Origin: Candidatus Hydrogenedens sp.
GTDB taxonomy: Bacteria; Hydrogenedentota; Hydrogenedentia; Hydrogenedentales; Hydrogenedentaceae
Direction: 5' to 3'
Assembly (NCBI GenBank): GCA_049968235.1
Contig: JBMFRC010000007.1
Coordinates: forward strand, 98,153-162,152
DNA: 64,000 nucleotides
In this document: piece by piece, positions 1 through 64,000 of the stretch
How the letters are laid out: each line of letters starts with the position of its first letter
Position numbering within the stretch: position 1 is the stretch's first letter
Program-made: the position numbers and the translations under genes
The notes under the pieces: model-generated
The model's database searches: none
What the model saw: the letters and a program-made list of their open reading frames with translations, nothing else
Told to the model about the DNA's origin: nothing

Positions 1-59
1 GCCATAAATTTTTCTCCTACATTTAAGGTTAATATTTTGGAAAATATATATTATAGATA

Positions 60-90
60 TATTATATCTAATATATATATATATATGTCA
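60..90. repeat. (AT)n dinucleotide microsatellite in AT-rich intergenic DNA
   Basis: Run of atatatatatatatat read directly at about 70-88. No coding potential. Confidence 0.4.
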
Positions 91-685
91 AATCAAATAG
101 TTTGTCGATTGTGATTAGATACAAATGGTAGTAAACAAATATAAAGAGTAATGAAAGACCCTATCTGAAATTTTTCTTCCTGTAAGAATACATCTGCTAC
201 ATCTCAGACATATTGTTATTGGAGTAACTAATTTTCGCCCATTCATCATAGCAGTAGCGGACTTGTTTCCTTGTAGATATTTTTCAAACAAACACTACTT
301 TCTTGAATAATTGTTTTCCGGAAAATACAGAATTTCTCTTGCAAGGATATATAACATGCAGATTTGTTTGTGTCTAACTCAATAGATATTCTATGTGTTT
401 TATTCAAAATATCTTAATATACTGTCCTTTCATGTTTTTCCAAAAAATTCTTTAGAAATGAATTGCTTTCTCATTTGTATCGTCTTTTAAAGCAGTTAAT
501 ACAAATCACTCGAGAAAGGATACGACAATGAAAATGAAACACATGACAACAATCACTAAGGGACAAAATCATCCCAAAACGGCATCTTCCGCGGAAGCAC
601 TATTTTTCTATTTATATTTCACTGTAATTTCTGTTATGTTATCTGCTGCATTTGCCGAAAAAGGTAACTAATATCTATAACGGTT

Positions 686-1669
686 CTATTTACCTTTAAC
701 TGCCTCTATAACTGTATCCATTTGTTCCCCATGAATCTTAAAATGAACATTTTTGAACCCTGCCTGATTTAAATCCTCTTTAATCTCCTCAAAGGTATAT
801 GTGCCTCCTCCTTGCGTCCCTACTAACATATTAATTGCAAATAATGCCCCAGTCTTCGGATGTGTCCTATCTTCGGACATTACATAATCTCGTATCCACA
901 AAACACCTCCTGTTTCCAGAGCAGACATGCATTTCTTATATAGATTTACATTTTGTTTCCGGCTGTTCTGATGTATTATTGCCGATAACCACAAAAAATC
1001 ATATCCACACGGTAATTCATCCTTATAAAAATCTCCGGCATAAAAATCTATCCTGTCTTTATAGGGAGAATTTTTCAATCGTTCTCTGGCTATATCTATA
1101 ACTGGGGGTAAGTCAAATATTGTTGCCTGTAATTGAGGATTCATCTCGATAAAGGCTTCAGAATAAGTTCCTGACGCTCCTCCTACATCTAACATTTTTT
1201 TATAAGGGATAGTCCCTAATTTTTTTAACAACGGTCTGGATGCTCTCTGGGCAAGCACATGCATACCTAAAATAAACGCCTTCAACTGGTCTGAACTCAT
1301 CTGTTCAACAGGTTTTATTGTAATTGTTTTTCCTCTTACTATATCTGTAAGTTGAGACCAGCGATGCCATAAATTTGCATAATGTTCTAACATAGGCAAC
1401 ATACATTCGGGACCTTTTTTACTTAAAAAAGGAACTACTTCTATAGAAGTTTTATATTTTCCCTCTTTCTTTTCCAGCAATTTCATAGCAGACATCGCAT
1501 CCAGTAAATACTGTGTTGCCCTTTCTTCGGAATGTAATTCTTTACATATTTCCTGCAAATCCATCTCTTTCTCTGACAGCAATGTAAAAATATTCAGTTC
1601 AACACCTGTAAGTAAAACCCGTGCTTCACGAAACTTAATAGCAATTTCTACCAATTTAGGGAAGTCCAT
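686..1669 (-). CDS. Class I SAM-dependent O-methyltransferase (plant/bacterial OMT-like with N-terminal dimerisation/winged-helix domain)
   Basis: 327-aa ORF. Has the DVGGASG glycine-rich SAM-binding motif and a downstream acidic loop (DFYAGDFYKDELP), the architecture typical of hydroxyneurosporene/caffeate-type OMTs. Confidence 0.75.
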   Translation of the reverse strand: MDFPKLVEIAIKFREARVLLTGVELNIFTLLSEKEMDLQEICKELHSEERATQYLLDAMSAMKLLEKKEGKYKTSIEVVPFLSKKGPECMLPMLEHYANLWHRWSQLTDIVRGKTITIKPVEQMSSDQLKAFILGMHVLAQRASRPLLKKLGTIPYKKMLDVGGASGTYSEAFIEMNPQLQATIFDLPPVIDIARERLKNSPYKDRIDFYAGDFYKDELPCGYDFLWLSAIIHQNSRKQNVNLYKKCMSALETGGVLWIRDYVMSEDRTHPKTGALFAINMLVGTQGGGTYTFEEIKEDLNQAGFKNVHFKIHGEQMDTVIEAVKGK

Positions 1670-1686
1670 ATATTTACCTTTCTCAT

Positions 1687-2520
1687 TTATCTATTAAAAA
1701 AGGAACATAACAGAAAGTTTACCATATCTGCCTTCTGATAGTTTACTGCATGTGTCCCACCTTTTATGGCATGTAAAGTAAGCCATGGAATCCATTCTGT
1801 TATTTGCTTACTTAAATAAAACGGCACAACATTATCTTCCTCTCCCCATATCAGATACCCTTCTCGTTTCTGTCTTCCTAATTGAATATACACCTCTTCC
1901 ATATCGCATATAGGACCATACTTTAATGTTGACAATATGGCTTCTCTATATCCCGGGATTTTCATCTGTTCTTCATAAATCTTTTGCATATAAATTTTAT
2001 CTTCAATAGAGTCTCCAATCGTTTCCTGAACACCCTTAATTAAAGCCTTTTTACCAAAAACTTCATAAAGGATTTCTCCAATTCCAGATATACCCATTAA
2101 CTTCATTCCCCATGTGCGTTTTAATAAACCTGCAGGTGCAATTAATACAACTCTATCTACCATTTCAGGATAACGCACTGTGAAATAACTTACAATAGCA
2201 CCTCCCATACTTAACCCTACAAGGTTTACAGGTAAAGGAAGTGATAAACTATTTATTAGTTCATATAACTGAGTAATAAACAAATCTGAATCATAACGAA
2301 CCAGAGGACGAGCAGAATAACCTCTACCATAAAGGTCATATCGAATAACACAACAATAATTAGACAACTCATAGACATTTTTATCCCAGATACACATTGG
2401 TGAAGACAGACCATGTACAAATACTACAACAGTTCGTGAAACATCCCCCAACTTTTCAAAACACGTTTTCCCTTTGCTAAGTTCTATATATTGATATTCT
2501 TTATCCCTCATAAAATTCAT
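1687..2520 (-). CDS. Alpha/beta hydrolase fold protein
   Basis: 277 aa. HGLSS oxyanion-region motif and GLSMGG nucleophile elbow (GxSxG). An 18-nt gap to the upstream OMT suggests an operon. Confidence 0.7.
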   Translation of the reverse strand: MNFMRDKEYQYIELSKGKTCFEKLGDVSRTVVVFVHGLSSPMCIWDKNVYELSNYCCVIRYDLYGRGYSARPLVRYDSDLFITQLYELINSLSLPLPVNLVGLSMGGAIVSYFTVRYPEMVDRVVLIAPAGLLKRTWGMKLMGISGIGEILYEVFGKKALIKGVQETIGDSIEDKIYMQKIYEEQMKIPGYREAILSTLKYGPICDMEEVYIQLGRQKREGYLIWGEEDNVVPFYLSKQITEWIPWLTLHAIKGGTHAVNYQKADMVNFLLCSFFNR

Positions 2521-2530
2521 CTATCATATC

Positions 2531-3121
2531 CTATAAAAAAGACTTTAGTGGATGAAAAACATTATCTTCTGTAATAATCCAATCAACGGGAACATCCCAG
2601 TTCCTGCGAGGACATAACATTACTATCTGGAAACTATAACAAAAACCCACAGAAACGCATTGTCTATTATTACCTAAAAATCGGTCATAAAATCCTTTCC
2701 CATATCCAATCCGATAACCACGACGGTCAAAAACAATCCCCGGGACAATGCACACTGTATTCTCTTTTATATTATCCGTAGATGGTTCCCAATCATCCGG
2801 AGGTTCTAATATACCCCGAGAACTAATCTCTAATTTTTTTATTTTCTCTTCATTAATTAGATACCATGCCAGATTATGACCTTTTACACGGGGTATCCAC
2901 ACCTTTTTCCCTCTTTCAAGCAGTGAACAAATAACAGATTTTGTTTCCACTTCTCCCCGTTCATCAGACATATATACAAAAAAATTTTCTTTTGAATCCC
3001 ACCAATCTAATGAAAAAAACAACTTTTTTATTCTTTCACTTTTCTCTTTTACTTCGTCAGGTAAAAGTAACCTCCTACAAAATAATACCTTCTTCCGTAA
3101 CTCTTCTTTAGATATATTCAT
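2531..3121 (-). CDS. 5-formyltetrahydrofolate cyclo-ligase
   Basis: 196 aa. The VWIPRV and GYGKGFYDRFL motifs are characteristic of the 5-FTHF cyclo-ligase (MTHFS/YgfA) family. Confidence 0.7.
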   Translation of the reverse strand: MNISKEELRKKVLFCRRLLLPDEVKEKSERIKKLFFSLDWWDSKENFFVYMSDERGEVETKSVICSLLERGKKVWIPRVKGHNLAWYLINEEKIKKLEISSRGILEPPDDWEPSTDNIKENTVCIVPGIVFDRRGYRIGYGKGFYDRFLGNNRQCVSVGFCYSFQIVMLCPRRNWDVPVDWIITEDNVFHPLKSFL

Positions 3122-3149
3122 TTCTTTCTATCTAATACTTGCTGATAAA

Positions 3150-3560
3150 TTAATAAAAAACCACATGGAAGAGAGCATCATTCGATGCTTTTATCTTGAA
3201 CTGAACAGGAACTTCTTTATCTTGCGGTGCCAAAATTTGACCGATTAAAGAAGAAATCACATAAAACCGTATTTCTATTTGTTCTGGATAACTTTCTGCT
3301 ATCGATACGGTTTTTCCGAGATAAAAACATAACTGATTTGGAAATACAAATTTCCCTGAAAAGTTCCATTCTTCCATATCAACACTCTCTTTTGTAATTG
3401 TCCCTGTAAAGCCCAGAGGACCCTCAACTCTATAACCAAATTCTGTGGACAATAATGTCAATTCTCCTTCTCCAAAAGGCTTACAGATACATCCCGAAAA
3501 TCCAATAATTAAAAATAAAGCAATAATAATCGGCATTGTTTTTTTCATCAGATTCTTCAT
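3150..3560 (-). CDS. Small hypothetical lipoprotein
   Basis: 136 aa. N-terminal signal peptide with a lipobox-like GFSGC. No recognisable domain. Confidence 0.5.
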   Translation of the reverse strand: MKNLMKKTMPIIIALFLIIGFSGCICKPFGEGELTLLSTEFGYRVEGPLGFTGTITKESVDMEEWNFSGKFVFPNQLCFYLGKTVSIAESYPEQIEIRFYVISSLIGQILAPQDKEVPVQFKIKASNDALFHVVFY

Positions 3561-3673
3561 TATCTTTTTCTCCTCAAATAAAATTATAAATTACTTTTGA
3601 ATATTACAAATTCTAATGAAACCCAGATGTCTTTCAATCTGTCTCTATATATGGTAATAAACATACTACGCGC

Positions 3674-4690
3674 GTGGCAAAAAACAAAACCAGAAAGGAT
3701 ATGCGTATGTTAAAAAAGAAAGGATTTACTTTAATTGAGTTGTTGGTTGTAATTGCTATTATTGGTATACTTGCAGCCATCTTGCTACCTGCCCTTGCCC
3801 GTGCACGCGAAGCGGCTCGCCGTTCCAGTTGTCAAAACAATCTGAAACAATGGGGACTTGTCCTTAAAATGTATTCCAACGAAGCAAGAGGAGAACGATT
3901 TCCTCCTGTTCAATTTGGTGCCTATCCACAAATTAACGGAAATATCGAAGTTCGTGCCGACCTTTGTCCCAGTACCTTCTTAATCTATCCTGAATATCTC
4001 AACGACCCTATGATAGCCTTTTGTCCATCGGACTCCGACTATCGTCAAACAATTACTCGTGCCAAATATCCTGACCGTGATGATTGGTGTATAAATGTAT
4101 ATGCCAGTGATACAGTATCCTGTGCCTCTGCTATGGATTCAAGTTATATTTACTTAGGATTGGTCATGGACCGTATAGGCGATGAATGGCCTATGGTAGA
4201 TATTACCCCTATGGTAAATGTTTTGAATTCACTTGGAGCAGGTCCTGTATCCGGTTCAGGGAATGCCCCCGCACAGTTAGTTTACGGATTAATGGCATTG
4301 GCAAAACCGGAACTCATTACTGCTGTTAATACAAAAGATAATGCAGGTATTATGCGCGTCGTTGATGCAGACATAACAAGTTCTATACTTGATGGCTATG
4401 GTAATGGAGGAACCAATACCGTTTACCGGTTGCGTGAAGGGATTGAAAGATTTCTCATCACAGATATTAATAATCCCGCATCCAGTTCAAAAGCACAGAG
4501 TAGTCTACCTATCATGTTCGATAAAGTATCAACTGATGCTTCAAACTTTAACCATATTCCAGGAGGGTCGAATGTCCTTTATCTTGATGGACATGTCGAA
4601 TTTCTCCGTTACCAACCGACGGGCGGAACTGCTCCTGTAACACAAGCAGTAGCAGTTGTCATCGGAGTTCTTGTTTCCGCATTGACATAA
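3674..4690 (+). CDS. DUF1559 family protein with prepilin-type N-terminal cleavage/methylation domain (type II secretion pseudopilin-like)
   Basis: N-terminal [26 protein letters not shown] followed by the [17 protein letters not shown] motif. C-terminal H-X(9-10)-DG motif ([14 protein letters not shown]). This family is hugely expanded in Planctomycetes. Confidence 0.8.
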
Positions 4691-4855
4691 AATACTACAT
4701 CTCTCAATTGATGTATTTTGCATAAATAGGCAGAAAACTTAATATAGTGTTTCTGCCTATTTTTATTTATGTAAAAGAAACCTTTTTCTCTTTTTTAAGT
4801 ATAATAAAAGAAAAAATTTTTTAAATAATTTTCACTAACAATTCAGGATTTTACT

Positions 4856-5851
4856 ATGAACCCAAAACCGATTATTGCTATAACAATGGGAGATATTAAT
4901 GGTATTGGTCCCGAAATAATTGGCAAAGTTTTAATAAATAAAGAAATCTTAAAAATCTGTACCCCCATAATACTCGGAAACATACAGGCATATCAGTACT
5001 ATTGCAGTAAATTAAAAAACTATTTGGAACCCATCAAAATTGATACCCCCGAAGAAGCCCTGCATCTGAAAAACAAAGTCGGCATCATTGAACTGGAATA
5101 TCAAAATTTAAAAATAAGACCAGGAATCATTGACCCAAAAAATAGCATCTCTGCAACCGCATGGATTCACCAGGCAGTTAAATGGTGTATTGAAAAAAGA
5201 TGTGATGCCATTGTAACCTGTCCCATAACGAAAGAAGGGTTAGCCCGAGCAAAAATCCCCTATGATGGACATACTACTATGTTAGCAGACTGGACAAAAA
5301 CAAAAAATTATCGGATGTCTCTATTCGCAGGAAATATGCGAGTTGTTCATCATACCGCTCACAAATCACTACTAAATGCTATTCAGAGTCTTAACAAAAA
5401 AGACTTGATAAAAACTATTGAAATTGGATACAACGCATTAAAAACAATTTGCACGCACACATTTCATATAGGTGTTGCGGGACTGAACCCCCATGCAGGG
5501 GAACAGGGACTTTTCGGAAATGAAGAATTAGATATTATTTCACCAGCCATCAATACATGCAAGAAGAAAGGAATTCCCTGTTCAGGACCTTATCCCCCGG
5601 ATACCATTTTCCGAAGAATGTTCCGGGGGGAATTTGATATGATTATTGCTATGTATCACGACCAGGGACACATCCCTATGAAACTCATAGCCATGGACAA
5701 AGGCGTCAATGTTACATTAGGATTACCCATCATAAGAACATCCGTTGACCATGGGACTGCATTTGATATTGCAGGTAAAGGGATTGCTTGCGAACAAAGT
5801 CTATATCACGCCATAAAACTCGCTATCCAATTCACAAAAAAGAAAGATTGA
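4856..5851 (+). CDS. pdxA: 4-hydroxythreonine-4-phosphate dehydrogenase PdxA
   Basis: 331 aa. IAITMGDINGIGPEII N-terminus and HGTAFDIAGKG C-terminal motif are diagnostic of the PdxA family. Confidence 0.85.
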   Translation: MNPKPIIAITMGDINGIGPEIIGKVLINKEILKICTPIILGNIQAYQYYCSKLKNYLEPIKIDTPEEALHLKNKVGIIELEYQNLKIRPGIIDPKNSISATAWIHQAVKWCIEKRCDAIVTCPITKEGLARAKIPYDGHTTMLADWTKTKNYRMSLFAGNMRVVHHTAHKSLLNAIQSLNKKDLIKTIEIGYNALKTICTHTFHIGVAGLNPHAGEQGLFGNEELDIISPAINTCKKKGIPCSGPYPPDTIFRRMFRGEFDMIIAMYHDQGHIPMKLIAMDKGVNVTLGLPIIRTSVDHGTAFDIAGKGIACEQSLYHAIKLAIQFTKKKD

Positions 5852-5856
5852 TTTAC

Positions 5857-7131
5857 ATGATACCTTACTTCAACAAATCATTATACATGCTCTTTCCTCT
5901 ATTGTTTTTATTAACTACTTTTGCATATTCCCAGACCTTTTCTCTTTATCCTCAATTCTTACAAGTAGGTCCTAATCCTTATTCAATTGCTATTGCCGAC
6001 ATTAATGGAGACGAAATAGTGGACATTGTTACTGCAGACCGTGGTGAAATGCGAAATCCTCGTGAAGAAAAACCTGCAAACGATGAATTATCTATCCTGC
6101 TATCTCAAGGAATTTTAAATTACATAAAATTACATCCTTCTTTAAAAACCGATTTTGCTCCCTACGCCATCGCTATCGCCAATATGGACTCTCTCAAATG
6201 GCCGGATATTGTTGTTGCAAATTTCCTCGCTAAAAAAAATCAAGATATCCAGATATTCCATAACTTAAAGGAAGAAAACATTTTTACGGTTACCTCTATA
6301 AAAATCCCGGACGATAGTTTAAAATATGCACGATTTCTTGATGGAGACGAGCAACCTCTTTTTACAACTCCAGGTTTAACATCTCTGGTAATTACCGATA
6401 TAAATAAGGACGGATTAAATGATGTAATCACAACAGGTTGGAGTAGCGATATCGTAGCAGTCTTGCTCGGAGATTCAAAAGAATCCTTAATCCTGCATCA
6501 AATTCTCCCTACTCCGGGAGGACCTCGGTCAATTGCAACAAATGACTTTGATAATGACAAATTAACCGATATTGTTGTAACAATGTATAATTCTGGCGAA
6601 CTTTTATTCTTGAAAGGGAATGAAGAATACAATTTTTATGAACACTCACGAATCCTCACACGAGGTGCTCAACCCAATCGTATATTCCTTGCTGATTTCA
6701 ATGCTGATGGGAAAACAGACATTGTAATTACTCACAGAAAAGTTAACCAACCCCTCGAAATCTTATACGGTGACACCGTTCCTTTCTCTTTCCGTTTATC
6801 GGATACTTTCTATTTTAATACTTCAGACCCTGAGGTAAACACGGAAATGATGGACATTACTGTATCTGACTTCAACAATGACCGACTTCCTGATATTGCA
6901 ATTGCTGACAGAAAAGGACAACAACTTATTGTTATGATAAACAAAGGTGCAAACCCCAAAAAAGACACCACCCAACCTACCTCATTTACACCAGAAAAAT
7001 ATCCAATAAAATCAGGAAAACCAGTAGCCATTAACTCTGCGGACCTAAATCAAGATGGTTTTGTAGATATAATTATCAGCACACAGGATACCAATGAAGT
7101 CTTATTTTTCTTGAACAATAAGAAAAAATAA
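5857..7131 (+). CDS. Secreted FG-GAP/VCBS repeat (integrin-alpha-like beta-propeller) protein
   Basis: Start moved from 5788 (which overlaps pdxA) to the ATG at 5857, giving a signal peptide MIPYFNKSLYMLFPLLFLLTTFAYSQ. At least six DxNxDGxxDI repeats (ADINGDEIVDIV, TDINKDGLNDVI, NDFDNDKLTDIVV, ADFNADGKTDIVI, SDFNNDRLPDIAI, ADLNQDGFVDIII). Confidence 0.75.
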   Translation: MIPYFNKSLYMLFPLLFLLTTFAYSQTFSLYPQFLQVGPNPYSIAIADINGDEIVDIVTADRGEMRNPREEKPANDELSILLSQGILNYIKLHPSLKTDFAPYAIAIANMDSLKWPDIVVANFLAKKNQDIQIFHNLKEENIFTVTSIKIPDDSLKYARFLDGDEQPLFTTPGLTSLVITDINKDGLNDVITTGWSSDIVAVLLGDSKESLILHQILPTPGGPRSIATNDFDNDKLTDIVVTMYNSGELLFLKGNEEYNFYEHSRILTRGAQPNRIFLADFNADGKTDIVITHRKVNQPLEILYGDTVPFSFRLSDTFYFNTSDPEVNTEMMDITVSDFNNDRLPDIAIADRKGQQLIVMINKGANPKKDTTQPTSFTPEKYPIKSGKPVAINSADLNQDGFVDIIISTQDTNEVLFFLNNKKK

Positions 7132-7154
7132 TTTTTGCTTTAATGCATTAAATT

Positions 7155-9392
7155 TTACTGGCTAATATTCTCTTTCCAGTATTTCTTATTACGCCATTCC
7201 CTTATCCTTCCCCACCAATACATTTTTTTCTTTTCATCCCATGGCTTATTTCCAAACCGTATTAAATTATACTCCTCTAAAAAAGTCTGAATTTCATTAT
7301 ACAATAAAGGAATTCTGCCCGGTAGTTCTCGCTCTATCTCCTCAACAGTTAAATTCTGAATCTTCCAGTTATTTCTCGCAAACAAAATTTCCAGTTTTTT
7401 AAATAATTGTTTTGCTTCATACTGGTCCTTAGTTAGAGAAATTTTTCTTGTTTTAACTTGATAAATACGAAATACCCTCCACAATATCTGCCATATCAAT
7501 CCTAAAAGATAAAGAATACTAAGAAATATTAAAAGGATTACTATAGTCCCCACCGAAGGAACCGTTATCTTTCCACCCGGATTAATGTAATCATCCAGAC
7601 TTTTTATAAAACCAAACTTTTCAAGTCCAAAACTAGGCAATTGAAATCCACGGTCAAATCCTACAACCTGTTGATACCAGAACATTCGTGTACGTAACAT
7701 CCAACGCGTTAATTGCATTATAATCTGGTTCCTCATAAAATAATTAGAATCAGGTAATGGGGATGGGTCAAAAGGGACCCAGCCATAGTTAAGAAATAAG
7801 ACCTCCACCCATAGATGAGCCATCCCCTCTCGTACAAGATAAGAACGGCTTTGTGTGTCCCATTCTCCTCCTACATATCCTGAAACTACACGAGCAGGTA
7901 TCCCCAAACTTCGTACAGCAAGAGCCATTGCACTGGCAAACAGTTCACAATGTCCACGACGAATCTGCAAAAAAAAGGCATTCATCGGATGGTCTCCTGG
8001 CAATGGAGGTATATCCAACGTATATTGAAATTCCGGACCTGATAGCCAATCTTCTATCGCAAGAACTTTATCATACACAGTTGCTTTCCCTTCCACAACC
8101 CTCTGGATTCGTGCTTGCACCTCCGGTGATAAATCATGTTGCGTTAATAAATCATAATCCCGCTGAGACATAATTTCTTTATAATTATCCGGAGCCGTCC
8201 TCAATTTTGTTCCATCCCACTGAATAAGATCTGAAACCACACGATAAACCAATCTCCGTGCATTATTAGAAGAAAACGATACTGTATAATCCTTTGTAGA
8301 ATCCCAATTTAATGAAACCTGACTTCCTGATTCCCTCACACGAAATTCCCTCACACGGTCTAACACAGGAATACCATCTTCTGGAATATTGTCAAGATAT
8401 ATCTCCTGCACAACCTGAGTAGAAGGCATCTCCCTTTCTCTATCTAAGATAACCGTATTTCTTCCTCCATTTTTTTGCACTTGAATGGCTCGTAATAATC
8501 CCATAAAAGAAATAGAACCACTTGTAGGTTCATACGAATCCTCCAGAGGCCATCTACGCCATTGTATTCCAAGATAAGTAGGTAAACTTGTAATGCGCCA
8601 ATATAATTGATTCTGTGGTATCGGTGGATTTATACCTGCTGAAGGAATGAAAACACTCATTACTGGTATATAAGAGATAGCAATAGTCTGCCCTCCCCTC
8701 AATGAGACACTGGTTGCAATCCCTGTTCTCGAAATGGCTCCTAAATCACGACCAAAAATCCCTGCTTCCATACGAGGCATAAATAAAAATCCGGAAATGA
8801 TAAAAGCCCAACCTATAACAATATTCAATAAAACAAAAACGACCAGATAAAACCGATACGCAGGAAATATCCGCTTCAAATGAACCCATGGAACAGAAAT
8901 ACTCCTTCCCTGTTTATCTTTTCCATAAACCACTGTAACAACTGGCAATAAAATAAAAACACAACATACAAACAAAATAAACGAAATACCTACAATAAAT
9001 TCAGGAGCCTGAACCCCTGCTCCCAATAGTAGGAAAAAACTCATCAAAATAATATACAGATACTCTTTCATTCCCTTAGGTCGCACTACCAATGTTAACT
9101 GTATCATGCCCGTCAGTAAAAGCACCGTATCCAATATCCCCAATACCATTATTAACACCGGTAAAGCAATGCTCACTACCCACAATGGAATTTGAACCCA
9201 AAACGGATATCCGGGATACTTCTCTACAATTTTTTCAACAAAAAAACTTAATATCAACGGCACTATCGGAATAAATAGCACTACCATCCCATAGGACCGA
9301 ACTGCTGTTAACGCCAGGTATGCAGACATTACTGCAATCAATACTGATAGTTTTAATATCAAATTATGTCTATCTTCCTGCAGAAATAACAT
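7155..9392 (-). CDS. Transglutaminase-like protein with N-terminal polytopic membrane domain (TgpA/DUF3488-like)
   Basis: 745 aa. Multiple TM helices in the N-terminal 220 aa. The transglutaminase core RRGHCELFASAMALAVRSLGIPARVVSGY carries the Cys nucleophile. A final TM helix sits near the C-terminus. Confidence 0.8.
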   Translation of the reverse strand: MLFLQEDRHNLILKLSVLIAVMSAYLALTAVRSYGMVVLFIPIVPLILSFFVEKIVEKYPGYPFWVQIPLWVVSIALPVLIMVLGILDTVLLLTGMIQLTLVVRPKGMKEYLYIILMSFFLLLGAGVQAPEFIVGISFILFVCCVFILLPVVTVVYGKDKQGRSISVPWVHLKRIFPAYRFYLVVFVLLNIVIGWAFIISGFLFMPRMEAGIFGRDLGAISRTGIATSVSLRGGQTIAISYIPVMSVFIPSAGINPPIPQNQLYWRITSLPTYLGIQWRRWPLEDSYEPTSGSISFMGLLRAIQVQKNGGRNTVILDREREMPSTQVVQEIYLDNIPEDGIPVLDRVREFRVRESGSQVSLNWDSTKDYTVSFSSNNARRLVYRVVSDLIQWDGTKLRTAPDNYKEIMSQRDYDLLTQHDLSPEVQARIQRVVEGKATVYDKVLAIEDWLSGPEFQYTLDIPPLPGDHPMNAFFLQIRRGHCELFASAMALAVRSLGIPARVVSGYVGGEWDTQSRSYLVREGMAHLWVEVLFLNYGWVPFDPSPLPDSNYFMRNQIIMQLTRWMLRTRMFWYQQVVGFDRGFQLPSFGLEKFGFIKSLDDYINPGGKITVPSVGTIVILLIFLSILYLLGLIWQILWRVFRIYQVKTRKISLTKDQYEAKQLFKKLEILFARNNWKIQNLTVEEIERELPGRIPLLYNEIQTFLEEYNLIRFGNKPWDEKKKMYWWGRIREWRNKKYWKENISQ

Positions 9393-10467
9393 CAGGATTT
9401 ACCACCCTCATACCAGTTGATAGTATTTGTCCCCATAATTCGGGATTAATAGACAAAAGTAACAATCTTGAACTCCTACCTTCCTGGACAAAACGATTCC
9501 ATAGTTTCTCATTTATTTCTTCATTGTCAACAGGTTGCAGTAAGGCAAGTCTCTTCAGTATCAAATTTAATTGTCCTACCCCATGTCCGGGAGGTATCTT
9601 ATCCTCATCTGTCCATATACCCACTCGAAATTGTTTCATAAGAAGAGAGAACGCCAGAGAAGCGACAAAATCCATCATTTCTTCAAAAATCTCCTCATTA
9701 TTTTCTCCATTAGGTCTTCTTAAATCCAGGTAAATCAAATATTGATTGGGTAAACTCAATGCCCATTCTCGAACTAACCACACACCCAAACGAGCACTTA
9801 TTTTCCATGCGATATATCGTAAATCATCCCCCGGTTGGTATTCTCGAATAGAGTAATAATCCCCCGATTCGGAAATAAGTGTCCGTGTCGGGACGCGACT
9901 CCCTCCAGCAAAATTCCCCAATGATTGCACCTTAAGAAATTGTGTTTTAGGCACTACCAACACATCCGCCTCTACTTGATACCATGCCTCTCTTTCTATA
10001 ATTCCCAATGGAAATTCTGACCGTATCACTACCTCTCTTACTCGAACACGACCCCGCTTCGGAAATTTCTGTTCTAATGAAAACTCAATATATTGATTTA
10101 CAGGTAAAACAGGTATCTTTTTCCAGAATATTCTCGTCCTTATCCCATGTGTATCCTCAATTACACCTTCTACAGAAACACCGAACAAAGGTGTACACTT
10201 TTTCTTATTCTCTAAGCGTATCCATATATTAGCCTCACTCCCTCTTGTAACCTGTTCCGGCACTAATATTTCAAGATGAGGTGGTTTAAAATTCCATTTC
10301 GAAAATACTTCCGCACATACCGCAACAGAGAAACAGATAGAGAAAGCCAGATATAAAATATTATTACCACTATTCCATGCAGAAAGTAATAAAAGAATGG
10401 TAAAAAATACTTCCCCCCACCAATAAGTTCGTATCGTCTTCGTTCGTGTAGGTAATCCTGAAATCAT
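9370..10467 (-). CDS. DUF58 domain protein (vWA-like, MoxR partner)
   Basis: 365 aa. REYQPGDDLRYIAWKISARLG matches the DUF58 signature. Overlaps the downstream transglutaminase gene by 23 nt and is 2 nt from the upstream MoxR gene. Confidence 0.8.
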   Translation of the reverse strand: MISGLPTRTKTIRTYWWGEVFFTILLLLSAWNSGNNILYLAFSICFSVAVCAEVFSKWNFKPPHLEILVPEQVTRGSEANIWIRLENKKKCTPLFGVSVEGVIEDTHGIRTRIFWKKIPVLPVNQYIEFSLEQKFPKRGRVRVREVVIRSEFPLGIIEREAWYQVEADVLVVPKTQFLKVQSLGNFAGGSRVPTRTLISESGDYYSIREYQPGDDLRYIAWKISARLGVWLVREWALSLPNQYLIYLDLRRPNGENNEEIFEEMMDFVASLAFSLLMKQFRVGIWTDEDKIPPGHGVGQLNLILKRLALLQPVDNEEINEKLWNRFVQEGRSSRLLLLSINPELWGQILSTGMRVVNPDVISAGR

Positions 10468-10469
10468 AA

Positions 10470-11417
10470 TCAGCGTGGAATAGGAACTCTTTGGAGAATA
10501 TCCTGAATAATTTTTTTCCGTTCTTCGGCTATATGTATGAGATTAAAAGACCTCGATTTTGAAATCAGCCGATGAGACAATACAGGTTCTGCCACCTCTC
10601 GAACATCCTGCGGAGTTGCAAAATCTCTCCCATTAATGAGTGCCCATGCCTGAGTTGCTACATACAAACTCTGGGTCCCTCTGGGGCTTATTCCCAACTC
10701 CACCTGCTCATGGTTCCGTGTCTGTTCAATAATCTGCAAAATATAATCCATTATTGACTCATCAACAAATATTTTCTTCGTCTGCTCCTGTAATTCTGTA
10801 ACTTCTTCCGAGGTTATTACAGGCGGTAATTCACTTATCTCTTTCACCACCTCTCTTTTTTTCATTATAACAAGTTCTTCCTCTGCCGGAGGATAACCTA
10901 TTTCCAACCGAATTAAAAATCTATCTAACTGTGATTCCGGCAAACTATATGTGCCTTCATACTCAATAGGATTTTGTGTTGCTATCACAATGAAAGGTTG
11001 GGGTAAAGGATAGGTATTGCCGTCAACAGACACCTGATTTTCACTCATGGCTTCTAACAAAGCACTTTGCGTTTTGGGTGGAGTTCGATTGATTTCATCC
11101 GCAAGCACTATATTGGCAAAAATAGGTCCTCTACGAAACTCAAAATCCGTTGTCCGTGGATTTAATATAGATACCCCCAAAATATCTGATGGCAACATAT
11201 CGCTGGTAAATTGAATACGATGAAAAACACAATTCATGGAACGGGCTAATACTTGTGCCAGTGTTGTTTTACCCATTCCCGGAACATCCTCGATAAGAAT
11301 ATGTCCCCGCGAAAGTATCCCCGTTACACAAAGTTTGATAGCATGTGTTTTACCTAAAAAAACACGTTCTACATTCTGAATTAACTTATCAATTTTATTC
11401 TTATAAATTTCAATCAT
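10470..11417 (-). CDS. MoxR-family AAA+ ATPase
   Basis: 315 aa. Walker A GHILIEDVPGMGKTTLAQVLARS, then RIQFTSDMLPSDILG and Walker B VLADEINR, typical of MoxR. Confidence 0.85.
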   Translation of the reverse strand: MIEIYKNKIDKLIQNVERVFLGKTHAIKLCVTGILSRGHILIEDVPGMGKTTLAQVLARSMNCVFHRIQFTSDMLPSDILGVSILNPRTTDFEFRRGPIFANIVLADEINRTPPKTQSALLEAMSENQVSVDGNTYPLPQPFIVIATQNPIEYEGTYSLPESQLDRFLIRLEIGYPPAEEELVIMKKREVVKEISELPPVITSEEVTELQEQTKKIFVDESIMDYILQIIEQTRNHEQVELGISPRGTQSLYVATQAWALINGRDFATPQDVREVAEPVLSHRLISKSRSFNLIHIAEERKKIIQDILQRVPIPR

Positions 11418-11473
11418 ATTAGCAAAACAATCTCTCTATATGTTTAATTCCTATATATAAAAACTTTACTTTA

Positions 11474-12490
11474 TCAAAGCCATTCGGCAAACCAATCTTC
11501 AATAACAGGTAACAAGGAACTTTTGAAGTTTTTTGTCTTTCTTTGAACAACCTGCAATGCCTCTGGCATTCCCAATAAATCATATATTCGCTCTGCAGAT
11601 TTAATATATGGAATACTGGTTTTCCCTTTAGGAGTAATCTCCCCTTCTCCGGAAGGATTTATAATCATTACCGCACTTGTAGCACAAAGAGCAAGTATGT
11701 GTTCAATATCAAAAGTCTCTTTTCCCTCTTCTATCTCTTTACGAAGTTCTGGGATTAAATTATTTTTACATTGGAAAAGCCAGTTATTCTTATTCCTTTT
11801 ATCCTTCCATGAGGACAAAGGACCTATTGCCACACATGCCTGAATAGATGGCTCTATTGCCGTTAAAAGTATTGCTTGTAGAGCACCGAAACCTTTACCC
11901 AGGACACCAATACTTGTAATATCAGTTGTAAACCATGTTCCAAAAACACGAAACCCCGCAAGATAATCCATTATTAGTTTCCCTTGATATACCACTTTAG
12001 AGAACTTTGAATCCTGTGATTTTGCTCCCCCTTTAATTTGTTTCGGTTCCGTTCGTTCCCCAAAGTATAAGCAATCCGGAACCATAGTAATATAGCCAGA
12101 ATATGCAAGTTCTCGGGCAATTGCATAATTAGGGTCCCCTTCGATACCTGCAAACTCATCCTTCCCTTGAGGAATATAATCATGGCAACAGAGAACAGCG
12201 GGTTTAGATTCCTTCTTATTCCGTTCCGGGGCAAAAACCCATGCGGTAATCCGTTCATCCTCATGAACAGAATACTCTATCTTATACCTCCGAATGTCAT
12301 CTTCTCCTATCTCATCGATAATCTTTGTGTGTGGGACAAAAATACTGGAACGGTCTTCTTCTATTTCATCGTAAAGAGGGTCACTCAATATCAATATCTC
12401 TTCACCAAGATAATGCAAAAACCGCTTCTTTAACTCTTCTCTCTGTTCTCGCCATACCTCTGCTGATTTTATTTTCGATAAATCTATCAT
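11474..12490 (-). CDS. Hypothetical protein, alpha/beta-hydrolase-like (esterase/dienelactone-hydrolase-like) lacking a canonical GxSxG
   Basis: 338 aa. Overall pattern resembles acetyl-esterase/DLH-type folds (CCHDY..., PDCLYFGER), but the elbow reads GKGFG with no serine. Function uncertain. Confidence 0.4.
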   Translation of the reverse strand: MIDLSKIKSAEVWREQREELKKRFLHYLGEEILILSDPLYDEIEEDRSSIFVPHTKIIDEIGEDDIRRYKIEYSVHEDERITAWVFAPERNKKESKPAVLCCHDYIPQGKDEFAGIEGDPNYAIARELAYSGYITMVPDCLYFGERTEPKQIKGGAKSQDSKFSKVVYQGKLIMDYLAGFRVFGTWFTTDITSIGVLGKGFGALQAILLTAIEPSIQACVAIGPLSSWKDKRNKNNWLFQCKNNLIPELRKEIEEGKETFDIEHILALCATSAVMIINPSGEGEITPKGKTSIPYIKSAERIYDLLGMPEALQVVQRKTKNFKSSLLPVIEDWFAEWL

Positions 12491-12615
12491 AATTTCTTGC
12501 CTTCTAATTTAAAATAACATATTCTTTTATAATTCCTGATTATTATTTAATGGGAAGAATTATAATCATAACATTACTTACAAATAGGGTTGCAATTTTC
12601 CATTTTTTTCTTACA

Positions 12616-13464
12616 TTATTTTTCTTTCTTCAAACGATATAAATATACACAATCTCGAGCTGTAACAAGAAATTCATCTCCATTTTTCCCTCCAAAAGCA
12701 CAATTAGCAGGATGTTTTGGAACCTTAATAATATCTATCCTCTCCCCTTTACTATTAAACACAATTACTCCTTCCGATGATGTAACCCAAAGATTATCCT
12801 GCTTATCTATTTTTATCCCATCCGGAGACGCCACATCGCAAAATTTCATACCCTCTATTGGATATTCTTTTCCTTCATATAAAAACTTAAAAACGGCATC
12901 CTGTCCTGTATCAGCAACGAATAAAACTTTCTCATCTCTTGACAATGCTATTCCGTTAGGTCTCTTTAAGTTTTTATTAATAAGTCTAATATCTCCTTTG
13001 GGAGTAATTTCATAAATTCCACAAAAATCAAGTTCTGCATTCGGTCCATCCAAACCACCCGGCAAACCATAAGGAGGGTCCGTAAAAAATATAGTACCAT
13101 CTGAACGAACTACCAAATCATTAGGACTATTAAAACGCTTTCCCTGATACTTTTCTATAACAACATCAATAGTCCTATCATTACGCAACCTTGAAATTCT
13201 TCGATTTCCATGTTCTGCCAAAAGAATATTTCCTTCCTTATCCAGTCCCAGACCATTTGAGTTCCCACTGGGAGTTAAACAAACCTCATGATTAGCTAAT
13301 TTGTAAACCGTATTTGCAGGTATATCGCTAAATATCCAACCCAATTCTTCCACCCACAAAGGCCCTTCTGTAAATTTAAAGCCACAAACTTCTATTACCG
13401 GTTGTTCCTGGGCTAATAATGTTGTAAAAAAAGACAATTGATAAAGCAAAATAAAAAAACTCAT
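12616..13464 (-). CDS. Secreted SMP-30/gluconolactonase/LRE-family beta-propeller protein
   Basis: Start trimmed to the ATG at 13464 (GGAG RBS 8 nt upstream), giving signal peptide MSFFILLYQLSFFTTLLAQE. Motifs TEGPLWVEE and NSPNDLVVRSDGTIFFTDPPYG are typical of the SGL family. Confidence 0.75.
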   Translation of the reverse strand: MSFFILLYQLSFFTTLLAQEQPVIEVCGFKFTEGPLWVEELGWIFSDIPANTVYKLANHEVCLTPSGNSNGLGLDKEGNILLAEHGNRRISRLRNDRTIDVVIEKYQGKRFNSPNDLVVRSDGTIFFTDPPYGLPGGLDGPNAELDFCGIYEITPKGDIRLINKNLKRPNGIALSRDEKVLFVADTGQDAVFKFLYEGKEYPIEGMKFCDVASPDGIKIDKQDNLWVTSSEGVIVFNSKGERIDIIKVPKHPANCAFGGKNGDEFLVTARDCVYLYRLKKEK

Positions 13465-13527
13465 TTCGCATCTCCTAATATATTCATTTTTTATCCTCCT
13501 GTTAATTAGCATATCATAATAAAATTT

Positions 13528-14457
13528 ATGATGAAAGTTTATAAAACATGTTGGGAGATGTTTTTCATGCAACAAAAAATCCCCTGGTTTTTTTCCATGC
13601 ACGGTGGACACAGTAAAGAATTTTGCGACCATGCAGAAAGCGGTATTGAAGATATAGTTATTCGTGCTATTGAATTAAATATGCCTGTTTACGGCTTTTC
13701 GGAGCACGCCCCGCGAAAATATGAAAAATACCTCTACCCTGAAGAAATAGAATTAAAAAAAACACCCCGGGACCTTATTCATAATTTCTATGCCTACTGT
13801 AAAACTCTTGATAAACTTCAAGAAAAATATGCTTCAAAAATTACACTATTAAAAGGTTTGGAAATTGAAGTAGTACCCCCGGGTGAATATATTTCCTTTA
13901 ACCAACAATTAATAAAAGAAGGGAATATCGAATATGTAGTTGGCTCAGTCCATTGGGTTAATGAACAAATGACAGATTTTTCTTCTCAGACCTTTTATAA
14001 AGCGGTTGAGACGCATCACGGCTTAGAAAACTTAATGATTGCTTATTATCAGACTTTAAAAAATATGGTCATTTCTATAAAACCAGATATTGTAGCCCAT
14101 TTTGATTTAATTACCTGCTTTTTAAAACCTGAAGAACTGCCCAACTACTCTTCTAAATTAATCAACACTATAGAAGAAACCCTAGAAGAAGTGAAAAAGA
14201 ACGACTGTATTCTTGAACTCAATACCAGCGGTCTAAGAAAACCTATACAACGCATATTCCCCGATACTTTTATTATCCAGAAATCTGCCAAATTGGGAAT
14301 CCCCTTCACTTTTGCAGATGATTCCCATAATACCCAACAGGTCGGATACAAATTAGAAAAAGCAAGAGAATTATTATTAAATCAAGGTATCACATACATC
14401 ACCCGACTTAATAAATATCAACAAAAAATAATTCGCGAACAAATTACACTCATTTAA
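13528..14457 (+). CDS. Histidinol-phosphatase, PHP family (HisK/HisJ-type)
   Basis: 309 aa. MHGGHS...CDHAE, SEHAP, GSVHWV and AHFDL metal-binding motifs of PHP-type histidinol-phosphate phosphatases. The true start may be the ATG at 13567, which has a GGAG 9 nt upstream. Confidence 0.7.
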   Translation: MMKVYKTCWEMFFMQQKIPWFFSMHGGHSKEFCDHAESGIEDIVIRAIELNMPVYGFSEHAPRKYEKYLYPEEIELKKTPRDLIHNFYAYCKTLDKLQEKYASKITLLKGLEIEVVPPGEYISFNQQLIKEGNIEYVVGSVHWVNEQMTDFSSQTFYKAVETHHGLENLMIAYYQTLKNMVISIKPDIVAHFDLITCFLKPEELPNYSSKLINTIEETLEEVKKNDCILELNTSGLRKPIQRIFPDTFIIQKSAKLGIPFTFADDSHNTQQVGYKLEKARELLLNQGITYITRLNKYQQKIIREQITLI

Positions 14458-14605
14458 TTCTTCGCAACATATTACCTGATAAATTCTTTATATAAAATTA
14501 GATACATTAATAACACTTTTCTTCAACAAACTTCGTGTAAACATTTCCACTACTCTTAACTATTGAATCGCAAGTAATTCATATTGATTCTTTATACTAC
14601 TAAAA

Positions 14606-15754
14606 CTATTTCTTTATTTTTGACCTGCAAAATTCTCTGAAATCATCCTTACCACACTTCAACATAAGAATATCCGTTTGTTTCAACATACCGATTATCC
14701 ATGGGTAATCCCTCGTAATGGGACTGCTGTAATAACATATATAAATATTTTCTCCACGCATAGCAACCCCACCATATGCCGTATCACCTGCACTGGGAAA
14801 ATCTGTCAACCATTTTAATCCTTCGAGTTCTACATACCACAAAGATGTTCTTTTCCTATTTAAAATACTCCCCATATACCAGAGAGGACCTGTATTATTG
14901 TAATCCCTCCTTCCTATCGCAAAAACTTTTCCATCAAAAGCGAATAAACAGGGACCATCCAATCGTGTTTTTTTATCCCGTATCTTACTCCACTCTTTAT
15001 AAGGAGGTTTCGCTGTTGCCACTAAAGTGCTCCCCTCAGGATGACCCAGCCATGAATCCGAGTATTCCAGTCTTGCAGTGCAAATAATTGTATTATCCGG
15101 TAAAAATTCAAAATCCGTCTCATCATTTCTGTCCCCTTCATGAATTATAGATACCAACTCCCAGTTAATCCCATCTCTTGAACGAAACAATGCAGATTTG
15201 CCATGTTCATTCCAATATCCTGTAACATACCAATTGATAAAATCCCTCGTTTTGGGTCTCCATAAAAGCCAACCTTCCGCATCACCTTTCAATGGTTCAA
15301 AGGGTGTCCAGTTTCTCCCATCCATGGACCTCGCATATAAAGTACGATATGGCTCTGCAAAAAAATTCCTATTAACAAGCACATATAAAAACAACTGTCC
15401 ATTAATTTCTGCAAATTTCGGGTCACGTATATCTTCTCCCGGCGAATTAAACTCCCTTATTTTTTCCCATTTAACCCCATCATCAGATTTCCACAACCAT
15501 AATTTACAATGAGTACTCCCTAAATGAAACGGAGAATTGGCGTGAATTAAATAAAACACCCCTCGCCAACAGATCATATCCGAATTGGAATTATGCAATC
15601 CATTAGAATACATAACATCGAGACTATATCGAAATGATTGGTCTACCTCTACTTTATTTGTCCGATAAATTGACCAAATAACAATTGAAAAAAGAATACC
15701 TACTACTAATAAAACTACAATAAAAAATATTTGAATATATCTTTTACCTGTCAT
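14606..15754 (-). CDS. Membrane-anchored BNR/Asp-box repeat protein (sialidase/glycosidase-like beta-propeller)
   Basis: 382 aa. N-terminal TM anchor IQIFFIVVLLVVGILFSIVIW. Asp-box repeats SDDGVKW, SMDGRNW and SRDGINW. Confidence 0.6.
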   Translation of the reverse strand: MTGKRYIQIFFIVVLLVVGILFSIVIWSIYRTNKVEVDQSFRYSLDVMYSNGLHNSNSDMICWRGVFYLIHANSPFHLGSTHCKLWLWKSDDGVKWEKIREFNSPGEDIRDPKFAEINGQLFLYVLVNRNFFAEPYRTLYARSMDGRNWTPFEPLKGDAEGWLLWRPKTRDFINWYVTGYWNEHGKSALFRSRDGINWELVSIIHEGDRNDETDFEFLPDNTIICTARLEYSDSWLGHPEGSTLVATAKPPYKEWSKIRDKKTRLDGPCLFAFDGKVFAIGRRDYNNTGPLWYMGSILNRKRTSLWYVELEGLKWLTDFPSAGDTAYGGVAMRGENIYICYYSSPITRDYPWIIGMLKQTDILMLKCGKDDFREFCRSKIKK

Positions 15755-15871
15755 TATTATATCCCTGTACTTATTTATTTTATAATTTCAATTGACTTTA
15801 TTGATTATATTTATGATAATAATATAATACTATATTCGCAATAAATTTTTAATAATATAGGAGAAAGTAAA

Positions 15872-17212
15872 ATGAATAATCCCCCGAAAGAAAAAGGACG
15901 TAGAGAATTTCTGAAAACCACAGCCACTATCGGCTCCGCAGTTTACTTAGGAAGTCAGGTAAAAGCAACTGCTCAAACAACCTCTGAGACCTTAAAAAAA
16001 GAAACTTTAGCAATTAATGGAGGTTCTCCCGCAGTAACATCCCATCCCTCAGATGCAACAAAATGGCCCATCTACGGCGATGAGGAAATTCAATTGGTCT
16101 CAGAATTAATCAAAAATCCCAGTTATGCACCCATTACTGAGTTTGAAGAAGCATGGAAAAAGCACTTCGATTGTCCTTTTGTTAAAGCCCACTGCAACGG
16201 AACCAGTGCATTGACCTCTATACTATTCGCTCTTGACTTACCTCCCGGCAGTGAAATACTTGTTCCCGACTATAGCACATGGTTCCCGGTAGTTCCCATG
16301 CGTTTTCTTAAATATGTTCCCGTATTTGTTGATGTTAATCCCAAAACCATGAACATAGATGTTGAAGATTGTAAAAAACGACTTTCTCCAAAAACGCGTG
16401 CTATCCTCCCTGTTCATTGGTATGGCGTCCCCTGTGATATGGATTTAATTAATGATTTTGCGAAAGAACACGGACTGGAAGTTGTTGAAGATGCCAGTCA
16501 TGCACACGGTGCGAAGTTAAAGGATATTTATATTGGCAAATGGGGACGAATGGCAGGCTTTAGTCTTCAAACGACGAAACCCTTGCCTGCTATTGAAGGT
16601 GGAATAGCAATGTATAGAGACATTCGTGACTATGAGCGTTCCGTAACCTTTGGAAACTATGACCTACCTAAAACATTTCCAGAAGATAGCCCTTACCGAA
16701 AATATCAAGGCACAGCCTTTGGCAGTAAATTAAGGATACATCCCATTGCCGCTATCCTTGCAAATGTTCAGTTAAAAACATTGACAGAAAGAAATATAAA
16801 AGGTGTCTCTCAAATGAAAAAACTGAATAACGCCATCACACAACTTCCAGGGCTTTCCGCTCAATATGTCCGTCCTGACGCAGAAAGAGTTTACTATTCC
16901 AGAAACTTAATGTTTATAGACGAAAAAAAAGCAGGAGCATCCCGTTCCGCAATTGTTAAAGCGTTAAAGGCGGAAGGTGTAGATGTAGTTGAATATCAGT
17001 GGACATTACTTCATACCTATCCTATCTTTAGTGAAAATAAATGGTGGGACTACATGCCCGTTCTTCCGAAAGAAGGTACTCCAAAGGGATGTGAAGAAGC
17101 CAATCGTACCGCCATATCTTTGCCGTACTTTACCACCGAACAACCTGAACTTGTAGAACAATACATTCACGCTTTCCAGAAAGTCTGGTCAAATATAGAC
17201 AAACTCAGTTAA
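15872..17212 (+). CDS. DegT/DnrJ/EryC1/StrS-family PLP aminotransferase with twin-arginine (Tat) signal peptide
   Basis: 446 aa. N-terminus KGRREFLKTTATIGSAVYLGSQVKATAQ is a canonical Tat motif. The mature region has DegT-family features (DEEIQLVSELI, CNGTSALTSILFAL, ASHAHGAK with the PLP lysine region). Confidence 0.8.
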   Translation: MNNPPKEKGRREFLKTTATIGSAVYLGSQVKATAQTTSETLKKETLAINGGSPAVTSHPSDATKWPIYGDEEIQLVSELIKNPSYAPITEFEEAWKKHFDCPFVKAHCNGTSALTSILFALDLPPGSEILVPDYSTWFPVVPMRFLKYVPVFVDVNPKTMNIDVEDCKKRLSPKTRAILPVHWYGVPCDMDLINDFAKEHGLEVVEDASHAHGAKLKDIYIGKWGRMAGFSLQTTKPLPAIEGGIAMYRDIRDYERSVTFGNYDLPKTFPEDSPYRKYQGTAFGSKLRIHPIAAILANVQLKTLTERNIKGVSQMKKLNNAITQLPGLSAQYVRPDAERVYYSRNLMFIDEKKAGASRSAIVKALKAEGVDVVEYQWTLLHTYPIFSENKWWDYMPVLPKEGTPKGCEEANRTAISLPYFTTEQPELVEQYIHAFQKVWSNIDKLS

Positions 17213-17287
17213 AACATAGCAGAAACATTTTCACTTAAAAACAGTCTAATCAAATAAAACAAATACACCGACAGAAGGAGCGTATTT

Positions 17288-18868
17288 ATGGCTACATCTC
17301 TATCAACGCCACCCATAGTAGAAGTTAAAAATCCAAAAACGGGTGAACTGCTATATTCCTTTCAGGAAATTACCGAATTTGATGTCGAAAAAATGTATGA
17401 CACAGCAAAAAAAGCATTTGCAGTTATTCGTTCCATGTCGGTTCGAGATCGACTTAATGAACTGGATAAAATTAAACAATACATCATCAAACATAGAGAA
17501 GAAATCGCCGAATTTATAACCCGTGAAACGGGCAAATGTATAACAGATGCACTACTTCTCGAAGTTTTTCCTTCTGTAGACCAGATTGACTATTATCAGA
17601 AATACGCAGAGAGAATCCTTCGTGACCAAAAAGTCCCAACTCCTCTGTTACTCATAGGTAAGAAATCAAAAGTTGTTTATGACCCCTTAGGTATTATTCT
17701 TATAATTTCCCCATGGAATTATCCCTTTCATCTTTCATTTGTTCCCTTCGTTTGTGCTTTCACGGCAGGAAATGCGGTAATAATAAAACCTTCGCGTATC
17801 ACTCCTCTAAAAGGACTTTATGAAAGAATTATTGAAGAATCAGGCTTTATGAAAGGAGCCTTACAAATCGCCTACGCAAGTCGTAAAACCGCCAATCTGC
17901 TCATTGAAAAGAAACCCGATAAAATCCATTTCACAGGTAGTGTCGATGTCGGTAAAATCATTATGAAACAATCCGCAGAACACCTTATTCCCGTTGAATT
18001 AGAATTAGGCGGAAAAGACCCTATGATTGTATTTGAAGATGTAAACTTAGAAAGAACAGTAACCGGCGCCATCTGGGGAAGTTTTACCAACTGTGGACAA
18101 ACTTGCACTTCTGTCGAACGCATATTTGTTCAGGAAAAAATATTTGAACCCTTTGTGAACTTAATGGTCGAAAAAGTGAAAAAGTTAAGAACTCTTGCAA
18201 ATACTCCAAATCCATCTGACGAAAAGGAATTGGATGTCGGATGTATGACCGCTAACTTCCAGATTGAAGAAATTGAATCCCAACTCGAAGAAGCAAAACA
18301 AAAAGGAGCAAAAATCCTTTGTGGAGGAGAAAGACAAAAGGGAAGTCACGCTTTCCCACCTACCATCATTACAAATGTAGGTAGAGATTATCGCATACAA
18401 TACCATGAATCCTTTGGACCGGTTGTTACAATTACCCCATTCAAAACAGAAGAAGAAGTCATTCAAATGGCAAACGACTCTCCCTATGGTCTTTCCGCAA
18501 GTGTCTGGTCTGCAGATAAAAAACGCGCAGAGCGCGTTGCACGACAAATTGTAACCGGAAATGTCTCTATCAACAATGTCCTTGCTACTCAAGCAAATTC
18601 TGCATTGCCTTTCGGCGGTATTAAAGAAAGTGGCTTCGGAAGGTACCGGGGTGCACAGGGATTACATGCTTTCTCTAACATCAAAAGTATTTTAATAGAC
18701 CATCAATGGAACCGTATGGAAGCCTATTGGCATCCCTATTCCCGCAAAAAATTTGAACTGTTCTCTCAGGTCTTTGAAAGTGTATTCAAACGCGGAATAC
18801 TACCTTTTCTTAAAACTGCATGGATTGGATTAAAATTAGAATTACTAGCACGAAAAGAGCGACTCTGA
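17288..18868 (+). CDS. Aldehyde dehydrogenase family protein
   Basis: 526 aa. ELGGKDP glutamate motif and GQTCTSVERIFV catalytic-cysteine motif. GAGG RBS upstream. Confidence 0.85.
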   Translation: MATSLSTPPIVEVKNPKTGELLYSFQEITEFDVEKMYDTAKKAFAVIRSMSVRDRLNELDKIKQYIIKHREEIAEFITRETGKCITDALLLEVFPSVDQIDYYQKYAERILRDQKVPTPLLLIGKKSKVVYDPLGIILIISPWNYPFHLSFVPFVCAFTAGNAVIIKPSRITPLKGLYERIIEESGFMKGALQIAYASRKTANLLIEKKPDKIHFTGSVDVGKIIMKQSAEHLIPVELELGGKDPMIVFEDVNLERTVTGAIWGSFTNCGQTCTSVERIFVQEKIFEPFVNLMVEKVKKLRTLANTPNPSDEKELDVGCMTANFQIEEIESQLEEAKQKGAKILCGGERQKGSHAFPPTIITNVGRDYRIQYHESFGPVVTITPFKTEEEVIQMANDSPYGLSASVWSADKKRAERVARQIVTGNVSINNVLATQANSALPFGGIKESGFGRYRGAQGLHAFSNIKSILIDHQWNRMEAYWHPYSRKKFELFSQVFESVFKRGILPFLKTAWIGLKLELLARKERL

Positions 18869-18886
18869 TAACTTTGAGATAATAAT

Positions 18887-19228
18887 ATGATTGAAATGAC
18901 TAAAAAGGAAGAATTTGATAGTTTATTAAAAAATTCAAACGATATAATTTTAATCATCTTCAAACATAGTAACCGTTGTCCTATCTCATGGAATGCCAAA
19001 AAAGAAATCGATACTTTTCTTGAAAAATATACAGAATACAATAACAATACCTATCTCATTAATGTCATTGATTCACGTCCTCTATCAAATTATATCGCTG
19101 AAACACTTCATGTAGAACATCAATCACCACAAATTATTATCCTGAAAAATGGCGCCGTTGTGAAGCATATCTCTCATTTAACCATAACTGAAAAAAATCT
19201 AGAAAATATCCTCCAACCCTTAAAATAA
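18887..19228 (+). CDS. Thioredoxin-like YtxJ/DUF2847-family monothiol protein
   Basis: 113 aa. HSNRCPIS motif resembles the TCPIS active site of YtxJ-type bacillithiol-system proteins. 18 nt downstream of the ALDH gene. Confidence 0.55.
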   Translation: MIEMTKKEEFDSLLKNSNDIILIIFKHSNRCPISWNAKKEIDTFLEKYTEYNNNTYLINVIDSRPLSNYIAETLHVEHQSPQIIILKNGAVVKHISHLTITEKNLENILQPLK

Positions 19229-19304
19229 TCAAAAAATTTTTTGATTATTTATTTCCATTTACTTATTATATATAGTATTATATACACAATATAAATACTA
19301 TATA

Positions 19305-21116
19305 ATGTATTTTTCATTTATTAAAAATTTATGTTTGGAGGAAAGAAAAGTGCGAATTGGAAATCGTTCAAGACTCTTCTGGACACAAGGAAAGTCTATC
19401 TTTAATAAAAAAAATTCCCCTGATTCTTTAGATGATTCCGTAAAAAATGAAGAGAAAGAGGCTCTGTTATCAAAAACAGATGTAGATAACAAAGAAGAAA
19501 TAATCGAAACAACAAACCACGATGTAGATGCAATTGAATTTGGAAAAAAAATTTCTCCGTTATTAACAAACCTTAGAAAAGTTATTGAAGAAGGAAAATT
19601 ATTTCCGAACTCTCGTGAATGGGTTGATTCTGCATTACCTATATTAGGTAATTGTATCGAAGTCGCCTCTCAAAATAGACGAAAAGATTTAGAGCAATTA
19701 TTTGTAGATATTGCGAGAATTATTTATTCCTCGGATAGGGTTGGAAAATCCCATCTTTCTATCGAACCATCTCTTGAATTATATTCCCTTTTATGCTGTG
19801 TTGTTGCTGACTATATGCGAGGAAAAACCAACAAACTTACCTTTGAACAATGGACAAAGTCCTATCAGAAAGTTGCAACCGATTTTGTTAATTCAGGCAT
19901 CCGTCTAGTAACTGATAATGAGGAACCTATAACAATCTCTGTATCAGAAACAGAAAATACCTATTCTTCTTTAGAAGATATATCTGCTCCCACATCTGTG
20001 GACCATACCCCATCTCAAGACATCCTTCCCTCAGTGGAAGAAATTCCTCCTCCCTTACCTGAAGTCGAAAACATAGAAATATCTCATACAGATAATCTAA
20101 CAGAAGAAAAAAAATACGTCAAAAATACCACAGAAAGAACAGACAATAATGACCCAATATTACAGGATAGTTCATCTTCATACACAGTTAAAACCTTATA
20201 TTCAGAAACAATAGAAGAAACTCCTCCAGATACAAATCCATCACCAGAAACAAATGAAATTATAATTGAAAATAATGTCTCAATTACTAATATGGAAGAA
20301 GAAAATCCACAGGAACCTGAACCCATTATATCTACAACAGAACAACCCCCTGATATTGACATTTCAACTTTCCTCCAGCAAATCAGCCAATTACCTCAAA
20401 ACGAAGTGAAGGAAATTTTATTAGATACATTAAAAGCTATTGTCAATGGAACACCAGAAACCGCAAAAACAAAAGCCATCGAACTTGCCCGAGAAATGGC
20501 AAAATTAGAAGTTGAAAAAGTAAAAACTGAGTATCGAGGGACAGAATATCAGATAGAAAGTTTAAGTTCAGAGATACACCAGGTTGAAGAACAACTTAAT
20601 ATTTGTCAGAATGAAATCAAAACAATAGAAGAAGAATTAAAAGAACAACAATCTATCATTCAAAAAACAGAGAAAGAAAAAAACACTTTAGAAAGGCATA
20701 TTGAAAATACTCAAAACAAAATTGCAGATATCGAAAAAAGAATTTTAGAACTTCAACAACAAAAAGAAACAGAACTTACAAATCTAAACCAATACAATGA
20801 GCAACTTTCCACTACCGAAAAAAATATTGAATATCTCAATCAGTCCATATCCTCTCTCAAAGAATCTATTAGCGATTTTGAAAATCAAGCTATGACTCTA
20901 CTCAAAAGAATGGATTCGCTTGAACTAACCAAATCTCAGAAAGAAACACAGTTGGAACAACTCCAAAAACAGATAAAAGAAAGAGAATCTACAGTCCGCC
21001 GATTAGAAGAAACTTTATGGTTTCTCCAATCAGCAGAAAACAAATCCATAAAGAATAACCCATCAAATCATCTAAATACACAAAACACCATAGACCTCTT
21101 TGACGGGAAGGTATAA
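19305..21116 (+). CDS. Large acidic coiled-coil protein (hypothetical)
   Basis: 603 aa. An acidic Ser/Thr/Glu-rich middle is followed by a roughly 230-aa heptad-rich coiled coil (EKVKTEYRGTEYQIESLSSEIHQVEEQLNICQNEIKTIEEELKEQQ...). A GGAGG RBS precedes a GTG at 19351, which may be the true start. Confidence 0.55.
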   Translation: MYFSFIKNLCLEERKVRIGNRSRLFWTQGKSIFNKKNSPDSLDDSVKNEEKEALLSKTDVDNKEEIIETTNHDVDAIEFGKKISPLLTNLRKVIEEGKLFPNSREWVDSALPILGNCIEVASQNRRKDLEQLFVDIARIIYSSDRVGKSHLSIEPSLELYSLLCCVVADYMRGKTNKLTFEQWTKSYQKVATDFVNSGIRLVTDNEEPITISVSETENTYSSLEDISAPTSVDHTPSQDILPSVEEIPPPLPEVENIEISHTDNLTEEKKYVKNTTERTDNNDPILQDSSSSYTVKTLYSETIEETPPDTNPSPETNEIIIENNVSITNMEEENPQEPEPIISTTEQPPDIDISTFLQQISQLPQNEVKEILLDTLKAIVNGTPETAKTKAIELAREMAKLEVEKVKTEYRGTEYQIESLSSEIHQVEEQLNICQNEIKTIEEELKEQQSIIQKTEKEKNTLERHIENTQNKIADIEKRILELQQQKETELTNLNQYNEQLSTTEKNIEYLNQSISSLKESISDFENQAMTLLKRMDSLELTKSQKETQLEQLQKQIKERESTVRRLEETLWFLQSAENKSIKNNPSNHLNTQNTIDLFDGKV

Positions 21117-22473
21117 AGCCTTGTTTAACAAAAGAATACAAATCATCGCCATAGATTTTGGTTCAAATAATATACGCGTTCTCATCGGAGAACAAACAAA
21201 AGATGGCAACATCTCCATTATTGGACATGGAACAGCCCCTTCCTCAGGCGCTATATCCAGGGGGCTAATACAAGAAATGGACTCCGCACGTCATGCCCTT
21301 CACGAAGCATTATCTATGGCTCAACAAAAAACTTACTCCATTTCGCCCAAATTAATTGCTATCGGCATTAATACGCCCCGTGCTGAAACATACACAAAAG
21401 AAGGCACTCTGGACCTGAAAAATGAAGAAATTTCTTTTGAACACCTCCAAAAGGTATTTACCATTGCTCAACAACAAGTTCCCAAATCTGATAAAGACCT
21501 ATTAAACTCTCTTTACTCCTTCGAATGGTATATTGACAATTTTTTAGTGAAATATCCCTTAGGAATGAAAGCAGAACAACTTAAAATTCGTGTCCACTTT
21601 ACCATTATCCCCAAAGTCATCATTGAGAACTTAAAATCTTGCGCAGACAGTGAATTACATCCTTCCTATTCCGTCATGGAATATTTCGTATATAATCCCA
21701 TTGCAACTGCTATAGGTTCATTAACTCCCGAAGAAATGGAGTTAGGAACTTTACTGATAGATATCGGAAAAACTACAACAAACCTCACCCTGTTTTCAGG
21801 ACATAAACTCATATATGCATCTACTTTCGATTTCGGAACCATATTCATATCGAGAGATGTTTCTTCTGTATTTAAAATAGACTTCGAGGAAGCACACAAA
21901 CTCATCTGCGATTACGGGATTTCCGAAGAACTGATTAACAAATATATAAAATCAAATCTACCTATTGGGAACATTCCCCTCTCCCCTTCTTTAATCTCAA
22001 ATGAACTAAGGGGAAAACCCATCTCCCTTCAAACTGTTTTAGATGGTTTTAATAAAAATGTATCCAAAATCGAACTGGAAGGCGTTATTTTCGCCCGTGT
22101 TCAAGAAATGATTACAACCTTAAAAAAAGAAATTGAAAAAAAAGATTTGACACAATCTTTACTTCGGGGTATTGTTCTCGCAGGGGGTGGTGCTAATTTG
22201 CAAAATATGAATATCCTCATAGAAAAAATATTTAACACACCTGTGCGAATAGCAAAACCTCAATATGCCATCCCTAATATACCTCAATCTATTAATAACC
22301 CGGAATTTGCCACTGTTGTAGGAATACTTCGCGATGGGTTTTCTTATTACCACGCAAACAAAAAAAGACAGGTATTCCAGAATAAAAAAATCATTAGTCA
22401 ACTATGGATTACTTTAATTTCACCCTTCAAAAAACAAAAAGGGGCTAAAACGACTTCTACAAAATCGAATTAG
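21100..22473 (+). CDS. FtsA-like actin-family ATPase (SHS2/ASKHA fold)
   Basis: 457 aa. N-terminal IIAIDFGSNNIRVLIGEQTKDGNISIIGHGTAPSSGAISRGLIQEMDSARHALHEAL follows the FtsA phosphate-1 and SHS2 pattern. The C-terminal GIVLAGGGANL is the adenosine motif. Overlaps the coiled-coil gene by 17 nt. Confidence 0.6.
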   Translation: MTGRYKALFNKRIQIIAIDFGSNNIRVLIGEQTKDGNISIIGHGTAPSSGAISRGLIQEMDSARHALHEALSMAQQKTYSISPKLIAIGINTPRAETYTKEGTLDLKNEEISFEHLQKVFTIAQQQVPKSDKDLLNSLYSFEWYIDNFLVKYPLGMKAEQLKIRVHFTIIPKVIIENLKSCADSELHPSYSVMEYFVYNPIATAIGSLTPEEMELGTLLIDIGKTTTNLTLFSGHKLIYASTFDFGTIFISRDVSSVFKIDFEEAHKLICDYGISEELINKYIKSNLPIGNIPLSPSLISNELRGKPISLQTVLDGFNKNVSKIELEGVIFARVQEMITTLKKEIEKKDLTQSLLRGIVLAGGGANLQNMNILIEKIFNTPVRIAKPQYAIPNIPQSINNPEFATVVGILRDGFSYYHANKKRQVFQNKKIISQLWITLISPFKKQKGAKTTSTKSN

Positions 22474-22625
22474 CCCTACGGGGAACAGAAGAAAAAGGAA
22501 TTTAAAAATAAGACTTACATTCTCTTTTTTAAGTTTCATCCATTGGATAAAAAACTTAATAAAGATTTAAAATAACTACAATTTTTTATTTATCTTTTTC
22601 GCTGTAAATATCACAGGAGCAAAAA

Positions 22626-24068
22626 ATGACAAAAAAAACTATTGAACCTCGTTTACTCAAAGGTTTTCAAGACCACCTACCACCAAAAAGTAAAATTCGA
22701 CAGGAGATAAAAGAAAAAATTATTTCCGTCTATGAAAAATATGGTTTTGCATTCATCGAAACACCCGCAATTGAATTGAAAGAAATCTTACTCGGTCCCG
22801 GAGGAGAAAATATCAATAAAGAAATTTTCTTCTTAGAAACACCCGAAGGGGAACAATCCTGTCTTCGATTTGACCATACAGTTCCCTTTGCCCGCGTCAT
22901 TGCCCAATATCCTGAAAAAATAAAAATCCCTTTCCGTAGATACACCATTGGGTCTGTATGGCGTGCCGATAAACCCGGTGTGGGGAGATACCGTGAATTC
23001 GTCCAGATGGATATTGATATTGCCGGAACACCTAACACCGCTGCTGATGCAGAAATCATTGCCATCATGGTAGAAGTTATGAAAATCCTCGGATTTAATA
23101 ATTTTCAATCACAAATCAACAATAGAAAATTAATTGACGCTCTATTAATACAAAATGGTATTAAAGATATAGATACACAAAAACACATCCTGCGAGTTAT
23201 TGATAAACTGCAAAAAATAGGTATCGATAATATTCGTAAAGAACTCGGAGAAGGTCGTATAGATGATTCCGGTGACCCTATCAAAGGCGTCGGATTACCG
23301 AATAGTATTATTGAAAAAATTATTAGTTTCATAACTATAACCGGCAAAACACGCAAAGAAACTATTCAGAATATCAAACAATACTTATCAGACCAAACAG
23401 AATCTCAACAGGCAATCTTTACTATGGAAGAACTTGACCAATATCTATCCGCTCTTGATATATCTGATACGGAAGCATCCTTTTCCACTTCACTTACCCG
23501 AGGACTGGACTACTATTCCGGACCTGTTTTTGAAATGATACTCAAAAATGCTCCTCATATCGGCTCGGTTATGGGCGGTGGAAGGTATGACGGACTCATT
23601 TCACGATTTACAGACAAAACTATCCCCTGCACAGGAATGTCAATCGGTATAGATAGACTTATAAATGCTATGGAAGAATTAAAACTAATAGATACACAAA
23701 AACCAATATATGATGTCATTATTACTCGAGTAGGAAAAGTTCCTATAACGGAAGCACTTTCTATAGCAAAAGAATTGCGCAATCACGATTTAAAGGTCAG
23801 CGTCTATCTCGGGAAAAAAACAAAAGAAACTTTAGGCGAACAATTATCACATGCAGACCACTACAACATACCCATTGCTGTTATATTGGGTGAAGATGAA
23901 CTCAAAAAAGGGGAAATCTGTGTAAAAGATTTATACTATGGAGAAAAAGCTCGTAAGGATATAAAAGATAGAAATCAATACCGTGAAGCAGGAACAGTAA
24001 GTCAGGTTACTATCTCACGGGAAAAATTGGTAGAAACAATCTTTTCATTTCTCAATAAAAATTATTGA
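22626..24068 (+). CDS. hisS: Histidine--tRNA ligase
   Basis: 480 aa. Class II aaRS motifs 1-3 (FAFIETPAIE, FRRYTIGSVWRADKPGVGRYREFVQMDIDI, GGGRYDGL) and a C-terminal anticodon-binding domain. Confidence 0.9.
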   Translation: MTKKTIEPRLLKGFQDHLPPKSKIRQEIKEKIISVYEKYGFAFIETPAIELKEILLGPGGENINKEIFFLETPEGEQSCLRFDHTVPFARVIAQYPEKIKIPFRRYTIGSVWRADKPGVGRYREFVQMDIDIAGTPNTAADAEIIAIMVEVMKILGFNNFQSQINNRKLIDALLIQNGIKDIDTQKHILRVIDKLQKIGIDNIRKELGEGRIDDSGDPIKGVGLPNSIIEKIISFITITGKTRKETIQNIKQYLSDQTESQQAIFTMEELDQYLSALDISDTEASFSTSLTRGLDYYSGPVFEMILKNAPHIGSVMGGGRYDGLISRFTDKTIPCTGMSIGIDRLINAMEELKLIDTQKPIYDVIITRVGKVPITEALSIAKELRNHDLKVSVYLGKKTKETLGEQLSHADHYNIPIAVILGEDELKKGEICVKDLYYGEKARKDIKDRNQYREAGTVSQVTISREKLVETIFSFLNKNY

Positions 24069-24535
24069 GGGTCACCAATTACAGGGTCATTATTTGATGG
24101 TAATTGACTCTCATTGTAGCGAATAATTCCTGTATGGTCTATACGGAAATACCTATTCCCCGAATAACCTATTGTCTGAGGTGAAGCATAACATATAAAC
24201 TGGACATTTGTTACTTGTGGCATAGAATATACATACCCCTGACGGATACAGCCTTCACCCCATGATTCATCCAAATACCGCGTCGTCAGATTGGGAGATG
24301 AATTTACAAGGCTGTTAAAATCACCATAAGTATTATTTGCAGAATGATATGACACCTGTGCAGTACAAATAGCCCTTAAATTCCAGATAGTAGATGCCTC
24401 ATTAGAATGAATTCGTGAACGTATTAATGTCGGAATAGTTATCGCAGATATTATTGCGATTACTGCTACTACTACCATCATCTCTATAAGTGTAAACCCT
24501 TTTTGCCTTGTTCTCCACTGACGCCATTTATTCAT
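24062..24535 (-). CDS. Prepilin-type N-terminal cleavage/methylation domain protein (minor type IV pilin / pseudopilin-like)
   Basis: 157 aa. QKGFTLIEMMVVVAVIAIISAITIP class III leader. Converges on hisS with a 7-bp overlap. Confidence 0.75.
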   Translation of the reverse strand: MNKWRQWRTRQKGFTLIEMMVVVAVIAIISAITIPTLIRSRIHSNEASTIWNLRAICTAQVSYHSANNTYGDFNSLVNSSPNLTTRYLDESWGEGCIRQGYVYSMPQVTNVQFICYASPQTIGYSGNRYFRIDHTGIIRYNESQLPSNNDPVIGDPQ

Positions 24536-24549
24536 CGTTCACATCCTTT

Positions 24550-24609
24550 GTTATTTTAGAATGTAAAACAAAAAGGCATGATGGCGGTCACCGGGTTCCG
24601 CCATCATGC
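24550..24609 (-). terminator. Rho-independent terminator between the two pilin genes
   Basis: Perfect 12-bp inverted repeat gcatgatggcgg / ccgccatcatgc (24576-24587 and 24598-24609) with a 10-nt loop. On the minus-strand transcript it is followed by CUUUUUGUUUUACAUUC. No U-tract on the plus strand, so it is unidirectional. Confidence 0.7.
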
Positions 24610-24660
24610 ACTCAGCACCAACACAACCCACTGATTAGCGGGTTAATGGCTAAACTACGA

Positions 24661-25092
24661 TTATTGTTCTCCGATGGGCGGGTCACCAGCGCCAGCCTGT
24701 CCACCTGTATTGAAGCGGATTACACCACTGGCATCTGTGTAGAAATAACGATTACCACTTACACCAACTTCACTCGGGTCTGCATTGCAGGTAAAGTTAT
24801 TTGGTCCCGGAGAAGCCAGAGTAAATGTATAACCTTGCTTAATACCAGCCCAGTTTCCTTCTAAGAATGGAGGGGTTGCCCCTGTTAGGTCTGCAAAATC
24901 ACCCGTATAAGAACCATTTGCAGAGTTATAGGCAACTTCAGCACCAACAATGGCTTTTAAGTTGCTGATTGCAGCAGATTCATTGGACTGCAATCTGGAA
25001 CGAAGCAGGTTGGGAATCGCAATTGCTGCGATAATAGCGATGATTGCTACCACAATCATCAATTCAATGAGTGTGAAACCTTTATTTTTCAT
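24661..25092 (-). CDS. Type IV pilin (PilA-like major pilin)
   Basis: 143 aa. [32 protein letters not shown]. Noticeably higher GC and biased codons than its neighbours, consistent with high expression. Confidence 0.8.
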   Translation of the reverse strand: MKNKGFTLIELMIVVAIIAIIAAIAIPNLLRSRLQSNESAAISNLKAIVGAEVAYNSANGSYTGDFADLTGATPPFLEGNWAGIKQGYTFTLASPGPNNFTCNADPSEVGVSGNRYFYTDASGVIRFNTGGQAGAGDPPIGEQ

Positions 25093-25367
25093 ACTACATC
25101 TCCTTGTTAGGTTTTTAGTTTAGTTAAACTCCTACCTTGACACCCGGTTATCAAGGCACTTTATTAAATTGTTGTTGATTTATTTATAACAAATATCATG
25201 CCAATATAATTAAAAAAGAAAAATCACAACAAAATATTCATAAGTATCTATACATCAAATATATATTAAGAATATAACAGTTGTTATCATTTTTCTTATG
25301 AGAAGATATAAATAAATTAGTGACAAAAATTGTCATTTGAAGACAAAATTGGTCTATTTTTATTATC

Positions 25368-26861
25368 TTATTTCCCTCGCCAAAAAGAAGGAAAAAACAA
25401 AACCAGTATTGAATATATCTCTAATCGCCCCATCAGCATCAACATACATAACACCCCTTTACCTAAAATTGGAATCGTAGAAAAATCTTCGACACCCCCA
25501 ACATATTCTAACCCTGGACCACAACCATTTAATGCTGCAGCAACAGAAGATATTGAAGTTACTATCGGTAACCCAATCCAACATAAAATAAGACTACCTA
25601 TAATAAAAACCGTTACATACAAAGCAAAATAACTCAATACAGATTTTTGAACGACATCATCTATTGCCTGCTCTCCCAAATGAATCGCCCTTATTACTCG
25701 TGGTTGAAAAATAAATTGTATCCTATTTATTAAAAACTTAAATAAAATAACTACACGAATTATTTTTAATCCTCCGGATGTTGACCCGGCGGAACCACCC
25801 ATTATCATTAATATCACGAGAGACCATCTTGCGAAATGAGGCCATAAGTCATAATCTTCCGTAACAAAACCCGTATCTGTCATTAGGGAAGTAACTGTAA
25901 AAGCCACACTCCTAAGGGCTTTTCCAAAAGAGTACTGCACAAATTCACTTTTGTCCAAAGAGAAAGTCCCATGATACCCCATTACACAAATAGTTAAAAA
26001 TACAATAGAGAAAAACCAGATAGATATATAAGCCCGCCATTCTATATTTTGGAAGAAAGCCCGAACATTCCTCTGATAAAGAAGAAAGAACAATCCAAAG
26101 TTTGTTCCTGCACAAAGCATAAAAACGATAGTGATTATTTCTATGGGTAAACTACGGTAGGCACCAATACTCATCTGCCGTGTCGAAAATCCTCCACTGG
26201 CTAATGTTGCAAAGGCATGACATATTGCATCAAAAAAACTCATTCCAAATAGCATTAAAAGAATACATTGAATAGCTGTTAATGATATATATACCATCAA
26301 CAACTGTTTCAAAGTCTCCTTTACCCGGGGTCTAATAAATTTCACATCAGGCGCAAACGATTCTGATTTCAGAAGCAAACGACCTCCTGCACCTAAGTAA
26401 GGAAGCACCGCAATAAACATAACCACAATTCCCATACCACCTAAAAAATGCGTAAATGCTCGCCAAAAAAGCAATGTTTTCGGAAAGGCCTCTATATCTC
26501 TCACTACTGTCGAACCTGTTGTCGTAAATCCGGATACAGACTCAAAAATAGCATCCATTAAAGAAAGATGCCCAGACAAATAAAATGGGAAAGAGCCAAA
26601 AAAAGTAATCAATACCCATCCCAATCCCACAAGGGCTAATGATTCTTTAATTAAAAAACTATCCTCCTCCACTTTACTCCTTTGAAAAGTAGATACAATT
26701 CCTAACACACCGGTTAATATTACATACATAAAAGATTCTAAAATAGAAGGAATGATACTTGTTTCATGATAGGCTATAGCAGGCACCAACAATAATAAAA
26801 ATATAAGGGCATACCCAATTAAAAGCCTTCCCAAATAATTAATCAATTGAAAATAATTCAT
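25368..26861 (-). CDS. trkH: TrkH/KtrB-family potassium uptake membrane protein
   Basis: 497 aa polytopic membrane protein with repeated selectivity-filter-like glycine segments (TTGSTV, ASGGFST, DTGFVT, TSGGLK). Confidence 0.85.
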   Translation of the reverse strand: MNYFQLINYLGRLLIGYALIFLLLLVPAIAYHETSIIPSILESFMYVILTGVLGIVSTFQRSKVEEDSFLIKESLALVGLGWVLITFFGSFPFYLSGHLSLMDAIFESVSGFTTTGSTVVRDIEAFPKTLLFWRAFTHFLGGMGIVVMFIAVLPYLGAGGRLLLKSESFAPDVKFIRPRVKETLKQLLMVYISLTAIQCILLMLFGMSFFDAICHAFATLASGGFSTRQMSIGAYRSLPIEIITIVFMLCAGTNFGLFFLLYQRNVRAFFQNIEWRAYISIWFFSIVFLTICVMGYHGTFSLDKSEFVQYSFGKALRSVAFTVTSLMTDTGFVTEDYDLWPHFARWSLVILMIMGGSAGSTSGGLKIIRVVILFKFLINRIQFIFQPRVIRAIHLGEQAIDDVVQKSVLSYFALYVTVFIIGSLILCWIGLPIVTSISSVAAALNGCGPGLEYVGGVEDFSTIPILGKGVLCMLMLMGRLEIYSILVLFFPSFWRGK

Positions 26862-26915
26862 TGTGAATTACCATTTTTACACAATTTTTCAATTCCCTAT
26901 TAAACAAGGTATTTA

Positions 26916-28247
26916 TTATTTAAATAATTTACTTACATCATTAAATTTGTCAGCTTTCGTTACAATGACGACCCGGTCACCTTCTTCCATGGCATCTTCG
27001 CCTTTTGGAATTATTGCTTGTTCTTCACGAATTATCCCTGCTACAACAAAACTAATTTCAAATCGTATATCTTTAAGTGCACGATTAAGAAACTTAAAAG
27101 ACTTTTTAATCTCATATTCCGCTATTTCAATGCCTCGAATGTTCAACAGATGTTTTACTGTATTTTGATATACGATTCGTAATACCTTATTAACAAAACT
27201 ATAATACGGAATTACCGAATAATCAATTCCAAAACGGTCTACTAATTCACCAAACTGTTTATTATATATAACACTTACTACATAAGGAATACCTATATCC
27301 TTTGCTAAGGAAGCTGCAACAACATTACGCTCATCATCATGGGTTGGTGCAATAAACACATCAAAATCTTTAACCGCCATTAATTGAGAACGATTGCTTA
27401 ATGGGTCATCATTTACAATATCTACTTTATATTTTGAAAGTATTTGCGATAATTCCTCTGCCCTCTCTTTGTCCTTTTCAAATAATTTAATCACAGAAAC
27501 TTTATCTTTTAATGCCCGAATAATCTGAACACTTATAGGTGTCCCACCTAAAATAATAACTCTTTTCTTCTTATCCCAATCCCCTGTAAATATTTTTACC
27601 GCACGAGCCATACCGTCGCGTCTTCCAAAAATTCCTAAAATATCTCCGCACTTTATCCGCGTTTCACCCGTAGGCACATCCACCTGCTTCCCTGATTTTA
27701 TATAGCCAATAACTACCTTTTCTTTAATTACATCCATCACCTCTTTCAAGGTCTTTCCATTCTCCTTAAATTGGTTCCAGACCCTTAATTCATAAAATTG
27801 GATACGGTCATTTCCATATTCTTCAGAAACCAACAAGCCTGGCGACTCAGAAAAACTCGCAATATCCGTTGCAGTCAACTGCTCCGGTGATAAAAAATAA
27901 TCAATTCCCAGAATACTCTCATATAAAAAGGCATTATTAATATAAACCATATCTGAAACCAGAGCAGATACACTCTCTGCCCCTAAATTCTTTGCACAAC
28001 TACTCGCAATTATATTTGCTCTATCATCCCCCAAAGTTGCAATGAAAAGGTCACATCCACCACTCATTACCTCCTGTAATAGTGAAGGGTCCTGGGCATC
28101 GCCCAGCCGAATACCAACATCTACCTTTCCTGTTAAATCGTCAAGTACCGATTTATCGTAATCCAATACTGTTACATCATTATCTTTGTAAAGCATCTCC
28201 GCTAACAGCGAACCTGCTCTACCTGCACCTGCAATCACAATTTTCAT
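26916..28247 (-). CDS. trkA: Trk potassium uptake system NAD-binding subunit TrkA (two RCK domains)
   Basis: 443 aa. MKIVIAGAGRAGSLLAEML Rossmann motif at the N-terminus and a second ILGGTPISVQIIRAL Rossmann motif mid-protein. Directly upstream of trkH. Confidence 0.85.
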   Translation of the reverse strand: MKIVIAGAGRAGSLLAEMLYKDNDVTVLDYDKSVLDDLTGKVDVGIRLGDAQDPSLLQEVMSGGCDLFIATLGDDRANIIASSCAKNLGAESVSALVSDMVYINNAFLYESILGIDYFLSPEQLTATDIASFSESPGLLVSEEYGNDRIQFYELRVWNQFKENGKTLKEVMDVIKEKVVIGYIKSGKQVDVPTGETRIKCGDILGIFGRRDGMARAVKIFTGDWDKKKRVIILGGTPISVQIIRALKDKVSVIKLFEKDKERAEELSQILSKYKVDIVNDDPLSNRSQLMAVKDFDVFIAPTHDDERNVVAASLAKDIGIPYVVSVIYNKQFGELVDRFGIDYSVIPYYSFVNKVLRIVYQNTVKHLLNIRGIEIAEYEIKKSFKFLNRALKDIRFEISFVVAGIIREEQAIIPKGEDAMEEGDRVVIVTKADKFNDVSKLFK

Positions 28248-28388
28248 ACCTTTTATTCCAATATATAAATATTCCTTTTCAATATTCCCTTACGCCTTAC
28301 CTCTATCGCTCATTACTTATTTTACCTACTTATTATTGGAAGTGATATTATATCACAATGCAAACCATGAAATAAAAAAGGAAAGAAC

Positions 28389-30317
28389 ATGAAAAACATA
28401 TTATCACAAAAAAGCAAACAAACTTTCTTGCTTCTGCTTATCTCCATTGTATTACTATCCATCTCAGGATTCCCGCAAGAAGAGCATAAAACGGTTCTGG
28501 GATTAAATGTGGATTTCAACAAAATTCTTATAAACACCTCTCACGATAGACTCATCAAAGAAAGGTTTTCAATAGATAAAGGATTATTGGCTCAAACAGA
28601 AGAGGGGAAGGCAGCTCTCCAATGGGCAAAGGAACTCCTTCAGGAGCAAACAACAATTCCGCCAACACCCTATACCCTCTACAGAGAGTATAAAAGAACA
28701 GGAGACCGAAAAAAATATGAACAACCTTATTTCCTGAAACGGTCTATGCTTTCCGCAACTACTTTACTTATTTATTTTGAAAACGATGATTCTTTACTTC
28801 CCCTTCTTAACGACCTCATCTGGAATATTTGCGAGGAAACTTCCTGGGTCCTTCCTGCTCATGAACGACAAGAAAAATATACCTATGTTGACCTGTTTTC
28901 CGCCGAAACCGCAACTCAATTAGCCCACACATTCCTCTTCTTAGAAGATAAACTTCCTGATGAAATCAAAAAAAGAATTCGCTATGAAGTTAAAAGGAGA
29001 GTTATGCAACCTTACCTTTTTTATTCTGAAAATAAATACGGCTGGGTTAGTGGACGGAATAACTGGACAGGTGTTTGTGCCGGGTCCATCGGTGAATGCT
29101 TTATCATACTGGAAGAAAACGAACAAATTCTCCGTAAAGCCATTACTCTCGTTACAAACCAATTAGCACGGTTCTTGAAAAATGGTTTTGCGGAAGATGG
29201 TGGTTGTCTGGAAGGCATCTCTTACTGGAACTATGGACTTACGCATTATGTCAGTTTTGGCGAACTACTTTATGAAGCAACCGATGGGAATGTGAATATC
29301 ATGCAGAACCCGCGTCTTTACCAGATTGCCTTCTACCCTTATGTCGTTTACTTAGGAAATGGACAATTTGCCAGTTTCTCCGATGCCCCATCGCAATTTT
29401 ATCCTCACGCTTTCATCACACATCGGTTAGCAGATCGTTTCTCCGCTTATGACCGACTTTCTTCTACATCTCATCCTTTCATTTACCATAAATTGGGAAA
29501 ACGACTAAATGTAGATTACCTGCATGCACTCGCTAATCCTTCACCAATACACTGGCATTTTGGAGATATTATCCGCAATATCCTCTGGTCCTACCCTTAT
29601 TCTCAACAGGCTAAACAAGAAATCCCCATTAAAAGCACTTGTTTGCCTAAATCCGGTATTGCAAGATTTGTCTCAAAAGATAATCATGGAAATACACATA
29701 TTGTTATTTGTAAAGCGGGTAGTAATAATGAACCCCACAATCATAACGATGTTGGAAGTTTTGTATATGCTGTCAATAATACTATATTTCTAACAGACCC
29801 CGGTGCTGGTCTTTATTCCCGCGAATATTTCAGTGCTAAACGATATGAAAACATCTTTACGAATTCATACGGGCATAGTCTCCCCGTTATCGGAGGAAAA
29901 CTACAAAGTACCGGAGAACAATACAAAGGAGAACTTATCTATGAAGAACCTAACAAAGCCATTATAAACTTCCATGAGGCATACAACATTCCAACTTTGA
30001 AAAAAGCACAACGAACCCTTTTACTTAACGAAAATGGACTAAAAATTACCGATATCTTTGAATTTTCAAATCAAGGAGAAGAAGTAGAAGAAGCACTCGT
30101 AACATGGCTTCCTGTATCTATACAAGGTAATTGTGCCATCATTGAAAGCAAAGAAGGCAAAATTACAATCACTCCTTCTTGTGGGTCTTTTGAAGTGGAA
30201 TCCCTTAAAAAACAGTGCGAAGAAAACAGCCGTTCTGGCGAACTCTCTCGCATAAGATTAAAACTCCCTACACAAACCAAAACACAGATTACATTTAACA
30301 TAACCTTTTTAAAATAA
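28389..30317 (+). CDS. Secreted heparinase II/III-like polysaccharide lyase family protein
   Basis: 642 aa. Sec signal peptide. C-terminal HNHNDVGSFVYAV matches the HxHxDxGSF motif of the Hepar_II_III family. N-terminal alpha/alpha toroid-like region. Confidence 0.55.
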   Translation: MKNILSQKSKQTFLLLLISIVLLSISGFPQEEHKTVLGLNVDFNKILINTSHDRLIKERFSIDKGLLAQTEEGKAALQWAKELLQEQTTIPPTPYTLYREYKRTGDRKKYEQPYFLKRSMLSATTLLIYFENDDSLLPLLNDLIWNICEETSWVLPAHERQEKYTYVDLFSAETATQLAHTFLFLEDKLPDEIKKRIRYEVKRRVMQPYLFYSENKYGWVSGRNNWTGVCAGSIGECFIILEENEQILRKAITLVTNQLARFLKNGFAEDGGCLEGISYWNYGLTHYVSFGELLYEATDGNVNIMQNPRLYQIAFYPYVVYLGNGQFASFSDAPSQFYPHAFITHRLADRFSAYDRLSSTSHPFIYHKLGKRLNVDYLHALANPSPIHWHFGDIIRNILWSYPYSQQAKQEIPIKSTCLPKSGIARFVSKDNHGNTHIVICKAGSNNEPHNHNDVGSFVYAVNNTIFLTDPGAGLYSREYFSAKRYENIFTNSYGHSLPVIGGKLQSTGEQYKGELIYEEPNKAIINFHEAYNIPTLKKAQRTLLLNENGLKITDIFEFSNQGEEVEEALVTWLPVSIQGNCAIIESKEGKITITPSCGSFEVESLKKQCEENSRSGELSRIRLKLPTQTKTQITFNITFLK

Positions 30318-30479
30318 CAGTTCGTCCCCTCTGACTTGTCTGATTTGTCGGACCTGTTTGACTCGTTTATTTCCACCTAATTCTCACAATTAAATCTCTA
30401 TTTTTACATTTATTTCATTTCACTTGACTTTATTAACCATAACGTTTATAATAAAACTACAAATTACAAGGAGTGACCT

Positions 30480-31169
30480 GTGATTAAGCGAAAAATCATT
30501 TCTATAGACTCCGAAAAATGTAACGGTTGTGGTTTGTGTGTTAACGCCTGTGCGGAAGGTGCTATAAAACTCATTAATGGCAAAGCACAATTAGTTTCCG
30601 ATGTTTACTGCGATGGTTTAGGAGCATGTCTGCCTCATTGCCCCACATTAGCACTCTCCATTGTAGAACGAGAAGCGGAACCTTTTGATGAAGAATTAGT
30701 TAAATTACAGCAAAGCATTAACGAACCTAAAACACCCATACATACATGCCCGAGCATACAATTCAAACCTGACCCTGCCCGAAAAGGAACCCTTTCCTAC
30801 TGGCCTATCCAGATTCGACTCGTTCCCCCTATGGCTCACTACCTTCAAAACGCTAAACTCCTGGTAGTGGCGGATTGTGTTCCCATCGCATATCAAAATT
30901 TCCACAGCGATTTTTTGCAAGACCATGTTGTCCTTGTCGGCTGTCCCAAATTCGACCCGAAAGAACAATATGTTCAAAAATTCGCCGAAATTTTCACAAA
31001 CAATGATATAAAAAACGTTACCATCCCCGTTATGGAAGTTCCATGCTGTCAGGCACTACCCAATATCGTACTTGCAGGCTTGCAATATTCAGGGAAGAAT
31101 ATCCCTGTTGAAAAAATTATAATCTCAATTCAAGGAGAAATATTGGGTAAACAATTCATTAATGGGTAG
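30480..31169 (+). CDS. 4Fe-4S ferredoxin-domain protein (GTG start)
   Basis: 229 aa. CNGCGLCVNACAEGAI is a CxxCxxCxxxC cluster motif, plus a second cysteine group CDGLGACLPHCP. AGGAG RBS 6 nt upstream of GTG. Immediately upstream of nrfH. Confidence 0.6.
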   Translation: MIKRKIISIDSEKCNGCGLCVNACAEGAIKLINGKAQLVSDVYCDGLGACLPHCPTLALSIVEREAEPFDEELVKLQQSINEPKTPIHTCPSIQFKPDPARKGTLSYWPIQIRLVPPMAHYLQNAKLLVVADCVPIAYQNFHSDFLQDHVVLVGCPKFDPKEQYVQKFAEIFTNNDIKNVTIPVMEVPCCQALPNIVLAGLQYSGKNIPVEKIIISIQGEILGKQFING

Positions 31170-31175
31170 AAATTA

Positions 31176-31651
31176 ATGCAACAAAAATCATCTAAAATAT
31201 CCTCAGGTTTTTCTCATTTAATACCTATCTGCGTATGCTTCGGAATTCTCATCGGAGTAGGTTCTTTCACTTTTATTACGCCCGCGGTTATTCATACCTT
31301 ACCGATGACCCCAACGCCTGTGCTAATTGCCATGTAATGAAAGATTTTCTCGACTCCTGGCAAAAATCAAGCCATCACACTGTTGCAGTCTGTAATGACT
31401 GCCATACAGGACATACCTTGTTCTCCAAATACTATGTCAAAGGCTTAAACGGCTATCACCATTCCACCGCATTCACTCTGGGCAATTTCCACGAACCTAT
31501 TCGCATTAAAGAATTCAACCGAAAAGTAACAGAGGGAAACTGCCGATTTTGCCACCAAGACATTGTGCAAAATATTGATTCCAATATTGCTCATCGCAAA
31601 CCATTACAATGCTTAAATTGTCATTTTAATGTAGGTCATTTTAATTATTAA
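31176..31651 (+). pseudogene. nrfH: Cytochrome c nitrite reductase small subunit NrfH (NapC/NirT tetraheme quinol dehydrogenase), apparent -1 frameshift in a T4 run
   Basis: The ATG at 31176 encodes MQQKSSKISSGFSHLIPICVCFGILIGVGSFTF (the TM anchor), then reaches a stop at 31335. The frame of the 31235 ORF encodes YYARGYSYLTDDPNACANCHVM plus three more CxxCH motifs. Inserting one T in tttt (31271-31274) joins them as ...GVGSFTFYYARGYSYL..., matching the NrfH N-terminal architecture. This is either a sequencing error or a real frameshift. Confidence 0.7.
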
Positions 31652-31668
31652 AGGAAAAGAAAAAGAGC

Positions 31669-33087
31669 ATGACAAAAAAAATCAGAGGCAATGAAGGTAT
31701 ATCCTCAATCACCGCAGTTATCCTTGTGCTGGGAGTTGCTTTCGCCACATTTGCGGTAACTGCATTGCTTATTAATATCTTTGAGAAACAACAAGAGGCA
31801 AAAAATCCTTTTTTCCGTGTTGTTGACATTAATGACGACACGGAAGACCCGGAAATCTGGGGAAAGAATTTTCCTATCCAGTATGACCTGTATAAAAGAA
31901 CTGTAGATATGGTCCGCACAAAATACGGTGGCAGTGAAGCATTACCTCATACGCCTACCGAAAATGACCCGCGTTTCGTTGTTAGCCAATCCAAAATTGA
32001 ACTCGACCCCCGACTAAAACGAATGTGGGCGGGTTATGCCTTTGCCATTGATTTTCGTGAAGAGCGAGGACATGCCTATATGCTCGATGACCAGACCTTC
32101 ACAGGCAGACAACAGAAGCCACAATTCGGTGTGTGTGCACATTGCCACGCATCAGTATATGTCCCCTATAAAAAATTGGGTAATGGCGACCTTATAAAAG
32201 GTTTTGAAAAGATGAATCCCATGCCCTATATGGAAGCGAGAAAACTCTTACAACATCCTGTTGCATGTATCGATTGTCATGACCCAAAAACCATGCAACT
32301 ACGAGTAACCCGTCCCGGTTTCCTTGAAGGAATTAAAACCTACAAAGAAGCTCAGGGAATAAAGGACTACAATCCCAACACTATGGCAAGCAGACAAGAA
32401 ATGCGGACCTATGTCTGTGCCCAATGCCATGTTGAATATTATTTCAAAGGCGATGAAAAACGACTTACCTACCCATGGCATAAAGGTCTGGAAGCAGATA
32501 ATATCCTCGCCTACTACGATGAAATCAACTTCAAAGATTGGGTTCATGCAGAAACAAATGCACCTATGCTCAAAGCACAACATCCTGAATTTGAATTATG
32601 GAGTCAGGGCATTCATGCTCGTTCCGGTGTCGCCTGTGCAGATTGCCACATGCCATATACTCGCGTAGGAGCTTTAAAAGTAAGTGACCATCATGTCCGT
32701 AGTCCATTATTGAATATTAACCGTGCCTGCCAGACCTGTCACCATTTCTCCGAAGAAGAACTCAAAGCACGCGTAGAACGTATTCAAGACAAAACAGCTG
32801 AAATGAAAGATATGGCAATGGATTCTCTTATAGCACTCATTGACGATATTAAACGAATCCTGGATACAGGCATCTCCAATGAAAAAGTTGAAGAAGCCCG
32901 CTTATGCCAGCGTCGTGCGTCATTCCTGATAGACTTTGTTGAGGCGGAAAACTCCACAGGCTTCCACGCCGACCAGGAATCCGCCCGTATCCTATTCAAA
33001 GCCATGGACCATCTTCGCAAAGGACAGGTCGCACTCAAAGACGCCATTACCCTCTACCAGGCATACGGCAACACAACAACAAACTAA
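31669..33087 (+). CDS. nrfA: Ammonia-forming cytochrome c nitrite reductase NrfA (pentaheme)
   Basis: 472 aa. N-terminal signal anchor. Five heme motifs CAHCH, CIDCH, CAQCH, CADCH and CQTCH, plus the conserved LKAQHPEFE and YxxH regions. AAGGAAAAG RBS. Confidence 0.9.
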   Translation: MTKKIRGNEGISSITAVILVLGVAFATFAVTALLINIFEKQQEAKNPFFRVVDINDDTEDPEIWGKNFPIQYDLYKRTVDMVRTKYGGSEALPHTPTENDPRFVVSQSKIELDPRLKRMWAGYAFAIDFREERGHAYMLDDQTFTGRQQKPQFGVCAHCHASVYVPYKKLGNGDLIKGFEKMNPMPYMEARKLLQHPVACIDCHDPKTMQLRVTRPGFLEGIKTYKEAQGIKDYNPNTMASRQEMRTYVCAQCHVEYYFKGDEKRLTYPWHKGLEADNILAYYDEINFKDWVHAETNAPMLKAQHPEFELWSQGIHARSGVACADCHMPYTRVGALKVSDHHVRSPLLNINRACQTCHHFSEEELKARVERIQDKTAEMKDMAMDSLIALIDDIKRILDTGISNEKVEEARLCQRRASFLIDFVEAENSTGFHADQESARILFKAMDHLRKGQVALKDAITLYQAYGNTTTN

Positions 33088-33146
33088 TCTATCTCCATCA
33101 TATCTAATTTTTCTATTAAAATATTTGAACATATTAATCATCTTAA

Positions 33147-34004
33147 CTATCTCTTTTTTTTGCAGTCGAAGTAGTGGTTGTTTTTGGGACCGAACCAGCC
33201 GACATTCCATGCACGATTAATAGCACCGTAGGCATTTTCTTCCGTTGCCCATTCCCAGCGTTCTGAGGTGATATGTCCATCACACCATAAGACATTTGCC
33301 CTGCCCCAATGTCGAAAATGTAATGTTGGCGACATATATACACCTTCCTGCCCTCGTGGATAATTTGCTGAAACCATCAATGGCGGTTCCACAAAACTAT
33401 ATTCGACAATATATCCATTCTGAGGCATTCCACTATCTGCAAACATAATCGTCTCTGAGGGATTTTCAATCATCCGCTCATGCATTCCTGATTTACATGC
33501 TTTTACCGGGTCATGTTCGATACTCAACATGGAACCGACATACGCCATGTTATATCCATAGCCGCCCGAACCCGATTCAAATGCGTTGGGAACCTCGCCT
33601 AAACTCCGATATTCAAAAAATTCCGAGCATTCTTTAATCCTTCCCTCCGGCACATATTCAAATAACGGTCCTTTGCGAAAATCGAACGGCGTATCTGGAT
33701 TTGGGGTATCTCGTCTTCCATGCCATCTACATCTACCTCCGAAATGGTCAGGTTCCGAACCCGGCAACAAAAAATCATACATATCCGAGGCGGCTGGAAC
33801 ATAATACCCATTATTCTCTGACGCATACATTGTATTAGCAAGGTACAATTGTCTCAAATTATTCACACATGAGACACTCCTTGCCTGTGCCCGTGCCCTT
33901 GATAATGCAGGTAGAAGTATAATTGCCAGAATGCTAATGATGGCAATAACAACCAGCAGTTCAATTAGAGTAAATCCCATATTTCTCTGCAAATTAAAAA
34001 ACAT
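33147..34004 (-). CDS. DUF1559 family protein with prepilin-type N-terminal cleavage/methylation domain
   Basis: 285 aa. [45 protein letters not shown]-terminal H-X9-DG motif ([13 protein letters not shown]). Its start overlaps the stop of the upstream surface-protein gene. Confidence 0.8.
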
Positions 34005-36108
34005 TCTGACCTCTTTTTACTTTCTCTTTCTTATCTGTGAGGAGAAGCAGTCCTATGACGACACATATTAGAGCCAAAAAAGCACTGCCTGCCATAGGAA
34101 GTGTTTTTACCTCAAACTCAAAATTCCGGCATATTAATTCATGAGAACGATATTCATCATCATAAATACATACCTCTACATAAGCAGTCCCACCTACAGA
34201 TATAGGTTTTACAACAAAATATATCCTCCCTTCAGAAATTGTAATTTGATGCCCCGGAACAGCACGCAATACATCCGATGTAACTATTGTTCCACCTGCA
34301 ATATCTACTGTAACCACACCCGTCTGTAATGGATTTCCGTAAATATCCTGAAATTCATCCGAAATAAAACTGAAATACTGCCCACCTTCTCCCATATTCC
34401 ATAAATTAGCAATATACGCTGGCGGTCCCGGTAAAATATCAATAAATATCTCTCCGTGTATCGTATTATCTATACTCTGAACCCAAAGTTTTCCCTTTCC
34501 TGCTACAGTTCCAGCCTCCACATTTATCTCCAATTTTCCATCCTTCACCGCAACCTGAAGACCGTCAATAATTACATCCTCATCCATATTCAAAATATCC
34601 AGCAAAAAAGTATTAATCGTAAACAGTTTCCCATCTGAAACTGGATTATTTTCCACATCCCTTATCTCATCACCCGTAACCCTTACAACATCTCCATATC
34701 CTACCACCTTTGTCTGCGATGGGTTCGCTGTTAAATGAATATGTCCCTGTCCCGGATTAATATCTCCTTCCCCTGCTAATGAAAATATCGCAAATACGCC
34801 CGGATACCGTGTTTGAAAAATTATCTTATTATTCACAAGGTCACGGTCAATAACATTTACATCTGAATTTACCCATTCTGTCCCATTCCAGCGATAAACA
34901 TTTATCTCCGCTTCATCCATCCCATGAATTTGCTCTGCATTGTATCGGACTCTCATCTTTGCCCATGCAATTTGAGCATTCTGAAAATCATTTACAGAGG
35001 AGGATAATTGAATGAACAAACCGCCCTTTACCAATCCATTTACTCCTACTGTTGACGGATCTGGAACGGATTGCAAATCCACACTACAATTATAAGGTCT
35101 TTCACCCGTTCTAATCCCGGATGAAACTAATGTTATACAAATGTAATCTTCTGGATTACATGCAGTCCCCAACTCCATACCCGCTGGACTACCTCCCCAA
35201 ATACCAGGTATTTCCAGAGGCAGAACGGTGCTTTCCGGTCGGTTCGGGTCTGTTCCGGAAACTTGTGTTTCATACTCATCAAGAACTCCATCCCCATCTG
35301 TATCTATATCTGGTGCCACATCGGCAAATGCCATAACTTCCGTTGTATAAAAACCATACACAGGGTCAAGAATATTGGGTATTGTTGAAATTCGTATAAA
35401 ATCGAATTCATCAAGATTTGCCGGGGTTCCCGATTCATCAACAGCCCATGCAATATCAAACGCATCACCGCCCCCGCTACCTATATCAATACCTACAGTC
35501 TTTGGATTATCCGGTCGCAAATAATTATCCTTATACGGTGGCATGGTCGGATTGGTATCCGCATAACCCCACACTACTTCCTGGTTCGTTGTCGTAATTA
35601 CATTTCCTGCAAATGGTGGTGTATTGTTTGTCAATCCCTGAGGGAAAACAATCCTATTTAAGTTTCTACTACCAGGAATAACATACCACACATCATCCGC
35701 CAACCCATTTTTATTCACATCCTTTGATATTTCAATTAGTCCGGGTTCTATAAACTTCCTGTGCATATCCCCTCCAATCCAAAAGGCATTGGAATAAATA
35801 ATACAATCCAGCCCCATCGGATTATGGGGGTCATCCTTTACAGGAGTATTAAACTTCACAATAATAAAACTTTCTTGAGGTGCTCCCGGTGTGCCGATTG
35901 AATAAATACCACTCATTGACGGTAAACTTACACCAAACCCTAATGGTGCTCCCAAAACATCGTGCGGATTGGTAAAGCCAACATTTTGATTTATCCCAAA
36001 ATAGGACACAACCTCATCTGCCCATGGGTCATCATCCGCATAAGAATATACGGAGATAATGCAACATAGGAGAATAATCAATAAATATCTTTTTTTTCTG
36101 TCAAACAT
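33994..36108 (-). CDS. Large secreted cell-surface protein with C-terminal membrane anchor (hypothetical), downstream of a cobalamin riboswitch
   Basis: 704 aa. Signal peptide [24 protein letters not shown]. Beta-rich Gly/Asp/Asn-rich body containing a Ca-binding-like [13 protein letters not shown]-terminus [35 protein letters not shown] is a motif, then a TM helix, then a basic tail. Confidence 0.7.
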
Positions 36109-36239
36109 CGCATCTATAGCCTTTCAAAATTTTGTTCAGGCTACAGACGGAGGATTAAACACTGGAAGGGAAGTTGTTCAGCCCATATTTGATGGACTGT
36201 CAGACATCAGCCTTCCCGCGAGACCTCAGTCTGTTCGCT

Positions 36240-36410
36240 CAAATCGGACAGCAACTGGTAGGTCTTCGGACTTGCAGGCACAAACCTACTTGGCTCGGCT
36301 TCCCAGAAATGCATCCAGTGCCATTACGAGCTGTTCGTTCCTGCTCACCGCTGCGGGGCAGTTCCGGCTTTGCACCGGATTCCCTCTTAGCACCCTTTAC
36401 ACTACTTTGG
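36240..36410 (-). promoter_or_regulatory. Cobalamin (AdoCbl) riboswitch
   Basis: The minus-strand RNA reads AGGGUGCUAAGAGGGAAUCCGGUGCAAAGCCGGAACUGCCCCGCAGCGGUGAGCAGG...AUGGCACUGG...GCAAGUCCGAAGACCUACCAGUUGC. This matches the conserved cobalamin-riboswitch core (cf. E. coli btuB leader GGGAAUCCAGUGCGAAUCUGGAGCUGACGCGCAGCGGUAAGG) and the B12 box (cf. AAGCCCGAAGACCUGCC). Local GC is far above the surroundings. Confidence 0.75.
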
Positions 36411-36555
36411 GTGACCAGTCACAGAGCGATTCAATTTTGTTTGTATTCACTTATAGAGTAATAACACAAAAAGATAAAAAATTTCAAATATTTCAGAACC
36501 AATATACCTCTATATGGTATATTAATATTATAGATGTCAAAAGGAAAAAACGAAT

Positions 36556-36807
36556 ATGATATTTGATTTTAGTAAGTGTCAATCATCTAAAGAAAATATT
36601 CAAAACGCTATAGGACTATGGATTCTTAATATTCAAGGAAAAGATGTTTGTTTCTGGGGAAATTTTGAAGAAGCTTCAAAAACTGCAGAACTTTATTTAA
36701 AAACAAAGAACATAGAAAATACTACTGTTTATCTAATAGATTGTGTTGATTATAGCCAGATGTTCCATGAGGATCATTCTATAAATTCCTATTCCCAATC
36801 TATTTAA
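36556..36807 (+). CDS. Small hypothetical protein
   Basis: 83 aa. AAGGAAAAAA RBS. Upstream extended -10-like tggTATATT at about 36513-36521. No known domain. Confidence 0.3.
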   Translation: MIFDFSKCQSSKENIQNAIGLWILNIQGKDVCFWGNFEEASKTAELYLKTKNIENTTVYLIDCVDYSQMFHEDHSINSYSQSI

Positions 36808-36983
36808 TGCTTTAATCTATTTATTTTTCTATTAATGATAATAAAAATTAATTATATTATTTTTCTTATTTATAAATAAAATTCTTTATTTTATCCCGAA
36901 AATTTGGCAAAATCTGGAATAATATGTTATAATTTCAATGATAATGATTGTTTTCATTAAATTATAATAAAAGGATTTATTAT

Positions 36984-37427
36984 ATGTTATCATTCGTAGA
37001 TGTTCGATGTCCTCATTGCGGAGCACAGGGAAAAATTGTCCTTCCTCCTCTGGGAACAGTTTTAATTGGACCCTGTCCACAATGCAAAGGTATGGTCGCT
37101 TTGTTCAATGGGACAACACTCCCGTTAGACAGCAAAATAATATTAGACGGTACTCTTGAAGAGAAGAAAAAACATATAGTTGATGTATTTAATGCTTTTA
37201 TCGAAGAGAAAGTGGTAGAATTTTTTAATCCTAAAAAAGAAGGACTATCTCCTCAACCGGATGATGCTAATGATTCATACAAATCAGAACATAGAATTGA
37301 AGAATACAGTCACAAAAAAATGAAAAAAAATAAACCTATCTCACGCGACGAAGTTATGAAATTTAAAGAATCAGAAATAGACCTCCTCGATAATCCTGAA
37401 ATATTTCGTAAATATTTCAGCAACTAA
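36984..37427 (+). CDS. Zinc-ribbon protein (CPHCG...CPQC), hypothetical
   Basis: Start trimmed to the ATG at 36984 (AAAGGA RBS). MLSFVDVRCPHCGAQGKIVLPPLGTVLIGPCPQCKG four-Cys zinc ribbon, then a charged C-terminal tail. Confidence 0.5.
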   Translation: MLSFVDVRCPHCGAQGKIVLPPLGTVLIGPCPQCKGMVALFNGTTLPLDSKIILDGTLEEKKKHIVDVFNAFIEEKVVEFFNPKKEGLSPQPDDANDSYKSEHRIEEYSHKKMKKNKPISRDEVMKFKESEIDLLDNPEIFRKYFSN

Positions 37428-37610
37428 TAATCATAAACGGTAAAGATGAATAATCGAGTTGTAGTTAGTAACACAATTATAGTTGTAAGTTCCAATAAAA
37501 AATATAAAATAATTTACAGGATATGAAGCGAATTTATACAGGGTAGTTGGGCATAATAATTTATATTTTTCTTCTGCACCGTTTTTATTTAATTTATTTA
37601 ATATTGTATT

Positions 37611-38750
37611 TTATTGTGGTAGTTTTTTGCTGTGTTCACAAGATACGCGATACAGTTCCCATGCAATCGCCCCATTTACCACTCCACTTGATGCTAATGC
37701 TGGCACATCATAGCCCGGTATGGGAACACACGCATCTCCAAATGGCCACATAGGGTCAATCCATACCGTATCTTTGTCTGTCGGGAAGTCCCGGTCCATA
37801 TATGGTGCTACATACACTGATTTCGCACCTGCGTTTTTTGCTCGTTCAAGCATATTCCGTGGGGGATGTTGATAACCAATGTGAATTACCACATCCCCTC
37901 TGGAATAGACATCCTTCGGTTCAGGGATATAACTAAATCCAGCATTCCATACCTCAGACCGGAACAAACTGCCAATAGATGTCTTACTAACCTCGTCCGG
38001 GAAGATATGTCCCATACTATACATTGTAAGAGTTCGACCCGATTTCTTTGCCTCCGCTACCCATAAACCTACCGTGTCGAAATCTGCTCGATGTTGCTGT
38101 TCACAACGCCGTAACATTGCAGAAACACGCATAGCATAATCCTTCGCCAGAACCCCCGGCAGAATTGGTGAAACTGCATGTGTATCGTGCCAGAATATAT
38201 GATTGCCTTGATATTTCTGTTGTCGCAGTATACCCCCATAAAGTCCAATGCTCTCAAAAAGCACAGGCATTTTCCCCAATCGTGTGCACGCAGATACTAA
38301 TTCTCCTGTGAACATCCATGCATAAATTGCCATCGTCAGTGTTGGAGAAAGACCATAGTCATGCATCAACAGTGTAGTTACTCCCGGGATTGTCTGCGTA
38401 ATACCAAAAACCACCCAGCATGCCCCCGGTGTTGTTGCTTCTTCGGGCAGTGGATGTTCTGTATCTACAAAAAATAGCACGGCGTCACTATCCGTATTAA
38501 TCTTCTCCGGAAGTGTAGTAGTAAGCATCAACCCACCGGCTCGTCCTGTCACCTCACTTACCAATGCGGGATTTCCACCTGCATAGAGTTTGCCCCCTGC
38601 AGTTATTCTCTTTGCCACTATTTCCCCCGCCTGCACCATAGCAGGAATGTCTTCCTGTGCATGGACTAAGGCATCTGCTGTCCGAAGTAAATATGAATCA
38701 GGCATTATACCCATCGTCATAATCGCCGTTATGAATACAAGCATATTCAC
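37611..38750 (-). CDS. Hypothetical protein, compositionally GC-rich relative to its neighbours
   Basis: 379-aa ORF with markedly higher GC (about 50 percent) than the flanking DNA. Hydrophobic N-terminus. No family recognised from sequence. Confidence 0.55.
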   Translation of the reverse strand: MNMLVFITAIMTMGIMPDSYLLRTADALVHAQEDIPAMVQAGEIVAKRITAGGKLYAGGNPALVSEVTGRAGGLMLTTTLPEKINTDSDAVLFFVDTEHPLPEEATTPGACWVVFGITQTIPGVTTLLMHDYGLSPTLTMAIYAWMFTGELVSACTRLGKMPVLFESIGLYGGILRQQKYQGNHIFWHDTHAVSPILPGVLAKDYAMRVSAMLRRCEQQHRADFDTVGLWVAEAKKSGRTLTMYSMGHIFPDEVSKTSIGSLFRSEVWNAGFSYIPEPKDVYSRGDVVIHIGYQHPPRNMLERAKNAGAKSVYVAPYMDRDFPTDKDTVWIDPMWPFGDACVPIPGYDVPALASSGVVNGAIAWELYRVSCEHSKKLPQ

Positions 38751-39096
38751 ACCTCCATGTCCCGTTCTTACTACCTGTATATTTTTAACAACCTATATTT
38801 AGTCATTGCACCAAATTCAGTATATTATAAAAATTTCATACTCCACAATATCCATCAATATTCACATAAATTTATTTATAAAATCGGATACTAAAAGACT
38901 TTTTCATACCTACTCAATCTTTATATATATTAAGTTAATAAATGTGAATGAGATGCGAAAGAATGTTTAGTAACCTTAAAAATGTTTGTAAATATTTAGA
39001 TAACCAATTCACGCAAATTAATCGTTATATATTTAAGAAAATCAAATACTTGATTTTAATAAAGGTATTATCATATAATCACCTTCTAAAATATGA

Positions 39097-39173
39097 CGCG
39101 GGGTGGAGCAGTCTGGCAGCTCGTTGGGCTCATAACCCAAAGGTCGCTGGTTCGAATCCAGCCCCCGCTACCA
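39097..39173 (+). tRNA. Initiator tRNA-Met (anticodon CAT)
   Basis: CGCGGGGTGGAGCAGTCTGGCAGCTCGTTGGGCTCATAACCCAAAGGTCGCTGGTTCGAATCCAGCCCCCGCTACCA. C1:A72 mismatch and three G-C pairs closing the anticodon stem (GGG/CCC) are initiator hallmarks. CCA is encoded. Confidence 0.85.
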
Positions 39174-39183
39174 AATTTGAAAC

Positions 39184-39235
39184 AAAAACGGTATACAATA
39201 ATGTGTACCGTTTTTCTTTTTTTTTATTTATTTCT
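39184..39235 (+). terminator. Rho-independent terminator after the tRNA
   Basis: AAAAACGGTA / TACCGTTTTT stem extended by uaca/ugug pairs, followed by cuuuuuuuuuuau. Confidence 0.55.
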
Positions 39236-39333
39236 GCTATATTTTATCTTCAATAACATTGAAAACAAATAAAAAATAAATGATAATATTAATGAAGATA
39301 ACTATTTCTCCATCGGATTAAAAGAAATTTCTA

Positions 39334-41037
39334 ATGATTTACTTTTTTATTTCATATTCAATATTATTCCTTAGTTTTACAATCTCATCTCCGCCAACTT
39401 TTCAGGATTTGATGGCTCCTGATTTATTCCCAGAACCACAGTGTGGAATGCTTGTAGAAAAAGCAGAAATTGTTGATGGGAATTTATCCGTCTTGACAAC
39501 AGGTACGGAATTTTCACTTAATAAAACAGGTAATGGCACTTTTAAACAACGAATTGGACATTACCGTCCTGTTCTCATAATGAATATTGAACCATGCATT
39601 GCAGAAGTCTCTCCACAGATAATTACAAATTCCCCCGGACGCGTTATTATTTCTCATAATAATTTCAATCTTCGCATCAATGGTGATTCTCTATTCATGT
39701 TTCAAGCATTAAAACTTTTAACAATAACAGTATCCCGAAAATTTGATGCTGGTTTTCATGCATCATATAAAGCAAATCATGTGTTATTTGATGAATATGG
39801 AGGATTCGGCTTGTTTTATTCGGAACAGGAAGTGGAAGATGAATTCAATCCTTATGAAGAGATAACCGCAAAATATACCATTCCTCCTAATGCTGTTTTA
39901 TGGATAGGTATCTGTCCACCAAAACCATATAATTGGGAGCGTTCTATTAAAGATAATGTCGTCTGGCACTGGTCAAATCAATTAGGTTACCCTTCCAATA
40001 CTGATTTAATATCTTGGGCAAAAGAAGGAAATATCATCCTGCTTCAATCAGAAGTAATGTTATGGAAAGACTGGAACCTTGCTTTCATCCCAAGATTGGG
40101 TGAATCAGAATTCTCACGCGTTCGTGAAACCTGCCATCAACACGGATTAAAATTTATTGTCTATACAAGCCCCTTCTATTTCTTAAAAGGCACACCTTTT
40201 GAATCCCAATCCATGAATTCATTCGAAAATTTTAAAGGTTGGCCCCCCGGTGATGCCACAGGCAGAAACATAGACTTATTTTTATCAGAGATTACTCGAG
40301 TTATGCAGGAATACAAACCTGATGGTTTTTATTTTGATGGGCAATACACAGATAACCCTGCACCATTATATATGCTTGCCAGAAAAAGTCGCGAACTATT
40401 AGGAGAAAATGCCATTTTAGAATGGCACTCAACATGGGCTCTTGGCAACGGACAATGTTTCTTCCCTCAAGCCGATGCTTATGTTGATTTTATACTGCGA
40501 GGGGAAGGGCAAAATATGCTATATAAAGATTTCAATTATCTTCGCTATTTTGTTTCATGTTATAACACCAGCAACAGTATTGGTGTTTTATGCACAAATG
40601 GACCTGATAAACCTGATGCAGATACTATTGACCGTCTACTTCAAGCAAATTGCCGTCTTCATACTATTGTAGGCTGGCTACAAAATAAAGATATGATGAA
40701 TTTATTGAAAACACATTATCGCTATAAACTTACCCCTGACCTGCGTAAAGAAATCGAACAACTGGCGGATAAAAGACAGAAAGAAATTCCAAACATCGCT
40801 AAAAAAAGAGCCGAAGAAATGAACATTCTACTTCATGAGCCTTCATGGAAAGAATCGATTTTTACAGAGGAATTCAACAGCATACCCAATTGTAAATCAT
40901 CAATTTCCCCACTTAATGAGAATCCATTTTTAGTTCAAAATGGAATTATGTCCATCTCGGCTCTACCTCACACTTACGCATATTTCACCTGTCCATTAGA
41001 TAAAATTATTCAGGGATTTATCGTCCGATTTAAATAG
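39334..41037 (+). CDS. Secreted hypothetical protein (possible glycosidase-like)
   Basis: 567 aa. Signal peptide MIYFFISYSILFLSFTISS. No confidently recognised family. Ends at a TAG that is in frame with the next ORF. Confidence 0.6.
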   Translation: MIYFFISYSILFLSFTISSPPTFQDLMAPDLFPEPQCGMLVEKAEIVDGNLSVLTTGTEFSLNKTGNGTFKQRIGHYRPVLIMNIEPCIAEVSPQIITNSPGRVIISHNNFNLRINGDSLFMFQALKLLTITVSRKFDAGFHASYKANHVLFDEYGGFGLFYSEQEVEDEFNPYEEITAKYTIPPNAVLWIGICPPKPYNWERSIKDNVVWHWSNQLGYPSNTDLISWAKEGNIILLQSEVMLWKDWNLAFIPRLGESEFSRVRETCHQHGLKFIVYTSPFYFLKGTPFESQSMNSFENFKGWPPGDATGRNIDLFLSEITRVMQEYKPDGFYFDGQYTDNPAPLYMLARKSRELLGENAILEWHSTWALGNGQCFFPQADAYVDFILRGEGQNMLYKDFNYLRYFVSCYNTSNSIGVLCTNGPDKPDADTIDRLLQANCRLHTIVGWLQNKDMMNLLKTHYRYKLTPDLRKEIEQLADKRQKEIPNIAKKRAEEMNILLHEPSWKESIFTEEFNSIPNCKSSISPLNENPFLVQNGIMSISALPHTYAYFTCPLDKIIQGFIVRFK

Positions 41038-41052
41038 GGGACAGATACGGGA

Positions 41053-41418
41053 ATGTCATGGGGTCCTGCTGTTCAAATTCGCTGGGGAAATGGAGCAAAA
41101 TTAAGACTTGGCATTCGTAGCGATGGGCTAATTCAACTTGACATCGGTGGTGAACAAAAGTTATTTAAAGGTTTTATTCCTGATGAATGGGTTCAATTAC
41201 GAATCCGCTGGACCGAACATACGGGACTTATCGAAATGTTAAAATCAGACAATCAATGGCAAAAAATTACCCATTTCACTCATGCCTGTCCCATTCACAA
41301 TCCTGCTGAAAGCATATCCTTCGGCAAAGTTCCCTACAACGGAGAACCTATTGACTACTCTAATAATGAAAATCTTCCCATCGGCACTAATGAATGGGAT
41401 AAGATTATTGTGTACTAA
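41053..41418 (+). CDS. Hypothetical small beta-rich protein, possibly the C-terminal domain of the upstream gene
   Basis: 121 aa. Same reading frame as 39334..41037, separated only by the TAG at 41035-41037. No signal peptide of its own. Confidence 0.35.
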   Translation: MSWGPAVQIRWGNGAKLRLGIRSDGLIQLDIGGEQKLFKGFIPDEWVQLRIRWTEHTGLIEMLKSDNQWQKITHFTHACPIHNPAESISFGKVPYNGEPIDYSNNENLPIGTNEWDKIIVY

Positions 41419-41476
41419 AGGTCTGACATGTCAGACTCATTTATAATAGTATTAACCCATTTAGGAGGAGATTCTC

Positions 41477-42907
41477 ATGTCCAAGAATATAAATCGCCGA
41501 GACTTCATTGGGATAACAGGCTCCACTCTAAGCTTAAGCATGGTTAGTAATACAACTTCCAGAGATACATTAAACACTCCCAGTCTATCCCAAAAACTAA
41601 TTTCCAGCATTCAAGAATTGATTGAAAAGACACCTTTTGTTGATACCCATGAACACCTTCCCCCTGAAACTGGTCGTGTTGCCAATAAAAGTAATAAAGA
41701 CAAGACACCTGCTCCCGATATAGGCATGCTTTTTAGCCACTATGCAGATTCAGACCTTCAAGTATCCGGTTTATCTAATGATGACTACAAAAAACTTATC
41801 TCATGGGATTTATCCCCCAAAGATAAATGGAAATTGATTGCCCCCTACTATACACGCTGTCGGAACACAGGCTATTTACTATGTGTTCGGGAAAGTGTAA
41901 GAGCACTTTATGGCGAAGATGATATTCGAGAAGATAACTGCGAAAAAATAAGTAAACAATTAAATGAACAAATACAACCTGGCTTTTACCGTCAAATATT
42001 ACGCGAAGTAGCAAATATTGACTATGCCCAAATCAATTGCCTTCAGAGTGGAACTTTTCGTGAAAGTGAATCTGCTTCAGACTTGCTTTGTTTTGATATA
42101 TCAACTGTTGGCATTGCCAGTTCTATTTCCAAAATCGGGAGCCTTAATAAATTCGCAGACAAACCAATCAAAACACTAAATCAAGCCCATAAAACTATAG
42201 AGCATATATTTGAACGATTTGGACCTAAAGCAATAGCAGTAAAAGACCAATCTGCCTATGGTAGACCACTTCTATATGAAAATGTAAAAGACAAAGATAT
42301 ACAAACTATTTTCAAACAATTTGTTCAGAAACCATCTTTCTTAAAACCCGAAGAACTCAAAGCCATACAAGATAATCTATTTCGCAAATGCTTACGCTGT
42401 GCAACAGAATATAAACTCCCTATCAAACTACATACAGGCTATTTTGCAGGATACAATGGTATGGATTTATCCCGTGTTCGTAATAATCTTTGCGACCTTG
42501 TTCCATTAATCAAGGATTTTCCAGATACCACCTTCGTTATCATGCACATATCTTATCCCTATCAAAATGAATTGATTGCCCTCTGCAAACATTACCGCAA
42601 TGTATATGCGGATATGTGCTGGTCCTGGATAATAGACCCGGCTTCTGCAACTCGATTCCTGAAAGAATTCTTAACTACCGCACCTGCCCACAAAATATTT
42701 ACATTCGGAGGTGATTACATTCCCGTAGAACTCGTTCCAGGTCATGCTCGAATTGCTCGCAAAGGTATTGCATTAGCTATAGCCCAACTTTTGCATGAAG
42801 GGTGGCTCTCTGAATCTGATGCCCCTACCTTAATTCAGAGAATCATGAACCAAAATGCCCACGAAACCTTTGATCTCCCTCGTGTTTTAAAAGCATATAA
42901 AGTATAG
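41477..42907 (+). CDS. Tat-signal metal-dependent amidohydrolase (TIM-barrel hydrolase superfamily)
   Basis: 476 aa. NINRRDFIGITGSTLSL twin-arginine signal. FVDTHEHLPPE HxH metal motif. C-terminal HISYPYQNE...DMCW region typical of the amidohydrolase-2 family. Confidence 0.7.
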   Translation: MSKNINRRDFIGITGSTLSLSMVSNTTSRDTLNTPSLSQKLISSIQELIEKTPFVDTHEHLPPETGRVANKSNKDKTPAPDIGMLFSHYADSDLQVSGLSNDDYKKLISWDLSPKDKWKLIAPYYTRCRNTGYLLCVRESVRALYGEDDIREDNCEKISKQLNEQIQPGFYRQILREVANIDYAQINCLQSGTFRESESASDLLCFDISTVGIASSISKIGSLNKFADKPIKTLNQAHKTIEHIFERFGPKAIAVKDQSAYGRPLLYENVKDKDIQTIFKQFVQKPSFLKPEELKAIQDNLFRKCLRCATEYKLPIKLHTGYFAGYNGMDLSRVRNNLCDLVPLIKDFPDTTFVIMHISYPYQNELIALCKHYRNVYADMCWSWIIDPASATRFLKEFLTTAPAHKIFTFGGDYIPVELVPGHARIARKGIALAIAQLLHEGWLSESDAPTLIQRIMNQNAHETFDLPRVLKAYKV

Positions 42908-43033
42908 TCAAATTATAATTTCATTAATCTCGCTACTACACTTTTCTCTTCCCTATTTTTTGATAATATATAAAAACTAATAATATTCAATTGTAATATA
43001 TTTAAACCAATAAAAACTTTTTGGCACTGGAAT

Positions 43034-44708
43034 ATGAACCCATTTAGTCGTCGAGAGTTTTTAAGGTTAAGCAGTTTTTGTGCTATTGAAACTTCTTCCA
43101 TCGCTTCCATCATAAAAAATTCAAAAGAAGAAAAATCTACTCTCATATCGGATAATCTAAAAATTCCTCATGATAAGAATCTTCCTGCAAGTTATTTATT
43201 GGACTTTCATACTTCCATTCTTTAGTAGGGAAAAAATTTATTAGGTGTTTTGTCACCCCGACCACAATTATTTATCTCTTTGGGTGCTTTCAGTAAATCT
43301 AATTATGATGCAGAATTCCACTTTTGGTGGCCTGCACATAATTTAGGACGATGGCTTGACGCCATGTTACGGCTTGAATCTGCAACGGGATTTAAAATTC
43401 CTCATAAACTTGAATCTGCTTGTATAAACAACTTACATCGTTTTTTGATAATCCTGACCACATTTGTGTCAATTCGTACCCCAATGATTATTTTGGACTC
43501 CATTTACTTCGGGAAGATATGCCTGCCCTTCATGCATTAGTAAAGTATCGAAATGACCGCTGGGCAAAGGATAAAGGTAAAAAAATGATAGAAAACTCAA
43601 ACCGCGCCTGGCAGGATAATGGAACATGGAACCTTGATGTATGCGTTAATGCAAAACGAAGTAATCATTTAGGTCGACACTCAGACCCCACAGACTCCTG
43701 TGGTCGAATGATTGAAGCACTTATATATTTTTATGAAGTGACCGGTGAACTATGTGTCATTGACCTGGCGGAACGATTTGCCAAATACAACTTAGAAAAT
43801 TCTACCAATCCTGATGGCACCATTAATTACGCCAGCAAACCAGACCACACTCATTCATATCTGAACACATTGAAAGGTCTATTCTTATATGGGAAAATAA
43901 CCGGACAGAAAAAATACATAGACAGGGTTTCATCGGTTTATTATACAACGGTGAAAGGACTTATTTCGGAATCGGGATATAATGCTCATGACCTCGGCAC
44001 AGATGGGTTTGCAGAAGTAACCTCTGCGGGTGATTCCGCTCAACTGGCACTATGGCTTGCATTGATGGGTGATGGTAAACTTCTTGATGACGTAGAACGA
44101 CTTCTGCGCGTCCGACTTTTCGAATCTCAAATTATCGAAACACCTCCATTAGTACCGGTTAAAAATGATAATGCATATATACATCGTGATTTAGAACAGC
44201 GTATCATCGGCGACTACGAAGGTTGTCATGAACATCCCCATAGTGGGAAACAAGCGGTTACCGATGTAACATCTGCTGTTCTCCACTCCGTCATCGACTT
44301 ATACCAGCACACAGTTCAACAGAATGGAGATACCTTAAAAATATACTTTCATATCCCTTGCAGGACAAAATATGCAGATATAGAATCCAAACGCGGAAAA
44401 GAAGCAACATTAATAATCACTACTAAGAAACATTACGTCTTCTCATCCACGTGCCTAATTGGACACCTAGAGAGAATATCAGATTTAAATCAGTTGGTAA
44501 ATCTATTTCCGCTTCCATATCCGGTAATTTTGCATTCATCTCACAAGAACGACCTGAAGGTCCCGTAGAGATAAATTATCAATTACCTGAGCGAATTACA
44601 AAAGATAATTTGCGAGGAATAGAGTTCACCTATAAGTGGCGCAGAGATGACATCATGGGCATACCTCCCAACACAGACTTCTATCCATTCTATCCAACTC
44701 TGGAATAA
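43034..44708 (+). pseudogene. Tat-signal secreted enzyme gene split into four ORF fragments (one in-frame TAG and two -1 frameshifts)
   Basis: ORFs 43034..43225 (Tat motif SRREFLR), 43250..43540, 43420..44568 and 44451..44708 occupy frames 2, 2, 1 and 0. The TAG at 43223 is in frame. The frame 2 to 1 switch sits at the T6 run 43441-43446, and adding a T gives LHRFFDNPDHICVN. The frame 1 to 0 switch falls inside 44451-44568. Confidence 0.6.
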
Positions 44709-44815
44709 TCATTACTATAATATACTCTCTATGCAATAATTCCCTAATTCAAAAATTAATTTGACTTATCAATCCTTCACTCTGATATTTTTAATATAAG
44801 TTAAAGGGTATAAAA

Positions 44816-45367
44816 ATGGAACAAAACGAAGTCAATACAGCTTTTGAAATTCTATTGGAAGAAATTGAAGAAGTGTTCAATTTCTTAAATGAAGATGCTG
44901 AAACTGCCTTTAAATCTAAAGATTATGAAAAAGCCAAACAACTCATTGAAAACGGGGAAAAATTAAAACAATTCCGAGAAAAAATTAAAGCATTACAAAC
45001 AGAGTGGCAAAACCTTTTTGGCAAAAGAGTATATTCAAGCAGTAGAAAAAGAAAATCTAAAGGTAGATTGAAAAAAGGACTTCGCACTCCTGAGTCTGAA
45101 TTTAGAATTCCTATATTAGAAGCAATTGATAGTCTCGGAGGAAAAGGAAAAACAAGCCAGGTCATACAGTTAGTTTATTCAAAAATCAAACACAAATTGA
45201 ATGAACATGATTTAGAACCTTTAACTTCAAATCCTAATCAAAAAAGATGGGAAAACACCGCCCAATGGACAAGAAATACCCTCGTTAATGAAGGATTACT
45301 TTCTGCTAATTCTCCACAGGGTATCTGGGAAATAACTGAAAAAGGACGAAAATTCCTTCGTTCTTAA
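44816..45367 (+). CDS. Winged-helix protein with Mrr_N-like domain and N-terminal coiled coil
   Basis: 183 aa. The C-terminal half (ILEAIDSLGGKGKTSQVIQLVYSKI...NQKRWENTAQWTRNTLVNEGLLSANSPQGIWEITEKGRKFL) follows the Mrr N-terminal wHTH pattern found on restriction enzymes. There is no nuclease domain. Confidence 0.55.
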   Translation: MEQNEVNTAFEILLEEIEEVFNFLNEDAETAFKSKDYEKAKQLIENGEKLKQFREKIKALQTEWQNLFGKRVYSSSRKRKSKGRLKKGLRTPESEFRIPILEAIDSLGGKGKTSQVIQLVYSKIKHKLNEHDLEPLTSNPNQKRWENTAQWTRNTLVNEGLLSANSPQGIWEITEKGRKFLRS

Positions 45368-45421
45368 AATTAATCCACTCAAAATAGATTTGTATTAAAA
45401 ATCTTTGATAGGAGCTACAAG

Positions 45422-47821
45422 ATGAAACATTCTATTTCTCTCTTAAACATCTTTCTACTTTTTGCTGTTCTTCATCTACCGTCTTTTGCGGAGAACATCG
45501 CTTTAGGTGCAAAGTACACATTAGACCCCGTTCCCAATTACACACATTGTAAAGATAAAGACGATACCATTCAACTCACCGACGGCAAGTATGTAGAAGG
45601 ATATTTCTGGACACAACAAGGCACTGTCGGCTGGTCAAATGAAGGGCTTGTCATCATCACTATTGACCTCGGTAAAGATATGCCCATTGGAGGACTATCA
45701 TTTAGCACCGCAGGAGGAACTGCAGGTGTTGACTTCCCTAAATCTATTATGATTTTTACCGCAGGTGAAGACGGAATATTCCACAAAATCGGCAACCTAA
45801 TAGAACTAAACGACCAAAAACTTAAACCACCTAAAGCAGGATATGCTACCTATATTTATAAAACTGAGAAAATAAAAACACATGGACGAAAAGTAGGGCT
45901 GGTTATCGTTTCTGACCGTTTCACTTTCTGTGATGAAATTGAAGTTTATAAGGGAAGCGATAGTTTCTTAACCATCCCATTCCCCAAAGAAGGAACTGAT
46001 GATTTGCACAAATACACACAAATGATTACCACTTATAACTGCGTAAAACAACGGATAACAAACGACATAGAATCCCTCCGCAAAATTACCGAAAATATTT
46101 CCTCAAGAAATAAACAGCGACACTATCGCAAACAGTTAGATAAGATAATGCAAGAAGTTAAAAGCCTACCCATGGAATACAATCCTGAATTTAAGACAAT
46201 CTTCCCCATAAATTCAACCCATGAAAAAGTCTTCAATACTTTAGGAAAACTCTGGAAGGATACAGGCATCAACCAAATTATCGTTGAATCCATAAATCCA
46301 TATCAATATCTCGAATTACTTCCTGCAAATCCTATCTTCACGGACAAAGAATCTAATCAACTCCATCTTGAGATGATGCAAAACGAAGTCCGTTCCGTTG
46401 CATTCAACATTGCCTCACCCCGAAATATGGCTGTAAAAATTGTCATCTCAGGAATACCCGATGAAATGAGAAAAAAACATATCGAAGTTCGCAAAGTATT
46501 ATGGACAGATACAAAAAAATTAGAACCTGTTGCTTCCGCTTTACTGCCTCTTACAGATGAGAACGGAATATATAAACTTCATATCACCGGAGGGTTAATT
46601 CAGCAAATCTGGCTAACCGTCCACTCAAAAGACCTCTCTCCCAGTACTTACACTATGACAGTCAAAGTAAACGAAACATCGTTACCTTTCTCCTTAAGAA
46701 TATATCCCATTCGTTTCCCCGACCGACCCACCTTACATATGGGAGGCTGGGACTATACAAATGTCCTGAAACATTATGAAGTTACAGAAGCGAACCGAAC
46801 TATTTTAGTAAATATGCTAAGGGAATACTTTGTAGATTCCCCATGGGCTACTTCTGTCGCTATGCCATTTGGTTCTTATGATGATTCTGGGACCATGACC
46901 ACCCCTCCGGATACAAGCAACTTTGATGCATGGCGACAACTCTGGCACGACGCCCGTCAATATTGTGTATTTGTATCTGTATCTAATAAATTAAAAAATT
47001 GGGACATCGCAACTCCATCATTCAATAAAGCAGTTTCTGAATGGGCAAAATTCTGGGGCGATTATATGCGAAAAGCAGGATTAGACCCATCACAGTTAGT
47101 TATTCTTCTTGTGGACGAACCCCATGAACATTCTGCGGATACCATTATCAAAGCATGGGCGGAAGTAATTCATGCTTCCGGCGCCGGTATTACTATCTGG
47201 GAAGACCCCATTTACAAAGATATGAGCCAGGCATTACCCGAAATGATTGCCGAATGTGATGTCCTTTGCCCAAACCGACAACTTTTCTATTCCTGTGGTG
47301 AAAAATACCGCATGTTTTTCATTAACCAACGGGAACAGGGTAAAAAACTTGAATTCTATTCATGTAGCGGACCTATGCGACTATTAGACCCCTTGACCTA
47401 TTGCCGATTACAGGCATGGGATTGCTGGCGGTACGGAGCAAGAGCCACATACTTCTGGGCATTCGCTGATTCTGCGGGTGCCTCTTCCTGGAATGACTAT
47501 CTTTGCACACGAAATACATATACCCCGCTATTTATTGATGAAACATCTGTTACTGCTGGCAAACATTTAGAAGCCATGCGAGAAGGTATCGAAGACTACG
47601 AATACCTACTCATGCTCGATAAAGCCATAAAAGAAGGGAAAGGTTCTGAAAATACACGAAAACAGGCAGAAACACTACTCCATGAACTCCCTGATAAACT
47701 TCTATCCATCATACCCGAGAATGGACGCCTCTTCTGGCGCGAATCCAGAAACCTTGAAATTATTAACCCCATATGCCAGCAAATTCTCCAAACCTTAAAC
47801 CAATTAAAAAATCAACAATAA
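45422..47821 (+). CDS. Secreted protein with N-terminal discoidin (F5/8 type C, CBM32-like) domain, putative glycoside hydrolase
   Basis: 799 aa. Signal peptide. Residues about 30-150 follow a discoidin-like pattern (LTDGKYVEGYFWTQQGTVGWSNEGLVIITIDLGKD...). The large C-terminal region is of unknown family. Confidence 0.6.
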   Translation: MKHSISLLNIFLLFAVLHLPSFAENIALGAKYTLDPVPNYTHCKDKDDTIQLTDGKYVEGYFWTQQGTVGWSNEGLVIITIDLGKDMPIGGLSFSTAGGTAGVDFPKSIMIFTAGEDGIFHKIGNLIELNDQKLKPPKAGYATYIYKTEKIKTHGRKVGLVIVSDRFTFCDEIEVYKGSDSFLTIPFPKEGTDDLHKYTQMITTYNCVKQRITNDIESLRKITENISSRNKQRHYRKQLDKIMQEVKSLPMEYNPEFKTIFPINSTHEKVFNTLGKLWKDTGINQIIVESINPYQYLELLPANPIFTDKESNQLHLEMMQNEVRSVAFNIASPRNMAVKIVISGIPDEMRKKHIEVRKVLWTDTKKLEPVASALLPLTDENGIYKLHITGGLIQQIWLTVHSKDLSPSTYTMTVKVNETSLPFSLRIYPIRFPDRPTLHMGGWDYTNVLKHYEVTEANRTILVNMLREYFVDSPWATSVAMPFGSYDDSGTMTTPPDTSNFDAWRQLWHDARQYCVFVSVSNKLKNWDIATPSFNKAVSEWAKFWGDYMRKAGLDPSQLVILLVDEPHEHSADTIIKAWAEVIHASGAGITIWEDPIYKDMSQALPEMIAECDVLCPNRQLFYSCGEKYRMFFINQREQGKKLEFYSCSGPMRLLDPLTYCRLQAWDCWRYGARATYFWAFADSAGASSWNDYLCTRNTYTPLFIDETSVTAGKHLEAMREGIEDYEYLLMLDKAIKEGKGSENTRKQAETLLHELPDKLLSIIPENGRLFWRESRNLEIINPICQQILQTLNQLKNQQ

Positions 47822-47938
47822 TTTTCCATATATTTTACCTGTTTTATCTGCCAATCCAGTCCTCTTCTCACTATAACTTAAAAAATCATAATAATTTAAT
47901 GTATAATTTCTCTTTCCCTCATTTCAGGATTTTCATCA

Positions 47939-49342
47939 ATGGAAGATACTACAACGAAAAGAACCGTCCTTTTTATTTCTGTTTTGAGTTCATTTCTCAC
48001 GCCATTCATGGGTTCAGCAGTAAACATAGCACTACCCTCTATCGGCAAAGAACTTTCTATCAGTGAGGTTATGTTAAATTGGATTACTACATCCTATATC
48101 CTTACATCTGCAATATGCCTAGTGTCTTTTGGAGTTATAGCGGATTCATACGGCAGAAAAAAGGTTTTCCTCTATGGAATTATCCTATTTACCCTTTCCT
48201 CTCTTCTTTGTTCCATTTCTTCATCCATTCTCACTTTGCTCCTGTATAGAATTTTACAGGGTATTAGTGGAGCCATGATAATGTCCACAGGTATGTCAAT
48301 TTTAATCTCCGTATTTCCTCCCGGTGAACGTGGCAAAGTTATAGGTATAAGCACTTCCGCAGTTTATCTGGGTCTATCCCTTAGTCCATTTCTCGGGGGT
48401 ATCCTAACACAATATACCGGTTGGCAAAGTGTTTTCCTCACCATCGTCCCTATTGGAATAATAACCACTACTCTCATTATGTGGAAACTAAAAGGTGAAT
48501 GGAAACAACCCAGAAATGGTAAAATAGATGTATTCGGTTTTCTTACATATCCCCTATCTTTAATTTCCTTAATGTATGGGATATCCATCCTACCTCAACC
48601 TTTAGCATGGTGGCTCATCACAGCAGGCTTTTTATGTCTATGCATATTCATACTATGGGAGAAACAACATAAAAATCCACTCATTGATATAAATATTTTT
48701 CAAAACAATACCGTTTTTACTTTTTCCAATATCTCCGGATTAATTAATTATAGTGCTACTTTCGGAGTAACCTTTTTACTTGCTTTATATTTACAATACA
48801 TAAAAGGAATCTCTCCCAAAAATTCGGGAATAATTTTACTGGCACAAACTCTAATGATGACCCTATTTTCTCCATTTGCAGGACGAATTTCTGATAAGAT
48901 TGAACCACAACTTGTGGCATCATCAGGTATGTTTTTAAATTCAATAGCACTGTTTATGCTTATTTTTCTCAACGAAAATACTCCTGTATCTTTTGTCCTT
49001 GTCTATTTAGCAATATTAGGCATTGGCTTTACTCTTTTTTCATCTCCTAACACCAATGCAGTGATGAGTTCCATTCCTAAAAGTCTTTATGGTACCGCTT
49101 CAGGAATTTTAGGGACCATGCGTCTCACAGGACAAATAACCAGTATGGGCATCATCATGTTAATCACAACTCTTTATATTGGCAATATACAAATAACTCC
49201 CGAACATTACCCTGCTTTTCTAACAAGTATGAAAATTTCCTTCATTGTCTTTGCTTCTTTGTGTTTCATAGGCAACTTTATCTCTATCGCCCACGGAAAA
49301 CTGTATAATAACAAAGCAGACATGGTCCCTCGCGTTAAATGA
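47939..49342 (+). CDS. MFS transporter (DHA2-like, 14 TMS drug:H+ antiporter family)
   Basis: 467 aa. MFS motif A-like GVIADSYGRKKVF after TM2. 14 predicted hydrophobic segments. Confidence 0.85.
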   Translation: MEDTTTKRTVLFISVLSSFLTPFMGSAVNIALPSIGKELSISEVMLNWITTSYILTSAICLVSFGVIADSYGRKKVFLYGIILFTLSSLLCSISSSILTLLLYRILQGISGAMIMSTGMSILISVFPPGERGKVIGISTSAVYLGLSLSPFLGGILTQYTGWQSVFLTIVPIGIITTTLIMWKLKGEWKQPRNGKIDVFGFLTYPLSLISLMYGISILPQPLAWWLITAGFLCLCIFILWEKQHKNPLIDINIFQNNTVFTFSNISGLINYSATFGVTFLLALYLQYIKGISPKNSGIILLAQTLMMTLFSPFAGRISDKIEPQLVASSGMFLNSIALFMLIFLNENTPVSFVLVYLAILGIGFTLFSSPNTNAVMSSIPKSLYGTASGILGTMRLTGQITSMGIIMLITTLYIGNIQITPEHYPAFLTSMKISFIVFASLCFIGNFISIAHGKLYNNKADMVPRVK

Positions 49343-49374
49343 ATTCTTATACAAACCTCTGTTTATATCTTCGC

Positions 49375-51789
49375 TTATTTTTCGATTTCTCGCATTTGCT
49401 TTATGATTCCTTTCGGAAGTGGCAACACATTATCCCTCCCTTTGACTTCAGAAGTTGTACGTAATTTAATAACCATAGGTTGAGATGTATAAATTATCTT
49501 ACCGAAAATTAATTCTCGGTCAGGGTCGTAATAAAAATTCACGGACTTATCATTAGTAGTAACTTCAACCACAGTTTTTGCTCCTTTCCCAAAAATAACC
49601 CAATCCTCCAAACCCAATGGAGCATCTAATTTCACCGTTAATGTGTTCAATTCATTATTCCATACCTCGCATAATCGTTTTCCTCCCCAGAGATGATATG
49701 GCAATTCTTCTAACACAGCCCTTAAATAGAATACCTTCATTTGATACGGTTCTAACGGAACCTCGATAAAAATTTCAGGTACCTGCTGTTTTGTAACCTT
49801 AACCGCATCACATTGTTGAATATCATAAGAAATATACTTTTTATCTCCTACTACATAATCCGTTAAATTTGTTACTCCACATTTTTGCTTATCATCTGTT
49901 CTATTAGCAACAACGACAAGATAATCATCCCAAACCCTGTTATGATATAGTACCGCATAAGTTCCAGATACAGATGTTTTCAATTCCGACCATGCTTCTG
50001 TCTCATACATGCCAAAATAATACTGCATTAGGTTATACATTCTAATATACTTGACCTCATTCGGAAATACTCCCTCTGCGTATGGAAATTTTTCAGGCAA
50101 AAGTCGCCAATCGGTAGAACAATATTGTCCCCCTCCCGTGAGCAGGTCAAAGGTATATGCGGATTCCACCGGACACCGTTCCCTTTCATCATCACCTGCA
50201 TATAGACAACCCTGTCCATACATATTTGCAAACGACCCAAAAGTTGTTCGAAATTCTTCTACAGTTGAAAAATCATAACCCTCACCAAAAAGATGAACAT
50301 CAAAAGGTGCAATAATCGGTAAAACAAAAGCCTTACTACAATGCTCAATTAATACCACATGTGGAATTTTTTCTTTTAATGTCTCTCTCCGACGCCAATT
50401 AACATCATGTAGCTCAATTAAACAATCATATACCTCCTGCGGATGATTATGTTCCTTCCACCGTTTGCAGTTTGAATAGGCTAAATTATCATCGATATAC
50501 ATCCCATCCACAGGGTATCGTTCCATCATTCGACGATTACATTGCATTCGATAATCTGCTAATCCATTGGGAGAAGCAAGACAGGTCGCAACAAGGTCAC
50601 AAAACGGGTCCATCGTTGCCGTATACCGACCCCCATAATTAAAACCTTCCCATTCCACCCATTTACCCTCATTCATTCGCTTCACCACCTCCGACGCATG
50701 GGCATATTGCAGGTCCGCATTAGCAGTCCAGATAAATAGCATACCCGCGTCATGCACAGTTTTAATAACCCGGTCCAGTTCTTCCGCAGGTGGACGAGGT
50801 TCTCCGGGCGGGCCCAAACGATGCATTTGAAATAATGTATAACCCAATCGAGCAACCCTCCATATTTCCTCATCCGTTGGATAGGGATACTTTTCATCTC
50901 CAATCCAGATAAACATACGTAAATCATGCCGACGCGGATGAGGTAAACGATTCGGTGCTACTGCCAGACCTATACAAAAAGTAAACGGTTTACTTGCTTT
51001 AAGAACATAAGGTTCTCCTTTCTCTCCAACATGAACAATATGCTGATGTATATTTACAAAACTGTCATTGCCTTGAATAGAATCTACACGCACGGCTCCT
51101 GTGTCCAGTTCCTGTGGTGAACGATAATAATCTCCCATATCTGTAAACATAGCTAACGCAGATTTATTACTATATACCTCCAGACACGAAGTCGGGGTAT
51201 ATACCCGTGCCGTCTCCCCTATCTTTGGTATTTCTCCTTGATAACAATCAAAACCATAAGTATCTCTACGCTTGTGTAAGTAATGTGAGAACTGACCGCG
51301 TGCACTTAACTCCTGCCGTATCCCTTGGATTAACAATCTATCCGTTTCTGGCGTCAATGTAACTTGCGAGACAAATACACCATCATTATAAAAAGTACTC
51401 CTTATAATACAGGAAATATCCAAACCCCATTTACCCTCCGTTTGAAGCACAATCTGATTCTTTCCTTTAACCTCAACTATTGTCTTTCCTCTCATATTCT
51501 TAACAAGGTTTTCATCATCTATCAAAATATTCAATGGCTCTGTCATTTTCACCACAATAATCCCTTCACGCACTACCTCAATATCCGTTATAGCACCCGT
51601 ATCCTTGTTTACGGTATAACGGAAAGTTGGTCCATGAACAGTAATATTACTCTCCGTTTCCTCACAAACCAAATCCTCCGATGGTAATGGCTCCCTTAAC
51701 ACTTCCTTAATCGTCTTACTCATAGTCTCTGTAAAACCGTAAAAAGACATAAAAAATAGAACAAATAAAATAATCCTTTTCATACACAC
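49375..51789 (-). CDS. Large secreted hypothetical protein (possible glycoside hydrolase)
   Basis: 804 aa. Signal peptide MKRIILFVLFFMSFYGFTE. No family confidently recognised. Confidence 0.65.
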   Translation of the reverse strand: MCMKRIILFVLFFMSFYGFTETMSKTIKEVLREPLPSEDLVCEETESNITVHGPTFRYTVNKDTGAITDIEVVREGIIVVKMTEPLNILIDDENLVKNMRGKTIVEVKGKNQIVLQTEGKWGLDISCIIRSTFYNDGVFVSQVTLTPETDRLLIQGIRQELSARGQFSHYLHKRRDTYGFDCYQGEIPKIGETARVYTPTSCLEVYSNKSALAMFTDMGDYYRSPQELDTGAVRVDSIQGNDSFVNIHQHIVHVGEKGEPYVLKASKPFTFCIGLAVAPNRLPHPRRHDLRMFIWIGDEKYPYPTDEEIWRVARLGYTLFQMHRLGPPGEPRPPAEELDRVIKTVHDAGMLFIWTANADLQYAHASEVVKRMNEGKWVEWEGFNYGGRYTATMDPFCDLVATCLASPNGLADYRMQCNRRMMERYPVDGMYIDDNLAYSNCKRWKEHNHPQEVYDCLIELHDVNWRRRETLKEKIPHVVLIEHCSKAFVLPIIAPFDVHLFGEGYDFSTVEEFRTTFGSFANMYGQGCLYAGDDERERCPVESAYTFDLLTGGGQYCSTDWRLLPEKFPYAEGVFPNEVKYIRMYNLMQYYFGMYETEAWSELKTSVSGTYAVLYHNRVWDDYLVVVANRTDDKQKCGVTNLTDYVVGDKKYISYDIQQCDAVKVTKQQVPEIFIEVPLEPYQMKVFYLRAVLEELPYHLWGGKRLCEVWNNELNTLTVKLDAPLGLEDWVIFGKGAKTVVEVTTNDKSVNFYYDPDRELIFGKIIYTSQPMVIKLRTTSEVKGRDNVLPLPKGIIKQMREIEK

Positions 51790-51926
51790 TTCCTCTTCCT
51801 TATATAGATTTTAAACATTTCACTAATCATACAAAGAAATTTACACAAAAAAAAACAATTTTCAGGACTTCTTTCCTGATAACTTGAAACTATACAAAGG
51901 TATTTTTATATAATATTTAACACGGT

Positions 51927-52002
51927 TGCCGGATCGCCTAATTGGTAGGGCACCTGACTCTGGATCAGGCTTGTCTAGGTTCGAGTCCTAGTCCGGCAGC
52001 CA
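51927..52002 (+). tRNA. tRNA-Gln (anticodon CTG)
   Basis: TGCCGGA acceptor stem pairing with TCCGGCA. Anticodon stem CCUGA/UCAGG with loop CUCUGGA, so the anticodon is CUG. TTCGAGT T-loop. CCA encoded. T-run follows. Confidence 0.8.
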
Positions 52003-52102
52003 TTTTTTTACCCAAAATTAGTCAAAACTTCGTAGAAACTTCTCACAAAAGTTTGTCTAAAGTAAAAAGGTTTTGCTAAAATATTTTTTTCTGCAATGAA
52101 GT

Positions 52103-52178
52103 GGCCCCTTCATCTAGCGGTTCAGGATGCAGGATTCTCAGTCCTGTCACACGGGTTCGAATCCCGTAGGGGCTGCCA
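52103..52178 (+). tRNA. tRNA-Glu (anticodon CTC)
   Basis: GGCCCCU UC AUCU AGCGGUUCA GGAU G CAGGA UUCUCAG UCCUG UCAC ACGGG UUCGAAU CCCGU AGGGGCU G CCA. The architecture closely parallels E. coli tRNA-Glu. Confidence 0.75.
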
Positions 52179-52210
52179 ATTATTTAAATGTTCCAAAAAG
52201 TTTATTTCTA

Positions 52211-52531
52211 ATGCACATTCGTTTACTACTATTTAAGGGCTGTCCTTCCGGACGGAAAGCGGAAGAGGTATTAAAACAGGTATTAACCGAAGAAAATATC
52301 TCTGCTCCCATTGAAATTATCGATGTTCCGGACATAGATACCGCCATTCGTGAACATTTTTTAGGTTCCCCAACTATACAAATAAACGGATTGGATATTG
52401 AACCTTCACGACAAAATGACCCACCTTGCCACGGTTGCCGATTATATCGTACTCCAGAAGGGACCAGCGGCATTCCACCAAAAGAACTTATTCGTTCTGC
52501 TCTTCACCGTGCTTTACAAAACGAAATATAG
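52211..52531 (+). CDS. Small thioredoxin-fold-like hypothetical protein
   Basis: Start trimmed to the ATG at 52211 so it no longer overlaps tRNA-Glu. 106 aa with a CHGC pair near the C-terminus and a GCPSG near the N-terminus. Confidence 0.4.
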   Translation: MHIRLLLFKGCPSGRKAEEVLKQVLTEENISAPIEIIDVPDIDTAIREHFLGSPTIQINGLDIEPSRQNDPPCHGCRLYRTPEGTSGIPPKELIRSALHRALQNEI

Positions 52532-52893
52532 TTCTTGAGAAACTGGATTCCGTCACTGCTTATTTTAAAACCTCTTAGTTTAAGGATATAGCAACAGTTT
52601 GTATATAGTACTTATATCCTATCAACAAAGATGGTAACTATAATCCACCCTCCTTTCCCTCTTCAAGACATATCTACCTACTATAATTCCGGGTTGTGTT
52701 TGTAATATCACTACTTTACACTTTCCTCGGTTATTTTCACACTACCTTATATAATATAATTTGCTATGCAACATCAGAGACAAAATCTTAATCCATTTCT
52801 CTTTTTTAGATTGTATTTGATAGATGATACATACATTGCCAATAATGCTAACACATTAATACATAACCATATAGTCTTCTGTAAGGTTTTTTT

Positions 52894-53826
52894 ATGTTTG
52901 TATTTAAAATATTTTCTCGTTTAATGGTTTTCTGGGTAATTCTTGCAGGAATAATAGGTTATTTTTATCCACCCGCACTGACTATTTTTAATCCATACAA
53001 AGATTGGTTTTTCATGATTACAATGGCAGGAATTGGGGTCGTGTTAAAAATTGAAGATTTCATTCCCGTAGTAAAACGTCCTCACTGGGTATTGTTAGGA
53101 ACAATTGCCCAATTTGTAATTATGCCGTTGTTGGGATTTTTAATTGCCAGGGGGCTACAATTACCCGCCAACTTAGCAATTGGTGTGATATTGGTCGGTT
53201 CTACACCCGGAGCAATGGCTTCTAATGTAATTTCCTACATGGCAGGGGCAGATGTTGCATATTCAGTCGCATTAACCAGTACAAGCACTTTATTATCCCC
53301 TATCCTCACACCCCTATGCACCTATATTTTTGGGAGTGTTTATATTTCAGTACCATTCTGGGGAATGTTCATGAGCGTTATAAAAATGGTCATCATTCCA
53401 CTCATGGTCGGTTTTGCCATTCGTTATCTACTAAAAGAACGGATTAACCGAATTATTGATATATTCCCCGCACTATCATCCCTTTGTATTGCCTTTATTT
53501 GCGGATTAGTCGTAGCACTCAATGCAGATAAATTTAGTCAGGTGTCTTCACTAATTTTTTCTGCAGTAGTCCTCCACAATTTTTTAGGTTTAATTTTAGG
53601 ATATGGTGCCGGGGTATTATACCGTTTCGATGAAAAACGCAGACGAACACTATCCATTGAAGTAGGTATGCAAAATGCAGGATTAGGCGCGGTATTAGCC
53701 TTAAACCACTTTTCCTCAGAGAGTGCCCTTCCCAATGCACTATTCGCAACATGGTGCATCATAACAGCATCCATATTAGCCGAACTATGGCAATGGAAAA
53801 ACAGAAAAAAAATACACCTGAACTAA
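52894..53826 (+). CDS. Bile acid:sodium symporter (BASS/SBF) family transporter
   Basis: 310 aa polytopic membrane protein with typical BASS segments (GVILVGSTPGAMASNVISYMAGADVAYSVALTSTSTLLSPILTP). Confidence 0.8.
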   Translation: MFVFKIFSRLMVFWVILAGIIGYFYPPALTIFNPYKDWFFMITMAGIGVVLKIEDFIPVVKRPHWVLLGTIAQFVIMPLLGFLIARGLQLPANLAIGVILVGSTPGAMASNVISYMAGADVAYSVALTSTSTLLSPILTPLCTYIFGSVYISVPFWGMFMSVIKMVIIPLMVGFAIRYLLKERINRIIDIFPALSSLCIAFICGLVVALNADKFSQVSSLIFSAVVLHNFLGLILGYGAGVLYRFDEKRRRTLSIEVGMQNAGLGAVLALNHFSSESALPNALFATWCIITASILAELWQWKNRKKIHLN

Positions 53827-54063
53827 ATCTTCACATAATTACTGTCCCACCACTGCCCCCCCACTTGTATGGAACGAAGGTAAGTTATTAATTATTGAAG
53901 TTTGGCGTCTTTTACCATCATTTAATAATCATAGCAAAAATTATAGTAATATAAAGTAATCTGTCACTCCTTATAAAAGTATCCGGAATGGAAGTTAAAA
54001 TTTTTACTTACTTTTCTCTATGCTACAATAGGAACGGTTAAAAACTTTTAAGGAGAATTAGGT

Positions 54064-56292
54064 ATGCGAAAAATTTTCTTATTAACGCTTCTTTTTGTTT
54101 GTAGTTCTCTTTTCTGTCAGGCACAGCCTGCAAATTATCCCGACTGCTATGATGAGGTATGGGATACGCCAGGTCAGAATTCATCTGATTCAATGCCTAT
54201 TGGTAATGGAGACATAGGAGCAAATGTTTGGACTGAGGAGAATGGCGATATTGTCGCACTCATCAGTAAAACTGACGCATGGGATGATAACGGTCAGTTG
54301 TTAAAATTGGCTCGTGTCCGTTTCAAGATAACCCCATCCCTTACGGGGACAAATGCAAATTTCTCTCAACGATTACATCTACAACATGGCACGATTAAAA
54401 TACAGGGGAATGCTGGAAAAACAATGGCAATATTTCGTGTAGATGCAAATATGCCCGTGGCGGTTTTGAATGTGGAAAGTAAAGAAAATGTGGATTTACA
54501 GGTAATATTAGAAGTCTGGCGGACAACACCCCGCAATTATACTGAGGATGAAGTCAATCAGAGCAGTTTAATCCAGAAAATTGAAGAAGGTGTGGTGTAT
54601 CCGGATGTTGTGTTGGATAATCCACCTTTTTCAGGGCTATTGGTATATCATCAAAATAATCATTCTATCTGGGGTTACTCAATGGATTTGCAGGGCTTCG
54701 CTGAGTATAAAAATAAATTTACTGACCCCCTATTAAACCGAATCTTTGGTTGTGCGATTTGGTCAAATGATTTAAAAAAGGCAGATACCTTTACCTTAGA
54801 AGGTAAAGGTAAGAAAAATTACACGGTATATATTTTAGGGAAGACCTTGCATCCCTCAACCCCTGATGAGTGGTTGAATACCGTAGTAAAAGAGCGGGAA
54901 AAGGTGCTAAATGTCGTAGAGGATAAAGCATTTGAGCAGCATAAAAACTGGTGGCGAAACTTCTGGCAGAGAAGTTGGATTGTCGCAAGTGGTGATAAGG
55001 ATGCGGAGTGGATTAGCAAAGTATATGCCTTACAACGCTGGGTAACTGCATGCGGAAGTAGAGGTGCATATCCGGTTAAATTTAATGGTTCCATCTTTAC
55101 TGTGGAATGGCGAGAAGGTAATGAACTTAAGTCGGACCCGGACTATCGTCGTTGGGGAGGTGGCTACTGGTGGCAAAATACAAGATTGCCTTACTGGCCT
55201 TTGTTATCTTCCGGTGATTTTGATTTAATGAAGCCTGTATTCGATTTGTATATGAGTATAATGGAAATCAGTAAACTGCGTAGCAAAGTCTATTGGGGGT
55301 GTGAAGGTATTTATATGCCAGAAACTATATATCCCTGGGGGCTATTACGCAATCGCGATTATGGATTTGACCGAACCGGTTTGAAAGTAGGCGAAATTAC
55401 CAATCCATATATCCGCTGGATTTGGGCAAGTGGACTGGAATTAACTTTGATGATGTTGGACTACTATGATTTCACAAAGGATGACGTATTTCTAAAAGAA
55501 ACCTTGCTACCCTATGCCCGTGAGATTATCCGATTTTTTGAAACCCGTTTTCCTAAAAATGAAACCGGAATGCTCATTATACATCCGGCGCAAGCAGTAG
55601 AAACTTATCAGGAAGGTGTAACCGATGATACGCCCACTGTTTCTGGCTTGCATGCAGTTCTACCACGATTAATGGCACTGAACACTACCGAAATTACAAA
55701 TGAAGAAAAATCCCGTTGGGAACAATTATTAAAGTCTGTAGTGCCTGTACCGATTAAAGATGGTCGAATTCAGCCAGCACGCATATTTAACTCCAAACGC
55801 GGGAATGTAGAAAACCCCGAATTATATGCCGTGTTCCCATACCGCATCTTTGCCACCGGCAAACCCAACATAGACATAGCGATTGAAAGTTTCCAGAAAA
55901 GGTATGCAAAAGACTATCACGGCTGGCAACAGGATGCAATTCAGGCAAGTTTCTTAGGACTAACAGATGAAACAAAAAAAATGTTAATTACAAATGCCTA
56001 TCGTAAACACGAAGGTTCGCGTTTCCCCGCATTTTGGGGACCGAACTACGATTGGATACCCGACCAATGCCACGGTGGAAACATTATGAGCACATTACAA
56101 TTCATGCTATTGCAATGGGACAAAGATAACATTTATCTATTCCCCGCATGGGATAAAAACTGGAATGTAGACTTTAAACTCTATGCCCCCTATAACACCT
56201 CTATTCGTTGTATCTTACAGAAGGGGCAAATCCAAATTATAGATGTAACTCCACAGGAAAGAAAAAATAATATAACAATGTATCTGCAATAA
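54064..56292 (+). CDS. Large secreted hypothetical protein (possible glycosidase)
   Basis: 742 aa. Signal peptide MRKIFLLTLLFVCSSLFCQAQ. Family not recognised. Confidence 0.65.
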   Translation: MRKIFLLTLLFVCSSLFCQAQPANYPDCYDEVWDTPGQNSSDSMPIGNGDIGANVWTEENGDIVALISKTDAWDDNGQLLKLARVRFKITPSLTGTNANFSQRLHLQHGTIKIQGNAGKTMAIFRVDANMPVAVLNVESKENVDLQVILEVWRTTPRNYTEDEVNQSSLIQKIEEGVVYPDVVLDNPPFSGLLVYHQNNHSIWGYSMDLQGFAEYKNKFTDPLLNRIFGCAIWSNDLKKADTFTLEGKGKKNYTVYILGKTLHPSTPDEWLNTVVKEREKVLNVVEDKAFEQHKNWWRNFWQRSWIVASGDKDAEWISKVYALQRWVTACGSRGAYPVKFNGSIFTVEWREGNELKSDPDYRRWGGGYWWQNTRLPYWPLLSSGDFDLMKPVFDLYMSIMEISKLRSKVYWGCEGIYMPETIYPWGLLRNRDYGFDRTGLKVGEITNPYIRWIWASGLELTLMMLDYYDFTKDDVFLKETLLPYAREIIRFFETRFPKNETGMLIIHPAQAVETYQEGVTDDTPTVSGLHAVLPRLMALNTTEITNEEKSRWEQLLKSVVPVPIKDGRIQPARIFNSKRGNVENPELYAVFPYRIFATGKPNIDIAIESFQKRYAKDYHGWQQDAIQASFLGLTDETKKMLITNAYRKHEGSRFPAFWGPNYDWIPDQCHGGNIMSTLQFMLLQWDKDNIYLFPAWDKNWNVDFKLYAPYNTSIRCILQKGQIQIIDVTPQERKNNITMYLQ

Positions 56293-56354
56293 AGAAACCT
56301 TTTGCCTTTGTGTTAGTCAAAAGAAAAAAATAACGAACACAAGGACAAAATGAT

Positions 56355-57365
56355 ATGAATTTCAAAATCATTTTGTGGGGATTATTATCTATTTTCCCCA
56401 TAATACTTTTTGCCGATGAAAATACTCTCCCTAAAATGAATCAAATACAGGTTATTGGAACACACAACAGTTATCATAAACGCCCTCAATATCTTTACTG
56501 GGCAAAAGAATATGCGAAACAAACAGAAGACTGGGATTATGAACATCTACCTTTAGATATGCAATTAGAAAATGGTGTCCGTAGTTTTGAGTTAGATATT
56601 CACAATACACCTGAAGGTTGGAAAGTAATGCATGTGCCTAAGTTCGACGATACAAGTACATGCCCAAATTTACAGGAATGTCTGAGAGTTATCCGTGAAT
56701 GGTCAGACAAAAACCAAAAACATGTGCCTATTAGTGTCTTACTTGAATGGAAGTCGGAAGGACCTGTTATTGATAAACGCATAACAGTTCCCAAAAAACA
56801 AGACGTTGAACGAATTGAAGAGGACATACTTGCGGTATGGGACAAAACTAGAATCATCACTCCGGATACTATTCGTGGCGATTTCAAAACACTGGAAGAA
56901 GCAATATTAAAAAAAGGTTGGCTTACTCTGGAACAATCCAGAGGAAAAATCATGTTTATCCTCCATAACAGAAGAAAATTAAGGGATTTCTATCTGGAAG
57001 GGCATCCTAATTTAGAGGGTCGATTAATGTTTGTCAATTCATATCCCGGTGAACCTTACTCTGCAACCATAATAATTGATAACCCTTTTCATGAAGAAAT
57101 ACCCGTATGGGTTCAAAAAGGATACTTTATTCGTGTTTTCGGTGCTAACCCCAAATCGCAGTCTCCCGACAAAATTAGATTAAAAGACGATAAAGCATTT
57201 TCATGTGGTGCTCAGGTTATCTCAACAAACAATCCGCCCGGCGAACCTTACCCCCAAACAGGTTACTTTTTAGTATTCCCCGATGGTTCCACAATTCGCT
57301 GGAATCCTATTAATGGTCCCTCAAATATTGATATATCCCCTGAATCAAAAACCTCCCAAAAATGA
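56355..57365 (+). CDS. Secreted PI-PLC X-domain-like phosphodiesterase
   Basis: 336 aa. Signal peptide. VIGTHNSYH and GVRSFELDIH match the catalytic X-domain signature of Ca-dependent phosphatidylinositol-specific phospholipase C-like enzymes. Confidence 0.6.
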   Translation: MNFKIILWGLLSIFPIILFADENTLPKMNQIQVIGTHNSYHKRPQYLYWAKEYAKQTEDWDYEHLPLDMQLENGVRSFELDIHNTPEGWKVMHVPKFDDTSTCPNLQECLRVIREWSDKNQKHVPISVLLEWKSEGPVIDKRITVPKKQDVERIEEDILAVWDKTRIITPDTIRGDFKTLEEAILKKGWLTLEQSRGKIMFILHNRRKLRDFYLEGHPNLEGRLMFVNSYPGEPYSATIIIDNPFHEEIPVWVQKGYFIRVFGANPKSQSPDKIRLKDDKAFSCGAQVISTNNPPGEPYPQTGYFLVFPDGSTIRWNPINGPSNIDISPESKTSQK

Positions 57366-57628
57366 ATTTCAGAACAACTGATTTAAGTCAATTCTATTCG
57401 AAACCTCCAAATAAAGGGAGTTAAAGTATTTTTAAGACAGGTTATACATAAGATTATGAGATAAAATCAGATTAATATTTGAAATGAAGGAAGAAAACAA
57501 TAAGAGGTTTATTTCTTTTCATTTTTTTCTTCACTGCCGTTCTTATTTCATTTATTATAAGGTCTCATTTAATAAAAAAATGTCTTATGTGTTTAAAAAA
57601 TTATTTTTTGAAAAAAATTAAAAAAGAC

Positions 57629-57661
57629 TTGACAAATACTTTTTTTTTTTTTTTGTATAAT
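57629..57661 (+). promoter_or_regulatory. Consensus sigma70-like promoter with a homopolymeric 15-T spacer
   Basis: Perfect -35 TTGACA (57629-57634) and perfect -10 TATAAT (57656-57661), separated by a 21-nt spacer that is mostly T15 (57640-57654). A GAGGAGG RBS precedes the ATG at 57743. Confidence 0.5.
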
Positions 57662-57742
57662 AAATTTAATGATAATTAAGTAGTAAGAAGTAGTATAAGT
57701 GACAATTGAATAATTAAACATCCAAAAGAGGAGGCCAAGGGC

Positions 57743-59284
57743 ATGAAAAAGGTTATATGCTTTACAGTAGTAGTAATCACTTTGTGTTTGGCGGTTTCCG
57801 TTCCGGTTTATAGCGTGGATATTACTTTTCTGAATAAGGTTCGTTCCGAGGAAAAGCAGGCATACGCGGAGATAAGCAATGGACAGGTAAAAAATGGATT
57901 GTGTCGGCTGGCTCGTTTGTTTAGGGATGCACCTCTGGATGATATAAGTTGTATAGAGCCGTTATTAGGTCCTTTTCAGTTATTTTGTTATGAGTTATCA
58001 ACTCATAATGAGTTAATAATGCAGAGTTTGGTAGATAGAAACGTTGTTGTTAATTCTGGACGGGAAGAGCCTGTATTACAACCGAATATGTATCCATCGG
58101 ACCGATTATTAATGGCGGGAGCGTATGCATTAAGTGAACCGATGGACACATTTTCCCACGCACATTTATACCACTATATTCCGCAGTTAATAGGAGATAA
58201 AGAGATCTTGCTGAAAGCAGTAGGAGTAGGATTGGGGCTGGTAATCTTTCCAGAAGGTGGAGAGGCACTGGGGATACCAGGGGATTATTATCGGTCATTA
58301 AGTATTCCTTATATGCGTAAACAAATGAGTGTGGAGATACAGCGGTTATTTGTGGAGGTTTATGTGCTTATGCGTATAGATGAGTTAAGTGGTGCTATAA
58401 AAGAGATGGGGAGTTATGGAAATGAATTGAGTAAGCGGGATGACAAGACCTTGTTGTTGGATAAATTAGAAGAATGGGGAATAACAAGGGAAGAGGTAGT
58501 AAGTATATCACCGGGATTGAATTGTATTTCATTAGGTCTGCCAAGTCTGGATGTAAAAGATATAAATTGGGATAGTTTTTTATTGTGGGCGGATATGCTG
58601 AGGAAAACGAGTGATTCGCGGGTGGGGTATATGCTATTGTTTATTTTACGTTATTCTCCATACTTTGGAGAAGAGGTGGAGAATAAGGTTAGAGGGGTAT
58701 TGGAGGATATATGTAAGGAGGTTGGTTCGACAGGTAGAGTGGAGGGGATATATGCTCGTTGTATATTAAATGACTGGGATGCAAGGTCACATCGCGTAAA
58801 AGACTTATATATGCGGACAAAAGAATTACTTCAGACAGGGGTATTACCAGGGGTATATAGTTTCCGGAGTTTGTATAAAGAGCGAGAACGAGCGATAAAT
58901 CTGGCATATAATTATTTTGTTAAATATTGTTGGTATGAATACGGAGTGGAGATAGGTGATGCAATGAGAAGTAGAGACTGGATGAGTAAAGAGTTATTTA
59001 AAAGGGAACCTTTGTATATGAGTATGCGTCGGATAAGGGATGCAACGAATGTATTGAAGTATAAGAAGAACATGGAAGAATTACTTAATTATTACAAGGA
59101 TATAGCGGAGCATACACCTAATCCAGAATTAAAAGAAGAGATGTTGTCCCTTATCAACTCTCCACTTAAGGAAATAGTTCCGCGATTAAAAAATAGTTCG
59201 TCTCCACCCGTAGGGGATATATTATTAGATTGGGCGAGAGAAAGAACAGTGGGGATGTCGGAGAAAAGAGAAAAAGGAAGATAA
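57743..59284 (+). CDS. Secreted hypothetical protein, first gene of a compositionally distinct island
   Basis: 513 aa. Signal peptide MKKVICFTVVVITLCLAVSVPVYS. GAGGAGG RBS. G/T-rich codon usage (AGG, GGG, GTT, TTG) unlike the rest of the window. Confidence 0.65.
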   Translation: MKKVICFTVVVITLCLAVSVPVYSVDITFLNKVRSEEKQAYAEISNGQVKNGLCRLARLFRDAPLDDISCIEPLLGPFQLFCYELSTHNELIMQSLVDRNVVVNSGREEPVLQPNMYPSDRLLMAGAYALSEPMDTFSHAHLYHYIPQLIGDKEILLKAVGVGLGLVIFPEGGEALGIPGDYYRSLSIPYMRKQMSVEIQRLFVEVYVLMRIDELSGAIKEMGSYGNELSKRDDKTLLLDKLEEWGITREEVVSISPGLNCISLGLPSLDVKDINWDSFLLWADMLRKTSDSRVGYMLLFILRYSPYFGEEVENKVRGVLEDICKEVGSTGRVEGIYARCILNDWDARSHRVKDLYMRTKELLQTGVLPGVYSFRSLYKERERAINLAYNYFVKYCWYEYGVEIGDAMRSRDWMSKELFKREPLYMSMRRIRDATNVLKYKKNMEELLNYYKDIAEHTPNPELKEEMLSLINSPLKEIVPRLKNSSSPPVGDILLDWARERTVGMSEKREKGR

Positions 59285-59321
59285 ATATGACTCTGTATAA
59301 TAAATTGAGGAGGAATAAAAT

Positions 59322-61252
59322 ATGAATAAGGAGACAAAGAGACAAAAAAACAAAGAAAATGTAAAGTATGGGTCAAAATATTAATAGTAACAATGGGAAT
59401 AGGAATAATAATCGGTATGAGTGGATGTCCTTCAGAAGTGTGTAAGTGCGGAAATAATGAGCGAACAATAACAACCGAGGTAATTCCACCCGGAGCAGGT
59501 AGCATCTCACTGGAACCGGAGAAAGAATCTTATACTCGGGGCGAGAATGTATTAGTTACATTTACTCCGGAAACTAATTACAAGATGTATATATGGATTG
59601 ATACAAGCAGTTTATTTCATCTTTGTCCATCAAATACAATACTTATGAGGGTAACAGATAATATTCAACTGACGGCGTTACCGTGGTGGACAAAGAGGAA
59701 AGTGCATGTGTTTTGGGATACGTCTTTAGTGGATGTAGAAGTTCCAGAAGATGCAGTAGTACAGAGTCCGGGTTCTTTCGAAGTAGAACGGGAGGTGGAT
59801 AGCCTGGCAACCTTTTCGGGACAGATAAAAGAAAATTTACCACCTTTACCACCTGGTCAAGTTCGGAAGATGCTATGGGATTTGGTATCAATACCAACAC
59901 ATGTAGGACAGAGATGGGGTGAAACGAGTTGTTCGATAGTAGTAGAGGGTCCGTCCTCACCGACAGCGGAGCCAATATACCTGTATGCAACAGCCCAAGC
60001 ATGGGATGAGAGCAGTCCTGTATATAGTATGAATATCTTTCCTGCTTCAATAGTAAATGGGGAAAATTTTGAAGGAAGACTATACTGTAACGGTTGCGGA
60101 TGTGAGTGGTGTACTTGTTTGTCAGCGTTCCCATATGAGTGGACGAATAGTGGGGTTTGTAGGAAGTTTATGTTTTCAATGCGTCCGTCTCCGTATGAAG
60201 CATTTGTGTTCTGGCTGGGAATGCAGGGCTATAATCTATCGCAAAATGCGGAATATACATTTGAGAGTCCAGGTGGAGGTAGTATGAACTTTTATGGACT
60301 TTATGCCCCTCGAATACATCTGTCGCCGTCTGTCGAGGGTCAGGGTGTGATTCACATAGAGTCAGGAGGGTATACAGAGCGATGGGGATATAACCCAATG
60401 CCATTTTGTATTGGAGGAGAATGTTCAGGATGGGTACAGGAGGATATATCTAATTGTGTCAATATCTTAGGCAATAAAGTGGTATTAAAAGCAGAACCGT
60501 GTAACACTTCATGGATATTTGACCATTGGGAATATTTGGACGCGGGTGAAGGTGAGGGAAATTCTGGTAGTTGGGTAGAAATACCGGATGTTGGAGATAG
60601 ACTGAATACCTATATGAACTGGTGGGGTTATCTGGATGAAACTCCGGGGCATCTCCATGTCCCCTGGGGAGAAACCAATTTCCAGGTCAAAGCCGTTTTT
60701 AGAAGATATGGTGTGTTTACGGTACAACCAAATGACCCTCAAATTTGGTGGCATACAATTATATACAATTTTTTTGAGGAAAAGGGTTATAATTCAATAA
60801 TGGTTTTTAGTTTTAATAATTTTTTTGCTATTAGTAATTTTAAAGCTAGTTTACATAATTTGCCTAAATACGATGTTTTTCTATATAGTGGGCACCATGC
60901 TGGTGGTTGTTTGGGGGATGTATCATGGCAAGATATTCTGATTAATAATCACGGGCATGGTTATTTGCTTGTATATCTTTTAGCATGTAATACGGCAAAT
61001 ATAATAATTTATAATGGTCAAGAGATTGATTTAGGGGAAAGATGGAAAGGTGCTTTTAATGCTTCATGTTTTATAGGATTTGAACAAATACTCTCCGAAC
61101 TAGCGGCACAATCTTTCGACACAATGTTTTACCATTTCTTAAGATATTATTTTCCACATTCACCTCGAATGGCTGCTGAATTAGCATCATGGACGACAAC
61201 AGTAGATGTGCGTATTTTAGGAGATGTCTATTTGCCGTTTTGTGAAGGTTGA
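59322..61252 (+). CDS. Cys-rich lipoprotein with C-terminal caspase-like (clan CD) His/Cys dyad motif; start region carries an apparent -1 frameshift in an A7 run
   Basis: The ATG at 59322 has a perfect GAGGAGG SD 9 nt upstream but stops after 20 codons. The main ORF (59393..61252) is in frame -1. Adding one A to a7 (59344-59350) gives MNKETKRQKKQRKCKVWVKILIVTMGIGIIIGMSGC, a textbook lipoprotein signal. The C-terminus holds DVFLYSGHHAGG...(31 aa)...YLLVYLLACNTAN. Confidence 0.6.
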
Positions 61253-61293
61253 TTTATAATGAAGATAAAGCAATCGATACAGGATTGAAAGTT

Positions 61294-62088
61294 ATGTTGA
61301 GATTGGGTGTTATCAGTTTATTTTTAATGGGCTTGGGTTGTGTCAATGAAACTTATAAGTATAACTCTCCGTATGTGATATGGGAATGGAGATTGGGTCC
61401 GCTAAAAGAATTTAAGGAAGGAATCTTTCAAAAGGAGATTGTTGAATTTGCAAATCTTTTTATAAAAGAGTTTTCGTTTGAAAAAGAGGATATATCGCCA
61501 TTTTTATATAGTAAATACTTTGCAGATGGGGATATATATATAACTTTAATATATGTCAGGGATGAGCAAAAAAGAAAACAATGGCAATCTTTACTGGTTG
61601 AATATAGAAAAATAGATATACCTATGTATACGGATTACATAGTTACAATTTCTTTGTTAACCAATCGAGTGGTTCAATTTTATAACGGGGGGGTTCTTAC
61701 TTCATATAGTGGAAACTTGCATTTTTCGAACTCATACATGGACCGTAGATTGAAGATGGACAACGAAAATAATGAGGGTACAATGTGTGTTGAGAAGATA
61801 TCGGAATATATAGGTATCCCTGAAGAAAAAAGAACAAGTGTAGAAATATTTAAAAGTCCATTAGGATTCTTGTATTTTAAGAGTAAGGAGAAAAGTTTTA
61901 ATATTTTGTCAGGACTTGACAGGTATAAAAGTATAAACGATTTTTATTTCGGTATAGTTAGGACCTTATATTTTGACCTGGGTTCCCTTGATAATGAAGA
62001 CAGACCTATATCGGCACCTCTTTTTGAGGGCGTATTAATTTGTATAAAAGATAAGTGGTATCCACTTTTTTATATTTATAATTTTTAA
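61294..62088 (+). CDS. Hypothetical lipoprotein/exported protein
   Basis: The ORF from TTG 61249 overlaps the stop of the previous gene by 4 nt. The likely start is ATG 61294, giving MLRLGVISLFLMGLGC (signal plus Cys). No known domain. Confidence 0.5.
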   Translation: MLRLGVISLFLMGLGCVNETYKYNSPYVIWEWRLGPLKEFKEGIFQKEIVEFANLFIKEFSFEKEDISPFLYSKYFADGDIYITLIYVRDEQKRKQWQSLLVEYRKIDIPMYTDYIVTISLLTNRVVQFYNGGVLTSYSGNLHFSNSYMDRRLKMDNENNEGTMCVEKISEYIGIPEEKRTSVEIFKSPLGFLYFKSKEKSFNILSGLDRYKSINDFYFGIVRTLYFDLGSLDNEDRPISAPLFEGVLICIKDKWYPLFYIYNF

Positions 62089-62140
62089 GTGTGCATGCTT
62101 TTAAGAAGATTGCTAATTATAATATGAAAAAAGGAAGTCA

Positions 62141-62986
62141 ATGATGCTTCTGAATCTTGTTAATTTATTATTAATATTGAGTGGAAATATGAGTGAGGAG
62201 CAAACCTACAAAGAAATAGCACGAAATTTTATCAATGATACAATTCATTATGAGGTAAAAGATATAACAATCGAAAAAACTCCTCTACGTTCTAATTTCC
62301 TTTTATATGACGAGCCAGTAATTACATTAAAAGCAGATAATGCTTACTTATTAAGTATTGGTGAAAAGAGCAAGATCGTATTAAGTTGTATCGGACTCTC
62401 AATTGAAGGAATAGAAGGAGAAAAAATTGATACTGTAAATGATGCTTTTAAGCAACTGTATGAGGTTTTCAAGTATTATAATCTTCCCTTGCAGATTGAA
62501 GAATGTTCTGTAAAGGAGTCTATCGATAAATATATTTTTCAAAAAGAACTTTTATACAACAATATTATATGTAGAAATTCAGGGATACGTGTAGAGATAC
62601 TAAAGAAAAACGGAACTACAATGTCTATACTTTACAAACCTTGTATTGAGCCTTTGAATAAGTTTCCTCCTAAGATTAATGAAAAAGAATTGGAGGAAGT
62701 TCTAAATAATTGGTTAAAAGAACAAACATATTTCCAAAAATATCCAGCAAAGATTTTAGGGGAAGAAAAACTCCGCATTGTAATTGCTCCTAAACTTAAC
62801 CAATACGACCCTAACTCATATAAGAATGTATTGATACAGAGAAGTGCTATAGAAAGGTATTATGCATACGAAATGTCTATCGTATGGGAGGAAAAAGGAA
62901 AAAAATGGTTTGGATGGGTTTGGATTGATGGGAATAGTAAAAAAGTAATAGGGGGATTTCCTAATTATAGTCAAGAAAAGGAATGA
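62141..62986 (+). CDS. Hypothetical exported protein
   Basis: 281 aa. AAGGAAG RBS. N-terminal hydrophobic MMLLNLVNLLLILSG. Confidence 0.55.
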   Translation: MMLLNLVNLLLILSGNMSEEQTYKEIARNFINDTIHYEVKDITIEKTPLRSNFLLYDEPVITLKADNAYLLSIGEKSKIVLSCIGLSIEGIEGEKIDTVNDAFKQLYEVFKYYNLPLQIEECSVKESIDKYIFQKELLYNNIICRNSGIRVEILKKNGTTMSILYKPCIEPLNKFPPKINEKELEEVLNNWLKEQTYFQKYPAKILGEEKLRIVIAPKLNQYDPNSYKNVLIQRSAIERYYAYEMSIVWEEKGKKWFGWVWIDGNSKKVIGGFPNYSQEKE

Positions 62987-63792
62987 AAATGGACAGGATA
63001 AAGCACTATAAACTATTTTTATTATTTCTGCTTATATTATCTTTGATTGGCGTATACTTTGTCGTGCGAAAGAATATTTCTGAGAACATAAAACTGAGAG
63101 GATACATTAGAGTTAAGGATACAGATATAGAAAATATGGGTGTAAGAAAAGAAACCTTTAAAGAGATAGTTACTTTGGTCAGAGAAATCACAAACACCAA
63201 AGATTTTTACAAGATGATATCTATGCCTATGAAATTAGACCTTAATGAACCCTCAGAAAGAACATATCATGCAAAAGGAAAAGACTGTATTAAGATTTAT
63301 TTTTTTATTCTTCCACCAAAAAACAACGGATATTATTCCCTATCTGAGGAACCATATATAGAAATACTCTTTGATAAAGATATCGGAAAAATTATTTACA
63401 TGTGTGATTATACAGATTTTTATCGAAAAATAAGTTTATCTGAAGATTCTAATCGAGAAGATGAAAATGGCTACAAGACCCTGATAAATCTTTTACTAAA
63501 CTACTATGGATATAGTCAAGAGCCTCTTGAATACTTTCAAGTAGAAACTCGAAAAATGGCAGGAAAGGTTAAAATTACTATGAAGTTGAGAGAAAATAGT
63601 GAGGAAGGTAATAATGCAAAATTAACGAAGACATTTTATATTATTTTTAATTCAAGATTTAATAAAATACAATATTTTGATGTATTTACATTAAATTATG
63701 GGAACACAGTTTTATGGTCTTACAGTCCAGATGCAAAATACTATGAAAATAGTCCCCTCATGTTACAAATAAAATCTCTTATAGACAATTAG
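62983..63792 (+). CDS. Hypothetical membrane-anchored protein
   Basis: 269 aa. Overlaps the previous stop by 4 nt (ATGA coupling). N-terminal TM LFLLFLLILSLIGVYFVV. Confidence 0.55.
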   Translation: MKMDRIKHYKLFLLFLLILSLIGVYFVVRKNISENIKLRGYIRVKDTDIENMGVRKETFKEIVTLVREITNTKDFYKMISMPMKLDLNEPSERTYHAKGKDCIKIYFFILPPKNNGYYSLSEEPYIEILFDKDIGKIIYMCDYTDFYRKISLSEDSNREDENGYKTLINLLLNYYGYSQEPLEYFQVETRKMAGKVKITMKLRENSEEGNNAKLTKTFYIIFNSRFNKIQYFDVFTLNYGNTVLWSYSPDAKYYENSPLMLQIKSLIDN

Positions 63793-63926
63793 CCCTAATT
63801 TTTATTATAAAGAAATATTCGTTGATAATGTAAAATTACAAGTGGAATTAAATAACACGATACAGAGGTTTTACCACCGGGAATACTTCTATGTAAGCAA
63901 ATAAGAAAAAGAGACGAGTAGTTGTA

Positions 63927-64000
63927 TGAAAGTGCCGAATGTTGGAGATAGACTGAATACCTATATGAACTGGTGAGGTTATCTGGATGAAACTCCGGGG
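63927..64000 (+). repeat. Partial near-identical copy of an internal segment of gene 59322..61252 (truncated by window end)
   Basis: 63935-64000 matches 60586-60651 (ccgGatgttggagatagactgaatacctatatgaactggtgGggttatctggatgaaactccgggg) with 2 mismatches. One mismatch converts TGG (Trp) to TGA within an ORF starting at ATG 63927 (MKVPNVGDRLNTYMNW*). Confidence 0.5.

Follow-up and report, generated by a model that had tools for sequence, protein, structure and literature searches.

Clan CD proteases, such as caspases, gingipains, separase and CHAT proteases, play central roles in cell death, virulence and bacterial immunity. The caspase-hemoglobinase fold, an alpha/beta fold built around a central six-stranded sheet, is common to caspases, legumain, gingipain, separase and CHAT, of which separase is a giant eukaryotic enzyme of the cytoplasm or nucleus. 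In the SAVED-CHAT protease of structure 8TL0, the catalytic dyad consists of H375 and C422, which are 3.8 Å apart, and the double mutant is dead. As described in a 2012 paper (PMC3482391), Tox-Caspase is a predicted toxin domain of caspase fold with a His/Cys pair, which forms the C-terminal-most module of Sec-exported polymorphic toxins, is diversified by recombination with standalone cassettes and lies beside putative immunity genes. Lipoproteins can also take this role, as in the sitBAI polymorphic toxins, where a signal-peptide gene lies upstream and an immunity gene downstream (PMC5562445).

Here, we analysed a stretch of 64,000 nucleotides from Candidatus Hydrogenedens sp. (the window), in which a sequence-only reading had pointed to a His...Cys dyad of clan CD type in a lipoprotein gene. 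On balance, the flagged stretch probably represents the active-site strands of a compact clan CD peptidase, which would serve as polymorphic C-terminal effector module and be paired with a cognate inhibitor. The features of the locus are the following:

57743–59284, forward strand: upstream exported protein of 513 aa with a type I signal peptide, conserved beside the lipoprotein gene in both of the nearest lineages
59322–59384, forward strand: short upstream ORF, MNKETKRQKNKENVKYGSKY followed by a stop, behind the RBS GAGGAGG and with an A7 run at 59344–59350 (read from the sequence)
59393–61252, forward strand: main gene as assembled, 619 aa
59471–59677, forward strand: InlB B-repeat domain (Pfam Flg_new_2), aa 27–95, E 4.7e-05, 23.7 bits vs. 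a cut-off of 23.6
60086–60118, forward strand: Cys cluster CNGCGCEWCTC, aa 232–242, all five Cys invariant in four close homologues
60567–60703, forward strand: homology block closing the second B-repeat (..VGDRLNTYMNWWGYLDETPGHLHVPWGETNFQVKA), with another copy where the downstream orphan module begins
60698–61249, forward strand: C-terminal clan CD (caspase/gingipain/CHAT-fold) domain, aa 436–619, compact (~175 aa)
60872–61000, forward strand: flagged stretch with the putative catalytic dyad, i.e., strand beta3 with Gly500-His501, a loop and helix, and strand beta4 with Ala531-Cys532
61249–62088, forward strand: ORF of 279 aa between main gene and partner, probable start MLRLGVISLFLMGLGC (61294)
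62141–62986, forward strand: exported partner of 281 aa, conserved (alignment family A5/A7; phmmer, hmmsearch)
62983–63792, forward strand: protein of 269 aa with an N-terminal membrane anchor, weakly related (E ~1e-6) to a 292-aa protein of the L009 and L010 arrays
63926–64000, forward strand: start of the orphan module, which consists of half a B-repeat and a divergent clan CD domain and runs off the window end

The motif is present as described. In the translation of ORF 59393–61252, DVFLYSGHHAGG (aa 494–505, nt 60872–60907) and YLLVYLLACNTAN (aa 524–536, nt 60962–61000) place His501 (CAC, 60893–60895), followed by His502 (CAT, 60896–60898), 31 residues ahead of Cys532 (TGT, 60986–60988), which is exactly the spacing claimed. 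A regular expression devised post hoc (hydrophobic strand-GH, 20–60 aa, hydrophobic strand-[AGS]C) was matched by 12 of 20,000 shuffles of the 619-aa protein and by none of the window's other open frames of at least 100 aa. The residue after His501 is a second His (G-H-H) in place of the Gly usual for clan CD (G-H-G); within the family, this position is Gly in just 15 of 26 domains.

No Pfam or NCBIfam model matches the domain (aa 436–619), which thus represents an unclassified, compact clan CD family. Searching 1.84 billion proteins with a profile of the C-terminal domain gave 18 cluster representatives at E ≤ 1e-3. Among domains only 21–28% identical to the query, the His is found in 25 of 26 (one Glu), the preceding Gly in all 26 and the Cys in 31 of 31, so that Gly-His and Cys are the best conserved positions of the family. 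Compared with PDB sequences, the family profile matched the SAVED-CHAT protease (8tl0_A, E 3.6e-6) over a region spanning the catalytic dyad, with GHG aligned onto GHG and AC onto the NAC motif; the 8TL0 residues aligned with the family His and Cys are 47 residues apart, as are H375 and C422. Sub-threshold Pfam matches of family members fall into clan CD families only (C25 1.9e-4, CHAT 0.023, C50 0.14, C13 0.24). For CHAT (PF12770, gathering threshold 24 bits), the best members reach E-values of 0.023 and 0.12 at sub-threshold scores of ~12 bits, and the window domain itself has no match at E ≤ 10. The window domain likewise has no match to Peptidase_C25 (PF01364, gingipain; gathering threshold 23 bits), for which P0008 stays under the threshold at 21.3 bits and only the orphan paralogue L005:4703–5404 passes, with 23.7 bits over profile positions 219–344 of 374.

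Structure prediction of the C-terminal region (AF2, alignment A4, pLDDT 89.4) returned a clan CD fold instead of an unrelated one, i.e., an alpha/beta domain with a central six-stranded sheet and the topology b1-a-b2-a-b3(His)-a-b4(Cys)-a-b5-a-a-b6. The predicted strands at domain residues 60–64 and 89–95 are directly followed by His66 (= His501) and Cys97 (= Cys532), respectively, which, save for the G-H-H deviation, is the clan CD order, in which the His follows strand 3, usually within G-H-G, and the Cys follows strand 4, usually within A/S-C. Gingipain, CHAT and separase were the best structural matches of the model, and the MARTX CPD (3gcd_A, E 1.6e-2) was also among the Foldseek matches. 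A word-index protein search with the domain alignments retrieved no proteins from alignment A2 and two from A4. The full-length protein gave an alcohol-dehydrogenase-like match among PDB sequences (E 0.62), which was rejected as noise from the Cys-rich region.

Taken together, the dyad conservation, the 8TL0 profile match and the AF2 fold bear out the clan CD reading. Based on the matching fold and the 8TL0 alignment, His501 and Cys532 are likely juxtaposed in three dimensions, as in clan CD peptidases in general, where ~4 Å separate the two side chains, and represent the putative catalytic dyad of a clan CD cysteine peptidase domain, which would be catalytically active. One might suspect that an unrelated alpha/beta domain contains the motif by chance, given that the window sequence alone matches no Pfam clan CD family and that a first AF2 model, based on the two-sequence alignment A2, was uninformative (pLDDT 38). 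This option is, however, effectively refuted by the profile match, the predicted fold, the structural matches and the dyad conservation, and we regard it as exceedingly improbable.

From N- to C-terminus, the main protein consists of a lipobox, an InlB B-repeat, a beta region rich in Cys, a further region resembling a B-repeat, and finally the clan CD domain. With 19 Cys in 619 aa, its earlier description as Cys-rich holds true. The lipid anchor is not supported as proposed. A lipobox (IIGMSGC, Cys12 at 59426–59428) is present, and the homologues P0003 (MNNWEKSIKQRLLMFCLVVIGIGIVISMSGC) and P0006 (..LVLVLGSLAGC) have full single-frame lipoprotein signal peptides, but in the window a frameshift at the A7 run interrupts the signal peptide. 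The assembled ORF begins MGIGIIIGMSGC and thereby contains the lipobox and part of the h-region in frame, without a charged n-region. The latter is encoded upstream in the –1-related frame, starting from the ATG at 59322 with a good RBS; at the A7 run, a –1 shift or one added A would join the upstream ORF to the main ORF and yield a complete lipoprotein signal peptide. The independent MAG contig L005 shows the same A7 run, and two further lineages carry frameshifts, too. As no full signal peptide is encoded in the assembled frame, the gene may be switched off, phase-variable or decaying. In relatives, the domain is always located C-terminal to Calx-beta, Big or B-repeat modules; this architecture, the lipobox and the signal peptides of P0003 and P0006 point to an extracytoplasmic setting of the domain.

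The gene neighbourhood revealed further exported proteins. The upstream 513-aa protein is 51% identical to L003:6422–7951 and 52% and 64% identical to two pieces in L001; upstream of P0006 in L004, no homologue was detected. At every locus examined, phmmer and hmmsearch identified a homologue of the partner on the downstream side of the clan CD gene (L001, L003, L004, L005, L006 with two copies, L007, L008, L009 with four copies, and L010). In the window, the partner is not directly adjacent to the main gene, since ORF 61249–62088 lies in between. This ORF has an exported or lipoprotein-like look and no relatives detectable beyond its own lineage; as a candidate for a hidden member of the partner family it was rejected (hhalign probability of 0.9% against the partner profile).

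The partner itself matched nothing in Pfam, NCBIfam or the PDB. Its C-terminal motif 'vWIDxxxxevIG' prompted the idea of a PepSY relationship, which we keep as a lead. PepSY (PF03413, gathering threshold 24 bits) matched two of 12 partners weakly (best E 0.022, 15.5 bits) and did not match the window partner, and the partner profile found no match among PDB sequences. NCBIfam and PADLOC searches with the protease, the partner and their neighbours gave no matches, and the locus is not tied to a known defence system. Machinery for delivery was not found either, and over 57300–64000 the promoter and terminator scans performed no better than shuffles. One relative adjoins an RHS-AHH/Imm11 toxin-immunity pair. 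As for the island mentioned in the sequence-only reading, the GC content is 0.30–0.40 vs. ~0.37 for the window, and a GC-skew flip simply tracks gene orientation.

The sequence-only reading had suggested a surface-tethered protease with a processing role for the co-encoded exported proteins. In this model, the clan CD domain would be an envelope-tethered housekeeping maturation protease, with the upstream 513-aa and the downstream ~280-aa proteins as substrates. The clan CD fold and dyad are in line with such a role, as are the constant adjacency of the partner and the tight, co-directional packing of the genes, whose stops and starts overlap and among which no convincing terminators were seen. 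Clostripain-type clan CD enzymes have moreover been implicated in surface-protein processing, according to PMC3482391. No cleavage motif was identified, however, and the way in which the locus varies argues against this role. In comparison with the two nearest orthologues, the N-terminal part of the protein is 57–60% identical vs. 29–31% for the C-terminal domain, and the upstream gene is 51–64% and the partner 24–26% identical. The clan CD domain diverges twice as fast as the remainder of the protein, and the partner diverges in step with it; that the two outpace the other parts of the locus in this way would be unexpected for a housekeeping enzyme and its substrate.

Further evidence comes from the homology block that closes the second B-repeat. 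On contig L005, a repeat search detected it as 137 nt with 91% identity (1344–1480 vs. 4695–4831; the offset to window coordinates is +59223), and alignment A6 also places it in the window. The DNA identity between main gene and orphan stops at ..FQVKA, which coincides with the boundary of the clan CD domain and ends a conserved pre-domain block (YMNWWGY..HVPWG.T.FQVKA). The orphan is promoter-less and has neither a signal peptide nor the N-terminal domains. Its window copy carries a TGA stop at codon 17, and the intact version, L005:4703–5407, encodes 234 aa with ~31–34% identity in the clan CD domain. No orphans were found in L001, L003 and L004. In L009 and L010, domain and partner form alternating arrays, which include short ORFs of the same type as the orphan, and every module, whether main or orphan, is followed by a divergent, exported gene product of ~250–330 aa from the partner family or resembling it.

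In this locus, a conserved N-terminal scaffold thus carries a C-terminal domain that varies and is sharply delimited, and standalone cassettes share a homology block with the main gene; both features are characteristic of polymorphic toxins. Promoter-less orphans with a recombination-type homology block and arrays of divergent domain/partner pairs would be unexpected for a housekeeping protease. Because of the variable C-terminal module, the orphan with its homology block and the alternating arrays, a polymorphic effector with a cognate inhibitor fits better, as far as sequence comparison allows this to be judged, and the processing role appears unlikely, though still worth considering.

For the effector with its cognate inhibitor, we infer the following mechanism. 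The exported protein has a lipobox and a stalk made up of InlB B-repeat and Cys-rich beta domains, which bears the clan CD domain at its C-terminal end. The envelope-anchored protease would be an extracytoplasmic effector that attacks other cells or foreign proteins, and in the producer the cognate partner would bind and neutralise it as inhibitor or immunity protein. Protease modules could be swapped by recombination at the homology block. Several observations count against this model, namely the G-H-H sequence, the failure of the window protein to reach a Pfam threshold for the domain, the split signal peptide, the stop codon of the orphan and the intervening ORF between main gene and partner in the window, the lack of orphans in L001, L003 and L004, and the fruitless search for delivery machinery. 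The partner has no recognisable inhibitor fold, which speaks against an inhibitor role, and, at ~300 aa and with signal peptides, the partners differ from the small proteins that typically confer immunity.

Alternatively, the domain could be an autoprocessing (releasing) peptidase similar to those of MARTX or TcdB, which cuts its own chain and thereby releases either the B-repeat stalk or the domain itself from the lipid anchor. The compact clan CD fold and the MARTX CPD among the Foldseek matches would be consistent with this, and caspase-like domains are described as common releasing peptidases of large surface proteins and toxins (PMC3482391). By the rule given there, however, releasing peptidases are located upstream of a separate toxin domain, whereas here no module follows the clan CD domain at the C-terminal end and no other effector domain accompanies it. 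Moreover, self-cleavage needs no dedicated, co-diversifying partner, and the closest structures are gingipain, CHAT and separase, not C80. We therefore consider autoprocessing quite improbable.

Little credence is likewise given to the option that the domain is not mainly a protease. It could then form a variable surface tip subject to antigenic or phase variation, with silent cassettes of the pilE/pilS type, or a clan CD transpeptidase of the PorU, GPI8 or legumain-ligase type, which attaches the partner to the surface. The near-perfect conservation of Gly-His and Cys across very divergent copies, including orphans, rather suggests selection on catalysis and not on shape alone. Antigenic variation on its own would also leave the cognate partner behind every module unexplained, and no sorting-signal-like tail was seen on the partners.

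Extending the effector and inhibitor reading, the locus might represent a new conflict system of Hydrogenedentota, directed against other bacteria or invaders. It would comprise a swappable lipoprotein protease "warhead", its own exported partner of ~300 aa as a new and possibly PepSY-like inhibitor or immunity family, cassette exchange via the 137-nt block, and homopolymer gating by phase variation or –1 recoding at A_AAA_AAC. In this full form, the proposal is tentative and rather doubtful.

The family described in this study is very small and very rare, belongs to an uncultured phylum and lies outside current domain libraries. Its deployment is unusual as well: an exported lipoprotein carries the protease domain as a putatively exchangeable tip, and every copy is accompanied by a partner that is itself exported and comes from a family equally lacking in annotation. 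Should the partner be a specific inhibitor, these pairs would constitute a natural library of orthogonal protease-inhibitor couples and an example of an envelope-acting, protease-based polymorphic effector, a class for which most predictions so far stem from comparative genomics. Were the domain a maturation protease only, a routine annotation gain would result, from 'InlB B-repeat protein' to 'clan CD peptidase lipoprotein'.

In comparison with known clan CD enzymes, the window domain stands apart in size and setting. At ~175 aa, it is considerably shorter than the 289-position profile of CHAT-domain proteases (PF12770; SAVED-CHAT 8TL0, Craspase Csx29/TPR-CHAT), its His-Cys spacing is 31 vs. 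47 residues in 8TL0, and it would be carried on an extracytoplasmic lipoprotein with a surface-repeat stalk, whereas CHAT proteases act in cytoplasmic signalling and defence. It also has half the size of the catalytic domain of gingipains (MEROPS C25; RgpB 4IEF, Kgp 4RBM), whose prodomain, Ig-like domain and T9SS C-terminal domain were not detected in the window protein, and gingipains in turn have no counterpart to the lipobox anchor, polymorphic cassettes and partner gene seen here. Separase (MEROPS C50) showed no significant sequence match to the window domain.

Among polymorphic toxins, the architecture fits the description of Tox-Caspase in PMC3482391, although the likeness is one of description only, Hydrogenedentota are not among the phyla named in the covered part of its list, and the exported ~300-aa partner family of the window matched no Pfam model. 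In both systems, the toxic role is putative. The SitA/SitB/SitI system of myxobacteria (PMC5562445) shares gene order and logic, with an upstream type I signal peptide gene, a lipoprotein composed of a conserved N-terminal part and a variable C-terminal effector domain, and then a cognate partner gene, by way of analogy and with no sequence relation seen. SitA proteins are nucleases working in the cytoplasm, where SitI is located as well, whereas the window effector would be a protease with exported partners. To our knowledge, no TraA/B-type exchange machinery has been reported for Hydrogenedentota. In CDI (cdiA-CT/cdiI) and Rhs systems, the scaffold is a TpsA filament or an Rhs shell in place of the lipoprotein with B-repeats, the demarcation motif differs, and the partners of the window are, in contrast, large and exported. 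The genetic organisation is nevertheless the same, with a conserved pre-domain demarcation ahead of a variable C-terminal domain, downstream orphans that are devoid of the 5′ part and retain a short homology block, and effector and partner genes in alternation.

The His…Cys dyad that the sequence-only reading had proposed as a clan CD signature is located in the C-terminal domain (aa 436-619) of the main protein, with the claimed distance of 31 residues between His501 and Cys532:

59393..61252, + strand, main gene, ORF of 619 aa
60872-60907, + strand, strand and Gly-His motif DVFLYSGHHAGG, aa 494-505 of the ORF translation
60893-60898, + strand, codons CAC (His501) and CAT (His502)
60962-61000, + strand, strand and Ala-Cys motif YLLVYLLACNTAN, aa 524-536 of the ORF translation
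60986-60988, + strand, codon TGT (Cys532)

A loose regular expression for this pattern (hydrophobic strand-GH, 20-60 aa, hydrophobic strand-[AGS]C) was matched by 12 of 20,000 shuffles of the main protein and, among the window's remaining open frames of ≥100 aa, by none. As the expression was drawn up post hoc, conservation and fold provide the stronger argument for the dyad.

The sole Pfam match of the main protein is an InlB B-repeat (Flg_new_2, aa 27-95) barely over threshold; taken alone, the C-terminal 184 aa matched none of the Pfam clan CD families with the cut-off relaxed to E ≤ 10, and NCBIfam and PADLOC gave no matches. Close homologues are very few, namely P0001 (99% identical, from a Candidatus Hydrogenedens MAG and annotated as ‘InlB B-repeat-containing protein’), P0002 (47% identity) and P0003, a split copy from a single-cell genome whose C-terminal half forms a separate ORF directly after it (L003:9046-9894). 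Run against 1.84 billion cluster representatives, an HMM of the C-terminal domain made from alignment A2 of the window sequence with P0002 retrieved 18 proteins at E ≤ 1e-3, of which all named ones are ‘hypothetical’ and those with a taxon belong to Hydrogenedentota. In longer family members, the clan CD domain is always found on the C-terminal side of extracellular modules, namely InlB B-repeats, Calx-beta, Big_5 or Big_12. Invariant in a 17-sequence alignment are Phe-x-x-x-Gly before the His, the Tyr opening strand 4 and the Cys, and the His is kept in 16 sequences (21-28% identity to the query). Considering all collected copies, Gly-His is present in 25 of 26 (one Glu) and the Cys in 31 of 31, and the two residues picked from the sequence thus represent the family signature. 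In P0004, an ORF of the orphan type (a standalone half B-repeat plus clan CD module), Glu replaces the catalytic His (QGEAY) and the Cys is retained; this protein could represent either a cassette in decay or a pseudo-protease.

Sub-threshold Pfam matches of individual members fell on clan CD families only, with E values of 1.9e-4 for Peptidase_C25, 0.023 for CHAT, 0.14 for C50 and 0.24 for C13. An orphan paralogue lies just over the C25 gathering score (23.7 vs 23 bits), and by the thresholds of Pfam itself the domain belongs to neither CHAT nor Peptidase_C25. Searched against all PDB sequences, the family profile matched the CHAT domain of SAVED-CHAT (8tl0_A, E 3.6e-6) in an alignment that pairs ‘vFvFnGHG’ with ‘ilhFiGHG’ and ‘VyLnaC’ with ‘VvLNAC’ and extends through the next strand and helix. 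In SAVED-CHAT, a type III CRISPR protease, the dyad H375/C422 is reported with a distance of 3.8 Å, and mutating both residues abolishes activity (10.1101/2023.06.23.546230). The aligned His and Cys have chain indices 355 and 402, i.e., the same 47-residue spacing as published; since the offset of 20 between the two numberings is unexplained, the equivalence of the dyads rests on motif and spacing.

Structure prediction with AF2 gave a pLDDT of 38 on two sequences only and a pLDDT of 89.4 with a pTM of 0.87 on the 19-sequence alignment A4, with the element order b1-a-b2-a-b3-(His)-a-b4-(Cys)-hairpin-a-b5-a-a-b6.

Structure comparison values for the predicted domain
gingipain RgpB: 14.2 (167 residues aligned)
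SAVED-CHAT: 14.1
human separase: 14.0
yeast separase: 13.8
Kgp: 13.7
caspase-9, CED-3, MALT1, legumain, metacaspases, GPI transamidase: 12.0-10.8
first unrelated folds (flavodoxin-like): 8.0 or less

The Foldseek ranking agrees (8tl0, E 3e-6; separase, 8.6e-6). As the prediction shows no unrelated fold, the clan CD assignment stands, and fold and 8TL0 alignment together lead us to infer that His501 and Cys532 are juxtaposed. Compared with textbook members of the clan, the domain is unusual in its length of only ~175 aa, in carrying G-H-H instead of G-H-G and in falling within no existing family model; it shares with them the fold as well as the order, position and conservation of the dyad. It is therefore best described as a new compact clan CD family, nearest to CHAT by sequence and, according to the model, to gingipain, CHAT and separase in structure. 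We have little doubt that fold and dyad are correctly assigned. Judged from sequence and model, the domain would act as a cysteine peptidase of clan CD, and catalytic activity is probable in at least the intact alleles; a role as autoprocessing (CPD-like) domain or as transpeptidase is less likely.

The protein had further been described as lipid-anchored, which holds for the family, but in the window the signal peptide is split at an A7 run:

59309-59395, split signal-peptide region
59322, + strand, ATG of a short 20-codon ORF, MNKETKRQKNKENVKYGSKY and stop, 71 bases upstream, RBS GAGGAGG
59344-59350, A7 run in the short ORF, A_AAA_AAC in its frame and one base off the main frame

The assembled main ORF opens with MGIGIIIGMSGC, which comprises a lipobox and partial h-region without a charged n-region. 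As read from the sequence, insertion of one A, or slippage by -1 at A_AAA_AAC, would yield MNKETKRQKKQRKCKVWVKILIVTMGIGIIIGMSGC, a textbook lipoprotein signal peptide. The A7 run is shared with an independent MAG contig (L005), an analogous break occurs at a G4 run (GGGG) in the signal-peptide h-region of L001/L002 (1899-1963), and a G6 run in L003 (9040-9060) splits the gene mid-way into P0003 and the next ORF. Three different breaks in three lineages are odd for random error; the A7 break could reflect phase variation, -1 recoding, transcriptional slippage or a shared homopolymer error. The allele in the window may be expressed, through phase variation or recoding, or it may be defective. 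The signal peptides of P0003 and the homologue P0006 are intact and carry lipoboxes, which, together with the comparison to other assemblies, identifies the family as lipoprotein-type. Two Cys-rich motifs, CPSEVCKC (59426-59449, aa 12-19) and YCNGCGCEWCTC (60083-60118, aa 231-242), have all their Cys invariant in four close homologues and may form a disulfide knot or metal site in the lipoprotein stalk.

Downstream of the main gene, the locus continues as follows:

61249-62088 and 62983-63792, ORFs of ~270 aa each, exported or membrane-anchored, matching no family
62141-62986, + strand, exported partner of 281 aa (homologues ~250-330 aa, signal peptide)
63926-64000 (75 nt), first 25 codons of an orphan module

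Just upstream of the locus, 56355-57365 encodes a secreted Ca2+-dependent phosphatidylinositol-specific phospholipase C (Pfam PI-PLC-C1, E 3.6e-79), unusual for an environmental bacterium. Compared with the two nearest orthologues, the main protein shows 57-60% identity over its N-terminal 430 aa and only 29-31% over the clan CD domain; the upstream 513-aa exported protein shows 51-64% identity and the partner only 24-26%. The partner had no match in Pfam, NCBIfam or PDB. Its C-terminal motif, ‘..LVIAP..N...(12-20 aa)..YY.WE.....(G)..vWID....evIG’ (alignment A7), resembles PepSY protease-propeptide domains, for which a weak match was obtained in only 2 of 12 members (E 0.022), so that a PepSY-like nature is only a lead. 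Each locus examined (L001, L003, L004, L005, L006 with two copies, L007 and L008) has a partner homologue downstream of its clan CD gene, also in relatives with a clan CD domain only ~22% identical. Such gene adjacency would also be accounted for by the main rival, the model of the sequence-only reading, in which a maturation protease processes the partners as substrates.

L005 reaches past the end of the window and has the orphan intact (4703-5407) as a 234-aa ORF beginning mid B-repeat and without signal peptide; in the window, a TGG-to-TGA change places a stop at codon 17, which is absent from this 99%-identical MAG. In the 37 aa that precede the domain boundary, the L005 orphan and the main protein are 92% identical; thereafter, identity drops to about 31-34%. 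At the DNA level, main gene and orphan share a 137-nt direct repeat (91% identical), whose identity ends at ..FQVKA, immediately before the clan CD domain. After the orphan comes a 236-aa protein that has a membrane anchor and is a distant relation of the partner family. In the arrays L009 (8.5 kb) and L010, short orphan-type clan CD modules alternate with partner-family genes, L009 harboring four clan CD modules, complete or fragmentary, and as many partners. Two further accessory families of these arrays are also related to genes of the window locus, and ORF 62983-63792, with a weak relative there (E about 1e-6), may be a third conserved component. In L008 (1-737, 3114-4148), the gene of a distant relative with a clan CD domain, P0023, has an RHS/YD-shell-AHH nuclease toxin paired with Imm11 immunity at a distance of ~4 kb, together with a DDE transposase, which is a known polymorphic-toxin neighbourhood. 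Co-diversification, orphans and arrays are left unexplained by a maturation protease, and in this context the evidence departs from that model; pure antigenic variation is likewise a less likely reading of the diverging modules.

In polymorphic toxin loci (for example CDI, Rhs, MafB and SitA), a conserved scaffold is joined to a C-terminal catalytic domain that diverges fast beyond a sharp boundary; orphans lacking a promoter keep the homology block, and each copy is followed by a co-diverging partner gene. The main-gene locus and its relatives show such defining features. Zhang et al. (PMC3482391) earlier predicted caspase-fold ‘Tox-Caspase’ domains as C-terminal toxin modules in Sec-exported polymorphic toxins, and the myxobacterial sitBAI cassettes demonstrate that lipoproteins can carry such modules, in the same gene order as here, i.e., signal-peptide gene, lipoprotein, partner (PMC5562445). 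By analogy to these precedents, we favour a model in which the clan CD protease would be an effector anchored in the envelope and held in check by a cognate exported inhibitor or immunity protein, with protease modules swapped through recombination. Large partners, the extra ORF between main gene and partner and several copies with frameshifts or stops weaken this model. On balance, a polymorphic module-partner system appears more likely than not, and the assignment of the partner as putative inhibitor or immunity protein, drawn from sequence, is tentative. The clan CD family is real and previously unannotated, and its cassette organisation was unexpected; both fall within known concepts, and at the system level the locus would be a new version of the polymorphic-toxin theme.

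Follow-up and report, generated by a model that had tools for sequence, protein, structure and literature searches.

The C-termini of classic polymorphic toxins are often unrelated to one another. Orphan cdiA-CT/cdiI and Rhs-CT modules usually lack initiation signals, keep a demarcating motif and occur in arrays, and their recombination with the main gene changes the C-terminus that is expressed; our comparison with these loci draws on Poole et al. 2011 (PMC3150448) and Koskiniemi et al. 2014 (PMC3967940). In the maf genomic islands of Neisseria, mafB-CT cassettes with or without start codons share a DWVKN motif with the main gene, and one and the same C-terminal domain can be a cassette in one strain and part of a full-length gene in another (Jamet et al. 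2015, PMC4287609). The SitA proteins of the myxobacterial sitBAI operons are lipoprotein polymorphic toxins with an upstream accessory gene (Vassallo et al. 2017, PMC5562445). Tox-Caspase is the catalogue name for caspase-like domains that polymorphic toxins carry at their C-terminus (Zhang et al. 2012, PMC3482391).

Here we analyse a 64,000-nucleotide (nt) stretch of DNA from Candidatus Hydrogenedens sp. (the window), at the very end of which a short piece of a lipoprotein gene recurs. To our knowledge, the candidate phylum of this host has no cultured representatives. The repeated 66 bp are probably the 5′ end, truncated by the window, of an orphan C-terminal cassette of the upstream lipoprotein gene. 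By analogy, the pattern is best read as that of the orphan CT cassettes of polymorphic toxin loci, in which whole domains are exchanged or displaced. That layout is already known from polymorphic toxin loci; new here is the protein family, from an uncultivated phylum, and limited literature searches suggest that the locus family has not been described before.

A direct repeat at the window end

A repeat search of the window paired positions 63918-64000 with 60567-60649 as a direct repeat of 83 nt, with 90% identity and a constant offset of 3351 (Table 1). An ungapped scan of both strands with the last 80 nt of the window returned a single other match of at least 50/80, namely 72/80 at the same offset. 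Within the repeat, a 66-nt core (63935-64000) pairs with 60584-60649 at 64 of 66 positions; the two mismatches are G to A at 63938 (Asp to Asn) and G to A at 63976 (TGG to TGA). A chance origin of 64 identities in 66 is not realistic, and the repeat is real. The preliminary description of this DNA had recognized the repeat, its two mismatches and the TGG-to-TGA change, all of which we confirm, but it placed the first copy two positions too high, at 60586-60651, and the in-frame start of the second copy at 63927, one position away from the ATG; the peptide that it quoted is correct.

The ATG of the second copy occupies 63926-63928, and its frame is closed at codon 17 by the stop at 63974-63976, 3′ of which about 78 nt of homology are left. 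The changes that create this ATG lie within the first 17 nt of the identity tract. Upstream of 63918 there is AT-rich intergenic DNA, and the 5′ edge of the tract is as sharp as its 3′ edge. An alternative genetic code for TGA was rejected: this codon terminates 9 of the 38 long open reading frames (ORFs) in the window and is an ordinary stop in this genome.

Table 1 Features of the lipoprotein locus in the window
Feature	Positions	Strand	Description
Upstream partner gene g513	57743..59284	+	513 aa, Sec signal peptide; conserved; no known domain
Lipoprotein gene, true start	59322..59384	+	ATG with strong gaggagg Shine-Dalgarno sequence; out of frame with main ORF
Main lipoprotein ORF	59393..61252	+	619 aa as listed; InlB B-repeat region and predicted C-terminal caspase-like peptidase domain
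Junction, copy 1	60567..60703	+	Second half of last B-repeat (...VGDRLNTYMNWWGYLDETPGHLHVPWGETNFQVKAVFR); family-invariant YMNWWG motif
C-terminal domain 1 of main gene	60704..61252	+	Predicted small caspase-like Cys peptidase
g279	61249..62088	+	Small envelope protein, lipoprotein-like N-terminus; no homologue found
g281	62141..62986	+	Small secreted protein, family A; candidate cognate inhibitor/immunity protein
g269	62983..63792	+	Small membrane-anchored protein, family C; homologous to L7_292 (E 1e-5)
Junction, copy 2	63918..64000	+	Cut by window end; extends to about 64054 by L002 (4695-4831)
Orphan C-terminal cassette ORF, start	63926..64000	+	ATG at 63926; in-frame TGA at 63974-63976 in this strain

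An intact orphan in a sister assembly

A homology search with the 619-aa protein recovered P0001, which is 99% identical and comes from a metagenome-assembled genome (MAG) of Candidatus Hydrogenedens sp. The contig of P0001 in this sister assembly of the same species, L002 (JBMFPN010000159.1, 6461 bp), corresponds to window positions 59224-64000 at 99.81% identity, with nine substitutions and no indels, and runs 1684 bp past the window end. All sequence past 64000 is read from this sister assembly and not from the genome of the window. Two of the nine substitutions fall in the 75-nt stub, five in the main gene (four of them nonsynonymous) and two in g269.

At positions 4703-5407, L002 carries an intact orphan ORF of 234 aa, with TGG at the critical codon. 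As L002 is 99.8% identical to the window, the TGA is strain-specific (or a consensus error) and not a property of the element. The orphan product (P0004) bears the NCBI name ‘C25 family cysteine peptidase’. It matches aa 395-602 of the lipoprotein from one end to the other (E 4e-37), and the identity is unevenly spread: 84% over the 44 aligned junction residues and 29% over the remaining approximately 164. At the nucleotide level, the near-identical tract spans L002 4695-4831, about 137 nt at about 95% identity, and its 120-nt core has six differences from the main gene. After ...TTTAGA, nucleotide identity drops at once to random, at the domain boundary, and protein homology persists. Because saturated divergence lies directly beside near-identity, synonymous sites included, the pattern points to recombination or gene conversion rather than to uniform decay.

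The orphan thus far described is a strongly diverged copy of the peptidase domain alone, behind a stub of about 137 nt from the last B-repeat, and lies about 3.35 kb 3′ of the main-gene junction, after three small envelope-protein genes. Several expectations of the preliminary description can be judged from this contig. The repeat had been placed at the distal end of an island, but the gene array goes on in L002 for at least 1.7 kb, with a g236-like gene and others after the orphan. Divergence into an unrelated gene right after the 66 bp, which would have made the repeat a coincidence or a product of assembly, is not seen in L002, where about 55 nt more of near-identity are followed by the diverged paralog. 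The extent of the duplication, which had been left to an extension of the sequence, is that of a paralog of the last third of the lipoprotein. A ‘recombination scar’ is an apt term in the sense of an identity tract with sharp edges.

Neither a signal peptide nor a clear Shine-Dalgarno sequence (at most a weak one) is present in the orphan. The orphans of the related loci are likewise devoid of signal peptides and of the GGAGG type of sequence that precedes the true start of the main gene, g513 and other genes. A scan for promoters and terminators performed no better than on shuffled sequence and placed nothing between g269 and the orphan. The readable 1.7 kb beyond the window in L002 contain this single cassette. 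Exact-product look-ups of the 269-aa and 619-aa ORFs of the window gave no match, a look-up of the PI-PLC gene gave only a 3-kb contig that ends short of the locus, and the exact 32-nt junction pattern had no match in JGI metagenomes.

The main lipoprotein gene

A homologue of g513 stands directly 5′ of the lipoprotein gene in every relative, as a 509-aa protein of 49% identity in L003 and as a split gene of 309 and 199 aa, at 51-66% identity, in L004; g513 has no match in Pfam or NCBIfam. The lipoprotein gene itself had been said to start at 59322. This is indeed the position of its true ATG, with the gaggagg sequence before it, but the start is out of frame with the main ORF. The frame is broken by a run of seven A residues (A7, 59344-59350) within the region coding for the signal peptide, and A7 is identical in L002. 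Lengthening the run to A8 in silico restores MNKETKRQKKQRKCKVWVKILIVTMGIGIIIGMSGC, a full lipoprotein signal with the lipobox Cys; the encoded lipobox, ...IIIGMSG followed by C, is thus out of frame with its proper start at A7. The ‘homopolymer promoter’ proposed earlier is accordingly a homopolymer that exists but lies in coding sequence.

The Pfam model Flg_new_2, a divergent InlB B-repeat model, matches aa 27-95 of the main ORF, the orthologs of which are P0001 (99%), P0002 (47%) and P0003 (56%). Across the family alignments, the invariant columns of the junction are Y, M, N, W and G. An AF2 model of the full-length lipoprotein is poor (pLDDT 55.5), with only beta structure before a confident C-terminal domain.

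A predicted caspase-like peptidase domain

The orphan matches Pfam Peptidase_C25 with an E value of 3e-5. Its score of 23.7 bits is just over the cut-off of 23.0, and the match is confined to profile positions 219-344 of 374, which include the catalytic dyad; the main gene’s own C-terminal domain stays below every Pfam threshold. An AF2 model of the orphan built from a seven-sequence alignment (pLDDT 76.8, pTM 0.76) has low confidence in stub residues 1-44 and a confident alpha/beta domain from residue 45. Foldseek searches of the PDB with this model returned SAVED-CHAT (8e-9) and gingipain RgpB (3e-5), with further matches to caspases, separase, C11, legumain and Tce1, the last a putative T6SS cysteine-protease effector (PMC13323088). 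A GH...(A/G)C dyad is aligned in the main gene (H501/C532; nt 60893-60895 and 60986-60988), in the orphan (H111/C150) and in all relatives except P0005, which has GE. From its model, the orphan domain is predicted to have a caspase-like alpha/beta/alpha fold of clan CD, with a predicted catalytic His-then-Cys dyad at the expected positions. The C-terminal domain of the main gene would have the same fold, which is taken from the model of its paralog.

In its caspase-like alpha/beta fold, its His-then-Cys dyad and its place as the C-terminal-most domain of exported multi-domain proteins, the domain resembles both Tox-Caspase and gingipain C25. We considered assignment to the strict family C25 (gingipain) and rejected it, the match being marginal and partial and nothing following the domain. 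At about 180 aa it is much smaller than the catalytic domains of gingipains and has neither their C25 N-terminal subdomain nor their Ig-like and T9SS C-terminal domains; because of this size and the absence of other gingipain modules, it is filed under clan CD.

The main-gene domain is 29% identical to the orphan domain and 24-27% identical to the domains of the orthologs, to which the orphan domain is 27-32% identical. These values differ little and do not clearly support a history in which the orphan domain came first and was then pushed out by a newer one. In a search of 1.84 billion proteins, a profile of the domain found 156 representatives (E ≤ 1e-3). Many of these are B-repeat/LRR proteins, up to 2467 aa long, that have the domain at their C-terminus, and others stand alone as short proteins. 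This is a small domain family, yet one found beyond the locus of this phylum. In distant relatives, Flg_new_2 ends exactly where the peptidase domain begins, from which it follows that the junction is the second half of the last B-repeat and that the 3′ edge of the identity tract coincides with the domain boundary.

Recombinant alleles in related loci

The loci of Ca. H. terephthalicus (L003, L006, L008) and of a Logan assembly (L004, L005) consist of the 513-aa gene, the lipoprotein gene and one family A gene, and have no orphan. Among GTDB genomes, a protein-pattern scan built on a single protein gave no match, and one built on an alignment matched only Ca. Hydrogenedens terephthalicus. A second species is represented by four contigs from independent samples. 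Three of them (L007, L010 and L011) are 99.2-99.7% identical in their shared parts; the fourth (L009) has 94-96% identity, a divergent patch included. The sources of the relatives are anaerobic reactors and environmental metagenomes.

In this second species, which has the layout of the window, a C-terminal domain (CTa) is followed by families B, C and A, and these by an orphan. In different samples, three different C-terminal domains (P0008, P0007 and P0005) stand behind one leader and junction. The CTa-B-C-A block is joined to the main gene in L007, where the ORF runs in from the contig start and can be aligned with the main gene’s B-repeat; in L010 the same block follows a family A gene and stands behind an orphan-type leader that has no upstream start codon, the only in-frame ATG lying inside the leader. 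The two blocks are 99.2% identical, and their identity begins exactly at TGGTATATGAACTGGTGGGG, which encodes the invariant WYMNWWG. L010 contains four such cassettes in a row, of which two are truncated; family A comes after every one of them, either directly or after B and C (CT fragment-A; CT fragment-A; CTa-B-C-A; CT-A).

The junction copies themselves bear a trace of exchange. In a patch of about 55 nt, the L009 orphan is of the main type at 27 of 27 informative sites, a 6-nt indel included, and its flanks are of the orphan type at 49 of 50 sites upstream and 4 of 4 on the other side. Judged from these sites, the patch appears to be a gene-conversion tract copied from the main junction. 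The variable C-terminal domains, by comparison, differ as whole units (21-42% identity) and have no mosaic segments. Several relatives contain frameshifts, and truncated cassettes occur too; P0009 is one of these cases.

These data establish the anatomy of the locus, its sharp identity boundaries and, in a related population, recombinant alleles at the same junction. The window together with L002 presents a stand-alone C-terminal domain behind a short shared junction, the mark of an orphan cassette. In the related population, a conserved N-terminus is combined with C-terminal domains exchanged at a motif; for the window’s own species, the comparison is that of the main with the orphan domain (29%).

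Small genes after each cassette

One to three small genes, whose products have signal peptides or transmembrane anchors, come after every cassette, and family A closes each complete module. The family A protein of the window, g281, has homologues in L7_291 (E 7e-22) and L3_336 (3e-8), and L4_300 is joined to the family via these two. Family A members have Sec-type N-termini and a PepSY-like strand motif at their end. We keep PepSY as a hint only, as just one of seven members matched it, weakly (E 0.021). The small downstream proteins had no Pfam or NCBIfam match and no recognized immunity domain, and the family A profile had no sequence match in the PDB. The idea that domain type co-varies with the family B partner was unsupported, both pairs being about 29% identical, and no tight pairing of domain type with partner type could be demonstrated by this comparison of identities.

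Comparison with known systems

As in CDI and Rhs loci, a gene for an exported protein is followed by fragments with an alternative C-terminal domain and a short stretch homologous up to a motif, which is VENN in CdiA and YMNWWG here. Orphans are without export signals in these systems as in ours, small genes follow each of them, and cassettes form arrays. Our junction would correspond to the surroundings of VENN in CdiA, to the DWVKN region of class 3 MafB and to the core/tip boundary of Rhs. The carrier differs: it is a lipoprotein with InlB B-repeats, and there is no two-partner-secretion or Rhs/YD-repeat scaffold. Each cassette comes with one to three small secreted proteins, whereas CDI and Rhs modules have a single cytoplasmic immunity protein. 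A further difference is that one fold, the small caspase-like peptidase, serves for all variants in place of unrelated toxins; that all C-terminal variants share it counts against a classic polymorphic-toxin reading.

MafB offers a second parallel, with a compact, non-filamentous secreted protein that has a conserved N-terminus, a variable C-terminus and an accessory gene upstream. It has no sequence relationship to the lipoprotein, however, and MafB toxins are nucleases, deaminases and the like, with small cytoplasmic immunity genes. A possible third parallel is SitA, a lipoprotein effector with a variable C-terminal domain that has an accessory gene with a Sec signal before it and a partner gene after it, and needs no dedicated secretion machine. 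SitA C-termini are nucleases delivered by TraA/B outer-membrane exchange; the likeness to our locus would be one of organization.

Proposed cassette exchange

If the repeat at the window end is the start of an orphan cassette, its stub may serve as a recombination junction between direct copies. Recombination of the two copies would delete 3351 bp and fuse the export and B-repeat part of the lipoprotein to the alternative peptidase domain. In the opposite direction, incoming DNA could integrate at the junction and displace the resident domain downstream as an orphan, and short conversion tracts would keep the junction copies alike. Recombination or switching may still be going on in the window’s species; recombinant alleles are known from the related population, and in the two assemblies of the window’s own species no main N-terminus fused to the orphan domain was seen. 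The layout of main gene and orphan recurs, with domains exchanged at the same junction, and this would be difficult to account for if neither the cassettes nor the junction were under selection.

In the window itself, the TGG-to-TGA change is a point mutation specific to this strain, and the cassette that carries it probably does not give rise to a protein by itself. The absence of a signal peptide and of a GGAGG Shine-Dalgarno sequence fits cassettes that are not normally translated, and in such a cassette a stop as early as codon 17 might have little consequence. Against the cassette reading stand the ATG and the NCBI gene annotation of the orphan, which may be expressed by itself.

Alternative explanations

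The strongest competitor, which we nevertheless hold to be unlikely, is a partial duplicate that is simply decaying: the 3′ third of the lipoprotein gene would have been duplicated in tandem long ago and be drifting into a pseudogene, and the identity tract would be left over from one accidental conversion and have no role. The nonsense codon at position 17 in this strain, an orphan without a signal peptide and with only a weak Shine-Dalgarno sequence, the frameshifts and truncated cassettes of relatives, and the out-of-frame start of the main gene are all what such a remnant would present. Indeed, the A7 run puts the start of the main gene out of frame in both assemblies, and frameshifts are present in several relatives, so that the whole locus could be decaying. 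Yet the 234-aa ORF is intact and its dyad kept in the 99.8%-identical MAG, and the ‘decaying paralog’ of the preliminary description suits this strain, with its TGA, but not its sister. Decay also fails to account for the recurrence of the layout in another species, where full-length alternative domains are open and have been exchanged at the same junction.

It is more doubtful still that the orphan is an independent, stand-alone small C25-like peptidase translated from its own ATG at 63926, with the TGA of the window as a sequencing or consensus error or a recent knockout. The L002 ORF is intact and annotated as a C25 family cysteine peptidase, many homologues are short and stand alone, and mafB-CT cassettes with start codons are regarded as potentially translated (PMC4287609). 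An enzyme made in this way, however, would begin with 43 residues that are half a B-repeat domain and that are modelled with low confidence. It would also be made without an export signal, unlike the exported proteins on which the domain is otherwise found, and would have no Shine-Dalgarno sequence of the GGAG type; and one L010 orphan has no start codon upstream of its leader.

Programmed antigenic variation, in which frequent segmental conversion from silent cassettes (as in pilE/pilS or vlsE) would be combined with homopolymer phase variation, is very improbable. It draws on the surface location of the lipoprotein, a downstream cassette without evident promoter or Shine-Dalgarno sequence, the A7 run that breaks the frame at the start and the conversion patch of L009. 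That patch, the only one seen, lies in the conserved junction and not in the variable part; the variable domains differ whole (21-42%) where segmental mosaics would be expected; and on these grounds silent-cassette antigenic variation was rejected as a class. Nor do the single cassette in the readable 1.7 kb of L002, an A7 that is the same in both assemblies, or relatives that come from anaerobic reactors and environmental metagenomes rather than from a host with adaptive immunity accord with it. The earlier suggestion of a ‘silent cassette for gene conversion’ nonetheless came closest of those made: the copy does belong to a probable cassette, and junction recombination occurs in relatives, but whole domains are exchanged, and nothing here points to antigenic variation. 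An assembly artefact, that is, a collapsed or chimeric repeat at a contig end in apparently metagenomic sequence whose sister MAG is fragmented around the locus, is excluded because two assemblies agree base for base save nine substitutions and four contigs of another species from independent samples have the same structure, and the repeat is moreover shorter than typical reads.

Possible function

Read as the start of an orphan cassette, a short repeat at a window edge becomes a recognizable device, a reservoir cassette with a recombination junction. As to what it delivers, the domains may be polymorphic effector proteases, toxin-like in character, and families A, B and C together with g279 may be inhibitors or immunity proteins of the cassettes. 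Our confidence in such a toxin/immunity function is considerably lower than in the cassette and junction. The most far-reaching version, to be taken as speculative and rather unlikely as a whole, would be an undescribed polymorphic surface-protease family in Hydrogenedentes. In it, a lipoprotein would display interchangeable small caspase-like domains, each with a secreted (possibly PepSY-like) inhibitor of its own, and proteolysis outside the cell or in the periplasm would serve kin discrimination or competition; the choice and timing of the displayed domain would be set by cassette switching at WYMNWWG and by an on/off switch at A7.

If the functional interpretation is true, the principle of orphan cassettes known from CDI, Rhs and MafB would also apply in a candidate phylum where the carrier is a lipoprotein and the warhead a protease, and cell-cell antagonism or surface remodelling among the microbes of anaerobic digesters would become easier to approach. 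A small family of caspase-like domains at the C-terminus of B-repeat/LRR surface proteins would be defined as well. For annotation, genes of about 230 aa that are labelled ‘C25 family cysteine peptidase’ and have no signals may be cassettes rather than enzymes made in their own right.

Reading frame of the lipoprotein gene

The main open reading frame (ORF) of the lipoprotein gene is out of frame with its proper ATG. Adding one A to the A7 run in the start region restores the full lipoprotein signal peptide (MNKETKRQKKQRKCKVWVKILIVTMGIGIIIGMSGC). The same A7 run is present in the sister metagenome-assembled genome (MAG), and the ortholog on the Logan contig L004 carries a comparable frame break, located at a GGGG run. 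The break at A7 could be a slipped-strand on/off switch, a site of transcriptional slippage or a sign of decay. Genes of this locus are also found in two pieces in relatives: in Candidatus Hydrogenedens terephthalicus the lipoprotein gene is split into 359 and 282 amino acids that overlap by 35 nucleotides (nt) (L003, 10001–11894), and on the Logan contig the 513-amino-acid partner gene is divided into 309 and 199 amino acids (L004, 338–1882). These splits may represent frameshifts, sequencing errors or regulated breaks.

Features at and upstream of the lipoprotein gene (window positions)
Feature	Position	Remarks
GH95/DUF5703 glycoside hydrolase and Ca2+-dependent PI-PLC-like phospholipase	54064–57365	Adjoin the locus upstream; signal peptides in both
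Proper lipoprotein start	ATG 59322, region 59322–59417	Strong gaggagg Shine-Dalgarno sequence
A7 run	59344–59350	Within the lipoprotein start region

Sequence variation in the lipoprotein gene and cassettes

Nine substitutions separate the window from the near-identical sister-MAG contig L002, and five of these, between 59473 and 60827, lie in the lipoprotein gene. Of the five, four are nonsynonymous and three fall in codons 454–479 of the peptidase domain. The 75-nt stub of the orphan, the stand-alone downstream C-terminal cassette, holds two further substitutions between the same assemblies. This may reflect fast or diversifying evolution. In the related population, the orphan variant P0005 (L009, 407–1207) has Gly-Glu in place of the catalytic Gly-His found in all others, a replacement that may leave its peptidase domain inactive. 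The cassette array of the same population contains a 73-nt inverted repeat with 90% identity (L010, 6–78 and 1486–1558) on either side of its first family A gene, which could mediate inversion.

Family A proteins and genomic surroundings

Family A, the small secreted proteins that follow the cassettes (62141–62986 and homologs; alignment A6), shares a conserved C-terminal half (…CR.KG…P.N.KP…LVIAP…FYYAWEVP…IWID…EVIG) with a PepSY-like ending. It matched neither Pfam (at threshold) nor PDB sequences and so constitutes a family of secreted proteins, as yet uncharacterised, that is linked to the peptidase cassettes. The genomic neighbourhood of the locus differs from relative to relative. In the window, GC skew (2-kb bins) is negative in every bin from 1 to 54 kb, whatever the gene strand. 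Over 54–64 kb it is positive, with values as high as +0.30 to +0.35 at 58–62 kb. This switch near 54000, where the gene block begins, points to an inversion, to foreign DNA or to a replication landmark.
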